Notes: generated by a model from the letters alone, not told the origin. 55,409 nt of DNA from Pseudomonadota bacterium (GCA_043825875.1 JBDRRF010000105.1:1-55409), one strand, 5' to 3'; positions 1 to 55,409 are shown, counted from the stretch's first letter. A program made the numbers and translations.

Positions 1-56
1 GTTAAATTGCATTTATTTAATAAAATAAAAATATTTTAAATAAATTTAATTAGTTT

Positions 57-85
57 TTGACAGCATTATTCCTTTGTGCTTTATT
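57..85 (+). promoter_or_regulatory. possible sigma-70 promoter of the 157-aa gene
   Basis: Perfect TTGACA (57-62), 17-bp spacer ending TGc, then TTTATT (80-85). Confidence 0.35.
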
Positions 86-169
86 AACCAACTGCTATTT
101 ATGCGTCTGAAAATATGACGGGCCTTTGAAACGTCCGTAAAGAATTATTTTTTCCATAAGAGGTGGAAT

Positions 170-643
170 ATGAAACAAAAATATATAATTGCAAAAGATG
201 ATGAAAATAATAATTTTATTATAAGTGAATATGCCGAGCTTGATAAAGAATTATTTTCAATGCTTTGCGAAGAAACTTATAATACATCCATTATAAAGGA
301 TGCGATTTCAATAGGAAAAGATGAATTGATTGCTGCTATTCGTACTCACAATTTTTTCCCTCCTATTTTGCAGGCCGAAAAATTAGCTGAAGCAATATTA
401 GCTTTGCATGATTCGCAAAACGTTCAATCCACCGAAGTATTATTTGATGATGCCAGCCATCTTACCAAAGAGGTTGTTGAATTGTTGGAGGACGAACCCA
501 TAGACGGAGAACCGGAAGAGATAGAGGAAATATTTGATGAAAGTTTTGATGAAAAATATGACGCTAAAACTCCGATAACCGGTCGCAAAGCAAGCATTTC
601 AATTGCCGAAGATGAATTTGTTGAGGGCGATGAGGATATATAA
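170..643 (+). CDS. hypothetical protein with highly acidic C-terminal half
   Basis: 157-aa ORF, AGAGGTGG RBS upstream; D/E-rich tail; no motif recognised. Confidence 0.8.
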   Translation: MKQKYIIAKDDENNNFIISEYAELDKELFSMLCEETYNTSIIKDAISIGKDELIAAIRTHNFFPPILQAEKLAEAILALHDSQNVQSTEVLFDDASHLTKEVVELLEDEPIDGEPEEIEEIFDESFDEKYDAKTPITGRKASISIAEDEFVEGDEDI

Positions 644-648
644 CTACC

Positions 649-1419
649 TTATTTATTATCCATAATATTTTTAAGCGCCCCTTTATTTATCCATCCTCGT
701 TTTTTATCAGGCAGGCTAATAAGAGACCACCCTTCTTCTGATCTTTCATGGTGCACTACAGTACCTTCGTGAAGCTTAAACAGTAGCGTATCTTTAGCAT
801 CCGGGCCGGCATGGATATTTGCCTCTTTTTCAAGTATTATCGCCCGGTCATCCGTTTTTAGAAGATACCATTTTATGCCTAAAGAAGTACCAGAAATCAT
901 CCATACGATAAAAAGAATCATTGATGCATAGTATGTCCATTCCGTTTTTTTAAAAAGCCTGACAAAAAGAATCCCCCAGAAAAAGATGTTTAGACCGGCA
1001 AAACAGTAAAACAATTCCATCATATTTGTTGAGCCGATCCAAAAAAAAGCCATTTCCAAAAAACTCTGAGGTTCTTTTATAGCATCCTGAATCCTGTCAC
1101 GGGCATATTTTAGATTATATTTCAAATCTGCATCTCTTGGAATCAGGATACGGGCACGCTCATAATTTAAAATTGCATACCCGGAAAGATCCATGCGCAA
1201 GTAAGCATTCCCCAGATTATAATACATATGCCCGTTTTTATATCCGGCCCTTATTAACTGCGTATAACCATCTGCTGATTCAGAAAAACGGCCTTGCTTG
1301 TACGCCATGTTGGCTTTGAAATAAGTCTCCTCCCATCCGCTTGTTTGGGAATGGCTGGCAGTAATTGGAAGAATTGCCAATACGAAGATTATAATAATCA
1401 AAGCTTTAAAAGTTCTCAC
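649..1419 (-). CDS. batE: BatE-like TPR + SH3 domain protein
   Basis: Signal peptide, TPR (YYNLGNAY...AILNYERA), two TM segments, C-terminal SH3b (IHAGP...LHEGT...GWI); last gene of bat operon. Confidence 0.85.
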   Translation of the reverse strand: MRTFKALIIIIFVLAILPITASHSQTSGWEETYFKANMAYKQGRFSESADGYTQLIRAGYKNGHMYYNLGNAYLRMDLSGYAILNYERARILIPRDADLKYNLKYARDRIQDAIKEPQSFLEMAFFWIGSTNMMELFYCFAGLNIFFWGILFVRLFKKTEWTYYASMILFIVWMISGTSLGIKWYLLKTDDRAIILEKEANIHAGPDAKDTLLFKLHEGTVVHHERSEEGWSLISLPDKKRGWINKGALKNIMDNK

Positions 1420-3182
1420 CGAATCTCCTTTTCAACCTTTTTTATAATCTCTATGACCTTTCCTGCCAGATTACATACCTCATTCCCTTTGCCTGTATAA
1501 ACTGCGCTTTCTAACTCCAGAATAATATCCCGAAATCTGTCTGCCGTTTCTAAGCTGACACCTTTTGTTTTTAATATATCCTGCGCTTGGTTTGCAGTAA
1601 GTAATCCAAGCTCAAGACCAAAACGGTTATTTAAGTAATTTCGCAATTCTGATATCATATCGTTTGAACTTGCTTTCCCTTTGCTGCATTGCCGTATAAA
1701 AATCCCGGCAGCTTTTTTTATCCTGACCGCAGTCATTGCTTCTTTAGATTTTTTATTAAATTTTATAAGTATAAATGCTAATATGTAGCAAAGAAAAGGC
1801 GCGCCAAGCAGAAAAGAAATCAGCAGCGTTCTGTTATTCATCGACAATTCTTTAGTCAGAACTGCAAGGGAATCATGCACTGGCAGAATATCATGACCGA
1901 TTTCCTTAACCTCTTTTTTTACTATATTTTTGTTTTGTTCATCATCGGAAGGCATAACAGATGAGACTAACTGCTCCTTTTCTCCAGGCAGAACGATAAG
2001 TTGCAATGGCTGGGTTTCTATAGAGCGATACTGCTGTTTTTGCGTATCAAAGAAACTTACGGTTAGTGGAGATATTTCATATTGCCCTTCTTTCTCCGGT
2101 ACAAGCGCCCATTTCAATGTTTTTGAACCTTTAATACCGCTTGAATCAACAGATTCTTCAAGTACCGGCTGATCGGCATATGTTTTTATATTTTGCTGCA
2201 TCGGACCTTTCAAGTCCGGTATCATTTTTATATTTCCGTGCCCTTCTACAATTACTGTAAGAGTAGCGGAATCACCCTTTTTTATCTTCAACGGTTCAAG
2301 GCTTGCTTTCATATCGAATGTCCCAACCATACCGGTGAAACCGGAAGGTCTTCCCTGTTTCGGAAGAGGCAGAACCTTTAATTCAAGCGGCTCGCTGATC
2401 ACATTTTTTGGGGTGCCTGTCTGAACGGAGAAAAAAGGATCATCAAATATGCCAAAACCCGATCCGCGGCGAGATTGCATAACGGTAAGGCTTATCCTTG
2501 CGGGTTTTATTGCGTATGTTCCCTCTCTTGAAGGAATTAATATATAGCGGACCTCTACAACCTGATAGGATTTGTCATTATAAACACTTTGGTATTCAGA
2601 AGGTTTTCCAATCTGTTTTATAGTAAGATGTTCAGCTTCAGGAAGAGAAAGGGAAATATCTCTTACGCCGACCTGATAGTATAACTTCAGTGTATAAACA
2701 GCCTGCTCTTCTATATATACTTTCTCAGATGAAAGGCTTGCGTTTAGAAAAATTTCACCCCGGTCAATCCCTGATGAAGCTTTTGGTTTTGTGACAGTAA
2801 TCTTTTCAGTATTGCTTGTTATGGTTTTTCCGTCAATATTCAGACGGGCAGGTCCGATCTCATATGCCCCCTCTTCTTTAGGCTGTATCATATAATTGTA
2901 TTCTACTGCCGAACTGAACTTACCGTTAATTACCTCAACACGGCTTGAAGATCCTTGCTGAATAACATCAAATGAGTCAAGACCGTTAATTGAAGGCTGC
3001 AAATCTGTTGAACGAATACCGGATATTCTGACAACCATTCTTATATTGTCAACAATACTTGCCTCATTCCTATCCAGGCTCAGGTTAATCGACGGGCTGT
3101 TGCCGGCAAAACAGAATAAAGCCGTACCTGTTAAGAAATACAGCACAAAAAGCAATATAATGGCTTTTCTTACTTTATTCAT
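1416..3182 (-). CDS. batD: BatD family protein
   Basis: Signal peptide, repeated Ig-like BatD segments (VLPLP...FTGMVGTF), C-terminal TM; position in bat operon. Confidence 0.9.
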   Translation of the reverse strand: MNKVRKAIILLFVLYFLTGTALFCFAGNSPSINLSLDRNEASIVDNIRMVVRISGIRSTDLQPSINGLDSFDVIQQGSSSRVEVINGKFSSAVEYNYMIQPKEEGAYEIGPARLNIDGKTITSNTEKITVTKPKASSGIDRGEIFLNASLSSEKVYIEEQAVYTLKLYYQVGVRDISLSLPEAEHLTIKQIGKPSEYQSVYNDKSYQVVEVRYILIPSREGTYAIKPARISLTVMQSRRGSGFGIFDDPFFSVQTGTPKNVISEPLELKVLPLPKQGRPSGFTGMVGTFDMKASLEPLKIKKGDSATLTVIVEGHGNIKMIPDLKGPMQQNIKTYADQPVLEESVDSSGIKGSKTLKWALVPEKEGQYEISPLTVSFFDTQKQQYRSIETQPLQLIVLPGEKEQLVSSVMPSDDEQNKNIVKKEVKEIGHDILPVHDSLAVLTKELSMNNRTLLISFLLGAPFLCYILAFILIKFNKKSKEAMTAVRIKKAAGIFIRQCSKGKASSNDMISELRNYLNNRFGLELGLLTANQAQDILKTKGVSLETADRFRDIILELESAVYTGKGNEVCNLAGKVIEIIKKVEKEIR

Positions 3183-3440
3183 CTACCAGTCCTTTCCTGA
3201 GCGCATAGTGTCTTTATCTTTACCGGCTTGAAACTTGAAGAATTTTGAACGATCCTCCCTGACACTGTCTATCAATGCATCAGCCTTTTTCTTATCAAGT
3301 GCAAACGCACTTTTATCCGGTTTCATTTTTCCCTTCTGCTGCTGCATCTGATCCAAAGGGTTCTGTTCTATTAAAGGACTTTGAGAAAGATCTTTAGATC
3401 CACCCTGTTTATCAGTGTTTTCCGAATTTTGTTTTTTCTC
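3183..3440 (-). pseudogene. batC: 3' fragment of batC (TPR protein) detached by IS110 insertion
   Basis: Stop-free frame EKKQNSENTDKQ...MRSGKDW* ending in the KDW motif typical of BatC; its TAG abuts the batD ATG; joins in frame with 5118..5747. Confidence 0.85.
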
Positions 3441-3455
3441 CCAATAAACTTTAAA

Positions 3456-4853
3456 TTATATTGTTGATGGCACAGCAATATCAGTCCCAGCCACATCAGC
3501 TGCTTCCACCAGTTTCAGGCCAAATTGTTTAGCTCGGTTTTTCATGTTTTTTATTATTCTCTGTTTATATTGCATCTCATAATGTTCTACTCCTTTATCT
3601 ACGTATTCAGTCCCATTCTTAAGCATGCTATAAACAAGCCGGGCCAGTTTGTGTGCTGTGGCTGTTACTGCACCGGGTTTGCCAATTCGTGAACTCATTC
3701 TTCTATAATATGCGCCAAGTGCTGTTTGGCTGCGCCACAAATTCGTTGCTGCTAATCTTAATGCAGCCGCTACTTTATTGGCACATAGCTTTGTTTTACT
3801 TGAAATTGATTTTCCTCCTGAAACTTTATTTCCAGGGCTTAATCCCAACCATGATGCAAAATGCTTTGATGTTTTCCAGGGAGCTACACTAAATCCAACC
3901 TCAGATAAAATGGTAAGTGCGCTGCTTTCATTAATCCCGTCAATTCGTGTAAGATCCACGCCGCTCTTTTCATATAATAAACTGCGTACATCAAATTTAG
4001 GTTGATTCTTTCCGGCTGTTTTTCTTTTTCCCTCAAGAGGATTCTCTTTGATATCTATTACCCTTTTAAATGATTGGAGGGTCTTCTCTATCTCTTGATC
4101 ACATTCTGATATTTTGGTTTGATAGTATTCATAAAGCTCTAAAGCCTGTTTTAGTGCAAATACATGCTCTGACCTATAATTACCTTCCAATGATTTAACA
4201 ATTGTCTGGTAATCGTTTTTGCATCGAACATCCCTGAATTCAGCTAATTTTAAGGGATCACGTTCTCCGCCTACAATTGCATGAATAATTCGCATGCCGG
4301 TAACACCTGTTATATCGCTAATCACATTATGCAAACGAAGGTTCATCAAACTTAAGGCTTTTTGCATATGTAAAACATGAGATGATACAAACCTGACTAA
4401 ATTGGAACGGTGCCTATGTAAGGATCTAATCACACAGATATCTTCAGATGGTCTAAACGCACCTGCCAATAAACCATAAGTATGAAGTTGCTGAAGCCAC
4501 TGACAATCTAAAACATCTGTTTTTCTGCCGCTTACATTCTTAACATGCCGTGCATTGACCAGTTTAACCTCAAAGCCTTCAGATTCAAGATGGTCATACA
4601 GCGGTATCCAATAAACGCCTGTAGATTCCATGGCGATTGTATCTACTTTGCATTTCTTTAACCAGGATGCAATATTGTGAAGATCACAGGTAAAACTGCT
4701 GAATTCTCGTACAGATTCTTTATCACGACCTTCCGGAACTGCTACAAAATGACTTTCAGATCCAATATCAATCCCAGCAGCATTTATATTAATATGTTGT
4801 AAATGCAATGGTAACTTATTGTTTTTGATTTTGCTTTTTTTCTTGATTTTCAT
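3456..4853 (-). CDS. IS110 family DEDD transposase/recombinase (~465 aa)
   Basis: GIDIG, MESTG, KTDVLD (DEDD RuvC-like) and C-terminal PGNKVSGG serine motif; start set at MKIKKK (4853) rather than 5072. Confidence 0.93.
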   Translation of the reverse strand: MKIKKKSKIKNNKLPLHLQHININAAGIDIGSESHFVAVPEGRDKESVREFSSFTCDLHNIASWLKKCKVDTIAMESTGVYWIPLYDHLESEGFEVKLVNARHVKNVSGRKTDVLDCQWLQQLHTYGLLAGAFRPSEDICVIRSLHRHRSNLVRFVSSHVLHMQKALSLMNLRLHNVISDITGVTGMRIIHAIVGGERDPLKLAEFRDVRCKNDYQTIVKSLEGNYRSEHVFALKQALELYEYYQTKISECDQEIEKTLQSFKRVIDIKENPLEGKRKTAGKNQPKFDVRSLLYEKSGVDLTRIDGINESSALTILSEVGFSVAPWKTSKHFASWLGLSPGNKVSGGKSISSKTKLCANKVAAALRLAATNLWRSQTALGAYYRRMSSRIGKPGAVTATAHKLARLVYSMLKNGTEYVDKGVEHYEMQYKQRIIKNMKNRAKQFGLKLVEAADVAGTDIAVPSTI

Positions 4854-4859
4854 TATGCT

Positions 4860-5100
4860 TATCCCCATCGTTATTTTGTTGGCGATGTGTTTTGAATAAG
4901 CGGTGTCGATAAAATGCAATCTCCCAAACGGGATAGCGTCGGGCTTCACCAGTGAGGTTGCCGCCACCTGCCTGGACCATGCTCCTTTGCGGGTATTAAA
5001 CACCGATGGAAAACCGGTCTTCTTTTCAGAACACATCGCTTTCTCTTGGTGTATCATATCTCTCCCTTCCACGCCTTCAGTTTATCCCTTTGGTTAATTT
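4860..5100 (-). ncRNA. candidate IS110 bridge RNA in the non-coding left end (boundaries approximate)
   Basis: 14/15-bp long-range stem 4882-4896 / 5025-5039 enclosing two parallel GGTG...CCCG-N4-GGAG modules that match target and donor junctions. Confidence 0.65.
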
Positions 5101-5117
5101 GCGAAGCAATCTACGAG

Positions 5118-5747
5118 CTCCTTATTATTTAAAGCTTCGTTCCGTTTGCCGGATTCATCCTTATCCTTATCGCTTTTATCTTCCATATTTTTCGAAGATT
5201 GCTTATCGGATGCTTTTTGGTTTTTATTATCATTGTTTTTATTTTCCCCGGACTGGTCCGGCTTGTCTTCTTTCTTTTTAGAATCCTGCCGGGATTCGTT
5301 ATTCCGGTCTTTATTCTTTTGCTTTTGTTTTTCAAGCTCTCGCAAACAAAGCTCCAGATTGTATCCGGCATCTTTATTTCCGGGATTACTTATAATTGCC
5401 TGCTTGTAATATGATGCTGCCGACTCAAAATCTTTTTGCTTAAATGCGGTATTTCCAAGATTATACAACGCCTTATATTTTGTCTCTTTATCTGTCGTTC
5501 TTTTTAAAACACTGGAGAAGGCAGCGATAGCTGCTTTATAATCGGAATTTTTATACGCAGCACAACCCCTGTTATAACGAAAGCGTATATCCTTTGGGTG
5601 ATTCATATCAGCTTCTGTATATGCTTTCTGCGCTTCTGCAAATTTTCCTTGTTTGTAAAGAGAATCAGGATCATTTGCAGCTTTGGCAGTACTTGCATAT
5701 AAAAAAGCTATAATAATTATCATTACTGATAAAAAATATCGTATCAA
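5118..5747 (-). pseudogene. batC: 5' part of batC (signal peptide + TPR repeats + K/D/N/Q-rich linker), interrupted by IS110
   Basis: TPR motifs (YNRGCAAYK, YNLGNTAFK, AGYNLEL); reads 7 codons into the IS and stops at 5094. Confidence 0.88.
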
Positions 5748-6748
5748 TTTTTTATCTTCTCCCTTTCAACTATCAATACCTCTAAAACCAAAAACAAAAA
5801 CACTGTTATCAAAAAAAAGCTGAAACGTTCTTCATATACCTTGATTTTACCGCTCTTTAAGGTTTTTGAAGTTGTCAGTGTTTTTATCCCGTCAAAATAT
5901 ATAAGATCAAGGTCAAGGTCTCCTGTCACGGAACGCGTATAACGGCCTCCTGTCATGGATGCAATTTTTTGGAGAGCATCCTCATTAATTTTTGACATTA
6001 TAACACCACCATCTTGATCTTTTCTGAATCCACCGGTTCCGTCAATAGCAGGAATAGGCCCGCCTGACGTATCACCCATACCGAACACAAATATTTTTAC
6101 CTCTTTTTCTTTCGCCTTTTCCGCCGCCTCAATACACCTTCCCTCATTATCTTCGCCATCTGTTATAAGTATAATTACTTTGTCTGTTTCTACCTTAAAG
6201 TCAAACGCCGAAAGGCCCGTTTCAATAGCCGTTCCCAAATCCGTTCCCGCCAACGGAATAAGATCCGGTTTCAGTTCACCCAGAAACATTTGTAAAGCTC
6301 CGTAATCCAATGTAAGCGGACATTGTACGAATGCAAGTCCTGAAAAAGCAACCAGGCCTATGCGGTCTCCCTGCACTATATTCAACAAATCCAGCACTTC
6401 ACGCCGTGCCCTTTCAACACGGTTGGGTTTTATATCTTCAACCAGCATGCTGGGCGAAACATCAACAAGTATCATTATATCAACACCTTTTTGGGAGACA
6501 TCCTGGTAATGGCTGCCCCAACGAGGACCTGCCAGAGCAAAAATCATTAAACCCAAAGCACAAAGCAGTAATACCGCTTTAGCAAATATTCTTCCTTTAT
6601 GCATTTTTCCGGCAACCCGAACCAGCAAGTCCGGATCGGCGATAAGATCAAGGGCTTTCTTCTTTTGTCTGAATCCAAAAATAATAAGAATTCCAATTGC
6701 GGGCAAAAGCCATAAAAAATGCAATATCCACAGACGCGCAAAAGTCAT
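5744..6748 (-). CDS. batB: BatB-like VWA domain protein
   Basis: MIDAS DVSPSM, ITDGED; N- and C-terminal TM. Confidence 0.9.
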   Translation of the reverse strand: MTFARLWILHFLWLLPAIGILIIFGFRQKKKALDLIADPDLLVRVAGKMHKGRIFAKAVLLLCALGLMIFALAGPRWGSHYQDVSQKGVDIMILVDVSPSMLVEDIKPNRVERARREVLDLLNIVQGDRIGLVAFSGLAFVQCPLTLDYGALQMFLGELKPDLIPLAGTDLGTAIETGLSAFDFKVETDKVIILITDGEDNEGRCIEAAEKAKEKEVKIFVFGMGDTSGGPIPAIDGTGGFRKDQDGGVIMSKINEDALQKIASMTGGRYTRSVTGDLDLDLIYFDGIKTLTTSKTLKSGKIKVYEERFSFFLITVFLFLVLEVLIVEREKIKN

Positions 6749-7740
6749 GGTATGATCCTTAAAATTGTTGTTTTTAAAATCAACTCCGATACCAGAAGAA
6801 TTATCGCAGGAATAAGAAAATAATAATACAGCTCTCTAAAATTAAAAAATTCCTTTACTTTAACCTCCGTCTTTTCCGCTTTGTTAATAATATTATATAT
6901 ATCGGCAAGTTGTTTACTGTCAGCAGCTCTGTAATATTTCCCTTTTCCTATCGTTGCAATTTTAATTAATGTTTGCTCATCAAGATCAACTCTCTGCCTG
7001 ACTATACGCTGGCCGAAAAACGTATTGACCTTAAATGGAGCAGGACCCGTTCCTCCAACACCTATAGTATAAATTTTAATGCCCAGTGCAGCAGCCGCAT
7101 CAGCAGCTTCCTCAGGTGTTATATCACCGGCATTACTTCTGCCGTCTGTCAGGATTATCATAATTTTTGATTTTGCCTTAAGGTCTTTTAGCCTTTTACC
7201 GGCAATAGCTATTGCATTTCCTATCGCTGTGCTGTCACCAGCCATGCCGATCTTCATCTTTTCAACAAGATCAAGAAGCAAACCCTTATCCATAGTCAAA
7301 GGAGACTGAGTAAAGGCTTCCTCTCCGAATACCACAAGACCTATCCTGTCTGTCTCCCTTTTTGTTATAAATTCGGTTATTACCTTCTTAACAACTGCCA
7401 GTCTGGTTACAGGCTCTCCATCAAGCTTAAAATCCATAGCCTGCATGGATCCTGATGTATCAATACACAATATAATATCCACCCCCGAAGAACGTATATC
7501 TCTTGACACATTATACATTTGGGGTCTTGCTGAAGCTATAACAAGGAGAACAAGGCAAAAAGCTCTAAGAACAATCGGAAGCCATGCAATATAGCGGCTG
7601 CCGCTACCGGTTACCGCAGATAAACGGGATGCACATGAGTGTGTAATGCCCTGGCTTCTTCGCTTAAATACAAAAAACACCAATACCGGAATCACAACAA
7701 GCAGAAAGAGAATAACCGGATATTGCAATCTGAACATCAT
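6745..7740 (-). CDS. batA: BatA-like VWA domain protein
   Basis: ARPQ, MIDAS DTSGSM, QSPLT, LTDGRSN, IYTIGVG. Confidence 0.92.
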   Translation of the reverse strand: MMFRLQYPVILFLLVVIPVLVFFVFKRRSQGITHSCASRLSAVTGSGSRYIAWLPIVLRAFCLVLLVIASARPQMYNVSRDIRSSGVDIILCIDTSGSMQAMDFKLDGEPVTRLAVVKKVITEFITKRETDRIGLVVFGEEAFTQSPLTMDKGLLLDLVEKMKIGMAGDSTAIGNAIAIAGKRLKDLKAKSKIMIILTDGRSNAGDITPEEAADAAAALGIKIYTIGVGGTGPAPFKVNTFFGQRIVRQRVDLDEQTLIKIATIGKGKYYRAADSKQLADIYNIINKAEKTEVKVKEFFNFRELYYYFLIPAIILLVSELILKTTILRIIP

Positions 7741-8711
7741 TTATCAATTCCTGTATTGCTTTCCGGAATATCTTTTGTCTCATACACCGGAGCCGTTTCC
7801 TCAATATATTTTATCGCCATAGCCACTTCTTCTTCTTTTTCCACCGCTATCGGAATACTATCTGCAAACTTTACAAGATCTGAGTGACGCAGCAAAGGAA
7901 GAATTTGTCTATCTTTTTCATTATCAATGCGAGACATAATTTCTTCAGTCGTGTATTCTGCTGCCGGAAATCCGCGGATGTTTTCGAGGTATCGTTTTAT
8001 AATTTCTGAAAATCTAAAATAAAACTCTTTAGTATTACCTTTTTCGAAAAGCCCTTTAGCTTCAAGCTCCTCTATATCTTTTCTTGCCCGGATATGCGGT
8101 GGGTCGGAATATTCTAAAATTAATTTTCTTTGCTTATATATTTTGTACCAGCGAAACATTAAGAAACCAGCTATCAGCACAACAATGAAAGCAAATATCA
8201 ATGGCCAGTATTTTAATAATAGGGGTCTCGTGGGTATGATTCCCTGTATGGGTCGAAGCTGTGCTTTTAATGGGTTATCACCAAGATTGGACGATACCTT
8301 AAGCGAAATTGGTTTAGCAGTTAAAACCTGTTTTTTTTGGTCTTTATCAAGATAGGAAAAAGAGATCTCACCTGTTTTTAGCAACCCGGGTTGGCTCGCA
8401 AATAAACTTATTATTATTTTAGCAGGGTATATATGTTGTTTAACAATTGTAAAGCCTTCAAGTCCTTTGACTTCTATCGGCTTGTTTATAGTGGCGCCTT
8501 TGGGCAGATTAAAAGATAAAGTTAAATTAAAAATACTTCCGGCTTTTACGGTGTTTTTGTCCAATGAAGCTTTAAGGTTTATCGTTTTATCTGTTGTATT
8601 ATCCGGTGTATTATCTTTTTTATTATCCATGGAAAAACAGTATAAGGGATAGATAAATAAACATAAAAGAAGAATTGGTATGAAGCAGATTTTACAAACC
8701 GGCCTTTTCAC
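7737..8711 (-). CDS. Bat-operon membrane protein (DUF4381-like)
   Basis: Signal peptide, single TM, C-terminal YTTEEI...DLVKFA motif; sits between DUF58 and batA. Confidence 0.8.
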   Translation of the reverse strand: MKRPVCKICFIPILLLCLFIYPLYCFSMDNKKDNTPDNTTDKTINLKASLDKNTVKAGSIFNLTLSFNLPKGATINKPIEVKGLEGFTIVKQHIYPAKIIISLFASQPGLLKTGEISFSYLDKDQKKQVLTAKPISLKVSSNLGDNPLKAQLRPIQGIIPTRPLLLKYWPLIFAFIVVLIAGFLMFRWYKIYKQRKLILEYSDPPHIRARKDIEELEAKGLFEKGNTKEFYFRFSEIIKRYLENIRGFPAAEYTTEEIMSRIDNEKDRQILPLLRHSDLVKFADSIPIAVEKEEEVAMAIKYIEETAPVYETKDIPESNTGIDK

Positions 8712-9583
8712 AATCTTTTTCTCCTTTTTTCAAAAAGGCGCATTAAAGGTTCAACTATCGGTCCGTCTGTTGAAAGCTCCAATAGATCAATTCCTGATTT
8801 TTTTGTAATTTCTGACAGATATTTTTTTTGCCTTTCCTGTTCTGTAAAAAATATTTTTTTAAATTCCCTGTTTGATGTGTTAACCAGCAATTCCTGATTA
8901 GTCTCAGGATCACGAAGTATAGTAAAACCCACTTCAGGCAGTTTTTCTTCAGCCGGATCGGATATGCGGATAATTGTGAGATCATGCTTTTTAGCCGTCA
9001 GTTTTAATGATTTCTCAAAATCACTGTCTATAAAATCTGATATTAAAAAAACTATGGCATGCCGCTTTACTACTCTGTTAAGATATATTAAAGCCTTGTC
9101 TATATCAGTTTTAAGATCTTGCGGTTCATAACTGAATATTTCTTTGATAAGGCGCCATACATGAGATACTCCCTTTTTAGGAGGTATATATTTTTCTACC
9201 ATTGAGCTAAACAGTACAGCCCCGACCTTATCATTAGTCCGGATGGCAAGAAATGCGATCATACCGGCCACTTCTGCCAACAGATCTCTTTTGAACTTTT
9301 TTCTTGTGCCAAACAGGTGTGAGCCGGAAAGATCCAGTAAAAGTATTACGGTAAGCTCTCTTTCCTCGTGAAATACTTTTACGAATGGGTGACCAACACG
9401 AGCCGATACATTCCAGTCAATATTACGGACATCATCACCTGGCTGGTATTCTCTGACTTCCGCAAACTCGATACCATGGCCTTTGAATGCGCTTTCATAC
9501 TGACCGGCAAAAAGATCGCTGGCCATTTTGCTTGTTTTAAAATGAAGCTTTTGAATTTTTTTAAAAAGCTCTTCGGAAAGCAT
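8708..9583 (-). CDS. DUF58 domain protein (MoxR-associated)
   Basis: GIEFAEVREYQPGDDVRNIDWNVSAR, ISDF motif. Confidence 0.93.
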   Translation of the reverse strand: MLSEELFKKIQKLHFKTSKMASDLFAGQYESAFKGHGIEFAEVREYQPGDDVRNIDWNVSARVGHPFVKVFHEERELTVILLLDLSGSHLFGTRKKFKRDLLAEVAGMIAFLAIRTNDKVGAVLFSSMVEKYIPPKKGVSHVWRLIKEIFSYEPQDLKTDIDKALIYLNRVVKRHAIVFLISDFIDSDFEKSLKLTAKKHDLTIIRISDPAEEKLPEVGFTILRDPETNQELLVNTSNREFKKIFFTEQERQKKYLSEITKKSGIDLLELSTDGPIVEPLMRLFEKRRKRL

Positions 9584-9586
9584 ATA

Positions 9587-10567
9587 TCATGGCACCTCAA
9601 TCCGCTCAAGAAGTATCCTGATCAAATCGTCACTGCTCTTGCCCTCGGCTTCAGCCTCATAGCTTAATATGATCCGATGCCGAAGAACATCAAAAGCCAT
9701 AGATTTGACATCCTGTGGAGTAACATAGCCTCTTCCCGCAAGAAAGGCATGAGCCCGTGCAGCCATACTCAGCCATATAGACGCCCTGGGAGAAGCTCCG
9801 TAATTTATCATGGGGCCTATTTCCAGTCCATATTCGCCTGGATTACGGGTAGCTCTTGATATATTTACGATATAGTCCGTAATTTTTTCTTCCATATGGA
9901 TTAAGCGGATAATTTTTGTAGCCGATTCCACCTCACTTACTTCTACCACTCCCTGGACTTTTTCCGCTGCCATATCATTTACACGTTCTATTATCTTTTT
10001 TTCTTCTGCTGCTGTAGGATAATCCACTTTTATCTTCAACATAAAACGATCTATCTGCGCTTCGGGAAGTGGATATGTTCCTTCATGTTCAATCGGATTT
10101 TGAGTAGCAATTACTAGAAAGGGCTTTTCAAGTATAAAACTCTTTTCACCGATTGTTACCTGGCGCTCCTGCATAGCTTCCAAAAGGGCACTCTGAACTT
10201 TGGCAGGTGCCCGGTTGATCTCATCCGCCAAAATTATATTATGAAATATCGGGCCTTTTTTGATCTCAAAAGAGCTGTTATCCGGCCGGTAAATCTGTGT
10301 CCCAAGTATATCGGCAGGTAAAAGATCGGGAGTAAACTGTATTCTTTGAAAAGAAGTCTTGATAGCCTCAGCAAGTGTTTTAACCGCTGTTGTTTTGGCC
10401 AACCCCGGAAGCCCTTCCAGAAGAAGATGTCCGTCACATAGCAACCCTATAATCATCTTTTCCAGAAGGTTTTTCTGTCCTACAATAACTTTTTCTACTT
10501 CTGCCAATATTTTTCGAAAAACCAAACTCTTATTTTCGACTTCCAGTGTAATTTCCTGTATATTCAT
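9587..10567 (-). CDS. moxR: MoxR family AAA+ ATPase
   Basis: Walker A GLPGLAKT, RIQFTPDLLPAD, Walker B ADEINR, ATQNPIE; start at MNIQ with AAGGAGG RBS. Confidence 0.95.
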   Translation of the reverse strand: MNIQEITLEVENKSLVFRKILAEVEKVIVGQKNLLEKMIIGLLCDGHLLLEGLPGLAKTTAVKTLAEAIKTSFQRIQFTPDLLPADILGTQIYRPDNSSFEIKKGPIFHNIILADEINRAPAKVQSALLEAMQERQVTIGEKSFILEKPFLVIATQNPIEHEGTYPLPEAQIDRFMLKIKVDYPTAAEEKKIIERVNDMAAEKVQGVVEVSEVESATKIIRLIHMEEKITDYIVNISRATRNPGEYGLEIGPMINYGASPRASIWLSMAARAHAFLAGRGYVTPQDVKSMAFDVLRHRIILSYEAEAEGKSSDDLIRILLERIEVP

Positions 10568-10780
10568 TAACCCTCCTTGCTCATACAAGACAATTTCGTT
10601 AATAGCCGGAACATAACTTTAAACCAAACTCTTTCACACCTGATTCCGAAAAATCCTTTTTAAAAAATATTTAATTTTTTGCTAATAGAAAATCCAACAG
10701 ACATATTGATACAATTTTAATTTTTTTCAACCACTTGTTTTTATAATTTTTAGCTCAAAATTATATTTGAGTAAATCCTT

Positions 10781-10923
10781 GAGCCACTTTCAAAACGTTT
10801 CAGTTTGGTCAAGGTCAAAGCGGGCGAAAATTTTAACCGCAGGAATACATCGAGTATTTCGAGGATTAAAATTTGAGCCCAACGCTTAAGATCTGCCAAA
10901 ATGGGACGTTTTAAAACTGGCTC
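10781..10923. mobile_element. MITE copy 1 (143 bp), 4-bp TSD CCTT
   Basis: TIRs GAGCCACTTTCAAAACG / CGTTTTAAAACTGGCTC; CCTT on both flanks; highly similar to copies at 18194 and 46230. Confidence 0.88.
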
Positions 10924-10928
10924 CCTTG

Positions 10929-11786
10929 TCAGCTATTTTGCTTGAGTTTTCGTCTGATCTTTTCAGGCAAGGCAAACCGGTCCTTGGGCATGTCAATATT
11001 GGTTTTAAATTTTATTATTTCAACATTAAAAATTTTATGCCCACCTGAAATCTGTAATATATTATGAGGTATCAGTATATCATCAACTTTTCTATAATCG
11101 CTAAAATAATTTTCCAGCATATCCTCTTGTGTCAAGGGCCCCTCGCCGGAATTTTCGTTGCTCCTTGAGGTGATAACTTCATCTGTATTGAAATCGATTT
11201 TAGGTGGGAAAATAATAGTTTTTACAACCAAAGAAGTATTCTTATCAAAAAAGTATGTTCTTTGATCCCCTTGAAATGGTATCATTACAATTTTATAACA
11301 CTTTTTCCCGTTAATGTCTTTGGTTCCGGCATATTGTACATCTTTGAAATAAGTTCTCCATAAAAAAAGTGCGTCCGGTGCGTTTTCAATTAAAAAGTTT
11401 GCGCGTTCTTCGCCTTTTAAAATTGTTCCATCAGTTAACGCTTCAATCTTCCAGACGATATCGCCGTTTATCCCGGCTTCTTCGGCGGTTACCGGCATGC
11501 CCATTATATCTATTTTTAGAATGGAATAAAAACGGTTTGGTCTTTGTTTATAACGAGTGACATTACACTCTGTATTGTTCCGATAAAGCTTTATTTTCAT
11601 TTCCGTTATACTATTATAGATTTTTTCACGTGCTTTCTTTCCACCAGTGGCTTCAATGTACTTATCAATAATTTGTTCGGCGCTGAGCTCTGTCTCTATG
11701 CCATGTGCAGGCCTGCCGTATTGAAATAGAAAACAGGAAATAAGTAAAATAAGTATTATTGAAAGTCTTCTTATTTTTGTTTTCAT
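10929..11786 (-). CDS. exported protein, LolA-like / outer-membrane lipoprotein-sorting family
   Basis: Signal peptide; AEQIIDKYIEATGG N-terminal motif and FSDYRKVD-ILIPH C-terminal motif; AAGGAG RBS. Confidence 0.65.
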   Translation of the reverse strand: MKTKIRRLSIILILLISCFLFQYGRPAHGIETELSAEQIIDKYIEATGGKKAREKIYNSITEMKIKLYRNNTECNVTRYKQRPNRFYSILKIDIMGMPVTAEEAGINGDIVWKIEALTDGTILKGEERANFLIENAPDALFLWRTYFKDVQYAGTKDINGKKCYKIVMIPFQGDQRTYFFDKNTSLVVKTIIFPPKIDFNTDEVITSRSNENSGEGPLTQEDMLENYFSDYRKVDDILIPHNILQISGGHKIFNVEIIKFKTNIDMPKDRFALPEKIRRKLKQNS

Positions 11787-12015
11787 CGTTATTCTCCTTT
11801 CTTCTTAACCATTTTATGATCCTCCTTTGATTTCGAAAACTTAAATAACTTTAATATTCCAGTAATTTAATATTTTTTCAATCACCCGTTGGTATGATTT
11901 ATAGGGTGATTTTGAAATTAAAAAGGCGTGCTGTAGACTTGCTGAAACATTATAAGTTGTTTAGGAAACAGAGGTAGGCTACTTTAGAAAATATATACTA
12001 AATATTTGGAAGCAT

Positions 12016-14007
12016 TTATCCCATAAATACGGAAAGAACATCTTTTCTCGCATTAACATGCATTATAGTTACCTGAATGAGATCTTCCGGTTTTAAATCT
12101 ATACCGCTTGAAGATGGAAGTTCGCATTCTATCATATATTCAGGTATAAGTATCTGGTAACTTCTCCTTCTTTTAGCAAGAACTATGGCTTCTTCTTTCT
12201 GCCCGGTTCTTGATTCAAGGTATTTTAAAAGCCAATAACGGTTTCGCCTGAACTGGGTATTTAGAACATTTGTCATAGGTTTTTCAACAAGCTGTATAAT
12301 TTTGTCTATTTCTTCGAATGTATGTGGAGTATCTATACCGCAAATCGCCCTTATCTGGCGCTGGGTTATAAGATCATAATATTTTCTTATTGGAGAAGTA
12401 GCAGTAACATAGCAATCAAGACCAAGCCCTGAATGGCGCTGCGGAACTGAACCAAGAGTAAACCTGCTTAAAAACCGTCTTTGCATATAATTCTGAAACA
12501 AAGAACCATCTTCCCCTTTGTAAAGCCGCTGCTTTGCATCTGGCTGCGCCCTGAAAATTGCAGGAGTATTGTTTTGGGCAAGAAATTTAGCCATAAGCCA
12601 GTTTGCCATAATCATTATCTCAGATATCATCATCCTTCCGGGACTTTCTCTGTTTATTTTGTTTATTGTTATCACCCGGTTTACATCTACCCAAACATTG
12701 ATATCAGGCATAGTAATATAAACCGCCCCTGAATCCAGCCTTGCCCGGCGGAATTTTTTGGCCAGATCGTATAGAATAGATATTTCCTTATTTCCGTCTA
12801 TACAAGTATTTGCATCATAATATGTCATCTGGCGCTTTACTCTGATAAAAGAAGGAAAAATTTCGTAATCGATAATATCGGCTGTGGGCCTTATGTTTAC
12901 CATAATACTTATACAGGGGCGTATTTCCCCTTCTTTAAGGCTGCAAATATCTTCTGCAATAACAGAGGGAAGCATGGGTATTTTTTGGTCAGGCATATAA
13001 ATCGAACTTGCCCGGATAATCGCCTCAGTGTCAATAGCATCACCCTTCTTAACATATTGAGCAACATCTGCTATGTGAATACCAAGGCTATAATAGCCGC
13101 CCTTATCCTCAATACTTATTGCATCGTCAAAATCAAGGGTAGACTGCCCGTCAATTGTAATTACTGAAAGACCCGTAAGATCTTTTCGCTTATCGTGTAA
13201 TAAACAAATATCGGGAAGGGATTTTATTTCTTCAAGTCTGCCTGACAAAGTATCGGGAAAAGAGATGGGAACCCCCAGCCTGTGAAGATCTATGTTTTCG
13301 TCTTCATCGAATATGCCAAGTGCTACAAAAAGCCGGAAAAGCTCATCGTCCGGTTCTAATCCAGCTTTTTTTAAAATTGCTTTCGCTGTTTGATAATGAC
13401 TGCTCTCTTTTCCCCATAAATACGCTGATTTTAAAATCTCTGCGAATTTGCTTGTATCACCATTTAAGCTGCCTTTTGCAAAAGGCTTATTAACAGCGCT
13501 TCTTACCCAAAGCCCGGCTTCTTCTATTAGTTTGTTTATCAGGACAGTTTCTATTTCTCTTGCTTCTATCTGTTCAACCGTTTGTTCGGAATTAGGGAAA
13601 AACCTGTCAGAATCAAACTTGAAATACATTCTATTATTAAAAAACGCCCTGATAACCGCAGACTCGTGATCACATGTAGGATTATCAGGATAACAGAAAT
13701 GCGTCATAGTAGGAAGGTCTATCCATTCATGTTCCGATTTTAATTTTTCCCATAACTCTTTGATATTTATATTATTAATAAGCGTTTTGCGCCTGTTTGA
13801 AATTTCTTTAAGGGCATTAACCATTTTGTTTCTACCCATAGACATGTCAAGTTGCACCTTACCCTTATGGGAAAGACGCTGAATGGGTACATTAATTTCC
13901 CGATTTGCTTCGGTTAATAGTTTGAGCCTATGATTTTTAATTTCCAGTACAACCGCACAAATAATTTTCTGCAAGTCTATATATTCAACTATATTTCCTG
14001 ATTCCAT
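12016..14007 (-). CDS. RNB-domain exoribonuclease (RNase II/R family)
   Basis: TIDGQSTLDFDDAIS catalytic motif, HIADV, HSGLG, TSPIRKYYDL. Confidence 0.93.
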   Translation of the reverse strand: MESGNIVEYIDLQKIICAVVLEIKNHRLKLLTEANREINVPIQRLSHKGKVQLDMSMGRNKMVNALKEISNRRKTLINNINIKELWEKLKSEHEWIDLPTMTHFCYPDNPTCDHESAVIRAFFNNRMYFKFDSDRFFPNSEQTVEQIEAREIETVLINKLIEEAGLWVRSAVNKPFAKGSLNGDTSKFAEILKSAYLWGKESSHYQTAKAILKKAGLEPDDELFRLFVALGIFDEDENIDLHRLGVPISFPDTLSGRLEEIKSLPDICLLHDKRKDLTGLSVITIDGQSTLDFDDAISIEDKGGYYSLGIHIADVAQYVKKGDAIDTEAIIRASSIYMPDQKIPMLPSVIAEDICSLKEGEIRPCISIMVNIRPTADIIDYEIFPSFIRVKRQMTYYDANTCIDGNKEISILYDLAKKFRRARLDSGAVYITMPDINVWVDVNRVITINKINRESPGRMMISEIMIMANWLMAKFLAQNNTPAIFRAQPDAKQRLYKGEDGSLFQNYMQRRFLSRFTLGSVPQRHSGLGLDCYVTATSPIRKYYDLITQRQIRAICGIDTPHTFEEIDKIIQLVEKPMTNVLNTQFRRNRYWLLKYLESRTGQKEEAIVLAKRRRSYQILIPEYMIECELPSSSGIDLKPEDLIQVTIMHVNARKDVLSVFMG

Positions 14008-14013
14008 GAGGTT

Positions 14014-14042
14014 ATAATAGCAATCAGGCAGTTCAAAGTCAA
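14014..14042 (-). promoter_or_regulatory. sigma-70 promoter, probably leaderless, for the RNB gene
   Basis: TTGACT-17 bp-(TGc)TATTAT then 6 nt to ATG; no Shine-Dalgarno. Confidence 0.6.
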
Positions 14043-14107
14043 TTAGCTTCTTGCAGTGATTTGTAGGTATATTTTCTTAAACATTATAGTGGCATGCTAT
14101 TTAATTC

Positions 14108-14136
14108 TTGACCTAAGAGGCTATTTTCCTTATTAT
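14108..14136 (+). promoter_or_regulatory. possible sigma-70 promoter for the cyclase-like gene
   Basis: TTGACC-17 bp-TATTAT. Confidence 0.45.
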
Positions 14137-14217
14137 TCTGCTAACAAAATAAGCAAGCCCTTTACATTTTTAGCCTCACTAAACATTTTTATAATGGTTA
14201 AAGGATAAAATTGGCTC

Positions 14218-16536
14218 ATGTTCGGTTTGTCACAAAACTTATTAAAGTTGCCATCTCTTAGCGTTTTTCCCCTCAAATATTATACTGCCAGTTTCTCTCT
14301 CGATCAATTGGTACCGGGAGTTGATAATATACGATATGATGTTTTGATAAGTTCTGTATTTATTAATGACACCCGCAAATTAATCAATCGGTTGATGTCA
14401 CATCATGCCGGGGTCGAAAAAAAAGGAGTTGGATCATCTTCAGGCGAATGGAGCATAGAAGTAGAAAATTATAAGCAGATTTATAAAGAACTGATGCTTG
14501 ACGCCATAAACAATGCTAAACTTAACAAACGGATTTCTGTAGTATATCTGGCTCAATCAACCATGCTTAAAATACTGCTTGATGAAATCAGAACACAGTA
14601 TGACATTCTAATAAATCAACTTAAAAAAACCGTACAACAGACCAATCTTTCCATATTTGACTATACTAATCCTGAAGAATCAATTGATTATAGGGGAAAC
14701 CTGCGGAAGATCCATTTAGATCGTGATACTATCGAACAGAAGGTTTGCAAGGAAATATGCGGATTCTGGGCTGAAATTGAACAAAACGACATTCAACCAA
14801 TGCTTGAATCTATATTTGGCGATGACTCAAAGCTTTTCGAAAATCTTCTCACCAATCCCATCCTGCATTCTCAGCAATATGATAATGCATTTATAATGCT
14901 TAACGAATACGATTTATGCCTTGGCCGTCGTGCCAATGATCCTGATAAATATGAAAAGCTGATCTTTCTTGTTCATCAAATACTCAGTGCTATCGGCTTA
15001 AATGATTCCGTTTCTTCCCCTGTAACAATCGAACAGCGTTTGAACCCGCTTATTGAAGATAAAGATGAAGTTTTAAATAACCGCCACGCCTACGCTGAAA
15101 AAAATGAGGGAATAATTCAATATCCTGAAAACATGGATTTGCTTTTCAACTGGCGGCGGACAAAAGTCAATTACAAGAACTCAAAAAAGCAAAAAGCCCC
15201 CCATGACGAGCTTATACAGCTGAAAAAACTCATTAAAAATGAAAAGAAACTATTGCATTATCTATATAAGAAATTCAAACGAAAAGGATTGATCGAGATT
15301 ATTTCTGCATCATATGGAATGCAACCGGAACATCAGAAATACTGCCCTCCTCTTAAACCCCAACAGATCGTACAGTATGTGATCTCAACAAAGGCGCGTA
15401 AAATCATAAAAAAAAGACTTAAAAGAATGAACAAGGACTACGGGCAATCCATTTCTCTTCGTCCACTAAATAAAAAAATTAAAGCACTTCAAAACACAAC
15501 CGCATCCCAGCACAAAATTTTTCTTCTCCGTTTTATTAAAGCTTTTTCCCGTTATCATCGGGATGTATGTAATTTCAGATTAATCCATGAATGCATGGAG
15601 CAGGTGAATATCGCCATAGACGATAAGATCATAAACCTTTCGCGGGCGAACAATACTTTATATCAATTCCTGTTGCCCCACGAGCGGCCTCCGGAAAAGG
15701 CAACTATTACAAACCATGCGGTAATAAAAGCTGATTTGCGGGGATCTACAGATATCACCCACCGGATGATCGAGCGCGGTTTGAATCCAGCCTCATTTTT
15801 CAGCCTGAACTTTTTTGATCCAATATCTGACATTCTTTCCGAGTATGATGCAACAAAAAACTTTATCGAAGGCGATGCTGTAATTTTATCGATATTTGAG
15901 TACGAAAATGCGCCAGCCGGCTGGTTCAGTGTCTCAAAAGCATGCTGTATTGCTCTTAATATATTAACAATTATCAAGCGGTATAATGAAAAAAGTGCGA
16001 AATTTCAACTTCCTATTCTTGAACTTGGCATAGGTGTAAGTTATTCAAATACAGTCCCGACCTTTCTTTTCGACCGTGATAATCGTATCATGATTTCATC
16101 AGCAATAAACCAGGCAGATCGTTTATCAAGATGTTCTAAAGCAGGCTTGCAATTCTTTGCTGACAAGAATAATCTTTTTAATATTTACGTTTTTCAAACT
16201 ATCGATGATAACAATATTAATGATACCACTGATGATATTTTCATAAGGTATAATATCAATGGCATTGAGTTAAATGAAAAAGGTTTTGAAAAACTTTCCA
16301 ATGAAATTGACTTAAAGCCTTTGCAAGGCAGTTTTGACGATATAATTAAAGTTAAATCGAATTTTTATACCGGCAAACTACCAACAAAAAGTGGCTATTA
16401 TCAACGCTTATTAATACGTGAAGCTCAGATTCCAATTATTGATCCGGCCACATTTGAGATAAAAAGCATATCCTCCCACAAATATTACGAAGTATGCACC
16501 CATCCAAAGCTTTATGAATGGGCAAATAAGACCTGA
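14218..16536 (+). CDS. large soluble protein with C-terminal class III nucleotidyl cyclase-like domain
   Basis: KADLRGST, FIEGDAV, LGIGVS, SSAINQADRL motifs in the order expected for class III cyclases; ~490-aa helical N-terminus of unknown family. Confidence 0.75.
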   Translation: MFGLSQNLLKLPSLSVFPLKYYTASFSLDQLVPGVDNIRYDVLISSVFINDTRKLINRLMSHHAGVEKKGVGSSSGEWSIEVENYKQIYKELMLDAINNAKLNKRISVVYLAQSTMLKILLDEIRTQYDILINQLKKTVQQTNLSIFDYTNPEESIDYRGNLRKIHLDRDTIEQKVCKEICGFWAEIEQNDIQPMLESIFGDDSKLFENLLTNPILHSQQYDNAFIMLNEYDLCLGRRANDPDKYEKLIFLVHQILSAIGLNDSVSSPVTIEQRLNPLIEDKDEVLNNRHAYAEKNEGIIQYPENMDLLFNWRRTKVNYKNSKKQKAPHDELIQLKKLIKNEKKLLHYLYKKFKRKGLIEIISASYGMQPEHQKYCPPLKPQQIVQYVISTKARKIIKKRLKRMNKDYGQSISLRPLNKKIKALQNTTASQHKIFLLRFIKAFSRYHRDVCNFRLIHECMEQVNIAIDDKIINLSRANNTLYQFLLPHERPPEKATITNHAVIKADLRGSTDITHRMIERGLNPASFFSLNFFDPISDILSEYDATKNFIEGDAVILSIFEYENAPAGWFSVSKACCIALNILTIIKRYNEKSAKFQLPILELGIGVSYSNTVPTFLFDRDNRIMISSAINQADRLSRCSKAGLQFFADKNNLFNIYVFQTIDDNNINDTTDDIFIRYNINGIELNEKGFEKLSNEIDLKPLQGSFDDIIKVKSNFYTGKLPTKSGYYQRLLIREAQIPIIDPATFEIKSISSHKYYEVCTHPKLYEWANKT

Positions 16537-16554
16537 AAAACTTTTCTTATTTTT

Positions 16555-18171
16555 CTAATAACCCGAGAGTGAACGAATAACAGCTTCGGCAGCCATAATT
16601 CCGTCTACAGCCGAACTAACTATTCCTCCCGCATAACCTGCTCCTTCTCCTGAAGGGAAAAGGCCGGCTGTACTTACTGATTCACCCGATTCATTGCGCA
16701 GGATTCGATAAGGGCTTGAACTTCTTGTTTCAGCGGCATAAAGAAGAACTTCTTCCGGCACAATACCTTTCATGAAACTTAACATTTTTGGAATAGCGGC
16801 TGTTAGGGTTTCGCAGATAAAATCCGGAAGTATATTATGCAGGTCAGCAGGCCGCGATCTTTTCCAGGATCTGTTATTCGGAATAGTATATAGGTATTTT
16901 TTTGATAGAAACCCTGAAAGAGTCGCAACAGGAAGAGAATAATCACTTCCTCCTTCGGCATATGCAAGGCGTTCTATTTTTTCCTGAAACTCTATTCCGG
17001 AAAGAAAAGCACTAGTTTTATCAACATACACCGGATAATCAGTTGGATCAACAGGTACGAGAAATGCAGCATTGCCGAAATTGCCCGATCTTTTAGAAAG
17101 ACTCATTCCGTTTGTGGTTAATGCTCCATGTGATGATGCACAAGGAATAACTGTACCGCCGGGACACATGCAAAATGTATAGCATGCGCGGTGCAAATTA
17201 TCATTTTTGGAAGTTAAGCGAAAAGATGCCGCTCCGAGACGCGGATGCCCTGCAAAGCGGCCCCATTGCACACGGTTTATGCTCTGCTGGGAAAGCTCAA
17301 GACGCACTCCTGCGGCAAATGGTTTCGGTTCAAGCATAACAGAAGATTGTGCAAGCATTGCGTAAATATCTCTAGCACTGTGTCCATTTGCAAGTATGCA
17401 GTGGCCTGTTTCAATTTCTTTTCCGTTAACAACAATGCCTGCAAGCTTGTCCTTTTCAATATAGAGGCTTTCCAGCCGGGAATTAAATCGTACTTCTCCA
17501 CCATTAACTTCAATAAGCCTTCTAAAGGATTGCACGATTTTTCTTAGCATGTCACTTCCAAGATGTGGTTCCGCATCAACCAGGATATCTTCTGCTGCTC
17601 CACATTTTACAAGGGTTTGAAGAAATATTTGTGTTGCCGCCCTGTTCTTGCTTCGTGAAGTAAGCTTTCCGTCAGAAAAAAGACCGGCTCCTCCTTCACC
17701 GAAAAGGACATTGCTTTCGGTATTAAGGTTTCCTTTTTTCCAGAATTGGGAAACCTGTAAAGTTCGTTCTTTAACAGGGCTCCCACGTTCAATTAAAAGC
17801 GGAGAAAGTCCTGCTTCTGCCAGTACTAGCGCTGCCATCAATCCGGAAGGTCCGGCACCAACTACAACAACGGGAGTTTTTGGTTTTCTTGATATTTTTC
17901 TGATATCGGATTCAGATAAAGCTGCCTCTTTGATGTGTTCTATATCAACATCAACCGGAAGTACAAAACCGCTTAAGCTTTTGATTTCAATTTCTGCTGT
18001 AAATGAAAATACGGGAGCTTCCCTGCGCTTGCGTGCATCAATAGATCTTCGGATAATTTTTACATCAGAGATATCATCTTCACTGCATCCAAGTTTTGCA
18101 GCAACAGCTGTTTTGATATCTTTATATTCATAATCGAGAGGAAGTAAAAGCTGGCGGATTTTTATGCGCAT
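16555..18171 (-). CDS. FAD-dependent oxidoreductase (uncharacterised dehydrogenase family)
   Basis: VVGAGPSG Rossmann motif, FGEGGAGLFSDGKL, FCMCPGG, GEGAGYAGGIVSSAVDG. Confidence 0.9.
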   Translation of the reverse strand: MRIKIRQLLLPLDYEYKDIKTAVAAKLGCSEDDISDVKIIRRSIDARKRREAPVFSFTAEIEIKSLSGFVLPVDVDIEHIKEAALSESDIRKISRKPKTPVVVVGAGPSGLMAALVLAEAGLSPLLIERGSPVKERTLQVSQFWKKGNLNTESNVLFGEGGAGLFSDGKLTSRSKNRAATQIFLQTLVKCGAAEDILVDAEPHLGSDMLRKIVQSFRRLIEVNGGEVRFNSRLESLYIEKDKLAGIVVNGKEIETGHCILANGHSARDIYAMLAQSSVMLEPKPFAAGVRLELSQQSINRVQWGRFAGHPRLGAASFRLTSKNDNLHRACYTFCMCPGGTVIPCASSHGALTTNGMSLSKRSGNFGNAAFLVPVDPTDYPVYVDKTSAFLSGIEFQEKIERLAYAEGGSDYSLPVATLSGFLSKKYLYTIPNNRSWKRSRPADLHNILPDFICETLTAAIPKMLSFMKGIVPEEVLLYAAETRSSSPYRILRNESGESVSTAGLFPSGEGAGYAGGIVSSAVDGIMAAEAVIRSLSGY

Positions 18172-18193
18172 ATATTATTTTGTTTTATAAAAA

Positions 18194-18335
18194 GAGCCAC
18201 TTTCAAAACGTTTCAGTTTGGTCAAGCTCAAGGCGGGAGAAAATTTCAACCGCAGGAATACATTTAGTATTTCGAGGATTGAAATTTGAGCCCAACACAG
18301 AGATCGGCCAAAATGGGGCGTTTTGAAACTGGCTC
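18194..18335. mobile_element. MITE copy 2 (142 bp)
   Basis: TIRs match 16/17; flanks AAAA / AACA (degenerate TSD). Confidence 0.88.
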
Positions 18336-18493
18336 AACAGTTTATTGCAATGTTTAAGAACTTATGTGTAAATCTCAGTAAGAACTTATCAGAATTTAAT
18401 TTGATGAAATAAGGCATAACGTTTTATCCAATCGCAAGAAGCCCGCTCCATATGGATTGAATAATGCTGAAGACACATCATATCCCTAACTTA

Positions 18494-18623
18494 GTACAGA
18501 GTTTCATAACTTTGGTTGCGTATTTGTCATTTCGAACAAAGTGAGAAATCTTAATAGATGTAAGAGGCGGTATAAGATATCTCCCTTCGGTCGATATGAC
18601 ACCGAAATTATGAAATGGAGTAC
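18494..18623. repeat. 130-bp palindromic element (MITE-like ends, REP-like core)
   Basis: Ends GTAC-N4-TTTCATAA / TTATGAAA-N4-GTAC flanked by TTA on both sides; core TGTCATTTCGAAC...GAGAAATCTTA...TAAGATATCTC...TCGATATGACA. Confidence 0.7.
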
Positions 18624-18785
18624 TTAGTCCTAAATCTTGCGATTTCTTTGTATTGACATATCTACCATAACATGCTTTATTCAAAACAAATTTGATCTAT
18701 ATTTTATTCCGTATTCAATATTTTTTACGGCTATTATATGCCGACTTAAAATTAAATCAACCCTGATATTAACACAGTGGAAGTA

Positions 18786-19697
18786 TCACTTATCAATTTT
18801 CTTGCGCCGGGCAGCCTGGTTTAAATTCTGCTTACGGGTTTTCATATGTTTTACTACCGGCTTCCGGTATAGCTTTATGTGGTGTTCCTCAATAACAATC
18901 ATCCCTTTTTTATACAATCCGCCAATGGCATTTTTATATCTTTTTTTGCTGGCGCTAAATAGCCTGTAGATTTCTTCCGGTGAACTTTTATCTGATACTT
19001 CGAGGCTTCCGCCATTTTCTTTTAAAATATTTAGAATACTTTGTGATAAATCATCAAAAGCCTGGGCACTGTGCTTTTGAAGGCAAAGATCAATCTTGCC
19101 GTCTTCTCTGATCTTTTTAATAAAACCCTTTACATTTTGCCCTTGCTCCAGGGTCTGAAATACTTCATTCTTATACAAAACACCCACATGAGTTTTGTTA
19201 ATAATTGTTTTAAAACCCAAAGGTGTTGTCTCACCTATAATTAGATCAACAGGTTGGCCCTCTTTGAAATTGACAGTCAGTTTTGACAAAAACTTATCTA
19301 TTCTGGATGAAGCTGCTATTTGGTTCTTTTTATCATTGTAAACAAACACGACATAGGACTGCCCCTGTTTCATGTGCTTCTTCTGTTCCGGAACCGGAAC
19401 GCGCAGGGTCTGCTTTAAACCCCAGTCCATAAAAGCTCCATAGGAGTTGGATACTTCCACCTTCAGCAAAGCAAACTGACCTGCCACGGCATAGGGCTTT
19501 TTAGTTGTGGCAGTCATTTTGGCTTTTGAATCGATATATATAAATACTTCGATGTTATCTTTTACCTTGCAATGTGCAGGGGCTTCTTTTTCGGAAATCA
19601 ATATCTCCCCGAGTGTACCACCGTCTAAGATTATGCCGGATCTCACAACTTTAATAATCTTGAGGGTGTTTATTTTCCCTAATTCAACCATTTTCAT
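18786..19697 (-). CDS. cvfB: CvfB family S1 RNA-binding protein
   Basis: GAFMDWGL, ASSRIDKFL, KIREDGKIDL, SDKSSPEEI...KNAIGGLYK winged-helix end. Confidence 0.9.
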   Translation of the reverse strand: MKMVELGKINTLKIIKVVRSGIILDGGTLGEILISEKEAPAHCKVKDNIEVFIYIDSKAKMTATTKKPYAVAGQFALLKVEVSNSYGAFMDWGLKQTLRVPVPEQKKHMKQGQSYVVFVYNDKKNQIAASSRIDKFLSKLTVNFKEGQPVDLIIGETTPLGFKTIINKTHVGVLYKNEVFQTLEQGQNVKGFIKKIREDGKIDLCLQKHSAQAFDDLSQSILNILKENGGSLEVSDKSSPEEIYRLFSASKKRYKNAIGGLYKKGMIVIEEHHIKLYRKPVVKHMKTRKQNLNQAARRKKIDK

Positions 19698-19709
19698 TTT
19701 TCCTTAATT

Positions 19710-20621
19710 TTATCTTACAATCATCAGATCATCTATGCTCTGTTCAATCTTTTCCAGATTCTCTTTTGAATTAAAAAGCATTTCACACAACTCGCATTTG
19801 CGATACCGCACTATTTCACTGGCCATAAACCCCAGATAAGTAGCCATGCGAGTAAGCCCTATACTTCGGATCAGATGATATATTTTATGCTGTTCTTTTT
19901 TTTCAAACAGTTCATCCACAGATTCCTTTTCCAAATTTCCAAGGTATAAAAACCCGGTTTTCAAAAACCGGTTTCCGGCGTCACAGCAGGCATACATGTC
20001 CTGATTGGGAGAAAGATAAGCATTCATGGAACATATGTTAGGATAATAATCTGTAAAGATCTGTCTGCGGTCAAAATTCTCTGCTCTTCCGAAATAGATT
20101 ACAGGTTCCGGAAAATATCGCAACTCATTTTCTTTAAGAAACTGTTCAACATCGTCATCTGTTTTAGAAAAATCCGTAACAAAGGAAACAAAATAATCCA
20201 GACCCTGTTTTATACAAGCGGCTGCCGCATTAACAATGTTTGCACGGTCGATATTCTCCTGATGCCAGCGGCTGGTGCTGATCCTCATCTGGGACAGGCC
20301 GCTTTTTCGCAGTGTAGATACCATTTTATCTGCCTGATCCGATGTGTTCGCCCAGAATCCATTGGTAACCACCCTTGTATAAATCCGGTTTTTTCTACAA
20401 ACCAAAATCAGACCGCAGATATCATCTGAAAATATGAGCGGTTCTCCGGCAGTAAAACTGATACCACTCACATGAGCTAAGGCCATTTCTTCGATGATTT
20501 CTTTTGCCCGGATAAAGTCCATTTTGTCTGCACCCGGAGACCCGTCGGAGGCCACGCAGTGGGCGCATTTTACATTACACCTGGTAGAATATCCAAAAGC
20601 TATTTGTCTTGGTTGATTCAT
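19710..20621 (-). CDS. radical SAM protein with Cys-rich C-terminal extension
   Basis: CNVKCAHC (CxxxCxxC), FTAGEP, VTNGFWA; C-terminal C...CC...CxxC. Confidence 0.9.
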   Translation of the reverse strand: MNQPRQIAFGYSTRCNVKCAHCVASDGSPGADKMDFIRAKEIIEEMALAHVSGISFTAGEPLIFSDDICGLILVCRKNRIYTRVVTNGFWANTSDQADKMVSTLRKSGLSQMRISTSRWHQENIDRANIVNAAAACIKQGLDYFVSFVTDFSKTDDDVEQFLKENELRYFPEPVIYFGRAENFDRRQIFTDYYPNICSMNAYLSPNQDMYACCDAGNRFLKTGFLYLGNLEKESVDELFEKKEQHKIYHLIRSIGLTRMATYLGFMASEIVRYRKCELCEMLFNSKENLEKIEQSIDDLMIVR

Positions 20622-20636
20622 TTTATTTAAGTATCA

Positions 20637-21305
20637 TTATTTTGATGCTGAAAATGATGTAATAAACTTTCTCACCTCATCCTTGCCGTGAAATATGCCA
20701 TAATGCCCTTCACAGAGAATATCCGCCTCAAGGCTTACCAGAAGATCTAAAGAATTAATATAATCATTTCTATTGGAAAGAATTACTGAATTTAAGGGAC
20801 CATGCACATCCTGCCCGAAAAGGACTTTTTGGCCATCAGAGTCAGTCAGATAGACCACTGAACCGGGAGAATGCCCCGGAATGTGAATGGCTTCAATCTG
20901 TCGTCCTCCAAGCTCTATGATTTCACGCGGCTTTGAAAGTTTTCGATCAATTGTAAAAGGCGAAAGAGTAGCACCATACCAATTGGCTGCTGTAACTGCG
21001 TTATCACCATTTTCAAGGTATTTTGCTTCCAATTCATGAGAGACTATCTTAAGATCAATGACATCTTTCAATCCTTTGGCCCCACCCGTATGATCAAAAT
21101 GGCAATGAGTAATAAGAAGGTATTCTATCTGCTCAGGTTTTATTTTGCAGGCAACAATATTTTTTAATAGCTTCTCACGTGAAAAGCCGCACCCCGAATC
21201 AACAAGGGCTGCATGTCCTCCAAAATTTATAAGATATACGGCAGCATCTTTATCTGATGTAAAGCCACTTCCTCCAACCTGAAATATTTCCGAAGTAATC
21301 TGCAT
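20637..21305 (-). CDS. MBL-fold metallo-hydrolase
   Basis: THCHFDH (HxHxDH), PGHSPG, GQD, CEGH; start at MQIT with RBS. Confidence 0.9.
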   Translation of the reverse strand: MQITSEIFQVGGSGFTSDKDAAVYLINFGGHAALVDSGCGFSREKLLKNIVACKIKPEQIEYLLITHCHFDHTGGAKGLKDVIDLKIVSHELEAKYLENGDNAVTAANWYGATLSPFTIDRKLSKPREIIELGGRQIEAIHIPGHSPGSVVYLTDSDGQKVLFGQDVHGPLNSVILSNRNDYINSLDLLVSLEADILCEGHYGIFHGKDEVRKFITSFSASK

Positions 21306-21360
21306 TATGTTTACTTCCCTTTCACAATAAAGTTGATGAAATTGCAAAATGAACTCAAAT

Positions 21361-21428
21361 CGTCATACCGGACTTGATCCGGTATCCAGAATACGTTGTA
21401 CTGGATTCCGGCCTTCGCCAGAATAACG
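21361..21428. repeat. REP/RPE-like palindromic element
   Basis: CGTCATACCGGACTTGATCCGGTATCCAG...CTGGATTCCGGCCTTCGCCAGAATAACG multi-hairpin. Confidence 0.7.
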
Positions 21429-21439
21429 GAAAAGGGTTT

Positions 21440-23623
21440 TTACGGATTCATCAAAGTTGATGCCATTCTAAGCCGGTTTTTAAGATACGTATATCTCTTT
21501 TGAGTCTTGCTGTTATTGATTCCGATTGCAAGCGCTTTTTTGGCACCCACCATAACTACAAGCCTTCGTCCTCTTGTAAGAGCCGTATAAATCAGGTTGC
21601 GCTGCAAAAGCATGTAATGCTGCGTATGAACAGGAATGACAACAGCCGGATATTCAGATCCCTGAGACTTATGGACAGATACCGCATAGGAAAGTATTAT
21701 CTCATCAATTTCATAAAAATCATATTTTACCAAGCGGTTGTCAAAGGAAACCATCACATTCTGCTCTTTGGAATCAATTGAAGTTATTCTTCCGATATCT
21801 CCGTTATAAACATCCTTGTCATAATTATTTTTAATCTGCATGACCTTATCTCCAACCTTATAGTTTCTCTCCTGGCTCGAATATAATGCATCTCCAGGAT
21901 TAAGAGCTTCCTGCAAAATCATGTTAAGATTGGATACGCCAAGTTCACCTTTGTGCATGGGACTTAAAACCTGTATGTCGGAAAACGGATCAAGCCCAAA
22001 CCGCTTCGGTATTCGATGCGCAACAAGCTCTCTTATTATTTCTACCGCCCTTTCGGGCTCATTCTGTTCTATAAAATAATAATCGCTTTCATTATCTTCC
22101 GTTTTCAAAAAAGGCATTTGCCCGCTGTTTATCCTGTGGGCGTTTATAACAATGCGGCTTCTTTTCGCCTGGCGGAAAATTTCAGACAGCACAACAACCG
22201 AAAAAAGTCCTGATGAAATAATATCATTTAAAACATTACCTGCCCCAACCGAAGGAAGCTGGTTCACATCTCCCACAAGAATAAGAGCTGTCCCGGAAGG
22301 CACTGCCCGCAATAACCCGAACATCAAGATTGTATCTATCATGGATGCTTCATCTATAATCAGCAAATCACAATCAAGAGGATTATTCTCGTCTTTTTGA
22401 AATCCTCCCTGCTCGAAATTGAACTCAAGCATCCTGTGAATTGTTTTTGCTTCGTGCGCTGTAGCTTCACTCATACGTTTTGCAGCTCTTCCGGTAGGCG
22501 CTGCAAGCAGTGTTTTTAACTTCAGACTTTGAGATATTTTAAGGATGGCATTTACAATAGTAGTCTTACCTGTTCCCGGACCACCTGTAATTACCATTAC
22601 TTTACTATAAAGAGCAGATTTTATGGCTTCAACCTGTTTTTGGGCCAATTTAATTGCCATACTTTTTTGTGCCCATTCGATTGCCTTATCAGAAACAGTA
22701 TTTTTAAAAGGGCCTGCCGAATCGGCAATAAGCTTCAAACATTTTGCAATGCCTGTCTCACAATAATGATATCTTAAAAGAAATACTCCTTTTGATTTTT
22801 TATCTTCTTGCTTATCTTCGATTTCTTCAATTATTATTTTACCCGATAAAGACAAAGCATCTATCTTATTCTTTGTACTATCTCTATCTACATCAAGAAT
22901 CTCAGAACATTTTCCAACAAGCGGCTTATAAGGGTAATAGACATGACCGTCATCGGCCAGTTCGGATAGAACATAGAAAATTCCAGCCTCGATTCTTTCA
23001 TCAGAATCTTTTAAAAACCCAAATTTTTGTGCGATTTTATCTGCTGTAAGAAATCCTATTCCAAAAATATCGGATACAAGCCGGTAAGGATTTTCCTTTA
23101 AAACCGCAACAGCTCTGTCTCCGTATTTTTTATATATTTTTATCGCATATCCCGAGCCTATTCCATGTGCATACAAAAAAAGCATGATGCTGCGTATACT
23201 TTTTTGTTCATCCCAGGCTTTTTTTATTTCTGCTATCCGTTTTTTGCCTATGCCTTCAACTTTTATGAGTTTATCCGTTTCGTTTTCAATAACAGAAAGA
23301 GCCTTTTTACCAAATTTTTTAACAATGCGTTTTGCCATAACAGGCCCAAGACCTTTTATCATTCCCGAACCCAGATATCTCTCCACACCCGAAGCATCTT
23401 CGGGAACAATACTTACAAACTCGGAAACAGCAAACTGATCACCAAACTTGGGATGCTTTATCCATTCTCCTTTCATTGTAAAAGTTTCGCCCAAGGCCGG
23501 GGACATAAGATTTCCCACCACGGTAACAGGATTTTTCATCCCAGCAACTTTTACCCTTGCAACCAGGTAACCGGTCTTTTCATTCGTATAGGTTATTATT
23601 TCAATCTGTCCTGAAAGTTCCAT
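21440..23623 (-). CDS. recD2: ATP-dependent RecD2-like DNA helicase
   Basis: HhH motifs, ENPYRL, Walker A GGPGTGKT, IIDEASM, HKSQGSEY; start at MELSG (23623) avoids overlap with the upstream gene. Confidence 0.95.
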   Translation of the reverse strand: MELSGQIEIITYTNEKTGYLVARVKVAGMKNPVTVVGNLMSPALGETFTMKGEWIKHPKFGDQFAVSEFVSIVPEDASGVERYLGSGMIKGLGPVMAKRIVKKFGKKALSVIENETDKLIKVEGIGKKRIAEIKKAWDEQKSIRSIMLFLYAHGIGSGYAIKIYKKYGDRAVAVLKENPYRLVSDIFGIGFLTADKIAQKFGFLKDSDERIEAGIFYVLSELADDGHVYYPYKPLVGKCSEILDVDRDSTKNKIDALSLSGKIIIEEIEDKQEDKKSKGVFLLRYHYCETGIAKCLKLIADSAGPFKNTVSDKAIEWAQKSMAIKLAQKQVEAIKSALYSKVMVITGGPGTGKTTIVNAILKISQSLKLKTLLAAPTGRAAKRMSEATAHEAKTIHRMLEFNFEQGGFQKDENNPLDCDLLIIDEASMIDTILMFGLLRAVPSGTALILVGDVNQLPSVGAGNVLNDIISSGLFSVVVLSEIFRQAKRSRIVINAHRINSGQMPFLKTEDNESDYYFIEQNEPERAVEIIRELVAHRIPKRFGLDPFSDIQVLSPMHKGELGVSNLNMILQEALNPGDALYSSQERNYKVGDKVMQIKNNYDKDVYNGDIGRITSIDSKEQNVMVSFDNRLVKYDFYEIDEIILSYAVSVHKSQGSEYPAVVIPVHTQHYMLLQRNLIYTALTRGRRLVVMVGAKKALAIGINNSKTQKRYTYLKNRLRMASTLMNP

Positions 23624-23633
23624 AGCAGTATTT

Positions 23634-24236
23634 TTAATTACTCTTAGGATACTTGGAGAGCTTGGGTTTAATAGCCTTACCAAGCCAATCAATGCTTTTT
23701 CCCAGATGCCTCATGTTGGCAAGACCTTCCTTATCTTCAAGTACTTCTCCCTTGCCTAAGCCAAAGCCCATATTCCAGTAAGTTGAGCCGGGAATAACCA
23801 TCCTTGACATCTGAAACATATGGTTAATGGTATCATATGCATGCGTGGCACCACCTCGCCTGACCGCAACTACCGCCGCCCCTATTTTTCCGGCAAAAGC
23901 ATTATTGTTGGCATAAGCAACAAAACCAGCCCTTTCAATCAATGCCTTTAAATCAGCCGATACTGCCGCAAAATAAGTTGGGGAACCCAGAATCATAGCA
24001 TCAGCTTTTAACATTTTTAAATAGATTTCATTAAATTTATCCTTTTTAACCGAACATTGATTGTCTTGATTTTTAAAACATTTCTCACAGGCAATACAAC
24101 CGCGGATTGCTGTTCCGCCAACTTTCACAAGCTCTGTTTCCCAGCCCTTATCATTTAATTCGCTAAGCACTTCTTTAAGAAGCAATTCCGTATTCCCGCC
24201 TTTTCTTGGACTTCCGTTTATGGCTATTGCATACAT
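23634..24236 (-). CDS. flavodoxin-fold iron-sulfur flavoprotein (NADPH-dependent FMN reductase family)
   Basis: NGSPRKGGNT, CIACEKC...C cluster motif, GSPTYF; AGGAGG RBS. Confidence 0.92.
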   Translation of the reverse strand: MYAIAINGSPRKGGNTELLLKEVLSELNDKGWETELVKVGGTAIRGCIACEKCFKNQDNQCSVKKDKFNEIYLKMLKADAMILGSPTYFAAVSADLKALIERAGFVAYANNNAFAGKIGAAVVAVRRGGATHAYDTINHMFQMSRMVIPGSTYWNMGFGLGKGEVLEDKEGLANMRHLGKSIDWLGKAIKPKLSKYPKSN

Positions 24237-24498
24237 AGTAACCTCCTTTGTGTATTATTAATCTGATTTTTGTGAAGTTTAGCCCAAAAGAAGAAAGAAC
24301 ACAATTCTGTAATTAATATAATGCAAATTTTCGCTCATATATTTAAGCTCATATACCGATATAGCCTTTATCAGATATTATACAAAAATTTCATAGACCG
24401 ACTTTGTGGGAAGTCGAAAAATGAATCTTTACGATTCCATTACGTTTTTCCGGTAAAAACTATTGAATATTATATAGAATTATAGCCTTTAAACTATC

Positions 24499-27400
24499 AT
24501 GAAAAAAATAATAAATCGAAAGTTGCTATTCTTACTTCTGCTTGTTTCCCTTATAGGCATCACAGCCATGTGGTGGGTAGCGCATTCGACTGACAGATAC
24601 TTGAGACAAGATCTGCTTATACATGCAAGGATCGCTGCAAATGCAATTAATATCAGGGATATTATTCCATTGTCCGGTTCTGAAAGGGATTTGAACACAA
24701 CAGCTTATAAACACATAAAGTCACAACTGGCATCAATGCGAAATGCTGTTGGTAAATGCCGGTTTCTCTACCTGATGGGACGGCGCTCAGACGGCGTTGT
24801 TTTCTTTTATGCAGATTCATTACCTGTTGATTCAAAGGATTATGCGCCGCCCGGCTTGGTTTACGAGGAAGTTTCGGATTCCTATATTCATGCTTTTGAC
24901 ACAAAACAGGAAGCTGTTGCCGGACCGGTTACTGATCGATGGGGCACACTGGTTACAGCTCTTATTCCATTAACAGATCCTCATACTAACAATTTTGTTG
25001 CAGTTCTCGGCATGGATGTTGATGCCAAGGATTGGTATAAAGAAATCATCGGGCGTTGCTTTATACCATTTACGGTAATGCTGCTATTTGCAGTTTCTAT
25101 CATATTGTTTGCTTCCAGAAAACAGGCAACCAAAGCCCTTAAGGAGAGTGAGAAAAAGCACAGATTATTCTTTGAAAATGCACCAATTGGAATAATTCAT
25201 TATGATAAGCAAGGAATAATCTCAGCTGTTAATGAAGAGATGATTGCTATATTAGGTTCAACCCGGGAAAAACTCATAGGGTTGAATATGCTCGATCTTC
25301 CGAATAAAACTATGACAAATGAAATTCGCAAATCCCTCAATGGTGTTCGTGGATATTATGAAGGTCAATATACATCTTTTACAGGTGGAAAAATATCAAA
25401 CATAATAGCTTCCTGGATTCCAATTTTTCGTGCCGGTAGTTTTATTCATGGTGCAGGAATAATTGAAGATATCACAAAGCGCAAAAAGACTGAAATAACC
25501 CTGGCACGGCGCGTGGAGCTTGAAAGGTTAATCAGTACAATATCTTCGGAGTTTGTGGGGCTAAGTGCAGACGAAATTGATGCGGGTATCACCCGTGCTC
25601 TGGGTTCTGTCGGTATTTTTTCAGGAGCAGACCGTGCCTATGTCTTTCTTTTTCAAAAAAGTGGTAAACTGGTCGACAATACTCATGAATGGTGTGCTGA
25701 TAGTATCCAACCACAAATAAATGATCTAAAAAGTATTCCCCTTGCCGATGACTTGCCATGGTTTACTGAACAAATCCAAAAGCACGAAGTTTTCCATGTG
25801 CCAAATGTAAAGGATCTACCGCCTGAAGCACTGGCGGAACAAAAACACTTTGAGGATCAAGGTATCAAATCGCTTATTATCGTGCCCATGAAGTTTGGTA
25901 ATCACCTGTTAGGTTTTATCGGATTTGACGCTGTGCGTGATTACCAAACATGGGACTACGATAACCAAGCTATACTGCGCTTCATTGGTGAAATTTTTAT
26001 CAATGCTATTGAGCGCAAACGGGCTGATAAAGAGCAGGAAAACCTTCAGGTAAAGCTGGCTAACGCTATAGAAATGGCGCATCTTGGTTCATGGGAATGC
26101 GATGCCATTAATGAAATCTTTACGTTCAATGACCATTTCTATAAGATTTTTCGCACCACAGCCGATCAAGCAGGCGGGTATACAATGTCATTTGCTGAAT
26201 ACTTCCGGAAATTTGTTCATCCTGATGACATGCCATATATTGAGGAAGTATTGCGAAAAGCAATGGAAGCAAACAGCTCCCAGTATAAAATGGAACACCG
26301 GATATTTTACGCTGATGGAACAATCGGTTATATCAGCGTCCTATGCTCCATTATTAGAGATGCCAATGGTCAGATAGTCAAAACTTACGGGGTGAATCAG
26401 GACATTACCGAGCGCAAGAAAGCGGAAGACAGGTTGCGGGAAAGTGAAGAAAAACTTGCAAGATCCAAAAAAATGGAGTCGCTTGGACTTTTGGCAGGTG
26501 GTGTAGCCCATGACCTGAATAATGTGTTGTCCGGTATTGTCAGCTATCCGGAATTGTTATTACTTGATTTACCTGAAGACAGCAAATTAAGAAAACCTAT
26601 AGAAACCATTCAGGAATCAGGGAACAAGGCGGTTGCTATCATTCAGGAACTGTTGACAATAGCAAGAGGAGTGGCATCACCTAAAGAGCCCTTGAACTTA
26701 AATCACATTGTCAAAGAATATTTGTACTCTCCGGAATATGATAAACTTAATCAATTTCATCCAGCATTTAATATCAAAACCGACCTTGATCCTGATTTGG
26801 TTAATATAGCCGGCTCACTTGTTCATATCAGAAAAGTAATAATGAATCTTGTATCAAATGCTGTAGAAGCTATTGAAGATAGCGGCACTGTTATCGTATC
26901 GACTAAAAACTGCTATGTAGACAGGCCCATAAGGGGATATGAAGACGTAATTACTGGTGAGTATGTTATTTTGTCTGTAGCAGATGACGGTCCGGGGATT
27001 CTGCCGGAATACCTTGAAAGGATTTTTGAGCCGTTTTTCACAAAGAAGGTAATGGGCAAAAGCGGTACCGGTTTAGGGCTGGCTGTAGTATGGAATGTTA
27101 TACAAGACCACAAAGGCTACATAAATGTTACAAGTAATGAAAACGGTACGAGTTTTGAATTGTACTTTCCAATTACAAGAAATGAAATGTTAAAAAAGGA
27201 TAAGCCATTACTCATCAAAGAATATAAAGGAAACAATGAAAGCATTTTGGTTATTGATGATGTGGCAAGTCAAAGAGAAATATCCTGCTATATGCTTAAT
27301 GCCTTAGGATATGATAGTTTTGCGGTTTCCAGCGGAGAAAAAGCTGTTGAGTATTTGAAAGAACATACCGTTGATTTGATAATTCTGGATATGATTATGG

Positions 27401-27597
27401 ACCCTGGCATAAGCGGTCGTGAAACATATGAGAGAATAATAAAAATTCACCCTAAGCAAAAAGCTATAATAGTCAGCGGCTTTTCTGAAACAAATGAGGT
27501 GAAAGCTACCCAGAAATTAGGTGCGGGCCAATACTTAAAAAAACCGTTAACATTTGATAAATTGGGGCCGGCAATTAATTTTGAACTGAAGAAATAA
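24499..27597 (+). CDS. membrane hybrid sensor histidine kinase (periplasmic sensor-PAS-GAF-PAS-HisKA-HATPase-REC)
   Basis: Two TM, PAS/GAF motifs, GGVAHDLNN H-box, FEPFFT/GTGLGL, receiver ILDMIM. Confidence 0.95.
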   Translation: MKKIINRKLLFLLLLVSLIGITAMWWVAHSTDRYLRQDLLIHARIAANAINIRDIIPLSGSERDLNTTAYKHIKSQLASMRNAVGKCRFLYLMGRRSDGVVFFYADSLPVDSKDYAPPGLVYEEVSDSYIHAFDTKQEAVAGPVTDRWGTLVTALIPLTDPHTNNFVAVLGMDVDAKDWYKEIIGRCFIPFTVMLLFAVSIILFASRKQATKALKESEKKHRLFFENAPIGIIHYDKQGIISAVNEEMIAILGSTREKLIGLNMLDLPNKTMTNEIRKSLNGVRGYYEGQYTSFTGGKISNIIASWIPIFRAGSFIHGAGIIEDITKRKKTEITLARRVELERLISTISSEFVGLSADEIDAGITRALGSVGIFSGADRAYVFLFQKSGKLVDNTHEWCADSIQPQINDLKSIPLADDLPWFTEQIQKHEVFHVPNVKDLPPEALAEQKHFEDQGIKSLIIVPMKFGNHLLGFIGFDAVRDYQTWDYDNQAILRFIGEIFINAIERKRADKEQENLQVKLANAIEMAHLGSWECDAINEIFTFNDHFYKIFRTTADQAGGYTMSFAEYFRKFVHPDDMPYIEEVLRKAMEANSSQYKMEHRIFYADGTIGYISVLCSIIRDANGQIVKTYGVNQDITERKKAEDRLRESEEKLARSKKMESLGLLAGGVAHDLNNVLSGIVSYPELLLLDLPEDSKLRKPIETIQESGNKAVAIIQELLTIARGVASPKEPLNLNHIVKEYLYSPEYDKLNQFHPAFNIKTDLDPDLVNIAGSLVHIRKVIMNLVSNAVEAIEDSGTVIVSTKNCYVDRPIRGYEDVITGEYVILSVADDGPGILPEYLERIFEPFFTKKVMGKSGTGLGLAVVWNVIQDHKGYINVTSNENGTSFELYFPITRNEMLKKDKPLLIKEYKGNNESILVIDDVASQREISCYMLNALGYDSFAVSSGEKAVEYLKEHTVDLIILDMIMDPGISGRETYERIIKIHPKQKAIIVSGFSETNEVKATQKLGAGQYLKKPLTFDKLGPAINFELKK

Positions 27598-27640
27598 ATA
27601 ATCCGCAAATTGCTGTTCCACCAACTTTTACAAATCTATC

Positions 27641-28822
27641 TCATTCTTCTACGATCCGAAAAAGATCAATCATTTGCTGAAACGGAACAATTGTAACATC
27701 CGTTCTTTTTTGACTTTCGTCACCGCTATAAACAATGCCCGCGCCTTTTGAAACGTGTTCTGAAAATATTTTCGTAAAATGGTTCAAGCCTTTGAAATAG
27801 TCTCTGGTTATGGTCATGCCTGCTTTGATCTCAACAGGAAAAATATCTGATCCACTTTGTAGCAGCAGGTCGACCTCATTTCCCTTGCTGTCACGGTAAA
27901 AATAAATATTACTTTTCTTCCCCTGATTAAAACGGTATTTGACCGCCTCTGCTATGACCATATTTTCAAACAGGTTACCCATCAAGGGGTCGCGTGCAAT
28001 CTGTTTTTCATTTTCGATATTTATCAGAAAAGATGCCAATCCCACATCATAGAAATACAGCTTCGGTGATTTGATCAAACGTTTGGAAATATTTGTGTGA
28101 TAGGGTTGCAAGAGGAAAAGGATATAGCTTGCTTCCAGAATAGACAGCCAGTTCCCGGCTGTTGTGTGAGAAATACCGGTATCGTTTGCCAGACTGTTCA
28201 TATTAAGCAGTTGGCCGGTTCGCCCGGCGCATAATTTGATAAAGCGCTGAAAAAGGCTTAAATCCTTAATTGTAATCAGTTGCCTTAAGTCTCTTTCTAT
28301 GTATGTCTCAAAATAGTCACCAAGAGCCTGGGTAGGATTGAGTTTTTTATCCCATATGCGGGGATAAAAACCTTGGTAGAGCAAACTATTAATATCCGGT
28401 TGAGAATATCCAGATTGAATTTCTTTAATAGAAAAAGGAAGTAATTTAAGCAGGGCGGTCCGGCCTGCCAGTGATTGATTTATGGTGTTGCTCACTTCAA
28501 ATTGTTGGCTGCCGGTCAGAATAAATAGACCTTCCCGCTGATCCTCATCAACTATCGGCTGGATATAAGAAACAAGATCAGGCACTCTCTGGATTTCATC
28601 AAGGATTGCGCCATCTGGATACTGTGCAAGAAACCCTCTTGGATCATCAACAGCAAATTGACGAACATCCGGCGATTCCAGATTAGCATATGGTTTATTG
28701 GCAAAGACTTTTTTACAGAGCGTGGTTTTTCCACTCTGCCGCGGCCCGGTAATAGTGACTACCGGGTACTTGGAGGCATATGTCCTCAAAACAGCTTCTA
28801 TAGTACGGTTTATTAATGGCAT
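27641..28822 (-). CDS. AAA_14 ATPase with DUF4143 (PD-(D/E)XK-like) C-terminus
   Basis: GPRQSGKTT, ILDEIQ, LTGSQ, SLAGR, KSPKLYFYDVG, EVDLL...VEIK. Confidence 0.92.
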   Translation of the reverse strand: MPLINRTIEAVLRTYASKYPVVTITGPRQSGKTTLCKKVFANKPYANLESPDVRQFAVDDPRGFLAQYPDGAILDEIQRVPDLVSYIQPIVDEDQREGLFILTGSQQFEVSNTINQSLAGRTALLKLLPFSIKEIQSGYSQPDINSLLYQGFYPRIWDKKLNPTQALGDYFETYIERDLRQLITIKDLSLFQRFIKLCAGRTGQLLNMNSLANDTGISHTTAGNWLSILEASYILFLLQPYHTNISKRLIKSPKLYFYDVGLASFLINIENEKQIARDPLMGNLFENMVIAEAVKYRFNQGKKSNIYFYRDSKGNEVDLLLQSGSDIFPVEIKAGMTITRDYFKGLNHFTKIFSEHVSKGAGIVYSGDESQKRTDVTIVPFQQMIDLFRIVEE

Positions 28823-28828
28823 AAACAG

Positions 28829-28887
28829 AGATTAAACCAAAATGGTGCAATTTGCAAGTGCAACTTTCATATTGCACCATTTTGGTT
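28829..28887 (-). promoter_or_regulatory. leaderless promoter overlapped by a 17-bp perfect inverted repeat (operator)
   Basis: TTGCAA-17 bp-TAATCT-6 nt-ATG; arms 28835-28851 and 28871-28887. Confidence 0.65.
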
Positions 28888-29153
28888 ATGGTTTAGCCCC
28901 ACGAAAAAGAGAATAAAATTTCCGAATTCATATATTTTACAATGTGTTTTGTACACATATTTTCCACTCATAAAGATATTCATTATAAGGAATTGGATTC
29001 ATCAGCTGAAAATTAGACCGGAAATGGGGGCAAAATATTGGAACTCCTTTTATTATTCTTTAAGGATAAAAAATACTTTCCGAAGTGTCCAGTAACATAT
29101 CTTTCCTTATTCTTTAATTTTTCAATCGGAAATCAACAAAAATATGAAAGACA

Positions 29154-29488
29154 TGTCGGAATAGTTTACAATTTGAGATAGGCATATTTATACGTTAAAT
29201 CATGCCAGGTTAAGCTCTTTCTGAAACCAACAAAATATCAACACCAATAAAACTACTTGATTTCAAATGATAATCACAAAATCATTTTATTTGTTCCGAA
29301 CTATGATGGGATCTATACCCTAATAATAATTTCAGATATTATAAGGATTATCGAAAATTTGTAGGATCTCTTTACATATTCTATTTTGCCTGTTTTTAAG
29401 TCACAACTAATTGAATTTGCAGATTTACTTGTTTAGATTCATCGGTTTTTAAGAATTATTTCAAAAAAACATGTCGGAATCTTTTACA
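29154..29488 (+). promoter_or_regulatory. three TGT-N11-ACA enhancer boxes (29154-29170, 29360-29376, 29472-29488)
   Basis: TGTCGGAATAGTTTACA, TGTAGGATCTCTTTACA, TGTCGGAATCTTTTACA upstream of a sigma-54 promoter and PEP-CTERM gene. Confidence 0.75.
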
Positions 29489-29550
29489 ATTTTACTTTGG
29501 AAAAATGGCTGTATATAATAAATAGTATTAATTTCAGATTATTATAAATA

Positions 29551-29566
29551 TGGCTCATATTTTGCT
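29551..29566 (+). promoter_or_regulatory. sigma-54 (-24/-12) promoter
   Basis: TGGCTCATATTTTGCT, GG-N10-GC spacing exact. Confidence 0.85.
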
Positions 29567-29614
29567 ATAACTATGAATATGTGTATTTATTTAAATAAGA
29601 AAGGAAATGATATA

Positions 29615-30304
29615 ATGAAACGGATTATCAATTTTATATTTATTTTAGGAGTCGCATTAGCACTAGCAGCTAGTGCCAATGCTTCTCCCATAAAATTGTC
29701 AGGAGGCACGGCAGGAACGATTCCGGGAGGCGCAATTAACGAATTTATTGATACCGGCCTATTTTCCGGACCAATTATCGGTGGATATTATGGTTCGCAA
29801 ATCATGGTGGACGTTCCATCCGGCGCGTCAATCACGCTGGATTTTTTCGGTGCGGAAGCTGGCTATCACAATGAGTTTAATTTTTTTGGCTCAGAGTTAT
29901 TTGCACATACCGGTGGCGAAATAATTGCTACGAATCTAACGGTACCGCTGGGCACTTATAGCTCTGTAATTGCAGGAAGTGGGGTACTGCCGTTCAGCTT
30001 CGACATAAACTCGGATACAACTTCACTCATAAATGGTTCAAATCCGGATGATTCAGGTGGAGCAGCCCTTGGACCCAACTTCTTTGCAACCTTCAATCCG
30101 TTTGGGTCTGTTGCAGGTTCGGGCGGTACGGAGGGTAATGTCGTTTATCTTTTCTTAGATGATGGCGGAGCAGGTCCTGACGACAACCATGACGATTTCC
30201 TAGTTCGGATTTCGGTTAAACCAGTTCCTGAACCTAACACCATGCTTCTTCTTGGCCTTAGTCTTATTGGCTTGGCTGGTATCAGTAGAAAACTGAGAAT
30301 ATAA
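29615..30304 (+). CDS. PEP-CTERM sorting domain surface protein
   Basis: Signal peptide ending ASANA, Gly-rich body with DDNHDD acidic motif, VPEPNTMLLLGLSLIGLAGISRK tail; RBS favours start at 29615. Confidence 0.93.
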   Translation: MKRIINFIFILGVALALAASANASPIKLSGGTAGTIPGGAINEFIDTGLFSGPIIGGYYGSQIMVDVPSGASITLDFFGAEAGYHNEFNFFGSELFAHTGGEIIATNLTVPLGTYSSVIAGSGVLPFSFDINSDTTSLINGSNPDDSGGAALGPNFFATFNPFGSVAGSGGTEGNVVYLFLDDGGAGPDDNHDDFLVRISVKPVPEPNTMLLLGLSLIGLAGISRKLRI

Positions 30305-30329
30305 ACCGTTTCATAGATAGAATAATTAT

Positions 30330-30364
30330 AAAATGGCAGAACAAAGAGTGTTCTGCCATTTTTG
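30330..30364 (+). terminator. rho-independent terminator
   Basis: AAAATGGCAGAAC-loop-GTTCTGCCATTTTT after PEP-CTERM stop. Confidence 0.85.
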
Positions 30365-30530
30365 TTTGTGCATTTCAAAGCCATTTGTTTGTAAGTGCAA
30401 AAGCCATTGGCAGACAGAAACAATAGAGCAATTTGTAAACCTTGCCTTTTGATTTTAGCCCTTACGGATTATTTAAAGGAAGATATCTTTTTTCTACCAG
30501 CTCTCATATCCATTATAATTTCTCACTTTG

Positions 30531-30662
30531 GAGACTTGTAACACAATTAGAAATAATGACATTCCGAACGTATGTGAGAAATCTTAACATCCTTAACTTA
30601 TTAAAAACGCGGTTTCTCCCTTCGCTTCGAAATGACACAAAATCCAATTACCACACTGCCTC
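30531..30662. repeat. degenerate palindromic element sharing the REP-like core of 18494-18623
   Basis: TGACATTCCGAACG...GTGAGAAATCTTAA...TTTCTCCCTTCG...CGAAATGACA core; weak GAGAC.../...GCCTC ends. Confidence 0.6.
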
Positions 30663-30989
30663 TTGTTCAAAATAACAAATAAGTAACCAAATTTATAAAA
30701 CTCTGCACGACGTCATCAATGTCTAACAATCCTTTGTCCCATACAAACCATGGTAACTCCGATCTCATTACTTGGCTTCTATGGATTGAAAATCATTTAA
30801 AGGAAGGATATAAAATATCTTTGGTGAACCTTTCGGCAATATATTATACTAAGTTGTCTTAAGTCACTTTCAATATATGTCTCCTAACCGTCGCCAAGAG
30901 CAGGCGAGGTTGACTGAAATAAACTTGGTAGAGCAAACGCAGAAAATATTCGGATTGAATTTCTTCAATATCAAAAGGATTGCTAAATC

Positions 30990-31763
30990 ATGGATATACA
31001 AAAAAAGAATAATATCGGCATTACATTAATAGTATTGACGGCAACTGCTGTACTCGTAGGCCTTTTGTTTGTTGAACCAATGCCACAGGATCTCGGATAT
31101 CATCAATTTAAAGATTCAAGATTATTGCTGGCAATACATAATTTCTGGAATGTTGTTTCTAATATTGCTTTTTTTATAGTAGGTGCTCTGGGAGTAATAA
31201 AACTAAGAGAATCTGGCAAATTAAAAATCATCCCTGATATTAAATTTGTATATTATTGTTTATTCTCCGGTATGATATTAGTTGCATTCGGCTCAGGTTA
31301 CTACCATATCCGGCCTGACAACCAGACTTTGGTATGGGATCGATTGCCAATGACGATAGTTTTTATGGCCTTGTTTTCCATTGTCATTAGTGAGTTTATT
31401 TCAATTCGCATAGGAAAAGCAGTATTTCTGCCACTTATTATATGCGGTATTTCATCCGTACTTTATTGGCATTTTACCGAATTATCAGGAAAGGGTGATT
31501 TAAGATTCTATGCAATTATCCAATTTCTTCCAATGCTGCTAATCCCCATAATACTTATTACATTTAATTCAATATATACTAATGTTTCCTCTTACTGGTG
31601 GTTGCTGGCAGCATACATAATTGCCAAATTGTTTGAACATTTTGATGGGCAAGTCCTTACTGCAACAGATTTAATAAGCGGCCATTCCATCAAACATATA
31701 GCAGCCGCATGCGGTATTTACATCTTGTTATTTTCATATGAACGACGGAGCAAGCTGCTCTGA
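30990..31763 (+). CDS. ceramidase-like (CREST-type) multi-TM hydrolase
   Basis: ~7 TM; NVVSN, GSGYYH, WDRLPM, SGHSIKH motifs. Confidence 0.8.
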   Translation: MDIQKKNNIGITLIVLTATAVLVGLLFVEPMPQDLGYHQFKDSRLLLAIHNFWNVVSNIAFFIVGALGVIKLRESGKLKIIPDIKFVYYCLFSGMILVAFGSGYYHIRPDNQTLVWDRLPMTIVFMALFSIVISEFISIRIGKAVFLPLIICGISSVLYWHFTELSGKGDLRFYAIIQFLPMLLIPIILITFNSIYTNVSSYWWLLAAYIIAKLFEHFDGQVLTATDLISGHSIKHIAAACGIYILLFSYERRSKLL

Positions 31764-31934
31764 TAATTTTGCTGCTAATAACTAACGCATAATATATTTC
31801 AACCGGAGAATTTGTCGTCTGTGTTTATATATTATCTTATTGAAATCGGCTGTAGCAGATGATACTTTGCGCAAAAGTAGCTTATAGTTTAAAAGCATAT
31901 TCATTTTTTTGAGATTTATAGGGAATAAAGGCAT

Positions 31935-33215
31935 ATGCCATCTGATTTTCTCATAAAACCGGCTTTTTTTATATATAATATATGCTGGAAGATAATTATT
32001 CCCCTATTGCATTGTAATAAGAGGCTTGCCGAAGGTTTTTCGCAGCGAACTTTTAAAGAAGAACCTCTAAGAGCCGATCTGTGGATTCAGGCGGCATCTG
32101 CAGGAGAAGCATATTTAGCTGTAGAGATTCTTAAAAAATTAAAATTTAACAAGCCTGTAAATATTTTACTCACTTCAGGAACAAAACAGGGAATGGATAT
32201 TCTTGAAAGCTCGATAAAAGATATCAATGATAAAAATATTGTTGTAAATACTTCCTTCTTTTTTTTCGATCAACCCGGTCTGATGGAAAAAGTAGTAAAT
32301 AAAATCAACCCCAAATTAATGATTCTTCTTGAATCCGAGCTATGGCCGGGACATCTTCTGGCACTTAAAAAATCAGGATGTAAAACAATAATAATAAACG
32401 GAAGAATAACTGATAAAAGCTTAAAACAGTATCTGATCTTCAAATCATTCTGGAAGGAGATAGCACCCGACAAGATTTATGCAATATCGGATAATGACGC
32501 CAAACGCTTTGCTATGCTATTCGGCAATGAATCTGTAGAAGTTATGCCGAATATTAAATTCGACAGGTTCGGCGATAATGAAGTCAAATCTGATATCCAA
32601 AACCCAATAGAAGTATTGTTTCAGCATAATGCTCCTTTTATAGTGCTTGCTTCCATTAGAAAAAAAGAAGAACCTTTAATCGAAAACATCATAACAGATA
32701 TTCTTAAAAAAATTCCCGATGCAATAATTGGCCTTTTTCCACGTCACATGAATAGAATCAGACCTTGGGGCAAAGCCCTTGGTCGTATAAATATTAAATG
32801 GGCTTTAAGATCTAAAGCCAAAAACCATATCCCAAAAGGAACAGTTATTCTATGGGATACCTTTGGAGAACTTCTACATGCATATAAATATGCAAGAGCA
32901 GCATTTGTGGGTGGAAGCCTTGTCCCTTTAGGCGGTCAGAATTTTATTGAAGCATTAAATTATGGAATAGTTCCTGTAATAGGACCACACTGGGATAATT
33001 TTTCATGGGTAGGTAAAGAAATTGCTGAAGAGAAATTAGTAAGAGTCGCAGCAAACTGGCAAGAAGCAGCAGATATATTAAATGAACATATCAGTAATCC
33101 ACTTTCCCGTGAAAAAATAAAATCTGCCGCCAGTCAATATTTTAAGCATAGACAAGGCGGTGCAGCCTTTGCCGGTAAAATAATCACAGACTTTTTAGAG
33201 AAGACAGCTTCTTAA
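31935..33215 (+). CDS. waaA: 3-deoxy-D-manno-octulosonic acid (Kdo) transferase
   Basis: WIQAASAGE, ESELWP, INGRIT, NIKFD, PRH, DTFGEL, VGGSLVPLGGQNFIE. Confidence 0.95.
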   Translation: MPSDFLIKPAFFIYNICWKIIIPLLHCNKRLAEGFSQRTFKEEPLRADLWIQAASAGEAYLAVEILKKLKFNKPVNILLTSGTKQGMDILESSIKDINDKNIVVNTSFFFFDQPGLMEKVVNKINPKLMILLESELWPGHLLALKKSGCKTIIINGRITDKSLKQYLIFKSFWKEIAPDKIYAISDNDAKRFAMLFGNESVEVMPNIKFDRFGDNEVKSDIQNPIEVLFQHNAPFIVLASIRKKEEPLIENIITDILKKIPDAIIGLFPRHMNRIRPWGKALGRINIKWALRSKAKNHIPKGTVILWDTFGELLHAYKYARAAFVGGSLVPLGGQNFIEALNYGIVPVIGPHWDNFSWVGKEIAEEKLVRVAANWQEAADILNEHISNPLSREKIKSAASQYFKHRQGGAAFAGKIITDFLEKTAS

Positions 33216-33376
33216 TGAGGCCTAAGAAAAATCTAAACACGAAAAAGCTCTGTTTGTCTGTCTCCGCTTGCTGATTTTTTTGGTATCATCTGATAAAATT
33301 CGCAAGATAAATAAAGGATTAATGAAAATTTCTTGCAAATTTACATAGCATATTTTATAAAATTTATCATATAAAT

Positions 33377-34138
33377 TTAGAGGTTAATATGCTTCTGCAA
33401 TACCGACGACTTATTACCGATTTTCTTGGCCAAGAGTTTTATATAACTTTTCAAAATTAATAGCGCCTTGTGTTTTGGTAGTGAAAAAGAGGTGCCGAGA
33501 GTTTCGTTAATTGCATGCAAAGCAAACGGCATAGCATTCTGATTAAGATGTATTTCATCTGCAAGATATTTGACATCAGTTGTTCCGTCTTTTTTAATCA
33601 GGGATTCAAAGATTGAAAAGAAGGGGATACCCTCTTGTTTAAGGCGGTATGCAAGAATCTTATTGAAATATCGTGTTATGTCGTTTCGTTCTACAGGACC
33701 CCCATATGTGGGATAATGTGGTATGTTTTCAAGATTATAGGGTGTACTGGGTGGAACATTCCACACCCCTAATCTATACTGCATTGTTTGGATCGTTTTT
33801 ATTACGCCACAATACCTTTCTACGCATTCCTCAACAATTTCTTCATGGTTTTTGTTTTGACGATGCGTTTGGCGGAGGATGTGGGCTCTGCAATCAATTT
33901 CTCCGAAACATAATAAAATAAAATCTTTCTTCGATAGTGTGCTGAGTAGGAAAAACAGTTTTTCGTTTCCCTTGCTTGAAGTCCCTTTTTGGCCCAGGTT
34001 ATATGCCAGTATAGGTCCAAGACGATATGAACGAAAAAAAGGCAGGATATCTTGAGATTGTTTTGGCCACACAGGCTGAATTTTATCAAGTCCTGAAAAA
34101 AAACTGGCGTGGCTGTCGCCGATACATCGAATTATCAT
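33377..34138 (-). CDS. SGNH/GDSL-like hydrolase
   Basis: IGDSHA block I, FGEIDCR, DEIH (DxxH) block V. Confidence 0.75.
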   Translation of the reverse strand: MIIRCIGDSHASFFSGLDKIQPVWPKQSQDILPFFRSYRLGPILAYNLGQKGTSSKGNEKLFFLLSTLSKKDFILLCFGEIDCRAHILRQTHRQNKNHEEIVEECVERYCGVIKTIQTMQYRLGVWNVPPSTPYNLENIPHYPTYGGPVERNDITRYFNKILAYRLKQEGIPFFSIFESLIKKDGTTDVKYLADEIHLNQNAMPFALHAINETLGTSFSLPKHKALLILKSYIKLLAKKIGNKSSVLQKHINL

Positions 34139-34549
34139 AAGCTTGTTGTGGTAACACCATCCTTTTCTATGCTCTGTTTATCCACCTCCAGTTAACTTTT
34201 ATTCAAAATATTAAGTTCAGAGCAAATCTTTAGCTTTCTATGCTGAAAACAATATATATTTAAATAGAGTATATTGTCTGAAGAGTCAATAACAGATACA
34301 GCATAAATAATATTCTCGAACCGAATGAAATCGGCAAGCAACTCCCTAAAAGAATAAAGTTAAACCTGCCGTACGTACTTCCATCGCAAACGGCAAATAC
34401 ACACACTTAGTAAAAAATTTCAATCTAAATGGAACAGGCGCATTATGCTTGTCATATTTATTGCCTGTATTTTATTTAAAGGCTTAATCAAAGCCGAGAG
34501 GAATAAACGCCCTTAAGCGGTTAACATAAAATATTTTTTGCTATAAATA

Positions 34550-34690
34550 TAGGTTCATCTCCCGCTTCGCTCAACCTTCGGACCTTTCCTCACGAAAACG
34601 CTCTTGCCTTCGGCTAATACTTTTGTTAATGCATTAACTACATTACAGGGGATTTTCCCCCATAAACTCGAGCCCGTACCGGACGTACAC
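34550..34690 (-). mobile_element. 5' (domain I) remnant of a group IIC-type intron, no RT ORF
   Basis: - strand GTGTACGTCCGGTACGGGCTCGAGTTTATGGGGGAAAATCCCCTG...AGTATTAGCCGAAGGCAAGAGCG...CGTGAGG...CCGAAGG resembles the 5' end of IIC/IIC-attC introns. Confidence 0.65.
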
Positions 34691-34752
34691 CACACCATTC
34701 ATAAGGATTCACAAAGTTTACAATGAACCCCATATGAAGTCAGGTGTTTGCC
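34689..34752 (+). other. degenerate attC-like hairpin abutting the intron remnant
   Basis: AC-CACACC-ATTCATA-AGGATTCA...TGAACCCC-ATATGAA-GTCAGGT-GTTTGCC imperfect palindrome ending in GTT. Confidence 0.4.
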
Positions 34753-34815
34753 TGCTTTTGCATCAGGGCCGGCTGTTATGGTGTCCGTTGAGGCATCAAG
34801 AGAAAAGGAGATACG

Positions 34816-35652
34816 ATGAAAAACCTGTTTACGAAAATATTTAAAAAGAGACATGCCAAGCCTGTCCCCAAGCGTATTTCCACCAGTTTATCAGATAATC
34901 AAACCTATCCTCAAATATGTATTGATGCCAGTAATGATTACAGGCTTTTTAATAATTTCAGGAGCAACCCGAACTACAACAAAATCTTGGAGCATGTTTC
35001 CGAAAAGCTTGGACAGGAATATCTTGATATAATATCTAATGACCCTGAAATATTAAGTGCAATAAACGATTTCAAACCAAATGATATTTATGGCAACCCA
35101 AGAATGTATGAGTACCCGGGTATTGGATCGATTTCTCCAACTACCCTTCGATATATTAAGGTGCTGGCAGACTTAAAAAAATATTTTCACAGACTTGACG
35201 ATTTGAGTATATGTGAAATAGGTGTTGGATATGGCGGACAGTGTCGAGTCATCAATGCCTATTATAGACCTTCTACGTATTGCCTGGTTGATATACAGCC
35301 AGCTCTTGCTCTGGCTCAAAGATTTTTGGATAACTACATTATGCAGTCGGCTTTAACTTATAAGACAATGAATGAATTGATTAAAAGAGATTATGACTTA
35401 GTATTGAGCAACTACGCGTTCACGGAACTCCCCCGAGCTATACAAGATATCTACTTGAACAAAGTGATTCTAAGGTCAAAGAGGGGTTACATAACTTATA
35501 ACGAAATCACACACAAGGAGTTCAATTCTTACAAGTCGGCCGAATTGATTAAAATGATTCCCGGCTCCGTAATGCTGAAGGAAGAACCTCTTACACATCC
35601 AAAAAACTGCATAATCATATGGGGGGAAAATGGCGCCGGAGATCGGAAGTAA
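34816..35652 (+). CDS. putative sugar O-methyltransferase (SAM-dependent)
   Basis: YGNP, TTLRYIK, motif I EIGVGYGG, LVDI, SNYAFTEL; AAGGAG RBS. Confidence 0.8.
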   Translation: MKNLFTKIFKKRHAKPVPKRISTSLSDNQTYPQICIDASNDYRLFNNFRSNPNYNKILEHVSEKLGQEYLDIISNDPEILSAINDFKPNDIYGNPRMYEYPGIGSISPTTLRYIKVLADLKKYFHRLDDLSICEIGVGYGGQCRVINAYYRPSTYCLVDIQPALALAQRFLDNYIMQSALTYKTMNELIKRDYDLVLSNYAFTELPRAIQDIYLNKVILRSKRGYITYNEITHKEFNSYKSAELIKMIPGSVMLKEEPLTHPKNCIIIWGENGAGDRK

Positions 35653-35732
35653 ATCGATATGTGTTTGCCAATAGAAGATCTATAGTCACGTCAGTTTATA
35701 GCGGAGTTGAGTTGTTCAGATTTTTATTTTGT

Positions 35733-36860
35733 TTATGTTTTTTCCAGCCTATTTATTATAAACGACTTGAAAGAATTATCATCCTTAAAATTAACTGCTA
35801 CTCCGACAACAATCAGATCAACAGGAAAATTAAATCTGCCTTCCATTCTGGCAAAATCCTTTTCAGTTGTCATAACAAGTTCTGCACTAAGATTTTTTGC
35901 TGATTGCGAAATTCTATTAATATCATCGTCACTATAGTAGTAATGATCTTCAAATCCAAAGAAATCCAAAATTTCACATTTAAAATCTTCTATAGTTTTT
36001 TTAAAGCGTTCATTTCCTGCTATTCCGGAAAAAGCCACAACCTTTTTCCCAGCCAGCCAATCATAATCATTTGATACTTTATTTCTGAAAAAAGTTATAC
36101 AATCGTCTTTACTTTCTTTGCCTGCATTAAAATAATAAGAAGAATTGTATGTTTCAAAAACGACACAGCTTTTTGAAATACTTTCAAGCAAATCTAATGT
36201 TTTGGTATTATCTGAAGATGATCTTGTAAGAATAAATGTATCAGCTCTTTTAACTGATTTAACCGGTTCTCTCAAAATTCCTCTTGGAACAAGGTGAAAA
36301 TTTCCGAAAGGGTGCCTGTGGTCTAAAAGAAGAAGATTAATATCACGAAAAAGTTTAATATGCTGAAACCCGTCATCTAATAAAATAATATCGACATTAA
36401 AATCTTTTATGGCTATTAAACCTGATTCATATCTGTTTTGACCCACTAAAACAGGGATATTTTCCAGTTTCGCTGCCATCATAAAAGGTTCATCACCGGA
36501 TAGTTCAGGCCCAATAAACATTTTTTTACCGTTGCTTACAATTCCCCCTTTTTTTTCATATTTCCCCCTGTATCCTCTGCTAACAACTGCAACTTTATAT
36601 CCAAGACCGGTCAGCATTTGGGCAAGATATATTGTCATAGGCGTTTTTCCTGTTCCGCCAACTGTTATATTGCCAACAGATATAATCTTGCAGGAAAGTT
36701 TTTTTTGCTTAAATATACTTTTTTTGTATAAAGCAATTCTTACTTTTATCAGGAGACCGTATATAACTGAGAAAATAAACAGCAAAGGTTCTATGGAGAA
36801 AAACCGGATTTTCCCTTCGGAATACATAATTTCTTCAATTTTCTTTTTAAACATATTCAT
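35733..36860 (-). CDS. lpxK: tetraacyldisaccharide 4'-kinase
   Basis: VGNITVGGTGKTP, SRGY, GDEP, LDDGFQH, PRGILRE, TTEKD. Confidence 0.96.
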   Translation of the reverse strand: MNMFKKKIEEIMYSEGKIRFFSIEPLLFIFSVIYGLLIKVRIALYKKSIFKQKKLSCKIISVGNITVGGTGKTPMTIYLAQMLTGLGYKVAVVSRGYRGKYEKKGGIVSNGKKMFIGPELSGDEPFMMAAKLENIPVLVGQNRYESGLIAIKDFNVDIILLDDGFQHIKLFRDINLLLLDHRHPFGNFHLVPRGILREPVKSVKRADTFILTRSSSDNTKTLDLLESISKSCVVFETYNSSYYFNAGKESKDDCITFFRNKVSNDYDWLAGKKVVAFSGIAGNERFKKTIEDFKCEILDFFGFEDHYYYSDDDINRISQSAKNLSAELVMTTEKDFARMEGRFNFPVDLIVVGVAVNFKDDNSFKSFIINRLEKT

Positions 36861-36886
36861 GGGAAAAACTCTGGAATTCGAATATT

Positions 36887-37954
36887 TTACTCGGCACTAA
36901 GAAGCGTAAACATACCAAACGCTAAAAATACAAGATTCGGAATCAGGGCGGCAACCAGGGGATTAAGAAAGCCTCCCTCGCCAAGTGAGATACAGAAACC
37001 AAAAAAAACCCAATAAGCAAAAGCTGCGCATATTCCATATACAACATTTACAGGCAGGCTTTCTTTAACCTTTAGCCTGAAAGCTATTCCCGTACCCACA
37101 AAACACATGATTATGCTAATAAAGGGAAAAGAAAGTTTTGCATAAAAATCTGTCCGGTAACTTGTTGCATCATACCCTTCGGACTCGATTTTTTTTACAT
37201 ATTTAAAAAGCTCGGCAGCACTCATGGCTTCTGATTTAACAGCTACTATCCCTATATCTTCCGGTGAAATATCGAGATGTTCAACAAGTTGTTTATGAAA
37301 TGATATTTTGCTGTTATTCTTATCAAGATTCTGCTCAATAATACCATGTAATGTCCAGTTTCCTTTATATAGAAAAACTCCCTTTTCACAGTCAATTCTT
37401 CTCACTAGCCTAAAATTATCATTAAAGGAATAGAGAGTAATACCATGGATAGTCTTTTTTGATGAATTAAAGTATTCTATGTGCGCTATTAAATGGTACC
37501 CCTTTATCCATATGTCTTTTTCTTTCAGGGTCACAGCATGTTTTTTCCGGTTTGCCTGCGCCCATATTTTGTCCACCTTACTTTGTGTTATGGGAACAAC
37601 CACCTCTGACAAGAAAATAGTAATAAAAAAGGAAATCACACCCAATAAAAGTATAGATCTTAAAAGATAATATATACTGATTCCACCACTTTTTAGTGCC
37701 ACGACTTCGTTATTTTTACTCATCAGGCCAAATGTTACAAGAATAGCCAGTAAAAAACTAAGAGGAATGAATTGCGCTATCGGCATTTTCGAAATAAAAC
37801 AAAAAAATGCTTTTGGAAGGGAAAGACCGGATTCAAAAAAGATATCTGTTTCATCAAAAAAATCCACTACAATATATATCCCTATAATTGCAGCTATAAT
37901 GATACAAAAGTATTTAATAGTCTCCTTTGTTAAATATCTATCTATTATGGACAT
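36887..37954 (-). CDS. lptG: LPS export ABC transporter permease LptG
   Basis: IIDRYL, NNEVVALKSGGIS, 3 TM + periplasmic + 3 TM; follows lptF. Confidence 0.9.
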   Translation of the reverse strand: MSIIDRYLTKETIKYFCIIIAAIIGIYIVVDFFDETDIFFESGLSLPKAFFCFISKMPIAQFIPLSFLLAILVTFGLMSKNNEVVALKSGGISIYYLLRSILLLGVISFFITIFLSEVVVPITQSKVDKIWAQANRKKHAVTLKEKDIWIKGYHLIAHIEYFNSSKKTIHGITLYSFNDNFRLVRRIDCEKGVFLYKGNWTLHGIIEQNLDKNNSKISFHKQLVEHLDISPEDIGIVAVKSEAMSAAELFKYVKKIESEGYDATSYRTDFYAKLSFPFISIIMCFVGTGIAFRLKVKESLPVNVVYGICAAFAYWVFFGFCISLGEGGFLNPLVAALIPNLVFLAFGMFTLLSAE

Positions 37955-37974
37955 AAATTGATCTTCTCTTTAGC

Positions 37975-39159
37975 TCATCTTTCTTTAATAAAGTGTAATT
38001 TTATTCTTTCTAATAAATCAAGAACAGCAAAAAAATTGACGGGTCGTTCTTTTGCTGTTCTTATAAAAAGGTATATGCCTATACTGCCTATAAATATATT
38101 TGGAACCCACATCCCTATAAGGGGGGGATAGAATCTGCTTTCTCCTAATGCGTACCCAAGCGAAAGAATAAGATAATAAAGCAAGAAAAAAATAATGCCA
38201 AGCCCAAGGCCAAATGATCGTGTTGCCGACTTTAACTGAGTGCCAAGCGCTACTGAAAGAATCCCCAAAACAAAACAAGCAAAAGGTATAGAAAATTTCT
38301 TATGAAGTTCAAAAAGTGCATCATAATCTTTTAAGTTTTTATTTTTTAAATTATCAATGTAATCTACTAGTTCATTAAAATACATCTTTTTTTCATCTTT
38401 TCTTTGACCTTTTTTCTCTATTTCTGAAAAAGCGTTCTTTAGATCAAGATTAATATCATATGTGTTAAAACCAATAGAATTAACGGATTTATTTTTTGGA
38501 CCAACCTGATTTATAACTCCATCAAAAAGTCTTATCCTGAAAGATAATGTCTCTTTTTCAAAAAGCATAACTCCTCTTGGAGCAATAATTGTGCTTCCCA
38601 TATCTTCAGAACGGCCATCTTTTATAAAAATATCTATCAGCTCATCATTTTTCAGATCAATTCTATTAACATAAAGCATAACATTTTTAAAATTATCGTT
38701 AAAAGTTCTTTCTTTAAGGCCTATCTCAAAATTAGTCTGCGCAATTTCCATTGTAAGTTTTTCAATTGATAATCTTCCCCAGGGCATTGCATAAAAAGTA
38801 ATCAAAGCTGTTAATATACAACCAATAAGACAAAAAATAAGCACCGGTGGAAGCAAGCCGTAAATACTTATTCCACCTGTTTTTAAAGCAATTATTTCAT
38901 TATCACTTGAAAACCGTAAAAAAGTTAAAAGAACTGCCATCATAACAGACATCGGAATTACAAAGATTAGAAAATTAGGGATAATATAAATAAGCATAAG
39001 CCCGATTTTAGGCAGACTCATGTTATAATTTACAACAAGATTGGTTATGAATAGTATTTTTGCCATCAAAAACAGGAAAGTAAAAAATAACGTATTGATA
39101 GCAAAAGGAGATACCATTTCTTTAAACAGATATCTGCTTACAATAGAATTAATCTTCAT
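37975..39159 (-). CDS. lptF: LPS export ABC transporter permease LptF
   Basis: RYLFKE, RFSSDNEIIALKTGG, ELHKKFSIPFAC, MWVPN. Confidence 0.9.
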   Translation of the reverse strand: MKINSIVSRYLFKEMVSPFAINTLFFTFLFLMAKILFITNLVVNYNMSLPKIGLMLIYIIPNFLIFVIPMSVMMAVLLTFLRFSSDNEIIALKTGGISIYGLLPPVLIFCLIGCILTALITFYAMPWGRLSIEKLTMEIAQTNFEIGLKERTFNDNFKNVMLYVNRIDLKNDELIDIFIKDGRSEDMGSTIIAPRGVMLFEKETLSFRIRLFDGVINQVGPKNKSVNSIGFNTYDINLDLKNAFSEIEKKGQRKDEKKMYFNELVDYIDNLKNKNLKDYDALFELHKKFSIPFACFVLGILSVALGTQLKSATRSFGLGLGIIFFLLYYLILSLGYALGESRFYPPLIGMWVPNIFIGSIGIYLFIRTAKERPVNFFAVLDLLERIKLHFIKER

Positions 39160-40919
39160 GCTGTTTCGCCGGCACCAAACTGCGTCTGATATAGTTTGTA
39201 ATATTCACCTTCTTTAGCCATGAGTTCTTCGTGTTTGCCTTCCTCCACAATACGACCGCCAATGATCACAACGATTCTGTTTGCATATCCTATTGTAGAC
39301 AACCTGTGCGCAATAATAAACGTGGTTCGGCCTTTCATCAGATTTTCAAGCGCTTTTTGAACCAATCTTTCAGATTCTGTATCAAGCGAAGAAGTTGCTT
39401 CATCTAAAATTAAAATGGGCGCATCTTTTATTAAAGCCCTTGCTATGCACATTCTCTGTTTCTCACCGCCTGAAAGCCGTGAACCAAGTTCACCAAGCGA
39501 AGTGTCAAACTGCTTGGGAAAACCCTGGATAAAATCATATGCATATGCTGCTTTAGAAGCCGATTCTATTTCCGTATCGGATGCATCCCAGCTGCCATAG
39601 GCAATATTGCTTCTAACTGTGTCATTAAAAAGTATTGGCTCCTGTGTTACTATAGCTATCTGGTTACGAAGAGATGATAGTGAAATTTTTCGGATATCAA
39701 TACCATTTATAGATATTGATCCTTCGGCAACATCGTAAAATCTTGGGATAAGGTTTACCAGAGAGGTTTTACCACCCCCGCTCATACCTACAAGCGCAAT
39801 TATTTCTCCGGGCTTAACATTCAGGTTGATATTTTTTAATACCAACTGGTCGTCATATTTGAAAGATACATTATCAAATACTACATTATGGGGTTTACGC
39901 TCCAGTTTAACCGGATTATCAATTTCTTTGATTTCAGTTTCTATTTCAATGATATCAAATATTCTGTCTGCAGCAGCCAAACCCTGTTGCAATTGATTGT
40001 TAAGCTTGCTTATTTTTTTTACCGGATCATACAACATAACAACAGCTGCAAGAAAAGAAACAAAAGTACCTGTTGTATACACTCCGGAAATAACCCTTGA
40101 TCCGCCATACCATATAACAAAAGATATTCCCATTCCTCCAAGAAACTCCATTACGGGAGAAGAAAGCGCTTCTGCTCTTGTTTCTTTCATTTCCAGTTTA
40201 AACAGTTTAAGCGTTTTATTCGCGAAACGTTTTTTTTCATAATTTTCCATTCCGAATGCTTTTACTATTTTATTTCCGGAAAATGTTTCATGAAGAAAAG
40301 AACTGATATCCGCTATTGATATATAGCGTTTTGAGCTTACCTTTCTGACTTTCTTACCTATATATACGATTGGATAAAATGCGAGCGGCAATACGATAAA
40401 AGCAAATAATGCAAGATCCCAGATCTGGTAAAATATTACAAAAACAAGACCTGCAATTGTAAAACAATCCTTAAACGAAGTTGTAACAAGAGAAGAAACC
40501 ATAGATCTTATTGTAGCCACATCATTTAAAACGCGGGACATTAATGTTCCGGTTGTTTCTTTGTGGAAAAAAGCAAGAGAAAGATCCTGTATATGATTAT
40601 ACAGGCGGTTACGCAAACTCATAATGATACCCTTACCTACCCTGCTCATAAGATATTCCTGCCCGTACATACCAAGACCACGTGCAAAATATACTATAAT
40701 AACTGCAATAGGAATTAGTTTAAGCATACGTAAATCTTTATTGATAAAGACATCATCCAATGCCGGCTTTATTAAATATGCCGAAGCTGCAGTACTGCCT
40801 GCTACCACTAAAAGACAGAGTGATGCCAATAAAAGCGTAAACCAGCTTTCTTTAACAAGTTTTAATATTTCAATATGTCTTGATTTGATATTAATTTTAA
40901 ATATTTTTTTATTGCTCAT
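39156..40919 (-). CDS. msbA: lipid A export ABC transporter
   Basis: TMD + NBD; GMSGGGKT, LSGGEKQR, LDEATSSLD; directly after lpxB. Confidence 0.9.
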   Translation of the reverse strand: MSNKKIFKINIKSRHIEILKLVKESWFTLLLASLCLLVVAGSTAASAYLIKPALDDVFINKDLRMLKLIPIAVIIVYFARGLGMYGQEYLMSRVGKGIIMSLRNRLYNHIQDLSLAFFHKETTGTLMSRVLNDVATIRSMVSSLVTTSFKDCFTIAGLVFVIFYQIWDLALFAFIVLPLAFYPIVYIGKKVRKVSSKRYISIADISSFLHETFSGNKIVKAFGMENYEKKRFANKTLKLFKLEMKETRAEALSSPVMEFLGGMGISFVIWYGGSRVISGVYTTGTFVSFLAAVVMLYDPVKKISKLNNQLQQGLAAADRIFDIIEIETEIKEIDNPVKLERKPHNVVFDNVSFKYDDQLVLKNINLNVKPGEIIALVGMSGGGKTSLVNLIPRFYDVAEGSISINGIDIRKISLSSLRNQIAIVTQEPILFNDTVRSNIAYGSWDASDTEIESASKAAYAYDFIQGFPKQFDTSLGELGSRLSGGEKQRMCIARALIKDAPILILDEATSSLDTESERLVQKALENLMKGRTTFIIAHRLSTIGYANRIVVIIGGRIVEEGKHEELMAKEGEYYKLYQTQFGAGETA

Positions 40920-42071
40920 TTATATTGACCCTTGTTTTGATAATTGCAGCATTGATAAAGCTATATCAGCCACTCGCCCTGAAGCCCCGGCGCCTCCAAG
41001 TATATCTCTGATGCCGATAAGTTCGTTTCTCATTTTTTTAAGTTCATCAGGATTATTAAGCATGCTCAATGCTTCTTTCGCAATGTTTTCGGCAGTTGCA
41101 TCATTTTGTATCAATTCAGGAACCAGCTGTTTTTCTGCAATAAGATTAACAAGACAAATATTTGAAACCTTAATAAGAGCTTTTCCAAACAGATAGCTAA
41201 CAGGAGAAACCTTGTAAATTATTATCATGGGAACAGCTGCAAGAGCTGCCTCAAGTGTGACTGTTCCGGAAGCTGCAATAATAAGTGAGCAGTTTTTAAA
41301 AATTTTTTCGGTTCCTTGTAAAATAATATTTTGGTCAAAAAACCCTTGCTCCTTTATTATTTTTTCAACATATTGCCTTTCAACCGTGGGCGCAAGAGAA
41401 ACGGTTATTTCAACATTTTGCATTCTTTGCTTAATCAATGAAGCAGCCTCAAGCATTACGGGCAAGTGTTTTGCAATCTCCCTGTCGCGTGAGCCTGGCA
41501 GAAGGCCTATTGATATTATATCTGTATTGTCATTGTATTCAGAAGTAACTACTTCTCCATCTAACAATGGATGCCCTACATATGTTACCGGAATAGCGTG
41601 TTTTATGAAAAAGTCTTTCTCGAAAGGAAGTATTACAGCCAGATGATTTACAAGCTTCTTTAATTTCTTCACCCGGCCCTGTCTCCATGCCCAAACCTGC
41701 GGGCTGATATAATACAAAACAGGTATGCCAAGTTTTTTCGCAGCAGCAGCAATTTTAAGATTAAAATCCGGAAAATCAATTAATATGAGAAGATCGGGTT
41801 TTAATTCTTTAAGAGCTTTTTTTGCATCGGCTATGGCTTTAATAAGAGAAAATATCTTGGATATAACTTCGGTTATTCCAACTACAGATAGGGTTGAGGC
41901 ATCCCTGATAATTTTAACCCCATTTTCTTTTAGTAAATTCCCTCCGATACCAAAAAAAAACAATCCCGGATTGTTTTCCTTCATTGCTTTTACGAGTCGG
42001 GAACCGTGAATATCACCGGATGCTTCTCCTGCAATTATCATAACACTTTTCTCGTAAAAGGATTGACTCAT
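40920..42071 (-). CDS. lpxB: lipid-A-disaccharide synthase
   Basis: AGEASGD, IDFPDFN, SPQVWAWR, VGHPL, LLPGSR, ASGTVTLE. Confidence 0.97.
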   Translation of the reverse strand: MSQSFYEKSVMIIAGEASGDIHGSRLVKAMKENNPGLFFFGIGGNLLKENGVKIIRDASTLSVVGITEVISKIFSLIKAIADAKKALKELKPDLLILIDFPDFNLKIAAAAKKLGIPVLYYISPQVWAWRQGRVKKLKKLVNHLAVILPFEKDFFIKHAIPVTYVGHPLLDGEVVTSEYNDNTDIISIGLLPGSRDREIAKHLPVMLEAASLIKQRMQNVEITVSLAPTVERQYVEKIIKEQGFFDQNIILQGTEKIFKNCSLIIAASGTVTLEAALAAVPMIIIYKVSPVSYLFGKALIKVSNICLVNLIAEKQLVPELIQNDATAENIAKEALSMLNNPDELKKMRNELIGIRDILGGAGASGRVADIALSMLQLSKQGSI

Positions 42072-42075
42072 AGAA

Positions 42076-43035
42076 TTATTGGTCTATTAATTGTTTTTTT
42101 AAATGATCGATTTGCTCCATTATACTTAGCGCAACCTTTAAGGCATTGCGTCCGATCTGTCCTGTAACCTCAGGCTCCTGTCTACTGCTCACAGACTTAA
42201 CAAAAGCCGCCAGCTCGTCTTTTAATGCATCGCCTTTTGCAAAACAAAGATTTTTTATCTCCATACCCGGAATAATGCTCTTTACTTCATCATTGTTTTT
42301 ACGAACGATATTTATTTCATGGTTTGCAAAATCAACCGATATATATGCATCACGCTGAAATAATCTTGTTTTCCGTTCGTCCTTGGTAGAAATTCTGCTT
42401 GCTGTAACATTTGCTACACATCCGTTTTCAAATTCTATCCTGGTGTTTGCAATGTCAACCTGATTTGTTATAATGGGTGTTCCGGCGGCATGAAAATTTT
42501 TTATTTCCGATTTTACAAGGCTTGCTATAATATCTATATCATGAATCATAAGGTCAAGCACAACACTCACATCAGTTCCGCGGCCCTTGAAAGTACTAAG
42601 GCGATGCGATTCAATAAATCTGGGATTGTTGACTATATCCTTAAGCGCAAGAACGGCAGGATTAAAACGCTCCAAATGTCCAACCTGTATAATAAGACCT
42701 CTGTTTTCAGAAATACTTATCAGCTCATCTGCTTCTTTTATCGTTGTTGTGATGGGTTTTTCAATAAGGACGTCAACATCATTTTCCAAAAAATCTTTGC
42801 TTATTGAAAAATGTGCATGCGTGGGGACTACAATACTCACAGCATCCACTTTACCGATTAGATCACGATAATTTTTGTAAGCTTTTGTACTTACACCATT
42901 AGCAATTTTTTCGGCCTGCCGTTTATCAATATCAACTACTCCCACAAGCTCGACATCGCTCATCTGAAAATATTTTTCCGCATGAAATTTTCCAAGATAA
43001 CCGGTGCCTACAACACCTACCCGCACTTTTTTCAT
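42076..43035 (-). CDS. Gfo/Idh/MocA oxidoreductase, probable UDP-GlcNAc 3-dehydrogenase (GnnA-like)
   Basis: GVVGTGYLG, IEKP, VGHLERFNP, DLMIHDID, TASR; lies between lpxA/lpxI and lpxB. Confidence 0.85.
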   Translation of the reverse strand: MKKVRVGVVGTGYLGKFHAEKYFQMSDVELVGVVDIDKRQAEKIANGVSTKAYKNYRDLIGKVDAVSIVVPTHAHFSISKDFLENDVDVLIEKPITTTIKEADELISISENRGLIIQVGHLERFNPAVLALKDIVNNPRFIESHRLSTFKGRGTDVSVVLDLMIHDIDIIASLVKSEIKNFHAAGTPIITNQVDIANTRIEFENGCVANVTASRISTKDERKTRLFQRDAYISVDFANHEINIVRKNNDEVKSIIPGMEIKNLCFAKGDALKDELAAFVKSVSSRQEPEVTGQIGRNALKVALSIMEQIDHLKKQLIDQ

Positions 43036-43069
43036 TTAACCTTCCATACACAAAATCAAGAATATTTTC

Positions 43070-43897
43070 TTATACCAAAACGGCTACTATACTTATCCCA
43101 TATTTGTCGGCAAGCATGATCATTTCCTGTCTATCAAACACAACAGCTTTTTGTGCTTCCATCGCAAGAGATTTAACACCTGATTCATGCATTGTTTTTA
43201 TAGTCTGAATGCCAACAGCAGGCATATCAAATCTTGTATCCTGACCCGGTTTGCATACTTTTACAATAACAGCATCACCGTTTCCAAGTTTTCCGCCTCT
43301 TTTTATTGTGGCATCCGTGCCATCAATAGCCTCAACGGCAAGAACCGACCCTCCGCAAACAATAACGCATTGGCCGATATCAAGACGACCTATTTCTTTT
43401 GCGATATGAAATCCTATTTCAATATCTGCTTTTTCGGTTTTTGTCGGCTTTCGCTTTGTCCAACAACCTTCCTGCGCCAGAAGATCAGGAAGTAAAAATG
43501 TGGACGATTTAATGATGATGCCTTCTTTTTCAAGCATCCCGGCAAAAGCGCTTAACAACCCGTCATCATGCGTGCTTTTCATTCGGGCCATAAATGCTAT
43601 AGCTTTAATATCCGGCCTTACATCGGAAAACATTCTTGTTTTTTTTATTGCACCAAGCATTACTGCTTCTTTTACTTCATTTTTTTTAAAGAAATTGATC
43701 AGTCTTTTCACCTGGCCAAGATGCAACAACTCGATTTTTTCAACATGTTCTTTAAGTACTTCATCCGCCTCATTTATAAAAGCTGCTGCATATACTAAAA
43801 AACCTTTTTCCTTAGCTATTTTTGAAAAAATTATGGGGAACTGGCCGCTCCCCGCAATAAGTCCAATCTTTTTTTCAATCAGTCTATCCACTATCAA
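43070..43897 (-). CDS. lpxI: UDP-2,3-diacylglucosamine diphosphatase LpxI
   Basis: GLIAGSGQFP, LDIGQ, AVEAIDGTD, KPGQDTRFDMPAVG. Confidence 0.95.
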   Translation of the reverse strand: MIVDRLIEKKIGLIAGSGQFPIIFSKIAKEKGFLVYAAAFINEADEVLKEHVEKIELLHLGQVKRLINFFKKNEVKEAVMLGAIKKTRMFSDVRPDIKAIAFMARMKSTHDDGLLSAFAGMLEKEGIIIKSSTFLLPDLLAQEGCWTKRKPTKTEKADIEIGFHIAKEIGRLDIGQCVIVCGGSVLAVEAIDGTDATIKRGGKLGNGDAVIVKVCKPGQDTRFDMPAVGIQTIKTMHESGVKSLAMEAQKAVVFDRQEMIMLADKYGISIVAVLV

Positions 43898-43912
43898 TCC
43901 TGATGCTATATA

Positions 43913-44683
43913 TTATCTTGAAACTCCCCGCTGGGAATCCATTACAAAATTAATGAAATTAACAACCTCAGGGACCTGCTCAACTTCAGCTTTGACTCTT
44001 TCAACAGCCTGATTTACCGTAAGACCGATTCGAAAAATTATTCTATACGTTTTTTTCAACAAAGATATTGTTTTGGGTGAAAACCCATGACGTTTTAAGC
44101 CAACAGTGTTTAAACCATGTAACTCAACTCTCTGACCAGCTGCAATAACATATGGAGGTACATCCTTCACTACTGCCGATAATCCGCTGATAAAAGCGTA
44201 TTCTCCAACTCTGACAAATTGATGTATCGCAGATAGACCGCCTATTGTAGCATTATCTCCAATGGTTATATGCCCTGCAAGAGTTGCGTTATTTGCCATT
44301 ATAACCCTGCGCCCTGTCTTACAGTCATGTGCTATATGGGTGTAAGCCATTAAAAAGTTTTCTTCTCCAACCTCCGTAATGCCGCCGCCAAACTCGGTCC
44401 CTCTGTGAATTGTAACAAACTCTCTGATTATCGAGCCGGTACCTATTTTAACATATGTTTTTTCATCTTTAAATTTAAGCGATTGCGGCACAGCTCCAAT
44501 TGCCGCATACTGATATATTTGACAGTTTCGGCCAATCTCCACAAAAGGTTCTATTACAACATGGGGGCCTATCACTGTACCGGAACCTATAAAAACATTA
44601 TCTCCGATTATTGAATACGGGCCTATGTTAACATTTGAATCTATTTCAGCGCCCGGATTTACAATAGCAGTTTCATGAATCAT
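43913..44683 (-). CDS. lpxA: acyl-ACP--UDP-N-acetylglucosamine O-acyltransferase
   Basis: Hexapeptide repeats, IREFVTIHRGT, HIAHDC, LAGH, HQF. Confidence 0.97.
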   Translation of the reverse strand: MIHETAIVNPGAEIDSNVNIGPYSIIGDNVFIGSGTVIGPHVVIEPFVEIGRNCQIYQYAAIGAVPQSLKFKDEKTYVKIGTGSIIREFVTIHRGTEFGGGITEVGEENFLMAYTHIAHDCKTGRRVIMANNATLAGHITIGDNATIGGLSAIHQFVRVGEYAFISGLSAVVKDVPPYVIAAGQRVELHGLNTVGLKRHGFSPKTISLLKKTYRIIFRIGLTVNQAVERVKAEVEQVPEVVNFINFVMDSQRGVSR

Positions 44684-45138
44684 ATTTTTTCTCCAAAAGC
44701 GGCCATCAACTCGGCTTCAGCTACACATTTACCATCAACTTTTGCCACACCGGCTATTTTTGCAACTTTAGTTCTCATATTTAAAATCTTTATATCAAAA
44801 ATAATTTGATCCCCCGGAACAACCGGTTTTCTGAATCTGACTTTGTCCATTCCCATAAAATAAATAGGCTCCCCATATTTTTTTTCGGGCTTGGAGGCAA
44901 CAAACAATACTCCTCCGGCTTGCGCCATAGCTTCTATAATAAGGACTCCGGGCATAATGGGAATTCCCGGGAAATGCCCTTGAAAAAAATGTTCATTAAT
45001 CGTAACATTTTTCAAAGCAACGATCTTCTCTCCGGCAACAAGCTCAACGACTCTGTCAATCAAAATAAACGGGTACCTGTGAGGCAATATTTTCATTATT
45101 TCCGTCACATCAAGAATCTTATCCATTTTCTTCTCCAT
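44680..45138 (-). CDS. fabZ: 3-hydroxyacyl-ACP dehydratase
   Basis: LPHRYPF, FFQGHFP, MPGVLIIEAMAQ, FRKPVVPGD. Confidence 0.97.
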   Translation of the reverse strand: MEKKMDKILDVTEIMKILPHRYPFILIDRVVELVAGEKIVALKNVTINEHFFQGHFPGIPIMPGVLIIEAMAQAGGVLFVASKPEKKYGEPIYFMGMDKVRFRKPVVPGDQIIFDIKILNMRTKVAKIAGVAKVDGKCVAEAELMAAFGEKI

Positions 45139-45166
45139 AATTTACAGCACTTTATTTCCGGCTTAC

Positions 45167-46201
45167 TTATTCATCTTCTTTTTTTTCAATTTTGTTCAAT
45201 CGCTTTTCAATATCAATAAGCTTATTTCTCATCTCGGGAAGTCTGGGAATAACACTTTGTACTTTTCGCCATAATTTATGAGGCATTGCAGGCGCGCCTG
45301 TCACAATTTCTCCGTTTTTAACGGATTTAATAACACCGGATTTAGGGGCAACGATTACATTATCCCCTATAACCAGATGATCGGAAATCACCGCCTGACC
45401 GGCTATGATTGAATGCTTTCCTATTGATGTACTTCCGCCAATAACTGCTTGAGCTATAAGTAAAGTATCTTCTCCAACTGTAACATTATGTGCGATATGA
45501 ACCAGATTATCCGTTTTTACTCCTCGGCATATCCATGTTTTGCCAAAAGTAGCTCGGTCTATAGTATTGCCTGCCCCAATCTCAACATCATCATCTATCT
45601 GCACAATACCCGTATGAGGAATTTTATAATGTATTTTGCCGTCCGAAGAATAACCAAATCCGTCACTTCCGATAACAGAACCTGCGTGAATTATTACTCT
45701 GTTTCCAATTTTATTACGCTCGAGAACAGATACATTGGAATAAATCTTAACATCATCTCCGATAACCACACCATCGCCAATATAAGTACAAGGATAAATT
45801 GAGACCCGGTCACCTAAAACCACATTATTACCAATCACCGCATTCGGAGCTATTGAAACATCATTGCCGCACTTAAAACCTTCTCCAACATGGGCAGATG
45901 AACTGATCCCATATTCCGGCATGGAAGGGGGGTAAAATATATTTAATACTTTTATAAATGCAATATGCGGCTGCTCAACCTGTATGAGGTTTTTCGAAGG
46001 TTCTTTATATCCATGCGGTACAATAACTGCTCCTGCACTACTTTCCTTTATTACATTTAAAAACCTGGCAGCTCCTGCAAAAGTTATATCATTTTCTTTT
46101 GCATCTTCAAAAGGCGCCGCTTTATATATTATTTTCTTTGCGTCGCCAACAACTTTACCTTCAATCATTTCAGCAAGTTCGGCAAGTGATATTTTCATCA
46201 T
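45167..46201 (-). CDS. lpxD: UDP-3-O-acylglucosamine N-acyltransferase
   Basis: Hexapeptide repeats, GSDGFGY, IDRAT, DNLVHIAHNV; start at MMKISL because the longer N-terminus is MITE-derived. Confidence 0.96.
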   Translation of the reverse strand: MMKISLAELAEMIEGKVVGDAKKIIYKAAPFEDAKENDITFAGAARFLNVIKESSAGAVIVPHGYKEPSKNLIQVEQPHIAFIKVLNIFYPPSMPEYGISSSAHVGEGFKCGNDVSIAPNAVIGNNVVLGDRVSIYPCTYIGDGVVIGDDVKIYSNVSVLERNKIGNRVIIHAGSVIGSDGFGYSSDGKIHYKIPHTGIVQIDDDVEIGAGNTIDRATFGKTWICRGVKTDNLVHIAHNVTVGEDTLLIAQAVIGGSTSIGKHSIIAGQAVISDHLVIGDNVIVAPKSGVIKSVKNGEIVTGAPAMPHKLWRKVQSVIPRLPEMRNKLIDIEKRLNKIEKKEDE

Positions 46202-46229
46202 GGCAAACCTTATATACAATCTATCAAAT

Positions 46230-46371
46230 GAGCCACTTTCAAAACATTTCAGTTTGGTCAAGCTCAAGGCGGGCGAAAATTTCAACCACAGGAATACATT
46301 TAGTATTTCGAGGATTGAAATTTGAGCCCAACGCAGAGATCGGCCAAAATGGGGCGTTTTGAAACTGGCTC
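46230..46371. mobile_element. MITE copy 3 (142 bp), 4-bp TSD AAAT
   Basis: Same TIRs; AAAT at 46226-46229 and 46372-46375. Confidence 0.9.
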
Positions 46372-46385
46372 AAATACATAATGCA

Positions 46386-46419
46386 TCTGTAAGGGCGTAT
46401 TGCAATACGCCCCTACAGA
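46386..46419. repeat. GTAG-type REP palindrome
   Basis: TCTGTAAGGGCGTATTGCAATACGCCCCTACAGA; - strand reads GTAGGGGCGTATTGCAATACGCCC. Confidence 0.75.
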
Positions 46420-46449
46420 CGTCCTATACCCGAATGTCCGGGTTTATTT

Positions 46450-46986
46450 TTACTTTCCGGATTTAGGTGCCGATTTTGCGTTTAATTTCTGTATAACTTT
46501 ATCTGTAATATCAATAGACGGCGGCGAATAAAATACTGCATTTTTTTCAATAATAATTTGATATTTTTCTTTTTTGCATATTTCATCTACAAAAAGATCA
46601 ACCTCTTGTTTCAAACTTACAAAAAAATCATTTTGCAGCTTTTGAATATCAGCTTTATATTGGTTTTGGAGAATCATAAATTTCTCATATTTTTTTCTTA
46701 ATTCAAGCTGTTTCTCTTCCATTACGTCTTTCTTTGTAACCATTGCATTTTTTTCATACTGCTTTTTAAGTTCTTCGAGTTCAGCTCCTTTTTTTTTAAG
46801 GTCTACCTCCATCATTTCTCCCTGTTTTTTAATTTCAGCCCGGCCGGATATCCCTGTATTTGATTCCTCAAGGATTTTCCTGAAATCTACAACTCCAATT
46901 TTAGCAGCATCTGCTGCATAGGCATAAATTCCGAGCATAAAAAAAAGTGCTGCACCCACCAAAACAGTTTTGTTAAATAAACGCAT
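46450..46986 (-). CDS. skp: OmpH/Skp periplasmic chaperone
   Basis: Signal peptide, KIGVVD, coiled coil, DITDKVI; between bamA and lpxD. Confidence 0.93.
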   Translation of the reverse strand: MRLFNKTVLVGAALFFMLGIYAYAADAAKIGVVDFRKILEESNTGISGRAEIKKQGEMMEVDLKKKGAELEELKKQYEKNAMVTKKDVMEEKQLELRKKYEKFMILQNQYKADIQKLQNDFFVSLKQEVDLFVDEICKKEKYQIIIEKNAVFYSPPSIDITDKVIQKLNAKSAPKSGK

Positions 46987-47031
46987 TATACCCCCTCTTA
47001 AATTATAAATATTTACTTTTTACAAATACAG

Positions 47032-49674
47032 TTAAAATACTGAACCCACCGTAAATTCAACCTTTCCACCTTCACCTGCATCTTTTTCCGGATCAAGAAT
47101 ATAGCCATATTCCACACGCATCGGCCCCATTGGTGAGTACCACCTGATGCCGCCACCGACACTTTCCCTTGAGCTGCCAAGATAGTCTTCACTATTGTCA
47201 TACACATCCCCAGCATCAAAAAATAATACGCCCATAACACCGGCACCCTTGATAAGAGGAAAAACAAATTCAAGGTTCAACTGAACAAATTTATTGCCCC
47301 CAATTTCAGTCAAATAACCTTGCGAATTTATTCTTTTAGGACTTAAATCTTCCCATTCGAATCCTCGCAGTGAATTTATTCCGCCAAGATTGAAACGCTC
47401 ATATATAGGTAATTTTTTGCTCGCATTTTGAGTTACATATCCGGTCGCTGCATGTATCGAGCCTACAGTTCCTTTAAACAAAGGATAAAACCAGCCTGTT
47501 TCAAGATTAATTTTAGTAAATCCAATATCTCCGCCAAGTCCTGCATATTGAATAGAAATACTATGGTTCGCTCCCTCAGAGGGGTTAAAAACTTTATCAC
47601 GCGAATCATACCTTAAAGCTGCTGTCACACTGCTTGAAATATTTTTGCCTTCCATATCTTTAATAGCATCCGGTGCATCATAATCAATGCTTGTTATATT
47701 GGATTCATCAAATGCATATGAGAAATATACTCTGGCAAACTCGTAAACCGGATACCCCAGTGTTATACCTCCACCCTTGCTTTTTTTATCATAGGAATCA
47801 TAACCATAGTCCCAGTTGTAAAAATTAAAACCGGCTGAAATAGGCGTGTCAAATAACCATGGCTCAGTAAAACTTAAGATAAATTTAGTTGAAACAGCTC
47901 CCAGCTGTGCATTTAATGATAGCACCTGACCTTTTCCAAACAGGTTTTTCTGGGAAACAGAGCCCATAAAAAATACTTTTTCCGTACTTCCATAACCTGC
48001 ACCGAAGGTAAATGACCCGGTCGGTTTTTCCTCAACATCAACCTTAAGCAGCATTTTATCATCTGCGCTTCCTTTTAGGTTATTTATTTTTACGTCTTTA
48101 AAGAAATCCAGCCGCTTCAGGTTACGCATGCTTTTTTTAAGTTTGGCTCCGCTGTACAATTCCTGTTCATATACTTTTAACTCTCTTCTTATAACCTTAT
48201 CTCTTGTTTTTGTATTTCCCTCAATTGTAATCTCTTCAAAATAAATCTGCTTTCCTTTGTTGATTATATAGTTAATATTTACCTGTAGCTTGTCCCGATC
48301 AGGATCTATATCAGGAACAACCTCAGCATAAGCATAACCTTCATTTGTATACAAATCCGTCAAAACAAGGATATCACTTTGCAGAACCTGTCTGTTATAA
48401 TATTTTTCCTTATCAATTTTTATATTTTTAATAAGCTCTTCTTCAGGGAAAATTAAGTCACCTGTAATTTTTACTTTTCCGACTTTAAACTGGGGACCTT
48501 CATCGATTTTTATTTTAATATCAATTCCAGATTCTTTGATATCAACCTGAGGGTCCCCGATTTTGGCCTGAACAAACCCATTGTTATGATAAAATGCTGA
48601 GAGCTTTACTACATCCTGAATCAAATCTTCCCTGTTTAGATCTCCTGCCGAAGTGATCCATGAAAACATGTTTTTCTCTGATAAGGACATAAGCTTTTTA
48701 AGCTCTTTGTCCGAATATACTTTATTGCCTTCCAATATGATATTTTTAATAAAAGCTTTTGATCCTTCCGAAATTATAAATTCAAGGTCAGCCTGGTTAT
48801 TCTCATGATCATAAGTCTTATATTCTACTTTTACATTGTGATAATTTCTACTTTTATATAGACTTTCAATTCTTTCGATATTTTTCTGAATCTCTACAAA
48901 ATTTAGAATCGAACCGGTCTTGATATCTAAAATTTCCTTGATCTTGTCGTTTTGGATTGTTTGATTGCCTTTAAAAATTATTTCTTTTAAAGTCGGTTTT
49001 TCTTTAACTTTTAGCGTAACCGACTTGCCTTCGGGTGTATTTTCAACTTCAATCCTTACATCATCAAAATATCCCATAGCATATATGGTCTTTAAATCTT
49101 CAGACAAGGTCTGTGGATAATATATATCTCCTGCTTTCGTTTTAATTATCCTTTTAATTGCGTCAGCCTCAATTCGCCTATTACCCTCCACAAGTATTTT
49201 TACAACTTTTTCACGTTTAAATATTTTCATTCCCAGATCGCGTGAAAGATTTTTCAAGCTACCGGAAAGATTTTCTATTCCCTCTCCCTCATAGAAAAAA
49301 CTATTCAGGGGCTCATCTTTCACAGATTCGATCATTTTTGCATTAATTTCAAAATGCTGGTCCACTAAAGTTATACTTCCCCAAACAACATATTGAGCAT
49401 CTGCATCAATACCGATTGTTCTTATTTGTTCTGTGTTTTCAGCTTGCTGTGTGCTATGTAAGATTAAATCAGGATCAGGTTCTATAATAACAGCACCATC
49501 TTCTTTCAAATGGTTCTTTATTATCTGAGGAATTTGGGTTTTTAGATATGAAAGTTCTTTCTTGGCATTTACTTCAAAAGGCAAAACCAAAACATTCGCT
49601 GTTTCAAAAGAGTAAGTTCTAAACGGAAACACCCATAACAATGCAACGGCAATCAGGCATAAATATTTTTTCAT
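47032..49674 (-). CDS. bamA: outer membrane protein assembly factor BamA with extra N-terminal domain
   Basis: POTRA repeats (GNTKTRDKVIRREL), GG..SLRGF, WYSPMGPMR, terminal F. Confidence 0.96.
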   Translation of the reverse strand: MKKYLCLIAVALLWVFPFRTYSFETANVLVLPFEVNAKKELSYLKTQIPQIIKNHLKEDGAVIIEPDPDLILHSTQQAENTEQIRTIGIDADAQYVVWGSITLVDQHFEINAKMIESVKDEPLNSFFYEGEGIENLSGSLKNLSRDLGMKIFKREKVVKILVEGNRRIEADAIKRIIKTKAGDIYYPQTLSEDLKTIYAMGYFDDVRIEVENTPEGKSVTLKVKEKPTLKEIIFKGNQTIQNDKIKEILDIKTGSILNFVEIQKNIERIESLYKSRNYHNVKVEYKTYDHENNQADLEFIISEGSKAFIKNIILEGNKVYSDKELKKLMSLSEKNMFSWITSAGDLNREDLIQDVVKLSAFYHNNGFVQAKIGDPQVDIKESGIDIKIKIDEGPQFKVGKVKITGDLIFPEEELIKNIKIDKEKYYNRQVLQSDILVLTDLYTNEGYAYAEVVPDIDPDRDKLQVNINYIINKGKQIYFEEITIEGNTKTRDKVIRRELKVYEQELYSGAKLKKSMRNLKRLDFFKDVKINNLKGSADDKMLLKVDVEEKPTGSFTFGAGYGSTEKVFFMGSVSQKNLFGKGQVLSLNAQLGAVSTKFILSFTEPWLFDTPISAGFNFYNWDYGYDSYDKKSKGGGITLGYPVYEFARVYFSYAFDESNITSIDYDAPDAIKDMEGKNISSSVTAALRYDSRDKVFNPSEGANHSISIQYAGLGGDIGFTKINLETGWFYPLFKGTVGSIHAATGYVTQNASKKLPIYERFNLGGINSLRGFEWEDLSPKRINSQGYLTEIGGNKFVQLNLEFVFPLIKGAGVMGVLFFDAGDVYDNSEDYLGSSRESVGGGIRWYSPMGPMRVEYGYILDPEKDAGEGGKVEFTVGSVF

Positions 49675-49683
49675 TACACTTCC

Positions 49684-50409
49684 TTAACTCGCTTCTACAA
49701 GACGCCCATCAATTATTGTAACACACATAGCCATAAATGACGCTAACTCCATGTTATGCGTCACTACTATCATTGACATGTCAAGCTCTTTGTTAAGTTC
49801 CATAAGCAACTCATGAACCTGCTCACTGTTTCTTTTATCAAGATTGCCTGTAGGTTCATCCGCAAGAAGAATAAGTGGTTTTAATACAAGTGCCCTTGCT
49901 ATAGCAACCCGCTGCTGCTCTCCACCGGAAAGTACACTGACCTTGCCATTTATTCTATCTTTAAGCCCGACTCTTATCAAAATTTTTTCCGCTGCTTCTC
50001 TTGCTTGGTTTTTACTTACCCCTTTTATAAGACCTGGTATCATTGTATTTTCTATAGCAGTAAACTCGGGCAGTAGATGGTGAAACTGAAATACAAATCC
50101 GATTGATTCGTTTCGAAATTTTGCCAATCTATCCGAACCACAACTTAAAATATCTTCATCAACAAAAGAGATGGTACCACTATCAGGATAATCCAGTGTC
50201 CCTAGTATGTGCAATAGAGTAGACTTGCCAATACCTGATGCACCGACAATTGCCATAGTCTCGCCTTTACGCAAATCAAAATCGACCTCTTTTAAAATTT
50301 CAAGATGAACACCGCTGCTGTTAAAATTTTTGGAAAGCCCCCTTACTCTTAAAAAAACCTGGGGGGATTCAATAGAGATATTTTGGTTGCAATCCGGCAT
50401 ATTATCCAT
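49684..50409 (-). CDS. lolD: lipoprotein-releasing ABC transporter ATPase
   Basis: [35 protein letters not shown]; start uncertain. Confidence 0.93.
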
Positions 50410-51637
50410 GGCGTATAGCCTCAACAGGATTCAGTTTAGATGCCTGATGTGCCGGGTATAAAGTTGCCAAAAAGCAGATAATCAATGCTGCTGCTGCAAT
50501 GGTTATTATATCAGAAGCAACAAGCCGTACAGGAAGAGTAGTTATGTAATATACATCCCCTGGCAGATCAACAAACTTATATTTTTCTAAAAGTTTACAA
50601 AGAGTATAACCGGAACAGACACCCAGGGTGGTTCCGACCAAACCTATTAGCATTCCTTTGAAAACAAATATTTTTCTGATGCTCATATCAGTTGCGCCCA
50701 TAGCTTTAAGAATAGCAATATCTTTTGTCTTCTCCATTACCATCATAATAAGAGAACTTGCTATATTCAGGGCTGCAACAAGAACAATAAGTATTAAAAT
50801 AACAAACATGACTGCTTTTTCCAGCTTTAAAGCTGAAAAAAGATTTTTATTCATTTGCATCCAGTCTCTTGCCCAATATGGAAATCCAAGGTCATCGATA
50901 ATTTTTTTAGCTATATTTCTGGCATCATAAATATCAGTTACATTCAACTCAATACCTGTTATTGAATCGTTCATCCTCAATATTTTTTGAGCATCTTTAA
51001 TATTAATATATGCTAGTGATCCGTCATAATCATGTATCCCGGATTCAAAAATGCCCTTAACTACATATTGTTTCATTGTGGGCAAATATCCTACAGGAGA
51101 TATCATACCCGCAGGAGATATAAGATATAGTGTATCACCTTTAAATACTCTTAACTTATTTGCAAGTTCCTTTCCCAATATTATACCGGGGGCAATATTA
51201 AAATATCCGCTGTTTTTATCATCCGGCAGGCCATTTCGCAACAAAAGAGCATCAAGGTTTTTTACTATCCGACCCTCGGCACTTGGATCAATGCCTTTTA
51301 AAACAGCGCCGGAAACTCCTGAAGAAGATTTAAGCATAACCTGTGTATAAATGAAAGGGGCTGCGGCTTTAACGCCATTAAATTTTTTTATGTGCTCAAG
51401 AACTGCCGGATAATCGGAAAATTCTCCTCCGCGCCGCATTACAACAACATGCGATTCAACTCCAAGTATGCGGGATTTAAGATCAGTTTCAAAACCTGCC
51501 ATAACAGCAATAACAACTATAAGAGCCATTACTCCAACCATAACACCTACAATCGATAAAATTGTTATAAGTGATATGAAAGATTGTTTTTGTCTGGCTC
51601 TTAGATATCGCCCACCTATAAAAAATTCAAAAGACAT
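50402..51637 (-). CDS. lolE: lipoprotein-releasing ABC transporter permease LolC/E
   Basis: RYLR, VIAVMAGF, EKTKDIAILKAMGA, ATLYPA. Confidence 0.93.
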   Translation of the reverse strand: MSFEFFIGGRYLRARQKQSFISLITILSIVGVMVGVMALIVVIAVMAGFETDLKSRILGVESHVVVMRRGGEFSDYPAVLEHIKKFNGVKAAAPFIYTQVMLKSSSGVSGAVLKGIDPSAEGRIVKNLDALLLRNGLPDDKNSGYFNIAPGIILGKELANKLRVFKGDTLYLISPAGMISPVGYLPTMKQYVVKGIFESGIHDYDGSLAYINIKDAQKILRMNDSITGIELNVTDIYDARNIAKKIIDDLGFPYWARDWMQMNKNLFSALKLEKAVMFVILILIVLVAALNIASSLIMMVMEKTKDIAILKAMGATDMSIRKIFVFKGMLIGLVGTTLGVCSGYTLCKLLEKYKFVDLPGDVYYITTLPVRLVASDIITIAAAALIICFLATLYPAHQASKLNPVEAIRHG

Positions 51638-51763
51638 TATATATAATCTTTACTTTTATGTGCTTGGAATTTAACGCAGACATCAGATCTTTATACGGAA
51701 AAGTTTTTTTAAAATTAATGCCATATTAGAGTAATAAGTTTATAAGATATTTGATATATATCA

Positions 51764-53260
51764 TCAATTAGGCTTTTGCACTACAGGCTTCATGTGTGGA
51801 AAAAGTATTACTTCCCTGATTGAAGCAGAATCGGTAAACAACATAGTAAGCCTGTCAATACCAATACCCTCACCTGCAGTAGGAGGCATTCCATACTCTA
51901 ATGCTTCTATATAATCTTCATCCATATGGTGTGCTTCGTCATCGCCATCCTGCCTGTTTGACAACTGCTGCATAAAGCGGTTATGTTGATCTTCAGGATC
52001 ATTTAGTTCCGAAAAACCATTTGCTATTTCATTTCCTGCTATGAAAAGCTCAAAACGGTCTGTCATCGTCGGATCTTTCTCACTTCTTCTGGATAGAGGA
52101 GAAACCTCAACAGGATATTCGGTTATAAAAGTGGGCTGAATCAGCTTATGTTGAACAAGCGCATCAAATATTTTTGTTATAATTTTGCCTATCCGATCTT
52201 TTTTTGTAATTTTTACACCGTTAGAATGTGCAAATTCGAGGAGTTTTTCTTTATCTTGAATTATAGATGGGCTTACTCCACCAAATTCGTCCAATGCATT
52301 AAGAAGACTTATTCTTCGCCACTTTCCGCTAAAATCAATAGTATTTCCCTGATAAATAATTGAAGTTGAGCCGGTTATTTCTAATGATAATCCGGAAAAT
52401 AAGTTCTCGGTAAGATTCATGAGATCCTGATAGGTAGCATAGGCTTCGTAAAACTCTAACATGGTAAATTCCGGATTATGCTGGGTTGATACACCCTCGT
52501 TCCTGAAATTTCTGTTAATTTCAAATACTCTTTCAAATCCACCCACTACTAATCGTTTTAGATATAACTCCGGAGCTATTCGTAAAAACAGATCCATCCC
52601 AAGAGCATTATGGTGCGTTTTAAAGGGAGCCGCTTCAGCACCACCCGGAATTGGCTGCATCATCGGCGTTTCTACTTCAATATAACCTCTTTCCAAAAAA
52701 TAATTTCGTATTTCCTGGATTACTCTGCTTCGCTTTACAAATATATCCCTGGCATCAGGATTTATTATCAAGTCAAGATATCGTTGGCGATATCGCTTTT
52801 CGGTATCTTTAAGCCCATGAAATTTTTCAGGAAGAGGTCTAATAGCCTTACATACAAGTCTCAACTCAAAAGCAAGTATAGTCCATTCACCTGTTTTTGT
52901 TTTAAATATTGAACCTTTTATTCCTACGAAATCACCAATATCAAGCTGTTTGTAAAGCTGATATGAATCATCCCCGATTTTATCTTTTCGTATATATGCT
53001 TGGAATTGGCCTGTTCGATCCTTAAATCTGATAAATGAAGATTTGCCGAAATTATTCATAGCCATAATACGACCGGCTACTGAAAAAACAGCCTCATCTT
53101 CTTTTTTTGATTCATCAAAACCACTTATTACATCCCTAATATCCTCGATAGAATGCAACACAACATAATCATTTGGAAAAAGATTTATATTATTACTTCT
53201 TAATTCAGATAATTTATTTCTTCTTCTCTCAAGCAATTCACTCGTTTTTTCCACTTCCAT
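51764..53260 (-). CDS. lysS: lysine--tRNA ligase (class II)
   Basis: YRQRYLDL, LRIAPELYLKRL, FRNEG, YGMPPTAGEGIGIDRL. Confidence 0.98.
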   Translation of the reverse strand: MEVEKTSELLERRRNKLSELRSNNINLFPNDYVVLHSIEDIRDVISGFDESKKEDEAVFSVAGRIMAMNNFGKSSFIRFKDRTGQFQAYIRKDKIGDDSYQLYKQLDIGDFVGIKGSIFKTKTGEWTILAFELRLVCKAIRPLPEKFHGLKDTEKRYRQRYLDLIINPDARDIFVKRSRVIQEIRNYFLERGYIEVETPMMQPIPGGAEAAPFKTHHNALGMDLFLRIAPELYLKRLVVGGFERVFEINRNFRNEGVSTQHNPEFTMLEFYEAYATYQDLMNLTENLFSGLSLEITGSTSIIYQGNTIDFSGKWRRISLLNALDEFGGVSPSIIQDKEKLLEFAHSNGVKITKKDRIGKIITKIFDALVQHKLIQPTFITEYPVEVSPLSRRSEKDPTMTDRFELFIAGNEIANGFSELNDPEDQHNRFMQQLSNRQDGDDEAHHMDEDYIEALEYGMPPTAGEGIGIDRLTMLFTDSASIREVILFPHMKPVVQKPN

Positions 53261-53329
53261 AGCTAAAATAACTTTCTATATAATTTTGTGATCTAATCTT
53301 TAATATAAATAATTCATTACATACTATTA

Positions 53330-53352
53330 AAGCTTTCAATCATTGAAAGCTT
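53330..53352. promoter_or_regulatory. perfect 11-bp-arm palindrome upstream of lysS
   Basis: AAGCTTTCAAT-C-ATTGAAAGCTT. Confidence 0.45.
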
Positions 53353-53471
53353 GCAAGCTCATTTTAGAAATTGTCATACTGTTTTATTATCAAACGGAGG
53401 CAAAAATAATAATTATTAGAAGTGAATTGAGTAACCTATTTAAGTAATAGTGTCAAGATTAAGTTATTAAA

Positions 53472-54770
53472 TTAGGGTGGATCAATTTGCTTTAATTTGA
53501 ATGTAAAAACAGAACCTTTATTAACTTTACTTTCAACTTCAATCCAGCTGTCATAAGGTTTTAAGATATTGTAAACTATCGATAATCCAAGGCCTGTTCC
53601 CTTTTGCTTGGTAGTAAAAAACGGGTCAAAAATGGATTTGATATTCTCACCGGGTATACCATCACCATCATCAGCTACTTCAACTATCGCATATTTATTC
53701 TTTAAAGAATATAATTTCACTTTAATATTACCTGTGTTTTCAATAGCCTCAGAAGCATTCAAAAGAAGATTCCATAATATTTGATATAAATGCGCAGGAT
53801 ACATTTCCACCCAGATATATGGTGCAATATCTTTTATCAATGCAATTTTTCCTGAACATTTAATATCTTTTTCAAAAAGCTCTATAGTGTCTATTATGGT
53901 TTTTCCCAATTCAATTTTTTCTAACTTTCCAACAGGGGGTCTTGCAAACAATAAATAATTATTAACAAGGGAGCCCAAGCGATCTGTCTCCCTATGTATT
54001 ATCTGCATTAGCTTATCATTTTGCGGATTGTCGTACATATCTTCTCTTAAAAGCTGAATAGAACCAGATATTGAAGCAATTGGATTTTTTATTTCGTGAG
54101 CCATTCGGGCAGCCATCTCTCCCATTGCGGCCATCTTTTCAAAACGCTTAATACGCTCTTTCATTGCTATTAATTCGTTTTTAGTTTTTCTTGCCTGTTC
54201 CGCAAGAAAATTGCTCAAAAAAGCAACAGCAAAACATGCTATTGTTATAATTAATACCTTATATTGTATCTGACTCCACGGATAATTTACAGCTGCAAGA
54301 CTGTCTTTAAATGGAAATGGATTTATCATACCTAAATATTCCAGATTAACAATTATGCCATACTGAATTGCGCAAAGCCCAGCAATAATCATACTTCCTT
54401 TTTTAAATAAAAGCATAGATGAATATATTATAACCAAAAGATATAAAAATGAAAAAATACTTGAAAAACCCCCTGTAACAAAGATTATGCAGGTTATAAT
54501 GAAAGTATCAATAGCTATCTGTATGGGAGCAAAATGTTTAATTTTTTTCATACGATTAAGCAATACAGTATAAAATATCGAAAGTATCAAAACTCCTGTT
54601 ATAAGGGCATAAAGCATAAAAAGAGACATATCAAGCAGGGAATGTGTCGAATTAAACTGAAGAATTATCGATGACCCAAGAAGAAGGGAAATAAAAAGGA
54701 CTCTAAATAACATGAGCCACTTGAGCCTTTGATATATATCACTTTTATGTATTTCTATTGTGTTATCCAT
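53472..54770 (-). CDS. PilS-like membrane sensor histidine kinase
   Basis: ~6 TM with TGGFSSIFSFLY motif, MAHEIKNP H-box, DPFFTTK/GTGLGL. Confidence 0.85.
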   Translation of the reverse strand: MDNTIEIHKSDIYQRLKWLMLFRVLFISLLLGSSIILQFNSTHSLLDMSLFMLYALITGVLILSIFYTVLLNRMKKIKHFAPIQIAIDTFIITCIIFVTGGFSSIFSFLYLLVIIYSSMLLFKKGSMIIAGLCAIQYGIIVNLEYLGMINPFPFKDSLAAVNYPWSQIQYKVLIITIACFAVAFLSNFLAEQARKTKNELIAMKERIKRFEKMAAMGEMAARMAHEIKNPIASISGSIQLLREDMYDNPQNDKLMQIIHRETDRLGSLVNNYLLFARPPVGKLEKIELGKTIIDTIELFEKDIKCSGKIALIKDIAPYIWVEMYPAHLYQILWNLLLNASEAIENTGNIKVKLYSLKNKYAIVEVADDGDGIPGENIKSIFDPFFTTKQKGTGLGLSIVYNILKPYDSWIEVESKVNKGSVFTFKLKQIDPP

Positions 54771-54816
54771 ATCTTGAATTTAGCACAATCCATGTTTTGA
54801 AGCCAGAAATAAAAAC

Positions 54817-54852
54817 AAAAAAACCCGGAACCTTTAAAAAGATTCCGGGTTT
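54817..54852 (-). terminator. rRNA operon rho-independent terminator
   Basis: AAACCCGGAA-loop-TTCCGGGTTT followed by a U-run on the - strand, just after 5S. Confidence 0.85.
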
Positions 54853-54861
54853 AAATAAATT

Positions 54862-54978
<117 letters not shown>

Positions 54979-55070
54979 AATCGTCAATCTGCAAATTATA
55001 TTACAACTTAGTTATCAGCACTTTATATAAAAAAGATCAAATTATTGATTCTAATTATAAAAATTATTTT

Positions 55071-55409
55071 ATGGCCAAGCCTCACGACCTATTAGTACCA
55101 GTAAGCTCAATATGTTACCACACTTACACACCTGGCCTATCAACCTTGTAGTCTTCAAGGAGTCTTTAGTTAAATATGTTTCCATATTTAAGGGATATCT
55201 AATCTTGAGGTTGGTTTCCCGCTTAGATGCTTTCAGCGGTTATCCATTCCGAACTTAGCTACCCAGCTATGCCGCTGGCGCGACAACTGGAACACCATTG
55301 GTTCGTCCATTCCGGTCCTCTCGTACTAGGAACAGATCCTCTCAAATATCCTACGCCCACGAAAGATAGGGACCAAACTGTCTCACGACGTTTTAAACCC
55401 AGCTCACGT
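55071..55409 (-). rRNA. rrl: 23S rRNA, 3' end (partial; continues beyond window)
   Basis: Sarcin-ricin loop AGTACGAGAGGACC, GCTGAAAGCATCTAAG, ACGTGAGCTGGGTTTAAAACGTCGTGAGACAG. Confidence 0.99.

Follow-up and report, generated by a model that had tools for sequence, protein, structure and literature searches.

In mammalian adenylate cyclase (AC) the phenylalanine of the F-x-D motif and the residue two before the second metal-binding aspartate line the base pocket. According to PMC7384201, ACs read adenine by Lys together with Asp or Thr, guanylate cyclases (GCs) read guanine by Glu together with Cys or Ser, and the second of the base-specifying residues is known to vary. Determinants of base choice have also been given for the PycC enzymes of the Pycsar systems (PMC11224242). 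These are F100, R142 and Q144 in EaPycC (metal ligands D102 and D146), F60, K104 and F109 in AnPycC (metal ligands D62 and D106) and Y50, D94 and R97 in BcPycC, which uses them for UTP. By spacing and alignment they lie two before the first metal aspartate, four or two before the second, or just after it. In the literature examined, the cUMP and cCMP that bacteria make with class III cyclases are tied to phage defence, in the form of Pycsar. Here we describe a family in which the base pocket of the class III cyclases has been rebuilt.

The gene studied lies at 14218..16536 on the plus strand of a 55,409-nucleotide stretch of DNA from a Pseudomonadota bacterium, the whole of which we call the window. 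It encodes a protein of 772 amino acids, P0001, that has no membrane domain and is present in a single copy in the host genome. A preliminary description made from the sequence had proposed the absence of transmembrane segments, and the highest 19-residue hydropathy is only 1.59, at a position inside the cyclase domain. The same description placed the gene between a divergent RNase II and a convergent oxidoreductase gene, and these are indeed an RNB gene and a gene for an FAD-dependent protein. The remainder of the window contains LPS, BamA, Lol, lysS and rRNA genes, and an Rfam scan of the window returned rRNA genes only. The GC content of the gene is host-like, and its location is the core chromosome. 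A sigma-70-like promoter candidate (14108..14136, plus strand; 10 of 12 matches, 17-nt spacer) sits in the 210-nt gap common to the gene and the divergent RNase II gene. Six such sites were observed in the region against 9.7 expected from shuffles, and the candidate is no more than chance would give. Three sets of RNA contigs from the same study do not cover the gene, which is not evidence either way.

How widespread is the protein? Searches of Pfam and NCBIfam with P0001 gave no meaningful match, and a sequence search of the PDB gave none. Specifically, a match to PF00211 is absent at E 0.1 for P0001 and at E 0.01 for 48 homologues, and a profile built from 122 diverse members reached Cya2 in the PDB only at E 2.6. 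We ascribe the missing PF00211 match to divergence, since the fold and profile comparisons given below both identify a class III cyclase. The protein had been taken for an orphan, and this has to be given up. A protein search found 1,248 homologues among 7,999 scored candidates, many of them 50% identical over the full length; in a representative library clustered at 50% identity the family accounts for 501 clusters, with E values of 1e-30 or lower for 207; and GTDB contigs contributed 313 loci. The best 80 of these 313 come mainly from Desulfobacterales (Desulfobacterium, Desulfosarcina, Desulfatitalea and Desulfonema) and from Smithella/Syntrophaceae. The family is also found in Syntrophales, its distant named members belong to Gammaproteobacteria, Chromatiales, Achromatium, Mariprofundaceae (Zetaproteobacteria) and Nitrospiraceae, and Atlas clusters extend it to Acidobacteriota. 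Sampling of the order of the host found the family in 117 of 301 genomes, mostly as one copy, and a sample taken across the phylum found it in 7 of 401. Full-length matches occur in 8 of the 17 genomes of the host genus, and those genomes of the genus that measure 2.1–3.0 Mb gave no match with the P0001 query. A search for fusions longer than 1,351 amino acids found none, which is weak evidence.

Comparison with four orthologues from the same genus gave a dN/dS of 0.04–0.10 for the cyclase domain vs 0.18–0.20 for the N-terminal part. The gene is under purifying selection that is strongest in the cyclase domain. In some database entries members carry the automatic label 'class 3 adenylate cyclase'. 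Among the papers listed by the literature search none describes the family, though the supplementary cyclase-tree accessions of the Pucsar preprint could include members. The earlier view of an uncharacterised family is supported, and the family goes undetected by Pfam and NCBIfam in hundreds of genomes.

The cyclase-homology domain comprises residues ~493–766 (15694..16515, plus strand) as defined by Foldseek and VIA-align. The full-length model has a pLDDT of 82.6. Foldseek gave a best E value of 5.5e-6, with class III cyclases throughout the matches listed, and the best VIA-align superposition was with mammalian AC 1cs4 (Z 15.6, rmsd 4.2 over 178 residues, model range 467–760), followed by Z 15.3 for both Cya2 and CyaB. 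The C-terminal strands of the class III fold are present in the model. A profile of the family domain was matched to 20 ordinary bacterial class III cyclases with 96.9% probability (E 1.8e-10, local mode), and to PycC with 4%, where the PycC profile was built from three sequences only. The predicted structure thus shows the C-terminal domain to have the class III cyclase fold, in accord with the preliminary description. A GGDEF diguanylate cyclase was considered and rejected: the motif is E-G-D-A, the profile of 15 host GGDEF domains was matched with 0.5% probability, and GGDEF domains reach a VIA-align Z of at most 10.2, some 5 units below the class III cyclases. A homodimer prediction for residues 462–772, run without controls, scored 0.30 against a mark of 0.42 and is counted neither for nor against a dimer.

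Conservation was analysed in 193 members that share less than 70% identity with one another; they were picked from a set of 398 distinct sequences, each 650 amino acids or longer. Three segments, all on the plus strand, carry the active site. The first, K504-A-D506-L-R508-G-S-T (15727..15750), contains the first metal aspartate and the phosphate-binding loop, with Lys replacing the Phe of F-x-D. The second, K547-x-F549-I-E551-G-D553-A (15856..15879), contains the second metal aspartate, with Phe at the purine-selecting K/E site. The third, I624-M-I-S627-S-A-I-N631-Q-A-D634-R635 (16087..16122), contains the second purine-selecting site and the transition-state Asn and Arg. All three motifs singled out in the preliminary description (KADLRGST, IEGDA and NQADR) are present. 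Its claim that both metal aspartates and the N-x3-R pair are retained holds near-invariantly across the family, with the exception of the Asn. The metal aspartates are kept in 192/193 (D506) and 193/193 (D553), R508 of the phosphate loop in 193/193 and the transition-state R635 in 182/192, and all four occur together in 181/193. The transition-state N631 is kept in 135/192, is Gly in 44 and is replaced in 57/192 overall. An active class III enzyme, Ma1120, has Ala at this site (PMC4215837), so a cyclase of this class can work without the Asn. Within the alignment the family is shown to retain the catalytic set D506, D553, R508 and R635, and mostly N631.

The base pocket is another matter. The purine-selecting K/E site is Phe (F549) in 189/193 members, and the second purine-selecting site (I624) is Ile in 188/192. 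K504, in the place of the F-x-D Phe, is invariant (193/193), and E551, two before the second aspartate at a usually hydrophobic position, is found in 191/193. S627 takes the place of a conserved Gly in 192/192, and D634, an unusual Asp directly before the catalytic Arg, is present in 187/192. Together with K547, which precedes the usual Lys site by two residues, the polar residues K504, E551, S627 and D634 are 97–100% conserved, and the complete seven-residue pocket signature is found in 182/193 members. The hydrophobic second purine site and the Ser for Gly go beyond the preliminary description, whose Phe at the K/E site, Lys in F-x-D and Glu before G-D stand once the register is established. 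The profile alignment to the 20 ordinary cyclases brings the motifs into register and is free of gaps at the G-D motif. Of 31 comparison cyclases 23 fit the motif pattern, 8 having been dropped. At the corresponding positions the 20 ordinary enzymes have Phe (18), Lys (18), a non-charged residue (20), Thr (20), Gly (20) and Ala or Ser (19), and K, F, E, I, S or D at the six pocket positions was found in 0/20. The canonical AC signature, with Lys four before the second aspartate and Asp or Thr seven before the Asn, is replaced by F549 and I/V624, and that of the GCs and PucC, with Glu four before the second aspartate, by Phe at that position and a Glu two before the Asp. Since they are near-invariant in 193 members below 70% identity, the pocket features are real and not the result of chance. 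They suggest that the pocket no longer admits a purine in the canonical pose.

What, then, would such an enzyme make? We favour the reading that P0001 is a predicted active, stand-alone class III cyclase whose main product is not cAMP, with a pyrimidine substrate preferred, and give it a probability of roughly 0.45. The odds attached to this and to the other readings are judgements. The main product is most likely not cAMP because the base-reading residues are replaced by a permuted set like that of BcPycC. Moreover, the host carries six ordinary PF00211 cyclases beside P0001, so that a further source of cAMP would be redundant unless it were wired differently. The first three PycC determinant positions are held here by K504, F549 and E551, although the residues themselves differ (PMC11224242), and this coincidence of invariant pocket residues with the positions of base choice in Pycsar strengthens the idea of an unusual product. 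As to which product, cUMP or cCMP is possible rather than probable, and all the characterised PycCs hold an aromatic residue at the K504 site, which counts against it; cGMP is improbable. The argument from the pocket rests on the sequence register.

The most serious competing explanation is that the protein is an adenylate cyclase, or a promiscuous purine cyclase, with a rearranged pocket, in which K547 reads adenine and K504 and E551 form a structural salt bridge; its novelty would then lie in regulation by the helical region. This we consider unlikely, though there is a good deal to be said for it. K547 is present in 192/193 members and could take over the reading of adenine. The nearest sequence profile is that of ordinary bacterial ACs, and in structure ACs and GCs match best, with the PycCs 1.7–2.5 Z units below these. 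Some mycobacterial cyclases with odd pocket residues, such as Rv1900c, still make cAMP. The variability of the second base-specifying residue (PMC7384201) points the same way. Yet F549 occupies the canonical Lys position and lies between K547 and the pocket, the second site is Ile or Val in all 192 of 192, and the polar residues that are new and invariant in the family coincide with positions that determine base choice in the PycCs. The six ordinary cyclases of the host also speak against a further enzyme of this type.

A protein that is no cyclase at all seems rather unlikely. It might be a nucleotide-binding sensor or pseudo-enzyme, a heterodimer partner of the ordinary cyclases, or the catalyst of another two-metal reaction such as nucleotide transfer or hydrolysis. 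About 30% of members do without the transition-state Asn, yet D634 persists in 187, and this leaves room for a different chemistry and so weighs on our preferred reading too. D634 and S627 are both atypical, the C-terminal hairpin showed no Lys conserved at the 70% level, and the large conserved N-terminal region with its basic surface could be an output domain. On the other hand, metal aspartates, phosphate loop and catalytic Arg are jointly kept in 181/193, the C-terminal strands of the class III fold are retained, and there is no fixed partner gene adjacent.

The N-terminal part of the protein is a family-specific, all-helical region of ~485 amino acids (residues 9–492; 14242..15693, plus strand) in the AlphaFold model, so that its description as helical stands. 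Modelled alone it has a pLDDT of 85.1 and a pTM of 0.84, and it is conserved together with the cyclase domain in full-length homologues. It is presumed to be regulatory. A G-x-D36-N37-x-x-x-D41 motif (14317..14340, plus strand) marks its start, with D36 and N37 each conserved in 187/190 and D41 in 190/190. An acidic segment (residues 201–311, net −10) precedes a basic helical segment (residues 312–445; 15151..15552, plus strand) of net charge +30, the very basic segment reported earlier. The family medians are −9 and +15, and the basic segment has a net charge of at least +8 in 145/193 members. Just before the cyclase domain there is a conserved element, L-S475-R-x-N478-x-T-L481...P487 (15637..15678, plus strand), in which S475 is kept in 180/193, N478 in 178/193 and L481 in 189/193, but P487 in only 91/190. 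We take this to resemble, possibly, a 'handle helix' or a transducer-like element. The model of residues 9–494 had no Foldseek match at E 0.001 in the PDB or BFVD, and an Atlas search with residues 20–490 gave no usable named match. Several FtsX/LolC/MacB membrane domains align at Z 6–7.2 with 2–10% identity. The best VIA-align Z of 7.5 is within the range of common helical arrangements, and the fold is therefore neither assigned nor shown to be new.

In a subset of the family the N-terminal region is itself extended. Of 122 aligned members, 22 have 120–190 extra N-terminal residues, mostly with 2–4 hydrophobic stretches, and the named ones are from Gammaproteobacteria/Chromatiales. A match to PF01252 (signal peptidase II) is found in 10 of the 22, 8 above the cut-off, and a profile of the extensions retrieves the two lspA-like genes of the host (E 5e-14 and 3e-8). 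By sequence, this N-terminal membrane domain is derived from lipoprotein signal peptidase. We presume the catalytic aspartates of LspA to correspond to the V-x-D-F and N-x-A-D motifs. LspA requires an aspartate dyad, D124 and D143 in Pseudomonas aeruginosa (PMC8048626). Just one of 29 extensions examined has all three LspA motifs in place; 8 of the 29 have Glu at the first catalytic Asp, and most others are decayed. A quick family tree requires four changes of this trait. Fusion with a signal peptidase that has decayed hints at membrane input of an unusual kind, such that in these lineages the enzyme may act at the membrane or take its input from there. For P0001 itself, the basic surface is only a candidate substitute for the membrane domain. 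A loss of the basic patch in the membrane-anchored members was considered and found unsupported, the medians being +14 vs +15.

Does the genomic context indicate a signalling partner? We compared 160 loci, 80 from genomes (the best 80 of the 313) and 80 from metagenomes. They divide into 68 neighbourhood groups; the upstream genes belong to 72 clusters and the downstream genes to 90, so the neighbourhood analysis called for at the outset leads us to reject a conserved partner gene. Synteny is kept only within lineages, next to housekeeping genes, and no receptor or phosphodiesterase gene is conserved nearby among the 160 loci. HD-GYP-type genes occur near 32 of them, almost all from two clades; a cNMP-binding neighbour is found in only 4, as a lone 139-amino-acid protein; GAF-ANTAR lies directly downstream in 3, and PilZ is found in 3. 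These signalling neighbours are not counted as support, since their number is about that expected by chance on a rough estimate from host gene counts.

The preliminary description had also held that assignment to Pycsar was not supported, and the family data agree. There is no adjacent effector, PycTM does not co-occur with the family, the location is core chromosome and selection is purifying; Pycsar is rejected. With a single PycTM model, PycTM-like genes were found in 8/117 carriers vs 18/184 non-carriers, and the host has none. A PycTM profile of our own gave no match in 1,836 neighbour ORFs, a result that carries no weight because its leave-one-out control stayed empty as well. Three true Pycsar loci, taken as controls, have an adjacent PycTM as expected. 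The PADLOC PycC model matched P0001 at E 0.001, ordinary cyclases at ~1e-20 and the three true Pycsar loci at 1e-31 to 1e-71, and since ordinary cyclases score so well with this model the weak match of P0001 is not diagnostic. A Pycsar-like anti-phage cyclase with its effector encoded elsewhere in the genome would fit the pocket changes on PycC determinant positions and the patchy distribution (117/301 in the order, 7/401 in the phylum sample), but is very improbable given the PycTM counts, the absence of PADLOC effector matches among 8 window neighbours, the host-like GC, lineage-stable synteny and low dN/dS of a core-chromosomal gene, and the lack of any match in phage and plasmid collections (one query each).

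On our preferred reading, of a cyclase whose main product is not cAMP, the protein would be a class III cyclase from a family of its own, soluble or, in some lineages, anchored in the membrane, and would serve stand-alone physiological signalling. By analogy with the class III cyclases, two copies would form shared active sites in which D506 and D553 bind Mg or Mn, and the catalytic Arg would stabilize attack by the 3′-OH to give a 3′,5′-cyclic nucleotide. K504 and E551 would read the base in place of Lys/Asp-Thr (ATP) or Glu/Cys (GTP), and the former purine positions would be taken up by F549 and I624. The helical region of 485 amino acids could control the geometry of the dimer through the conserved element before the catalytic domain, and action at the membrane may be possible by way of the basic surface here and the signal-peptidase-derived anchor in some Gammaproteobacteria. 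Taken further, the family could be a widespread, defence-independent source of cUMP or cCMP as messengers in environmental bacteria, with a convergent Lys/Phe/Glu pocket, its own helical sensor and, in some members, a decayed LspA as membrane sensor or anchor; this larger proposal is doubtful. Were it true, a decayed signal peptidase would couple the state of the envelope to a messenger in some Gammaproteobacteria. A conserved stand-alone family with pocket changes at PycC positions makes the occurrence of pyrimidine or other non-standard cyclic nucleotides in ordinary bacterial physiology directly testable. Should the product prove to be cAMP or cGMP, the base would still be read in a new way.

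It is instructive to set the family beside the known enzymes. With the bacterial class III AC/GC set (CyaB 3r5g, CyaC 1wc1, Cya2 2w01 and Rv1625c 7yzi) and 1cs4, P0001 superimposes at Z 15.0–15.6 and rmsd 3.1–4.2 over 171–182 residues, at only 11–17% identity. The two metal aspartates, the D-x-R-G-x-T loop, N-x3-R and the G-I-G-I strand are common to both. Where the ACs and GCs have Lys/Thr or Glu/Cys the family has Phe/Ile, and it has Lys for the Phe of F-x-D, Glu before G-D, Ser for Gly and Asp before Arg; its own helical region of 485 amino acids stands in place of the known AC/GC sensor domains. Likeness to LspA (PF01252) is confined to the N-terminal domain of the ~900-amino-acid members and is absent from P0001. 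In PucC, which makes cGMP on a class III scaffold, E118 and K195 are modelled as reading the base (bioRxiv 10.64898/2026.08.12.744502). E118 is four before the second aspartate D122, the classical GC position at which our family has Phe, and PucC is linked to TIR/TM effectors. By analogy, the Glu/Lys pair of the family could read guanine as modelled for PucC.

The PycC folds superimpose on P0001 with Z values of 13.9 (BcPycC 7r65), 13.2 (EaPycC 8jsf), 13.1 (AnPycC 8jsz) and 11.8 (PaPycC 6yii). An N-terminal helix is a hallmark of PycC, and the alignment to 7r65 reaches model residue 457, with an rmsd of 7.2. The PycCs measure about 230–340 amino acids, vs 770–950 for the family, and have Lys where the family has the transition-state Arg. 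The family has no adjacent or co-occurring effector and, unlike the Pycsar PycCs, lies in core-genome context under purifying selection. The characterised PycCs keep Phe or Tyr where the family has K504, and BcPycC and AnPycC have Val at the site of I624. Two before the second aspartate there is a polar residue in three of them, D94 in BcPycC, Q144 in EaPycC and K104 in AnPycC, corresponding to E551 of P0001. There is a parallel with BcPycC: its pocket and that of the family each combine an aromatic residue, an acid and a base, with the places of the aromatic and the basic residue exchanged.

At four loci of other family members (L027, L029, L032 and L068), which have a Desulfosarcina-type neighbourhood, the gene for a lone 139-aa cNMP-binding-domain protein adjoins the family gene, downstream and on the opposite strand. 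In its phosphate-binding cassette, Trp and Leu occupy two positions at which cNMP-binding domains usually have Glu and Arg, and the cassette looks non-canonical. Just upstream of the family gene, and on the same strand, there are two unrelated HD-GYP-type phosphodiesterase genes, in separate clades and in 32 loci in total. One is a receiver-HD-GYP gene (6746–7759 of locus L004, and relatives); the other encodes a 480-aa form (6533–7975 of L054, and relatives), and adjoins the gene for a 579-aa helical-repeat protein. The presence of HD-GYP-type genes in these 32 loci may be due to chance.

Some members of the family (P0172, P0182, P0241 and P0293–P0299; loci L081 and L082) carry an N-terminal membrane domain derived from lipoprotein signal peptidase, and are annotated merely as 'signal peptidase II'. 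The peptidase catalytic motifs are kept in one of these, P0241, but lost in most.

The family gene is tandemly duplicated in at least one Syntrophales-type locus. The duplicate lies at 5675–7102 and 8025–9464 of L058 and on contig C143 of genome G261. Within the host's genus (loci L186–L193) there are two gene types: one is 70–94% identical to the copy in the window, the other 39–41%. This pattern points to either replacement by transfer or old paralogy.

A repeat of ~135 nt forming a long hairpin (predicted −52 kcal/mol) lies at 18196–18330 of the window, with further copies near 10781–10923 and 46222–46373; the host genome holds about 280 copies. An Rfam search of the window gave no match to it. 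Short pieces resembling it are plentiful in three RNA contig sets. It is probably a REP/MITE-like intergenic element. Elsewhere in the window an IS110-family transposase gene (3456–5072, minus strand) sits within a MoxR/DUF58/vWA/Bat operon, flanked by a TPR gene and batD. The product of 19710–20621 (minus strand) is a radical SAM/SPASM protein, whose weak PADLOC viperin match (E = 3e-10), confined to the N-terminal part, is probably a generic radical SAM match.

Among the Pycsar control loci, L161 has a PycC and PycTM pair (1435–2875, minus strand). Its cyclase retains the Lys and Thr of adenylate cyclases at both purine-selecting sites, and the pair is a candidate for a Pycsar-like system that would use cAMP.
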